Virus record (IMG/VR): IMGVR_UViG_2713896773_000008
Location: 1 to 4,338 of that record
DNA length: 4,338 nucleotides
From: a virus
Taxonomy: Duplodnaviria; Heunggongvirae; Uroviricota; Caudoviricetes
Direction: 5' to 3' (one strand)
Part shown: positions 1-4,338 of the stretch, piece after piece
How the letters are laid out: each line of letters begins with the position of its first letter
Position numbering within the stretch: position 1 is the stretch's first letter
The notes under the pieces: generated by a model
What the model was told of the DNA's origin: nothing
Database searches by the model: none
What the model saw: only the letters and a program-made list of their open reading frames with translations
Position numbers and translations under genes: made by a program

Positions 1-414
1 CTGCATCAGGCTGTTTTTTGTTTCTTCCGCCTCCCGGATCCGGAACAGTTTTTCTGCTTCCGTATCCTTCACCCAGGCTGTGCCGTTCCACTTCTGAAAC
101 TCCCCTTCCGGGGATAACCAGGTGATATTTTCCGGTAGAGGTCCGAGTTCAGAAATAAATAACGAGTCGCCGGAAGCCACGTCATAGACGTTTTTTCCCC
201 GATGATCTTCAACGAGATGCCACGATGCCTCATCACTGTTGAAAACAGCCACGAAGCCTGCCGGAATATCTGGCGGTGCAATATAGGTACTGTTTGCTGG
301 CAGACCTGTATGAGGCGGAATATATGCGTCACCTTCACCAATAAATTCATTAGTTCCGGCCAGCAGATTATAAATTTTTATGGTCCGTGGTTGTTCACTC
401 ATTCTGAATGCCAT
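1..414 (-). CDS. tfa: Tail fiber assembly protein (Tfa chaperone), first 138 codons; 3' end runs off the window start
   Basis: Hand translation of the minus strand from the ATG at 414..412 gives [138 protein letters not shown] with no stop before position 1. I recognise this as near-identical to lambda/E. coli prophage Tfa from memory. GAGG at 423..426 sits 8 nt upstream of the ATG, and the ATG overlaps the stf stop (TAATG, 412..416). It is absent from the ORF track only because its stop codon lies outside the window. Confidence 0.9.
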
Positions 415-3275
415 TATGCAAGCCTCACAATGTAGTTAAATGCGATGTTTTTGACGGTGTTTTCCGCGTTACCAGCAGCGTTAACGGTGATGGTGTGTCC
501 ATGTGAGCCAATCGCAACGGAGTGCGTATGAGCACCAATACCGACAGTATGTGCATGTGCGCCTGCGCTTGCAGCAGTGCCGGACAGCGAGTGGGTATGA
601 GCACCATCTGATGATGTCTTCCCTGCATTACGAGTCTGGCCACTACCGCTTGTTGTGCTCATAATCCCCGCGCTTAGATTTGAAATCGCGGTATAACCAT
701 TAGGGAAAATGCTCGTGTTCGTGCCACCAAATGCACCGGAACTCTTGTGTTGGTGCGCACCGGCACTATTTGCGGTCCCGCTAATACTATGGGTATGCGC
801 CCCGGTGTTATTCGTGGATTTGGTTCCGTAATCAAACGACGATGTGGTTTTCGTCCCCAAATCCGTACTGGATGCGCTGGCGCTGTGGGTGTGCGATTTA
901 ATGCCGTCCTGTTCCTGAGACAATACGGCCCGACCACTGGCAGGTTTGCCCTTAATCGTCCAGCCACGCATATCAGGGATCACGCCTGACGGATAAGCGG
1001 CTGCAAGTTTCGGGTAAGCAGATTTGTCAAAAGTCTGCCCCTGCATCAGGGCATAACCAGACGGAACGGTATCTGATGGCCACGGGATTGGTGCGCCGAC
1101 TGGGTAGCTTTCTGGTGGAAGATTTTTCGAGGTATAAACTTCTGCCCAGCCTTCCTCAAAACCATAACCGTCTCTTGAAGAACGGTAGAACAGACCACCA
1201 TTTCTGTAATGCGCCTTCATCTGCAGGGTCCGGCAACTTCCGACTCCGGTATAGAAGTTAACCAGAATATAGCTGTCGCCAGAGCGGGTGACATTGTAAG
1301 CGCCTGATTCGGCATTCCAGGGAACGCCACCATCCGCATCGGCATATGTATCCGTTGCCCTTCTGGCAAAAGCAGCCACATGCGCGGCGGTTAAAGTAAT
1401 ATCTTTGGAACCATCAAATGGAACACCGGATATTTTTCTTGCAGTCTGGAGTTTTGTAGCAGTTGCAGCATTACCAGTGGTGTTCTGATTACCCGTAGTG
1501 TTTACACCTGGAAGGTTAATATTTGCAGAACCGTCGAAAACAACTCCACCGATAGATCTTGCCGTCTGCAATTTCGTGGCTGTACTTGCATTACCATTCA
1601 ATGAACCAGTTAATCCACCTGTAACAGACAACGGACCTGAAACTGTTCCTCCGGTTGTTGGCAGTGCTCCAATATCTGATGGTGTAGGTTTCTGATGTGA
1701 GCTATACATCGTATAAACAACACCATAGGTAACGCTGGAAGGCTTACTCGCTGAATATGTTGGCGAGGTATAAACAGAAACTGACGCATTTGCAGTACAA
1801 TCCCAATGGATATTTACACTCGTCGCATAATTGCCAATCTCAACGTAAATATCATATGTATCGCCGGATGTGTTGATCCAGGCGAAATTCGTTAATCCGA
1901 CGGCTGTACGCTTCCACAAAGCCCCGGTAATTCCTTTGGGGTTTCCATTGCCTGCTCGTAGAACCAGTTCTGAAATGCCTGCCTGATGTGGGGAACCGAC
2001 GTTGTAACCAGCGCCACCAATCAATGCGATGTAAACGATGGAACTCGCTTGTGGCATGGTAACCGTAGCCAGTTTGAACCACCCAGCCCCGCCAGAGAAA
2101 GACATCGTTACTGAATTTAAAGTACCAATATCTTTCGGCGTTAATGTTATATCCGCAGTCAGTGCTTTTCCGTTAACTTTTCGGTTAGATGGCACCCTGC
2201 TATTCGCATTGTCATTGGCTGCTTTAACTGCTTTTGGCGTTGCGGCCAGCGATTCACTGGTGCTATCAACAGCACTGCTAAGTTTCACAACACCTTTAGT
2301 TGTAAGGCTTGCGTCTTCCATCGCAACTGCACCGGCAATCTCTTCAGCACGATCAGCAGCAGCTTCCGCACGGGTCGCAGCGGATTCAGCAGTAGTTTTG
2401 CTCTGAGATGCCGCCGTCGCACTGCCAGCTGCCTCTGTCGCCTTCGTGGATGCTGTCGTGGCGCTGCCTTTCGCTGCTGATGCCTGTCTGCTCGCCTCAT
2501 CTTTTGAAGCAGACGCAGATGATGCCGATGACGCCGCCGAACTGGCGGACGATGCAGCTGCCATTTTTGAGGATTCTGCACTGGTTTCCGGGGCTTTCGC
2601 GTTCGTTTCGGATGTCTTCGCTGCGGATGCAGACCTCGCTGCTGCGCTGGCCTGTTCAGCGGCTTCGCCAGCCTTCGTTGTGGCTGTTGAAGCAGACGAT
2701 GCGGCGCTTTCTGCCGATTTTCCGGCGGCGGTGGCACTGGCTGAGGCCTGCCCGGCACTTGTTGACGCGGCACTGGCAGACGACGCAGCCGCTGTTTTTG
2801 AGCCTGCCGCAGCCGAGGCGCTCTGTCCCGCTGCCGTTTCAGAAGACCTGGCGTTTGTCTCAGACGTCTTTGCCGCCTTCGCGGAATTGCCTGCCGCCGT
2901 TGCCGAGGAAGCGGCACTACTGGCGCTTGATGATGCGTTCGTTTCTGATGATTTCGCTGCCTCTTTTGAGGCCGCCGCATCCCGGGCTGAGGTGGCTGCT
3001 TCTGACGCCTTCGTGGTCGCGGCGGATGCAGAAGTGGCTGCTGATTGTTGTGACGCTGCCGCATTCGTTTCTGACGTTTTCGCCGCACCGGCACTGGTAG
3101 CTGCCGCGCTTTTTGAGGACTCTGCAGCAGCAGCACTTTTTGCTGCTTCACGGGCCTTTGTCGATGCCGTTCCTGCGCTGGAAGACGCTGACTGAGCCGA
3201 CGACGCGGCCTGTCCGGCTGACGTGCTGGCGGCACGTGCTGAGCCTGCAGCATCGGTTAGCCGTCCTGACGGTAC
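414..3275 (-). CDS. stf: Side tail fiber protein (Stf), N-terminally truncated: 953-codon open frame with no start codon; first in-frame ATG at 2564 gives the 716-aa track ORF
   Basis: The minus frame is open from 3275 to the TAA at 414..416. It encodes an Ala/Ser-rich shaft with KTSETNA-type repeats, an ATPKAVK motif, two TATKLQTAR tail-fibre repeats and a His-rich C-terminus ending [18 protein letters not shown], all lambda Stf-like from memory. An in-frame TGA lies at 3276..3278. Codon-by-codon reading found no ATG, GTG or TTG in frame between 3275 and 2564. The sequence upstream of the ATG at 2564 (gcagaatcctcaaaaATG) has no Shine-Dalgarno. Confidence 0.85.
432..900 (-). other. His-rich HxH tip (receptor-binding needle) domain of Stf
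   Basis: Translation contains SHTHS, GAHTHS, GAHQH, GAHTHS, GAHAH, GAHTHS and GSHGHTITV motifs. Comparable HxH motifs coordinate iron in the T4 gp37 fibre tip (established knowledge); I did not model structure here. Confidence 0.7.
1400..1600 (-). repeat. Tandem duplication (120-bp period) encoding two phage tail-fibre repeat units within stf
   Basis: Plus-strand 1441..1478 (gcagtctggagttttgtagcagttgcagcattacc) and 1561..1596 (gccgtctgcaatttcgtggctgtacttgcattacc) are clearly related. They encode [23 protein letters not shown] and [23 protein letters not shown], exactly 40 residues apart. Confidence 0.7.
2599..3083 (-). repeat. Degenerate in-frame repeats in the Ala/Ser-rich Stf shaft (23-bp motif, four copies)
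   Basis: The motif GCrTTyGTyTCnGAyGnyTTyGC occurs on the plus strand at 2599, 2851, 2935 and 3061, with offsets of 252, 84 and 126 bp (all multiples of 3). On the minus strand each encodes A-K-(T/S)-S-E-T-N-A. Confidence 0.6.
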
Positions 3276-3438
3276 TCATCCCCGCGCCAATCTGACGGGC
3301 AATGGTTTCAATTGATGGCCAGCACACACCTTCGTCATTACTGAAATCAGCCAGGCGGGCCATAATTGCCACGCTGGATAATTTCATGCCTGATGCAGCG
3401 CAACCATCCCATACATAGCCGGTTAATTTAGTGCTCAT
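3256..3438 (-). pseudogene. 5' fragment (about 58 codons) of a winged-helix HTH_36-like gene, probably a replication-initiator type, cut off at a deletion junction
   Basis: ATG at 3438..3436 with GAGG at 3445..3448 (6-nt spacer). Translation [60 protein letters not shown] has the typical HTH_36 pattern. From about 3256 the same frame degenerates ([11 protein letters not shown]...) because it is reading the stf shaft out of frame; the track ORF 3148..3438 is that read-through. Confidence 0.5.
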
Positions 3439-3607
3439 GACCGACCTCTATTTCCCTGAATTTACGACGAAACTGTTCGAGCGGACTGAAGCATTCATGC
3501 TCATAGCCTTCGCGGAGGTAGATAACCCGTTGTGTTTCCGGCTCCCAACGAATGACTCTGACGGGCACTCCGTAGTGATCTTTGAACCAGCGGTTAACTT
3601 GTCGCAA
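3428..3607 (-). CDS. Alternative-frame small ORF (59 codons from TTG) with a strong Shine-Dalgarno; either a real small gene or the true 3' half of the frameshifted gene above
   Basis: Minus frame with first base at 3607: TTG at 3607..3605, preceded by AAGGAG (3621..3616) with an 8-nt spacer. Translation [59 protein letters not shown] looks strongly protein-like. Stop TAA at 3430..3428, overlapping the HTH ORF start. The frame is closed upstream by TGA at 3637..3635. Confidence 0.25.
3445..3448 (-). promoter_or_regulatory. Shine-Dalgarno (GAGG) for the HTH-fragment ORF
   Basis: Minus-strand aaatagaggtcggtcATG: GAGG lies 6 nt upstream of the ATG at 3438. Confidence 0.4.
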
Positions 3608-3786
3608 AGGACTGTCTCCTTCTGCCGGTTGAAATCACCCACAGCCCACTCAGCAAAGCTGTGGGTTACAATTTCCCTGTCACCTGGTACATTAACTGCA
3701 TAGCAATACTCCACCTTCGCTTTTCCACCCGGTACAGGAAGCGCAATCAGTTGCGAGCGACGGTAGTGTGTTGTTAAACTATTCAT
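3448..3786 (-). CDS. Hypothetical early-region protein (112-aa ORF); possibly frameshifted, see alternative frame 3428..3607
   Basis: ATG at 3786..3784 overlaps the upstream stop (ATGA, 3783..3786), suggesting translational coupling. The N-terminal half ([57 protein letters not shown]) looks protein-like; the C-terminal half ([45 protein letters not shown]) is Ser-rich and less convincing. Confidence 0.45.
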
Positions 3787-4338
3787 GCGTTAGTTTCTCC
3801 ACAGTCACGACACGCCACGGCGCCCGGAGCTGCACACTCGCGGGCGTCATTACTTTCTGAAATGCAAAAAATTTTGTAGACCAGTGCTGCATGCTCCTGC
3901 AGCTTCGAAATTGAGAGGTACAGCTCGTCGTTAATTGCTGTCTTCTCATGCGGTTCCACTACACCGTCTTCAATTGCTGAACGAATCTGTTTTGAATAAC
4001 TGCCGATCTGTTCAATGACCTCCAGCAGGCGTTGGTTGATATCGGCGTTGTCCACATCCTCGACATCAGGAAGAGACACAAAGACGCCATTTGCAGACTG
4101 CGCCACAGCGTCAGCAATGAAGTGAGTTCCACCAGCACGTTGCAAAATCATTGCCCATCCCAGCGGGAAAATCTGATCGCCATCGGCACGAAGGCGGTTA
4201 AATAATGCGTTCTCTGTTACATCCAGCCAGTCAGCAGCTTCAGCGTAACCCCCCGGCAACGCTGCGATAGTTTTTCTGACAGCTTTCACGTACCACTCAG
4301 GCTGTTTTTCTACTTTCCAGTGATGCTTACCCACGGTT
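3783..4338 (-). CDS. Prophage early regulatory protein, CII-like (resembles phage 186 CII / CP76 family); 5' end at or just beyond the window end
   Basis: Open minus frame from the window end to TGA at 3785..3783, protein-like throughout. The segment [38 protein letters not shown] resembles, from memory, 186 CII QTLRNKLNPEQPHQFTPPELWLLTDLTEDSTLVDGFLAQ. The C-terminus carries C-x9-C-x7-C-x2-C. The family assignment is my inference, not a search result. Confidence 0.55.

Follow-up and report, generated by a model that had tools for sequence, protein, structure and literature searches.

The stretch of DNA analysed here (4,338 nt, referred to as the window) very probably holds a non-functional stf-tfa remnant within a heavily deleted lambdoid prophage of E. 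coli, and the long side tail fibre frame is open because the deletion is recent. As it stands, the stf remnant is an ordinary prophage pseudogene. The window contains the following features:

1..414, minus strand: tfa (tail fibre assembly chaperone), 5' part, codons 1–138 of 194, leaving the window at its left end (coordinates from the ML35 locus L001, with tfa at 3830..4414 and window position 1 at L001 4001)
414..3258, minus strand: 'stf, the 5'-truncated side tail fibre gene (translation, domain search, alignments to lambda orf-401/orf-314)
414..2564, minus strand: 716-aa ORF from the first in-frame ATG (ORF list; called by pipelines in identical loci; unlikely to be the native start)
2446..3195, plus strand: antisense ORF of 249 aa within the Ala-rich stf shaft (ORF list)
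3250..3267, no strand assigned: deletion junction, plus-strand sequence ...GCATCGGTT/AGCCGTCC... with a slash, here and below, at the joint (mapped by aligning L004, with intact stf, and L005, with the O-like gene intact)
3259..3438, minus strand: O-like replication initiator gene, first 60 codons (wHTH part; HTH_36, PF13730, 1.4e-7; 99.4% to L005)
3428..3607, minus strand: DUF4222 gene, 59 aa (PF13973, 8.6e-19; annotated in relatives)
3448..3786, minus strand: ymfM homologue of 112 aa, in a different frame from the DUF4222 ORF, which it overlaps (translation comparison)
3783..4334, minus strand: ymfL (CII-like regulator, Phage_CP76), 183 aa (PF06892, 1.5e-13)

According to the ORF list and translation, the stf frame runs without a stop on the minus strand from 3275 to 414 (953 sense codons, TAA at 414–416), directly preceded by an in-frame TGA at 3276–3278. 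The remaining five frames hold 20–48 stops across the same stretch, so chance does not explain the open frame, which is a true gene remnant. Genuine stf sequence ends at 3258/3259, and positions 3260–3275 of the frame are accidental read-through into a different, truncated gene. An in-frame search for ATG, GTG or TTG found none in codons 1–237; the earliest is the ATG at 2564, which gives the 716-aa ORF. This ATG has no Shine–Dalgarno sequence (anti-SD pairing is essentially nil, −1.6 kcal/mol), and a search of the remnant for an internal start with a ribosome-binding site (RBS) returned none. Promoter and terminator prediction in the window gave no signal above shuffled sequences. The earlier note had described a 953-codon open frame lacking a credible initiation site and had taken the 716-aa ORF for an annotation artefact; both descriptions hold on re-examination. 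PGAP calls exactly this ORF in ML35 as 'phage tail protein' (WP_369810756.1), and an exact-protein look-up found the same protein called in 137 blocks of the sequence collection. The antisense ORF, annotated as 'hypothetical protein' in relatives (PGAP WP_033801682.1 in ML35), most likely results from the GCN-rich codon usage of the shaft. Annotation pipelines thus report both the internal-ATG ORF and the antisense ORF as proteins, which calls for caution among users.

The remnant corresponds to approximately residues 147–1092 of intact 1092-aa alleles, or the 3' seven-eighths of the gene, and comprises an Ala/Ser-rich shaft, a collar domain and the C-terminal receptor-binding part. Domain search of the 953-aa frame found PF07484 Collar (4.9e-12) and PF03335. 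PF08400, the N-terminal tail-attachment domain of about 145 residues, is absent from this frame and occupies residues 1–134 of the intact allele L004 (7.6e-70), intact relatives being 1092 aa long. Residue 6 of the window protein aligns with residue 145 of lambda Stf, and BLASTP of the remnant against lambda Stf gave 3e-108 and 1e-18/8e-23. These results confirm the proposals that the start-less stf arose by losing its N-terminal attachment domain and that about 140 residues are missing.

The ATG of tfa (414–412) overlaps the stf stop codon (ATAATG, 412–417), and GAGG lies 8 nt upstream of tfa; translational coupling of tfa to stf is supported. Full-length Tfa of ML35 matches PF02413 Caudo_TAP (6.5e-44), and tfa is complete in near-identical loci. 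The claim of an intact tfa therefore stands for codons 1–138 of 194, which lie inside the window, and the rest of the gene is known only from the near-identical loci, where the full gene is intact. With its own GAGG, tfa could be translated if the early operon reads through.

Alongside Tfa, the cell might produce a shorter protein that starts at the ATG of the 716-aa ORF or at another internal site and has been co-opted, perhaps to bind receptors as a free protein or to act in exclusion. The 716-aa ORF is indeed intact and annotated by PGAP, an SD-like GAGG precedes tfa, and the early operon now leads straight into 'stf with no strong terminator predicted. Nevertheless, co-option is highly improbable: a Shine–Dalgarno sequence is absent at 2564 and elsewhere, promoter signals do not exceed chance, such a protein would have no domain for attachment to any particle, and strain RM10410 tolerates an IS2 disruption. 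The early operon of lambdoid phages is, moreover, normally repressed in lysogens. Start, above-chance promoter and attachment domain all being missing, the earlier suggestion of co-option finds no footing here.

The right-hand end of the pseudogene is a deletion joint. At 3258/3259, 'stf meets, in a different reading frame, the first 60 codons of an O-like replication gene, the intact form of which encodes 313 aa (L005 5240..6181). The earlier note had overlooked this fusion partner and the recurrence of the break point. On the coding strand the junction reads CGGCT/AACCG, a 6/6 match to the recurrent-junction motif described below. The O-like frame, opened by the ATG at 3438, continues past the joint into stf in the wrong register and meets a stop at 3148, which yields a chimeric 96-aa ORF (3148–3438). 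Since this HTH' ATG and the stf codons lie in different frames, the out-of-register fusion makes no protein containing Stf sequence. Iterons (a putative ori) are found at about nt 300–440 of the O-like gene and are deleted in the window. The early region otherwise fits the e14/CPS-53-type order, namely cro-like, ymfL, ymfM/DUF4222 and O-like HTH_36 initiator on one strand, with the initiator cut after 60 codons. The exact YmfL protein was found in 16,145 blocks, and relatives carry it as PGAP 'protein YmfL'. The ymfM homologue shows 2 differences in 112 from the K-12 e14 ORF, as counted by eye from printed sequences; ymfM is reported to be an SOS-inducible filamentation gene (bioRxiv 10.1101/2020.11.19.390815). 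Whole-window and 28-mer searches found the exact junction absent from 5,426 complete E. coli genomes, GTDB representative genomes, metagenome contigs and viral contigs, and exact-protein look-ups of the 96-aa chimeric ORF, the 716-aa ORF and YmfL did not recover it.

In invertible tail fibre segments, the silent cassettes have by nature no start of their own, and a Pin, Gin or Cin invertase brings them into use. A start-less C-terminal fibre part followed by a chaperone gene is typical content of such systems, and the early half of the window is e14-like, K-12 e14 having an invertible segment. That the remnant is a silent cassette (Sv'-U') of the Mu G, P1 C or e14 P type is, however, barely conceivable. 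The boundary is accounted for as a deletion joint against intact stf and carries no hix/gix-like crossover site. A search for hix/gix/pix-type sites (26-bp, AAACC-NN-GGTTT core) gave a single two-mismatch match at 683–694, which is at chance level, and none near 3259, and no inverted partner cassette is present within the window; these two absences led to rejection of an invertase cassette. In addition, identical remnants have McrBC-like genes after tfa instead of an invertase, and the 'variable part' would have to span 950 aa, almost the whole gene.

The age of the remnant can be gauged from its relatives. Eight truncated stf copies differ at 3 sites and by one in-frame 3-bp indel, and the known truncated copies are about 99.8–100% identical. 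The window and ML35 remnants are 99.97% identical in DNA and are cut at the same stf nucleotide, whereas the nearest intact stf, the PSS-10 allele, is 99.3% identical in DNA. The ML35-type J'-'stf junction occurs in 17/5,426 complete genomes, and the truncated stf is split by IS2 in RM10410 (1 among the complete-genome matches listed). Only 3.6% of the possible substitutions in the remnant would create a stop. Hence the small number of stop-creating substitutions in this Ala/Ser/Thr/Gly-rich sequence, together with the little time elapsed, is enough to explain a frame that is still open. From sequence comparison we favour a recent beheading deletion over shown conservation as the probable reason for the open frame, and among the three alternatives of the earlier note its recent deletion is the one preferred. 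Its further claim that openness points to maintenance finds no support: dN/dS has no power with variation limited to 3 sites, and at most 3 substitutions per 2.86 kb carry no signal of constraint. Purifying selection may act on the remnant, divergence being too small to show it either way.

Several observations bear on whether selection keeps the truncated stf-tfa, either as a reservoir for infecting or co-resident lambdoid phages or by hitch-hiking with cargo downstream of tfa. The same truncated allele is found in 17 complete genomes and 137 collection blocks, and the stf-tfa genes of functional lambdoid phages hold mosaic segments 90–95% identical to the remnant. Recombination of lambda with the stf/tfa genes of Rac and Qin has been demonstrated experimentally at about 2e-6 (PMC3945230), and incomplete prophages show an enrichment of tail fibre genes (PMC7744054). 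In related loci, tfa is immediately followed by defence genes, which are McrBC-like in ML35-type loci and Avs2 in Ec-U11 and PT109. Retention by selection nonetheless appears unlikely, given that divergence is near zero with no evidence of constraint and that one copy has already been broken by IS2. A donor role helps phages, with no obvious gain for the host, and a DNA donor needs no ORF, so that openness would be left unexplained. For the Rac/Qin modules, the capacity to donate sequence in recombination is established, but it is not a demonstrated cause of persistence here; the remnant DNA can still passively supply infecting lambdoid phages with receptor-binding sequence. Of minor importance alone, the stf remnant is a further example of decaying prophages keeping tail fibre and chaperone DNA.

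The deletion very probably joined the first 180–181 nt of the O-like initiator gene to stf just after the N-terminal attachment domain. With it went the genes for replication, lysis, head and tail that lie promoter-distal, and stf lost its start, RBS and PF08400. In the most likely history, the ancestor would have been a composite prophage resembling that of ML35, located at the e14/icd site, that already had the J'-'stf junction at the same stf nucleotide, and a later TA-to-TA deletion of ~8.4 kb would have run from the O-like nt-181 hot spot to that junction. In ML35, ymfL-DUF4222-HTH lies 8.4 kb upstream of the remnant and on its strand; removing positions 890–9305 from locus L007 gives the window. 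Because the ymfL part of the window is only 98.3% identical to that of ML35, ML35 itself is not the parent, and we infer the proposed ancestor since the exact junction occurs in no other genome. Given this absence from all other genomes searched, the window may instead of the two-step history have arisen from an intact phage by a single deletion, or may be a chimera made in assembly. The stf break point common to the window and ML35 reflects either descent or a preferred AACCG half-site; nearly all matches in a survey of stf-side hot spots with an intact-allele probe were intact genes.

In a sample of break points drawn from short proteins, which covers breaks up to codon 130 of the O-like gene, nt 180/181 and nt 234/235 are found repeatedly, joined to dozens of different partners, among them those in K-12 e14 and CPS-53. 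T/A lies exactly at the joint in 34/38 partner sites, inside a CGGNT/ANCCG-like motif. At least three fixed break sites exist, partner sites also recombine among themselves, and the orientable events comprise 29/29 deletions and 0 inversions. Tentatively, prophages of the e14/CPS-53 type may be dismantled time and again by an undescribed, sequence-directed deletion process, with the junction as one of its products, although we consider this somewhat doubtful. Breaks would fall at T/A within CGGNT/ANCCG-like sites, with two nucleotide-precise hot spots in the O-like gene just upstream of the iterons; joins would always delete the DNA between same-strand sites, and the window deletion would be one case among many in this prophage family. 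Models of prophage decay usually combine random deletion with selection. That two fixed nucleotides of a single gene are joined to no fewer than 38 independent partner sites, with a short motif in common, suggests that part of E. coli prophage inactivation is mechanistically directed and experimentally tractable. Were a phage or host enzyme or an origin-linked break responsible, this would be a specific mechanism of prophage 'grounding', and it would also account for the e14 ymfN fusion and CPS-53 yfdO.

Michel and Ehrlich reportedly described, in 1986, illegitimate recombination anchored at the replication-origin nick site of M13 and pC194. Their system resembles the present one in having one nucleotide-precise end near an origin, many variable partners that resemble it and deletions only. 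It differs in its nicking initiator, as none is known here (domain search recognised no nuclease domain in the HTH_36 protein), and the present system has at least three fixed sites and partner–partner joins. Other candidates were discarded. IS-mediated adjacent deletion was dismissed as no IS lies at any junction examined, the IS2 of RM10410 being an unrelated later insertion. By inspection, integron-type G/TT crossover, RusA (which cuts 5' of CC) and RuvC (WTT/S) misfit the mapped joints. The quinolone-stabilised cleavage motif of DNA gyrase, cut before G and implying a GNNC 4-nt overhang (PMC6379681), disagrees with G-N-T/A-N-C. A serine recombinase with a TA core fits the products but not the 29/29 deletions without inversions, and no recombinase gene is common to the remnants.

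The closest known relatives of the stf-tfa half are orf-401/orf-314 and orf-194 of lambda PaPa, and StfR-TfaR (Rac) and StfQ-TfaQ (Qin) of E. coli K-12. Residues 145–352 of lambda orf-401 are 76% identical to the Ala/Ser-rich shaft, orf-314 is 69% identical to the C-terminal 230 residues, and Tfa orf-194 is 95% identical to full-length ML35 Tfa. Lambda and the window have in common the stop/start overlap of stf and tfa, and lambda 'orf206b' is the counterpart of the antisense 249-aa ORF. In contrast to the lambda operon, stf in the window has neither PF08400 nor start codon nor RBS, and it abuts a truncated O-like replication gene instead of following the J-lom-stf order of intact loci. The ML35-type remnant at the e14/icd site likewise differs in its junction partner, which is J.

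The early half of the window is homologous to ymfL-ymfM-oweE' of K-12 e14. The fibre pseudogenes of K-12 cryptic prophages (stfE of e14; yfdL/tfaS of CPS-53) are decayed and have kept fibre and chaperone fragments, as in the window. To our knowledge, the K-12 ymfN fusion and yfdO have been described only as isolated pseudogenes and not as cases of a recurrent site. In the e14 oweE'-'aaaE (ymfN) fusion and in CPS-53 yfdO, the O-like gene is rearranged at nt 234/235, from opposite sides, whereas in the window the break falls at the hot spot next to it, nt 180/181. The partners also differ: the terminase large subunit in e14 ymfN and the yfdP side in CPS-53 yfdO, as opposed to stf in the window.

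Every gene of the window lies on the minus strand, with the layout listed below.

Genes and frames of the window
3783-4334, minus strand, ymfL (Pfam)
3448-3786, minus strand, ymfM homologue, overlapping the DUF4222 gene
3428-3607, minus strand, DUF4222 gene (Pfam)
ATG at 3438, minus strand, HTH_36 gene, codons 1-60 only (Pfam)
3258 downward to the TAA at 414-416, minus strand, long stop-free frame of the side tail fibre gene stf
ATG at 414-412, overlapping the stf TAA, minus strand, the assembly chaperone gene tfa (Pfam)

The 112-aa ymfM ORF is nearly identical to ymfM of K-12 e14, and the DUF4222 ORF overlaps it in a different frame; PGAP currently retains only DUF4222. YmfM is reported to be an SOS-inducible division inhibitor (bioRxiv 10.1101/2020.11.19.390815).

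Positions 1-3259 are 99.97% identical to the stf remnant of strain ML35, and positions 3258-4338 match, at 99.4% identity, the early region of those lambdoid prophages in which the HTH_36 gene encodes 313 aa. The junction was mapped base by base against intact stf and the intact HTH gene.

Alignment at the junction
intact stf: ...GCATCGGTT|GCATG
intact HTH gene: ...GTGCGAT|AGCCG
window joint: ...GCATCGGTT|AGCCG

Thus stf, from just past its N-terminal domain, is fused to the replication gene at nt 180/181. The two reading frames are out of register at the junction, and the truncated HTH ORF crosses out of frame into stf to a stop at 3148 (96 aa in total). The intact HTH gene contains tandem CCGTCAAAATCTGAC-like iterons at nt ~300-440 (5740-5880 of L005, a locus with an intact copy), in a stretch encoding a repetitive 'DPSKSDASKSDPSKFDASKS' linker; these internal iterons identify it as an O-like initiator gene with an internal origin. 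The iterons are presumably the phage origin, and the part of the gene that holds this putative origin is deleted in the window.

The window junction is one case of a deletion pattern that recurs with nucleotide precision. Across the break-point loci (window 3259, L002, L025, L027-L034 and L037-L040), the O-like gene has deletion end points after ...ACGGCTA (nt 181) and ...CAGGGTA (nt 235), just 5' of the iterons. The two hot spots lie at L005 5947-6001 and are joined to dozens of distinct downstream genes.

Instances of the two recurrent breaks in the O-like gene
nt 180/181: Survcare253, CM151387 and CM151382, joined to J
nt 180/181: isolate 2-101, in-frame fusion to minor tail protein L
nt 180/181: TA249-type loci (81 blocks), joined upstream of rusA
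nt 234/235: K-12 e14, terminase large subunit (oweE'/'aaaE, ymfN)
nt 234/235: ML35, baseplate gpV
nt 234/235: Ec-U11, lom
nt 234/235: S3, DUF968
nt 234/235: ETEC4075, tfa
nt 234/235: two further prophage loci (L039, L040), terminase small subunit
nt 234/235: K-12 CPS-53 (yfdO), yfdP side, gene kept from nt 234 on

CPS-53 yfdO therefore uses the nt 234/235 break from the opposite side. Two other breaks are single cases, nt 210 in PT109 and nt ~243 in KFu022. PGAP names the fusion of a 60-residue wHTH to minor tail protein L in isolate 2-101 (L033 4319-5188) 'phage minor tail protein L'.

Searching proteins with residues 1-78 of the HTH protein returned 120 short clusters, a sample of short products only that includes many singletons from read-set assemblies. 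In 54 clusters the match to the intact protein breaks off at residues 77-79, followed by about 50 distinct tails; in 23 it does so at residues 59-61, most of them with unrelated tails (a few residue-61 clusters are diverged homologues, not junctions); every other end position has 1-3 clusters. Mapped on intact references (L003-L034), the tails fall at 38 unique partner sites, the other ends of the joins, and five of these are common to both hot spots. T|A falls exactly at the joint in 34 of the 38, compared with 4.9% for TA in the background (binomial p ~1e-40), with G at -4 in 29 and C at +3 in 21, giving a consensus of ~CGGNT|ANCCG. Among the 30 TA sites of the O-like gene, nt 180 and nt 234 are the two best matches, though the GG/CC part of the motif also resembles these two sites, which makes the ranking partly circular. 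The window junction (3254-3263, CGGCT|AACCG) matches the motif at 6/6 positions, which makes an assembly artefact unlikely. No description of this deletion pattern at the O-like gene was found in the titles and abstracts of the literature searched, and it merits separate follow-up.

All 29 orientable events (29/29) are same-strand downstream deletions, although selection for prophage-killing deletions could mask inversions. A TA-core serine recombinase is compatible with the products, though not with the lack of inversions. Integron-type recombination, RusA and RuvC, inspected against the mapped joints, do not fit; the motif of quinolone-gyrase cleavage mismatches the joints, and no IS was present at the junctions examined. 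None of the enzyme specificities checked against the joint motif fits. Breakage or nicking near the origin might be followed by TA-guided rejoining, or slippage with short homology might occur at a structured site; an imperfect inverted repeat, GGTTAACGCG-TAAGG-CGCGT...TAACC, has nt 210 and nt 234 on either side.

In the ML35-type remnant, stf is cut at the very nucleotide used in the window, but joined to J (window 3254-3259 versus 7254-7259 of L001, the ML35 locus). A preferred half-site (right half AACCG) could explain this shared break. Alternatively, the window could derive from an ML35-like composite prophage through an 8.4-kb deletion from the nt-181 site to the older J'|'stf joint (GTAAT|AACCG); ML35 has the exact arrangement needed. 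The ML35-type arrangement, J'|'stf-tfa-McrBC-like, is widespread at the e14/icd site. The cargo just 3' of tfa varies by strain (L001, L002, L004, L006, L027) and includes a McrBC-like pair, Avs2, a GIY-YIG protein and DUF4236/DinI, which suggests a hot spot for defence genes and morons at this position. Dsr1 lies on the early-region side of the neighbouring S3 remnant (L031), not adjoining any tfa.

The earlier note had described an stf frame open for 953 codons with no credible initiation site, and both observations hold. On the minus strand, 953 sense codons run from 3275 to 414 directly after a TGA at 3276-3278, with the refinement that 3260-3275 is not stf sequence. Each of the other five frames has 20-48 stops over the same DNA, so the stf frame is a real coding remnant. 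Its first in-frame ATG/GTG/TTG is the ATG at 2564, with anti-SD pairing of just -1.6 kcal/mol, and among the first 237 codons no start, canonical or rare, was credible when scored by anti-SD duplex energy. No promoter- or terminator-like signal in the window exceeded shuffled controls, yet PGAP labels the internal-ATG ORF 'phage tail protein'.

The open frame is no evidence of constraint. The truncated allele joined to a J fragment occurs in 17 of 5,426 complete genomes, at the e14/icd site; in a large collection, 137 blocks carry its 716-aa ORF as a called protein. Over 3.26 kb, eight truncated copies, including the window, differ at 3 variable nucleotide positions and by one in-frame 3-bp indel. 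A stop would arise from just 3.6% of single substitutions in the frame, so the expected number of disruptions per copy is well below one. RM10410 (L024 4604-6157) carries IS2 inside the truncated gene at about window position 1820, leaving two annotated pseudogene pieces. Window 2591 is a private G (Pro) where every other copy, truncated or intact, has A (Ser), and the GCA codon of an Ala run at 3124-3126 is polymorphic among truncated copies as an in-frame indel. A recent deletion, one of the alternatives that had been offered, is supported by the few differences among copies and by 99.3% identity to the nearest intact allele. The simplest reading is a recent remnant in which neutral decay is just beginning, and the stf object, though real, is an ordinary prophage pseudogene.

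Truncated stf-tfa has the established capability to serve as a recombination donor, as lambda picks up Rac and Qin stf/tfa markers at about 2e-6 (PMC3945230) and incomplete prophages are enriched in tail fibre genes (PMC7744054); the present data show no sign of selection for this role, however, and donor DNA has no need of an open frame. A co-opted protein would have neither a start nor an RBS, and no attachment domain. An invertible tail fibre cassette is rejected, since the window has no hix/gix-like site and no inverted partner, and loci with the identical remnant have no invertase.

The intact relatives, found in complete E. coli genomes, have 1092 aa and bear the name 'prophage tail fiber N-terminal domain-containing protein'; J and lom lie upstream of them and tfa downstream. 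PF08400 covers their residues 1-134 and is absent from the window frame, which keeps the collar domain and fibre repeats. Lambda Stf residue 145 aligns to window residue 6, confirming the loss of an attachment region of about 140 residues; identity is 76% in the shaft, 69% between lambda orf-314 and the last 230 residues, and 95% between lambda Tfa and the chaperone. The window stf-tfa also has mosaic segments at 90-95% identity in common with functional lambdoid phages (mEp332, ev099 and others). The Ala/Ser-rich shaft holds long stop-free ORFs in other frames and on the other strand, at 2446-3195 (+), 2408-3100 (+) and 2285-3253 (-), and in relatives PGAP calls an antisense one a 'hypothetical protein' (WP_033801682.1). 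These are probably codon-composition artefacts, and lambda has a comparable antisense ORF in its old 'orf206b'.

Follow-up and report, generated by a model that had tools for sequence, protein, structure and literature searches.

Several described elements share the early region of the locus analysed here, which is of the e14/PhiR29_1/SfII type. The intact phage PhiR29_1 (PV340556.1) carries cI, cro, ymfL, ymfM and the replication gene O (942 nt), followed further along the genome by J, lom, stf and tfa. In the e14 element of E. coli K-12, with the early genes ymfL-ymfM-ymfN/oweE, an O-like initiator gene is reduced to a short 5' part that runs into a late gene, and tail fibre and tfa genes are kept at the far end. 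Another kind of remnant, here called ML35-type, occupies the e14/icd site in E. coli ML35, NCTC9100 and many draft genomes. A wider comparison is offered by fixed-endpoint illegitimate recombination, which Michel and Ehrlich reportedly described in 1986 at the nick sites of the M13 and pC194 origins, and to which Int-promoted deletions at attP of phage lambda also belong. Chang and Cohen are said to have described the in-vivo joining of restriction-enzyme cuts in 1977.

We compared these systems with a 4,338-nucleotide stretch (the window) of the IMG/VR virus record IMGVR_UViG_2713896773_000008. The window shares its early genes with K-12 e14 at 97–99% DNA identity, and the 5' part of its initiator gene is likewise 97–99% identical to that of PhiR29_1 and of the Shigella phages SfII and SfIV, which are relatives for the early region. 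It also resembles K-12 e14 in that the same initiator gene breaks off early and continues as a late gene, with tail fibre and tfa genes at the far end. The two differ in how the cut gene continues. In K-12 e14, 234 nt of the initiator are left, and a 3-nt ACC overlap links them to a terminase gene; in the window 180 nt are left, and a TA dinucleotide with a 3-nt remnant of the tail-tip gene J links them to stf. Furthermore, the stf and tfa of the window are of lambda type, whereas K-12 e14 contains P2/Mu-like baseplate genes together with the Pin inversion system.

All genes of the window are encoded on the minus strand, in the order ymfL, DUF4222/ymfM, initiator remnant, stf remnant and tfa. 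The lambdoid order proposed in the preliminary description (CII-like, small gene, replication-type gene, stf, tfa) is thus borne out by Pfam matches and by colinearity with PhiR29_1. The ymfL gene (3783..4334, 183 aa), named as in E. coli genome annotation, encodes a CII-like regulator of the Phage_CP76 family (E = 1.5e-13). The DUF4222 gene (3428..3607, 59 aa, E = 8.6e-19), identified by Pfam and frame analysis and annotated in all related genomes, has a TTG start preceded by AAGGAG. It is overlapped in a different frame by a 112-aa ORF (3448..3786) that is annotated as YmfM in PhiR29_1.

The lambda-O-type initiator remnant (3260..3438) begins at the ATG at 3438, and its 60 codons are identical to the start of the 313-aa HTH_36 replication protein of intact prophages, whose homologues in phages are labelled 'DNA replication protein O'. 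The initiator also gives weak Pfam matches to DnaD_N and RP-C. The gene is broken within the recognition helix of its N-terminal winged helix-turn-helix domain: the HTH_36 match covers profile positions 7–45 of 55, with an E-value of 1.4e-7, against 4.3e-11 for the full-length protein. The initial reading, in which this ORF was recognisable for about 58 codons and then turned to nonsense, needs correction in its extent, which is 60 codons. Intact homologues contain 4–7 copies of a 15-bp iteron with the consensus CTGAC(C/G)C(G/A)TCAAAAT at about nt 295–400 of the gene, and this origin stretch is deleted from the window.

On the other side of the junction, the stf remnant (414..3254) corresponds to codons 146–1092 of a 1092-codon gene. 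Residues 7–953 of its reading frame align with residues 146–1092 of the 1092-aa Stf of PT109 at 98% identity, in agreement with the Stf-like minus frame noted earlier from about 3260, after the in-frame TGA at 3276..3278. Pfam identifies Collar (E = 4.9e-12) and Phage_fiber domains. The earliest in-frame start, the ATG at 2564, opens a 716-aa ORF (414–2564), which the annotation of ML35 calls 'phage tail protein' and for which 137 blocks of the assembly collection have an index entry. The N-terminal tail-attachment domain PF08400 (phage_tail_N), present in the N-terminal ORF of an intact relative (L007), is not found in the window, Stf residues 1–145 being deleted; the stf of the window is therefore a fragment and not a functional Stf member. 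Its shaft contains a single weak tandem array of 21 bp (2342–2391). The tfa gene for tail fibre assembly (1..414, ATG at 412–414) begins at the stf stop codon and is represented by its 5' part, 138 of 194 codons, whose translation is identical to the start of the 194-aa ML35 Tfa. The window thus ends within tfa on one side and just beyond ymfL on the other.

The genes flanking the join are both truncated relative to their full-length homologues, and the loss spans everything between initiator codon 60 and stf codon 146, a distance of 30,042 bp in PhiR29_1. Compared with its intact relatives, the window lacks the rest of O with the iterons, the nin-region genes, Q, the lysis, head and tail genes, J, lom and the N-terminus of stf. 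Without an initiator, origin iterons, lysis genes, head genes or tail genes, the remnant, judged by its gene content, can neither replicate nor form particles, and its stf-tfa part is a leftover. The earlier interpretation of the junction as the scar of an internal deletion in a cryptic prophage, with roughly 30 kb missing, is upheld. As such, the scar is ordinary prophage decay and adds one more case to a known class; what makes it interesting is the position at which the initiator gene was broken. We consider it likely, from the comparisons described below, that the window comes from a defective lambdoid prophage that suffered a loss in at least two steps, the second step belonging to a recurrent class of joins at TA dinucleotides.

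Base-level comparison places the end of the stf sequence at 3254, followed by GGT (3255–3257), TA (3258–3259) and the initiator gene from 3260. BLAST against 5426 E. coli genomes, which had been proposed as a means of placing both breakpoints, gives the same picture, with the match on the stf side ending at 3257–3259 and that on the early side starting at 3254–3258. The TA is compatible with both sides and is native to both parents. It corresponds to nt 180–181 of the initiator gene and marks the site of the last exchange: the base at −1 (T) is as in the J'/stf side and the base at +1 (G) as in the initiator gene. Reading from the early side, the junction produces a chimeric ORF of 96 codons (3148..3438, minus strand), consisting of 60 initiator codons and 36 nonsense codons read out of frame from stf DNA, with a stop at 3148–3150. 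The stf frame is +1 relative to the initiator frame and is closed upstream of the junction by the TGA at 3276..3278 (minus strand).

This offset between the frames is what a functional HTH-Stf fusion made by +1 ribosomal frameshifting would need, an alternative raised in the preliminary description that we regard as hardly conceivable. The HTH stops at profile position 45 of 55, inside the recognition helix, two DNA parents explain the sequence at the join, and a homologue with the initiator and stf halves contiguous in one frame was found in none of 50,697 phage records and none of 5426 E. coli genomes. The junction itself also had no carrier in either of these collections by BLAST and no occurrence in GTDB species genomes, JGI metagenomes or IMG/VR when searched as exact DNA patterns, and exact-protein look-up showed the 96-aa ORF to be absent from gene indexes.

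Although a net loss of about 30 kb stands, it was probably not a single event, as had been supposed; the comparisons indicate that the scar probably arose in at least two steps. The key evidence comes from the ML35-type loci, which share with the window the same truncated stf, the same tfa, the same breakpoint and the GGTTA that follows it (3255..3259 in the window, GGT plus the crossover TA). In these loci CATC is directly followed by GGTTATTACC, which runs on as J with 100% identity over 169 nt. Intact stf differs after CATC, continuing as AGTCGC, and the case for the first step depends on CATCGGTTA not being native to an stf with an intact N-terminus. Over 3259 nt, the stf side of the window differs from ML35 by one mismatch, and the match runs through GGTTA. 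Since GGTTA matches the first bases of the J fragment found next to this truncated stf in ML35 and in many further assemblies, the older J-to-stf deletion would have come first. In ML35-type loci, unlike the window, GGTTA runs on as a J fragment, which is separated from the early region by about 8 kb of mixed debris from prophages (ybcK, emrE, ren, P' and baseplate genes), and the break in the ML35 initiator gene is at nt 235. With 18 differences from the window in 1079 positions of the early side, ML35 serves as a model for the intermediate and is not the ancestor.

We therefore propose the following course of events. In the first step, common to many strains, an ordinary illegitimate deletion would have taken out the last part of J, the whole of lom and stf codons 1–145, leaving the junction of CATC with GGTTATTACC. 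In the second, specific to the window, the DNA would have been cut and rejoined at two TA dinucleotides, one lying 3 nt into the J remnant (CGGT-TA-TTACC) and the other at nt 180–181 of the initiator gene (GCGA-TA-GCCG), to give CGGT-TA-GCCG. As GGTTA and the stf breakpoint are shared with the widespread J'/stf' junction, the last step removed less DNA than the net loss, from an already decayed element; in an ML35-like arrangement it would span 8.4 kb. By comparison, a single deletion of about 30 kb leading straight from an intact prophage to the present junction, with GGT(TA) as filler or chance, appears improbable. The net loss does equal the O-to-stf interval of PhiR29_1, and short filler sequences occur at illegitimate joins. 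Such an event, however, would have to reproduce the stf breakpoint of the ML35-type J'/stf' junction to the base and continue by chance with five nucleotides of J, on an stf allele with one mismatch in 3259 nt to the ML35 lineage.

A second J junction reading GGTTA, in CM151387, was considered as a source and rejected. ML35 and CM151387 do not share one J breakpoint, as their sites are 282 nt apart in J (equivalent to 8672–8676 and 8950–8954 of L003), and deriving the window from a CM151387-type junction by a second deletion would require the ML35 stf breakpoint and the next 5 nt to recur by chance.

The second step may have deleted DNA from a single prophage or rearranged two prophages with each other, and the 4.3-kb window fits either. 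Related elements carry int at icd, thrW, argU or proL, and the early side of the window is 99.0–99.4% identical to thrW/argU prophages, versus 98.3% to the e14-site copy of ML35. The truncated stf block normally lies at the right end of the e14 site, and an inversion-type TA join exists (L049), so that an exchange between two prophages of one chromosome, for example at an inversion endpoint, has some evidence in its favour. We nevertheless find it unlikely: the order and orientation of the halves are those of a simple deletion, ML35 carries both halves 8.4 kb apart in the same orientation, and e14-site elements have mosaic early-region alleles in any case.

Comparison across prophages indicates that the initiator-side breakpoint is not arbitrary but recurrent. 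Three neighbouring TA sites in the initiator gene, termed h1, h2 and h3, carry recurrent joins. At h1 (nt 180–181) seven different partners meet the initiator at the same base, namely that of the window, J, tail gene L, a LexA-like gene, DUF968, RusA and an inverted lom; at h2 (nt 234–235) there are at least 14 partners, and both lists were drawn partly from scans directed at these sites. Together, h1 and h2 account for more than 20 different partners in independent prophages. A native TA is present at the join in all 18 partners with a known parent, and every informative join takes the base at −1 from the partner and the base at +1 from the initiator gene. Control scans of another TA 15 nt away and of a non-TA position in the same gene returned no junctions. 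Several of the fusions at TA sites are in frame, since the TA mostly spans codon boundaries and not as a result of selection. Among the titles and abstracts covered by a literature search, none appears to describe such a hot spot in an initiator gene.

The recurrence of h1 also bears on the possibility that the window is an assembly chimera of two loci, which we judge very improbable. Although the junction is unique in all collections searched, its initiator base is the one used in six independent junctions from other assemblies, and both parents supply a native TA as the rule requires. There is moreover no repeat for an assembler to collapse, since the two sides share only 2 nt.

The partner TA usually lies within a loose GG(N)TA(N)CC palindrome, and this motif is enriched among partner sites. 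One DUF968 site, CGGTATCCG, was joined to both h1 and h2, and the RusA site reads GGTTATCCGG. When scored with a leave-one-out weight matrix against the 1971 TA sites of PhiR29_1, 12 of 14 partner sites fall within the top quarter; the motif is loose, the other two ranking 927th and 1423rd. By this matrix h2 ranks 8th and h1 only 182nd, and a matrix built from partners only places h2 first, h3 second and h1 sixth among the 30 TA sites of the initiator gene. The h1 partners are closer to each other and to h2 (CGGT-TA-TCC) than to h1.

These features suggest a double-strand cut-and-rejoin with a 2-nt overlap, carried out by a putative sequence-preferring activity, either a nuclease together with a ligase or a recombinase-like enzyme. 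As a tentative hypothesis, we propose that a host or prophage nuclease leaving 2-nt TA ends, or a TA-core recombinase, acts on GG(N)TA(N)CC quasi-palindromes and has repeatedly stripped members of this widespread family of lambdoid phages of their initiator and the genes downstream of it. Such an activity would account for the window, for the e14-type elements of ML35, Ec-U11 and PT109 and for more than 20 other independent junctions, with the ymfN fusion of K-12 e14 as an imprecise product. Selection against in-situ prophage replication would then enrich survivors without an initiator. In K-12 e14, the ymfN junction lies 1 nt from h2 and the terminase parent has GGGGTTACCG 6 nt away, as would be expected if sites of this type were cut and the ends then processed.

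In a less likely scenario, no special enzyme is involved: breaks arise within the initiator gene or close to it, for instance when in-situ replication aborts, and are joined by microhomology at TA, and selection then retains survivors without the initiator. Loss of O function rescues cells from replicative killing by non-excisable lambda prophages, the K-12 e14 join has a 3-nt ACC microhomology, and the J'/stf' join of ML35 is not at a TA. A 2-nt homology is, however, very weak, given that 30 kb of DNA offers many longer repeats. Nor would microhomology lead one to expect that h1 partners resemble each other and h2 more than h1, that the motif extends onto the deleted side of partner sites, that one DUF968 site served both h1 and h2, that an inversion-type join is known, or that the control TA 15 nt away is without junctions.

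Known activities were considered as sources of the joins and set aside. Invertases of the Pin/Gin/Cin/Hin type use 26-bp crossover sites with the pattern ...AAACC-NN-GGTTT..., as in the K-12 e14 pix sites (TTCTCCCAAACC-AA-GGTTT), whereas the junction sites read GG(N)-TA-(N)CC. Adjacent deletion by an insertion sequence (IS) is not indicated, as the window contains no IS and no IS end lies at the junction; in strain H2 the partner is about 148 nt inside IS3 and not at its end. A gyrase-type 4-nt stagger would, by our own reasoning from 4-nt overhangs, need both flanking bases from one parent, but the joins show one from each. Resemblances to DnaA boxes, REP elements and integron cores were weak and were dropped.

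The joins can be compared with fixed-endpoint illegitimate recombination, in which, as here, a single endpoint is reused to the base and the variable partners have a short motif in common. They differ in having three neighbouring sites, a symmetric TA core with a 2-nt overlap and quasi-palindromic partners. Unlike the M13 and pC194 endpoints, the initiator sites lie 60–115 nt upstream of the origin iterons and not at a known nick site. If the proposal is correct, it would describe a specific route by which E. coli prophages get disabled. Should a defined activity make these joins, prophage inactivation in E. coli would be partly directed and sequence-specific, and not random erosion.

Every gene in the window lies on the minus strand. 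ymfL (3783–4334, 183 aa) matches the CII-like Pfam family Phage_CP76 (E = 1.5e-13), and an ORF starting at 3438 carries an HTH_36 profile match that stops at position 45 of 55. A long, Ala/Ser-rich side tail fibre (stf) frame, with a Collar domain and fibre repeats at its end, runs down to 414, and the first 138 codons of the tail fibre assembly gene tfa occupy 1–414. Pfam matches and homologue alignments bear out these gene calls of the preliminary description. The stf shaft (2285–3253) is Ala/Ser-rich and GC-rich, and several of its frames are open on both strands, giving ORFs of 322 aa (minus), 249 aa (plus) and 230 aa (plus). The antisense shaft ORF, which RefSeq lists in strain ML35 as hypothetical protein WP_033801682.1, is probably an annotation artefact of composition.

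Between ymfL and the HTH_36 ORF, two small minus-strand ORFs overlap in different frames within 3428–3786: a ymfM-like ORF (3448–3786, 112 aa), annotated in K-12 and in the intact relative PhiR29_1, and a DUF4222 ORF (3428–3607, 59 aa; E = 8.6e-19), annotated by RefSeq, with a TTG start and AAGGAG upstream. Both frames are open throughout 82 distinct homologues. Upstream of the overlap, substitutions by codon position (3/7/17) fit the ymfM frame; within it, the DUF4222 frame fits (11/3/17) and the ymfM frame does not (3/17/11). The filamentation phenotype published for ‘ymfM’ may need assigning to one of the two ORFs.

Alignment to full-length homologues showed that both genes meeting at the junction are partial. 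The HTH_36 ORF equals a 313-aa intact-prophage protein over 60 identical codons, slightly more than the 58 or so first estimated, and then switches, as described, to nonsense, 36 codons of it, stopping at 3148–3150. Phage records label the 5′ part of this gene replication protein O or primosomal protein, for example in SfII and SfIV (Shigella) and PhiR29_1 (Escherichia). In the neighbouring minus frame, the reported in-frame TGA is present at 3276–3278, followed by an stf-like reading whose residues 7–953 correspond to residues 146–1092 of the 1092-aa Stf of strain PT109 (98% identity). The remnant is devoid of the N-terminal tail-attachment domain, and its first start codon (ATG 2564) opens a 716-aa ORF annotated by RefSeq in ML35.

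Breakpoints were placed by comparison with E. coli genomes and PhiR29_1. The early order in PhiR29_1 is cI, cro, YmfL, YmfM, O, YfdN, a methyltransferase, a LexA-like gene, RusA, a hypothetical gene (a KilA-N domain protein in equivalent prophages) and a YdfU-family (DUF968) gene, followed by Q, lysis genes, Nu1 to J, Lom, Stf and Tfa. The window keeps this lambdoid order minus its middle, as had been proposed, and the estimated loss of about 30 kb is correct as a net figure because O nt 181 and Stf codon 146 lie 30,042 bp apart in PhiR29_1. The two partial genes, the gene order and this distance support the scar of a large internal deletion in a cryptic lambdoid prophage. Judged from its sequence, the window is a cryptic lambdoid prophage remnant, ordinary as a kind; e14 of E. 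coli K-12 is an element of the same kind.

Across 5426 complete E. coli genomes, the early side was matched from 3254–3258 onward in thousands and the stf side up to 3257–3259, and in none did the two halves adjoin as in the window. Only five genomes reach at least 80% window coverage, in two or three pieces over 5.2–6.9 kb of their own DNA, with the halves separated by other prophage DNA. No homologue with the HTH N-terminus and Stf shaft contiguous, an arrangement that would speak against a deletion, occurred in these 5426 genomes or in 50,697 phage records; the junction itself was likewise not found in those records, GTDB species genomes, JGI metagenomes, IMG/VR or the gene index. Instead of a simple deletion, the join could represent a rearrangement between two prophages.

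At base level, the window junction reads ...GCAGCATC GGT TA GCCGTCCTGACGG..., in which GGTTA (3255–3259) is foreign to stf. After CATC, intact stf goes on as AGTCGCATGG, and the intact initiator gene (the O-type HTH_36 gene) reads ...GTGCGA TA GCCGTCC. In ML35, NCTC9100 and many other assemblies, the same truncated stf ends at this CATC, followed by GGTTATTACCACTTCC; on the stf side, ML35 differs from the window by 1 mismatch in 3259 nt. The sequence after CATC in these loci is the tail-tip gene J, with 100% identity over 169 nt to PT109 J, and this J'|stf' junction has lost the last 245 nt of J, the whole of lom and stf codons 1–145. Because the window retains the J'|stf' junction and 3–5 nt of J before switching to the initiator gene at a TA common to both parents, its scar is, on this comparison of sequences, compound and two-step. 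The J'|stf' deletion would have come first, and a TA-to-TA join would then have linked a point 3 nt inside the J remnant to initiator nt 180–181 (h1). Applied in silico to ML35, this second step removed 8,418 bp and reproduced the window with 19 mismatches; 18 of these fall on the early side, and ML35 is therefore a model of the intermediate, not the ancestor. The ML35 e14 site (NZ_CP025747.1, 1950–1963 kb; loci L001/L004) is a patchwork with at least four internal junctions, running from e14-type early genes through baseplate genes, DLP12-type P'-ren-emrE-ybcK, P22 AR-C, two J fragments and truncated stf-tfa to a McrBC-like system broken up by an IS3-family element.

The h1 breakpoint recurs. 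Its base, |TAGCCGTYCTGACGG, is joined to J at another position in CM151387, to tail gene L in CP053785 (annotated there as one continuous ORF), to the LexA-like gene, DUF968 and RusA in IMG/VR contigs, and, in locus L049, to an inverted lom fragment adjoining inverted head genes, an inversion-type product. The L049 fragment (12916–13066, about 150 nt) is joined at the h1 TA through an overlap of 6 nt, GCGATA, and before it lie portal and prohead-protease genes whose orientation is likewise opposite to that of the early region. A second TA, h2 (nt 234–235, |TACCCTGGCG), has at least 14 different partners, among them those in ML35 (baseplate genes), Ec-U11 (lom), strain H2 (an IS3 interior) and 11 IMG/VR contigs, and the PT109 initiator is broken at a third, nt 209–210. 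Ec-U11 (L002 8111) and PT109 (L003 9798) are e14-site elements that neighbour the same Avs2 defence gene; their flanks are 100% identical, yet their initiators break at nt 235 and nt 210 and are joined to lom and J, respectively. Neither is ancestral to the other; the two breaks are independent and, apparently, arose recently within a single lineage. As controls, nt 166, which is a TA, and a position near nt 196, which is not, were scanned in the same collection; these scans yielded a SNP but no junctions. Partners locatable in PhiR29_1 cluster at 9.3–14.8 kb (nin region to lysis genes) and 33.4–36.5 kb (J, lom), with none mapped to the head and tail-shaft genes at 17–30 kb; tail gene L of CP053785 would fall, by approximate placing, at 30.7–31.4 kb. 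Either selection or biased sampling in viral-contig collections could explain the gap.

A native TA lies exactly at the join in 18 of 18 partners with parental sequence found. At every informative join, the partner supplies the base preceding TA and the initiator gene the base following it, which places the exchange inside the dinucleotide. Half-sites outward from TA favour (N)CCGG, and whole sites resemble GG(N)TA(N)CC, as in CCGGT-TA-TCCGG in RusA. With a weight matrix made from partner sites only, the three initiator sites come 1st, 2nd and 6th of the gene's 30 TA sites. Under leave-one-out matrices, the top quarter of the 1971 PhiR29_1 TA sites takes in 12 of the 14 partner sites, and h2 ranks 8th and h1 only 182nd. 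The main rival, enzyme-free microhomology joining followed by selection, seems to us less likely than not: h1 partners resemble each other and h2 more than h1 and carry the motif on the deleted side also, which disfavours simple pairwise microhomology. The DUF968 site is joined with both h1 and h2. The ymfN junction of K-12 e14 lies 1 nt from h2 with a 3-nt ACC overlap, and in its terminase parent GGGGTTACCG lies six bases away; this arrangement would be consistent with cutting at sites of this type and subsequent trimming of the ends.

We infer that a putative sequence-preferring activity makes double-strand cuts and rejoins the ends with a 2-nt overlap. Several known candidates were rejected. 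Pin invertase sites (AAACC-AA-GGTTT) are unlike the junction sites, an IS end is at 0 junctions, and under a gyrase-type 4-nt stagger one parent should supply both flanking bases, contrary to observation. The affected elements do not share one phage integrase (icd, thrW, argU and proL sites). In lambda, selection acts against in-situ replication of a trapped prophage, favouring initiator loss; by analogy, such selection would then enrich initiator-less cells. The intact initiator coding sequence contains 15-bp iterons at about nt 295–400 in variable copy number, as lambda O also has iterons within the gene. With the consensus CTGAC(C/G)C(G/A)TCAAAAT, these iterons encode a repetitive SDPSKSDASK stretch, and copy number varies between phages (L014, about 8780–8885; also L039, L040, L061, L071, L072, L078, L085, L106 and L144). 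In K-12 strains lacking e14, the match of the CPS-53 yfdO fragment to the intact initiator begins only at about nt 234, which is where the e14 initiator copy stops.

Among the papers returned by literature searches, none appeared from its title and abstract to describe a recurrent TA breakpoint class. The interest of the window scar is that its last step belongs to this class.

Follow-up and report, generated by a model that had tools for sequence, protein, structure and literature searches.

Overlap of ymfM and a DUF4222 gene, a probable same-strand gene pair in the early operon of e14-like lambdoid prophages

The ymfM locus and its two reading frames

The DNA analyzed here, referred to as the window, is a stretch of 4,338 nucleotides (positions 1 to 4,338 of the IMG/VR virus record IMGVR_UViG_2713896773_000008) and belongs to a remnant e14-like lambdoid prophage whose host is E. 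coli or a close relative. All of the genes of interest are carried by the minus strand, in the order ymfL, the ymfM/DUF4222 pair, the start of an HTH_36 gene, a deletion junction at approximately 3254-3258, the interior of a tail-fibre gene and the start of a tail-fibre assembly gene. The homology to relatives stops at 3258, where the HTH_36 gene is joined out of frame to the tail-fibre gene interior (window 3148-3438 and 3254-3258), indicating a prophage without replication, lysis and head/tail genes. On the minus strand an uninterrupted tail-fibre frame extends from 3275 to 414 (window 414-3275); it encodes a long Ala/Ser-rich repeat region at approximately 2400-3250, as well as a Collar domain and His-rich repeats of the GAHTHS type close to the C-terminus. 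The tail-fibre assembly gene, which matches Caudo_TAP, begins at 402 and is cut by the edge of the window (1-402, minus strand). The features of the ymfM region are as follows.

3783-4334, minus strand: ymfL, CII-like (CII/CP76-type) early regulator, 183 aa; Pfam Phage_CP76, E 1.5e-13; annotated ymfL in relatives
3797-3800, minus strand: GGAG, putative ymfM Shine-Dalgarno (SD) sequence, with a spacing of 10 nt to the ATG; 40/40 loci examined have a GTGGAGAA-type motif 5' of the start
3448-3786, minus strand: ymfM ORF, 112 aa, N-terminal domain and overlap-encoded tail; identity to K-12 b1148, phrog_1170
3608-3786, minus strand: coding part of the ymfM N-domain, approximately residues 1-60, the sole coding frame there; pN/pS, AF2, stand-alone homologues
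3616-3621, minus strand: AAGGAG, putative DUF4222 SD sequence inside ymfM, 8 nt before the TTG (3607-3605); read from the sequence
3428-3607, minus strand: DUF4222 gene, TTG start, 59 aa, -1 frame relative to ymfM; Pfam PF13973, PGAP annotation in relatives
3448-3607, minus strand: 160 nt, putatively dual-coding, for ymfM tail residues ~61-112 and for DUF4222 residues 1-53; ymfM frame open in 41/41 loci
3436-3450, minus strand: junction TAGAGGTCGGTCATG, where the ymfM stop TAG (3450-3448) falls within the SD of the following gene, with 9 nt to the ATG of that gene (3438-3436); spacing across loci
3258-3438, minus strand: HTH_36 replication-protein gene, first ~60 codons, truncated by deletion; Pfam HTH_36, homology to relatives ends at 3258

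A preliminary description of this DNA had reported a minus-strand, ATG-initiated ORF of 112 aa, which was confirmed at 3786-3448. The encoded protein is identical at 110 of 112 residues to b1148, annotated as 'cell division inhibitor YmfM', and phrog_1170 covers its full length (positions 1-112 of 112, E 3.9e-70); by these matches the ORF is E. coli K-12 ymfM, the SfiC division inhibitor gene of the e14 prophage. K-12 and the window agree at 353 of 359 bases and the neighbours are alike, with ymfL upstream and the HTH replication gene downstream. The TGA stop codon of ymfL overlaps the ymfM ATG as ATGA. The start codon of the ymfM-type ORF is ATG in the 40 loci examined, except for two in which it is GTG.

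When databases were searched with the 112-aa frame, homologues of 112-117 aa with identities down to 45% were recovered, among which the first ~60 residues are conserved while the remainder drifts. Homologues consisting of the N-domain alone have 59-68 aa, and phrog_20047 is a family of the 63-aa N-half. The AF2 model of the YmfM N-domain (pLDDT 70-82) has three strands and two helices, a moderately confident fold at residues ~10-66, and residues 68-109 are predicted to be disordered (pLDDT <50). In an exhaustive protein search, YmfM residues 19-50 (window ~3637-3732) matched giant repeat proteins weakly and repeatedly (13 stretches in P0214; also P0231, P0234 and others), with which they have a GG-x-V-x-Y-C-Y-A-V-x-N-x-G-D motif in common. 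The likeness is probably that of a shared beta-hairpin motif and not homology.

The second frame lies at -1 (equivalently +2) relative to the ymfM ATG frame. It opens at 3634, following a TGA (3637-3635), and closes with a TAA (3430-3428); the start signal of the form AAGGAG-N8-TTG described previously is present within it (AAGGAG 3621-3616, TTG 3607-3605). The frame matches Pfam PF13973 over profile positions 1-52 of 53 with a score of 69 bits against a cut-off of 27 (E 2.6e-19), and by this match it is a complete Pfam DUF4222 protein. It is also assigned to phrog_1343, and PHROGs keeps phrog_1170, phrog_20047 and phrog_1343 as separate families. A search with the 59-aa frame returned 139 homologues from Escherichia, Salmonella, Klebsiella, Enterobacter, Citrobacter, Kosakonia and other hosts. 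Nearly all are 59-70 aa in length and have a common first residue, beginning MR(Q/E/A)(V/L)NR, which suggests that DUF4222 is a small protein with its own initiation. Homologues are thus known for the full 112-aa frame and, in abundance, for the alternative-frame peptide, so that the refutation proposed in the preliminary description does not apply.

The start of the DUF4222 gene in the window is a weak TTG; across 41 loci the position is occupied by ATG, GTG or TTG. In most loci it is preceded by an SD-like GGAGG or AAGGGG motif, which is weak in the Pantoea type. The AF2 model of the protein (pLDDT 83.6) is a small beta-barrel of the SH3/Tudor/KOW kind. Searches of PDB sequences, NCBIfam and PADLOC gave zero matches for either YmfM or the DUF4222 protein. 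In Kosakonia quasisacchari (L022 71-253) a nonsense codon occurs at DUF4222 residue 46 and the overlapping frame is still open.

An 11-bp hairpin, ACCCACAGCUU...GGGCUGUGGGU, is located at window 3625-3656 (minus strand) in the coding part of the ymfM N-domain, just 5' of the DUF4222 SD. The 101-nt region containing it has a folding z of -2.4. The possibility that a hairpin masks the DUF4222 ribosome-binding site until ymfM is translated was examined and rejected; the window does fold in this manner, but across 22 loci the ribosome-binding site is not more strongly paired than its surroundings (0.51 unpaired as compared to 0.43).

Both frames end beside the next gene. The stop codon of the ymfM frame is situated 9 nt before the following ATG in 40 of 42 loci and 6 nt before it in the remaining two (L028 and L033), whatever gene follows, and it sits within the SD of that gene (TAGAGG or TAAAGGA). 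At least seven different genes were found downstream of ymfM-type ORFs. The second frame had been described as overlapping the ATG of the next gene, and its stop in the window is indeed 8 nt past the ATG at 3438-3436. Across loci the DUF4222 frame enters the next gene by 11-74 nt, giving rise to variable tails and proteins of 59, 61, 70 or 80 aa.

Conservation of the layout and tests for selection in each frame

The conservation of the two-frame layout was evaluated in a sample of one genome per species, chosen by DUF4222 peptide patterns only. The sample yielded 41 genuine loci from about 15 enterobacterial genera, along with one spurious Flavobacterium hit. In each of these 41 loci the counterpart of the ymfM frame has no stop between 170-182 nt upstream of the DUF4222 start and +159..+165, an interval that spans the whole domain. 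The upstream ORF has its own SD and start and encodes 108-114 aa, and at least four diverged types of N-domain can be distinguished. The layout is present in isolated, viable phages too. A second DUF4222 subfamily, ~50% identical and with a GTG start, is overlapped likewise, the outer frame ending either 3 nt short of the next ATG or 11 nt past it. Taken together, the comparison across loci shows conservation of both ORFs and of a separate start signal for each; both are probably translated.

Other arrangements of the two families were also found. Genes encoding the N-domain alone (59-78 aa) lie beside CII-like genes (L049 and L051), and in another locus (L050) the N-domain gene and the DUF4222 gene (2921-3106) are split by a KilA-N/ANT gene; the +1 frame over this stand-alone DUF4222 gene, equivalent to that of ymfM, has five stops. 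The stand-alone DUF4222 gene of Morganella phage IME1369_02 (L058 1480-1671) likewise has a stop in the +1 frame. In Yersinia phage YeP1 (L057 1501-1665) the +1 frame is open without a visible upstream start, making it an ambiguous control. In Entomohabitans (L049 2001-2237) an N-domain ORF of 78 aa crosses the apparent 3' remnant (~15 codons) of a deleted DUF4222 gene and stops 9 nt after the next ATG. In phages mEp460, Stx1a, Stx2a, Stx2c and Hafnia yong2 the overlapping frame has no stop and runs on into Ash (PF10554) and Rha (PF09669). Within these run-on ORFs, annotated as 227-383 aa, the whole DUF4222 gene is contained in a different frame.

mEp460 (L052), 1352-2503: Ash/Rha run-on ORF
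Stx1a (L054), 1484-2506: Ash/Rha run-on ORF
Hafnia yong2 (L056), 1484-2167: Ash/Rha run-on ORF
Stx2a (L059), 1484-2317: Ash/Rha run-on ORF

Amino acid selection was analyzed separately for each frame. In the first half the pN/pS of the ymfM frame is 0.36-0.51. In the overlap it is 0.11-0.35 for the DUF4222 frame and 1.2-2.7 for the ymfM frame, indicating that the selection on the overlap acts on the DUF4222 amino acid sequence. The earlier observation that each frame is protein-like in only one half holds in these terms, the second half of the ymfM frame having a pN/pS above 1 and predicted disorder and the second frame being DUF4222. The few differences between the window and K-12 follow the same partition. 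Six of 359 bases differ, the four in the first half being third-position changes in the ymfM frame and the two in the overlap third-position changes in the DUF4222 frame. A slowdown at the synonymous sites of DUF4222 was sought as a sign of tail function and was absent, the divergence at these sites being no lower than in the N-half. The ymfM tail is therefore kept open without conservation of its residues. The absence of stops is the sole apparent sign that the tail peptide itself is important.

The possibility was considered that the N-domain part of ymfM and the DUF4222 gene are real, and that the 50-codon tail is an accidental run-on without selective meaning. The pattern of substitution and disorder in the tail agrees with such a reading, as does the existence of N-domain proteins that function tail-free elsewhere. 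However, the frame is open in all of the independently sampled loci as well as in the second DUF4222 subfamily, the stand-alone DUF4222 genes do carry stops in the equivalent frame, and the stop that ends the ymfM frame lies at a fixed distance from the next ATG.

The avoidance of stops within the overlap also argues against an accidental tail. For a stop to arise in the ymfM frame, a DUF4222 codon of the form NT(A/G) has to be succeeded by one whose first base is A or G. The chance that the frame would be open in a given locus was calculated to be 0.08 from background codon usage and 0.29 by synonymous permutation within the gene. The joint chance for 21 representatives below 85% nucleotide identity ranged from 1e-13 to 1e-25, a significance that is overstated since the loci are related. 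The other sense frame across the overlap is open in only 1 of 41 loci.

The third bases of the codons at risk were also counted. At L/I/V codons preceding a codon that starts with A, the third base in the overlap was T in 55 cases, C in 33, and A or G in none, whereas in free contexts the counts were T 14, C 65, A 11 and G 26. The stop-forming synonymous codons, 0 of 88 in the overlap, made up 658 of 1375 (48% A/G) in neighbouring genes of the same loci (Fisher P 1.6e-24). T and C alternate freely at the at-risk sites, indicating that these sites have been hit repeatedly but by allowed changes only. A tree-aware simulation, which accounts for relatedness, was carried out on a neighbour-joining tree scaled to free four-fold sites (pairwise difference 0.61). 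The probability that one at-risk site is never A or G at any tip was 0.003 with a kappa of 2, 0.017 with a kappa of 4 and 0.085 with a kappa of 8. For three at-risk sites it was 2e-8 to 6e-4, the weaker end (6e-4) being obtained under strong transition bias. By these counts and simulations chance does not account for the open ymfM frame over DUF4222, indicating that the frame is maintained by selection. An accidental tail is consequently regarded as unlikely.

Frameshifting, indels and a proposed mode of translation

Programmed -1 ribosomal frameshifting could in principle join the ymfM N-domain to DUF4222 in a major or minor product of ~119 residues. The geometry is suitable; the DUF4222 frame is -1 relative to ymfM, it opens upstream of the domain, at 3634, and the internal AAGGAG could stimulate slippage. 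Fusion proteins spanning both families are moreover present in the databases (P0065, P0060 and P0097). The preliminary description had found no obvious slippery heptamer, and in agreement with this there is no X XXY YYZ sequence between 3634 and 3600, nor is there one common to the four N-domain types. The start codon and SD of DUF4222 are conserved, so that frameshifting is not needed for its expression, and its homologues are stand-alone proteins of 59-70 aa. The zero frame remains open for 50 codons past any possible shift site, in contrast to known frameshift sites, which frameshifting would not explain, and both families are also found as separate genes.

The fusions themselves do not lend weight to this mechanism. 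The half-peptides were to be aligned with homologues in search of one protein spanning both, and such one-frame proteins proved to be rare (P0065, with 14 member sequences on one contig; P0060, P0053, P0031 and P0022, with 1-4 each) as compared to clusters of 1295 and 300 members for the two-frame form. The fusion that was examined, P0065, is the result of a +1 G insertion in a G-run of a single read-archive assembly. Frameshifting is considered to be very improbable as the means by which the second frame is expressed. The shift point formerly placed between 3634 and approximately 3600 does not exist as such; nothing shifts, for the ATG frame is open through to 3448 and the second frame has a start of its own at 3607.

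Three explanations had been offered for the two frames, a pseudogene with a ±1 indel, a sequencing indel, or two overlapping small genes, of which the last has been retained. That a single ancestral gene was broken by an indel, or that the assembly contains a sequencing indel, has been rejected as barely credible: the prophage is defective and its adjoining replication gene truncated by a deletion, but the window aligns gap-free to close relatives across 3258-4338, the same layout occurs in about 15 genera and in viable phages, both frames have their own conserved start signals, and each is under purifying selection in its own part.

We therefore favor, with a probability of roughly 0.75, the reading that ymfM and DUF4222 are a pair of overlapping genes on one strand, located in the early rightward operon of e14-like lambdoid prophages. 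Ribosomes would initiate ymfM at the ATG at 3786 by means of its own GGAG, at the ATGA overlap with the ymfL stop, and the product of 112 residues would consist of a folded domain of ~60 residues and a disordered, Ser/Thr/Ala-rich tail of ~50 residues. Other ribosomes would initiate inside ymfM at the AAGGAG-N8-TTG (3607) in the -1 frame and produce the 59-residue DUF4222 beta-barrel protein. Both would terminate beside the ATG of the downstream replication gene. Ribosome-profiling or proteomic evidence for either product was not found in the literature searched.

There are two possible reasons for the openness of the outer frame. The tail may be required as a disordered extension, constrained at the level of composition. 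Alternatively, ribosomes coming from ymfL and ymfM may be carried to the start of the replication gene, a form of translational coupling that would avoid polarity. The stop is always at the start of the next gene and the frame reads on into Ash and Rha in some phages, and the carry-through of ribosomes is for this reason slightly favored over a disordered tail.

The SfiC phenotype, annotation and related systems

The ymfM gene was identified as SfiC, an SOS-inducible division inhibitor, by experiments in K-12 that used a pBAD24 clone of the ORF and a deletion of all of it, and YmfM was reported to inhibit the formation of the FtsZ ring when expressed (Ansari et al., bioRxiv 10.1101/2020.11.19.390815). 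So far as the constructs described in that preprint extend, the locus was treated as one gene and no frame-specific ymfM mutant was made (bioRxiv 10.1101/2020.11.19.390815). A clone of ymfM as annotated should hold the DUF4222 SD, the TTG and 53 of the 59 codons, and the deletion would remove both genes. The clone and the deletion, as described, would thus touch both products, so that crediting SfiC to the 112-aa product is still provisional. It may be, although we regard this as a tentative and somewhat doubtful proposal, that the division block credited to YmfM is caused by, or requires, the embedded DUF4222 protein, and that the ymfM frame past the N-domain is a ribosome track.

The two ORFs have been annotated in conflicting ways. 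In K-12 (L045) only ymfM is annotated, and the DUF4222 ORF is intact but unannotated. In close relatives (L001 and L002) PGAP annotates exactly the 59-aa TTG ORF and leaves ~175 nt after ymfL blank. The record of phage LLS lists the long ORF only, and those of phages vB_EcoS-569R4 and AH07 list DUF4222 only (the phage loci are L055, L060 and L061). Among the records examined, none lists both. The comparative evidence favors annotating both ORFs, which would resolve the conflict.

The match to Pfam DUF4222 (PF13973) and phrog_1343 is full-length, and the start position and the size of 59-70 aa agree with the members of the family. The Pfam description is that of a stand-alone domain of unknown function, whereas here the gene is inside another conserved ORF. 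In the literature, which was searched largely by title, no account was found of a DUF4222 gene within another conserved ORF or of ymfM and DUF4222 as an overlapping pair. Both ORFs are known separately; what appears to be new is their conserved pairing as overlapping genes.

Same-strand overlapping genes are known in phages, for example the spanin pairs Rz/Rz1 of lambda and lysB/lysC of P2. As in ymfM/DUF4222, these genes are on the same strand in different frames with their own starts, the downstream gene beginning inside the upstream one, and in the 'overlapped' layout of P2 lysB/lysC the inner gene also ends past the outer. The proteins are unrelated, however, and ymfM/DUF4222 belongs to the early module beside CII and the replication genes, not to lysis. 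In Rz/Rz1 both peptide sequences are functional, whereas in ymfM/DUF4222 only the openness of the outer frame, and not its sequence, is visibly conserved. The -1 frameshift genes lambda G/GT and dnaX likewise have two frames offset by -1 with protein-like sequence in each. Unlike them, ymfM/DUF4222 has no slippery heptamer, its second frame has its own conserved start, and its zero frame has no early stop.

If DUF4222 is behind the SfiC phenotype, the ymfM frame past the N-domain would be conserved not for its peptide but as a track for ribosomes to the replication gene, and the open frame would be selected for translation itself. The locus provides a statistically strong case of an alternative frame held open over a conserved gene while its own peptide drifts, and as such it may be of use in understanding how overlapping genes arise and why they are kept.
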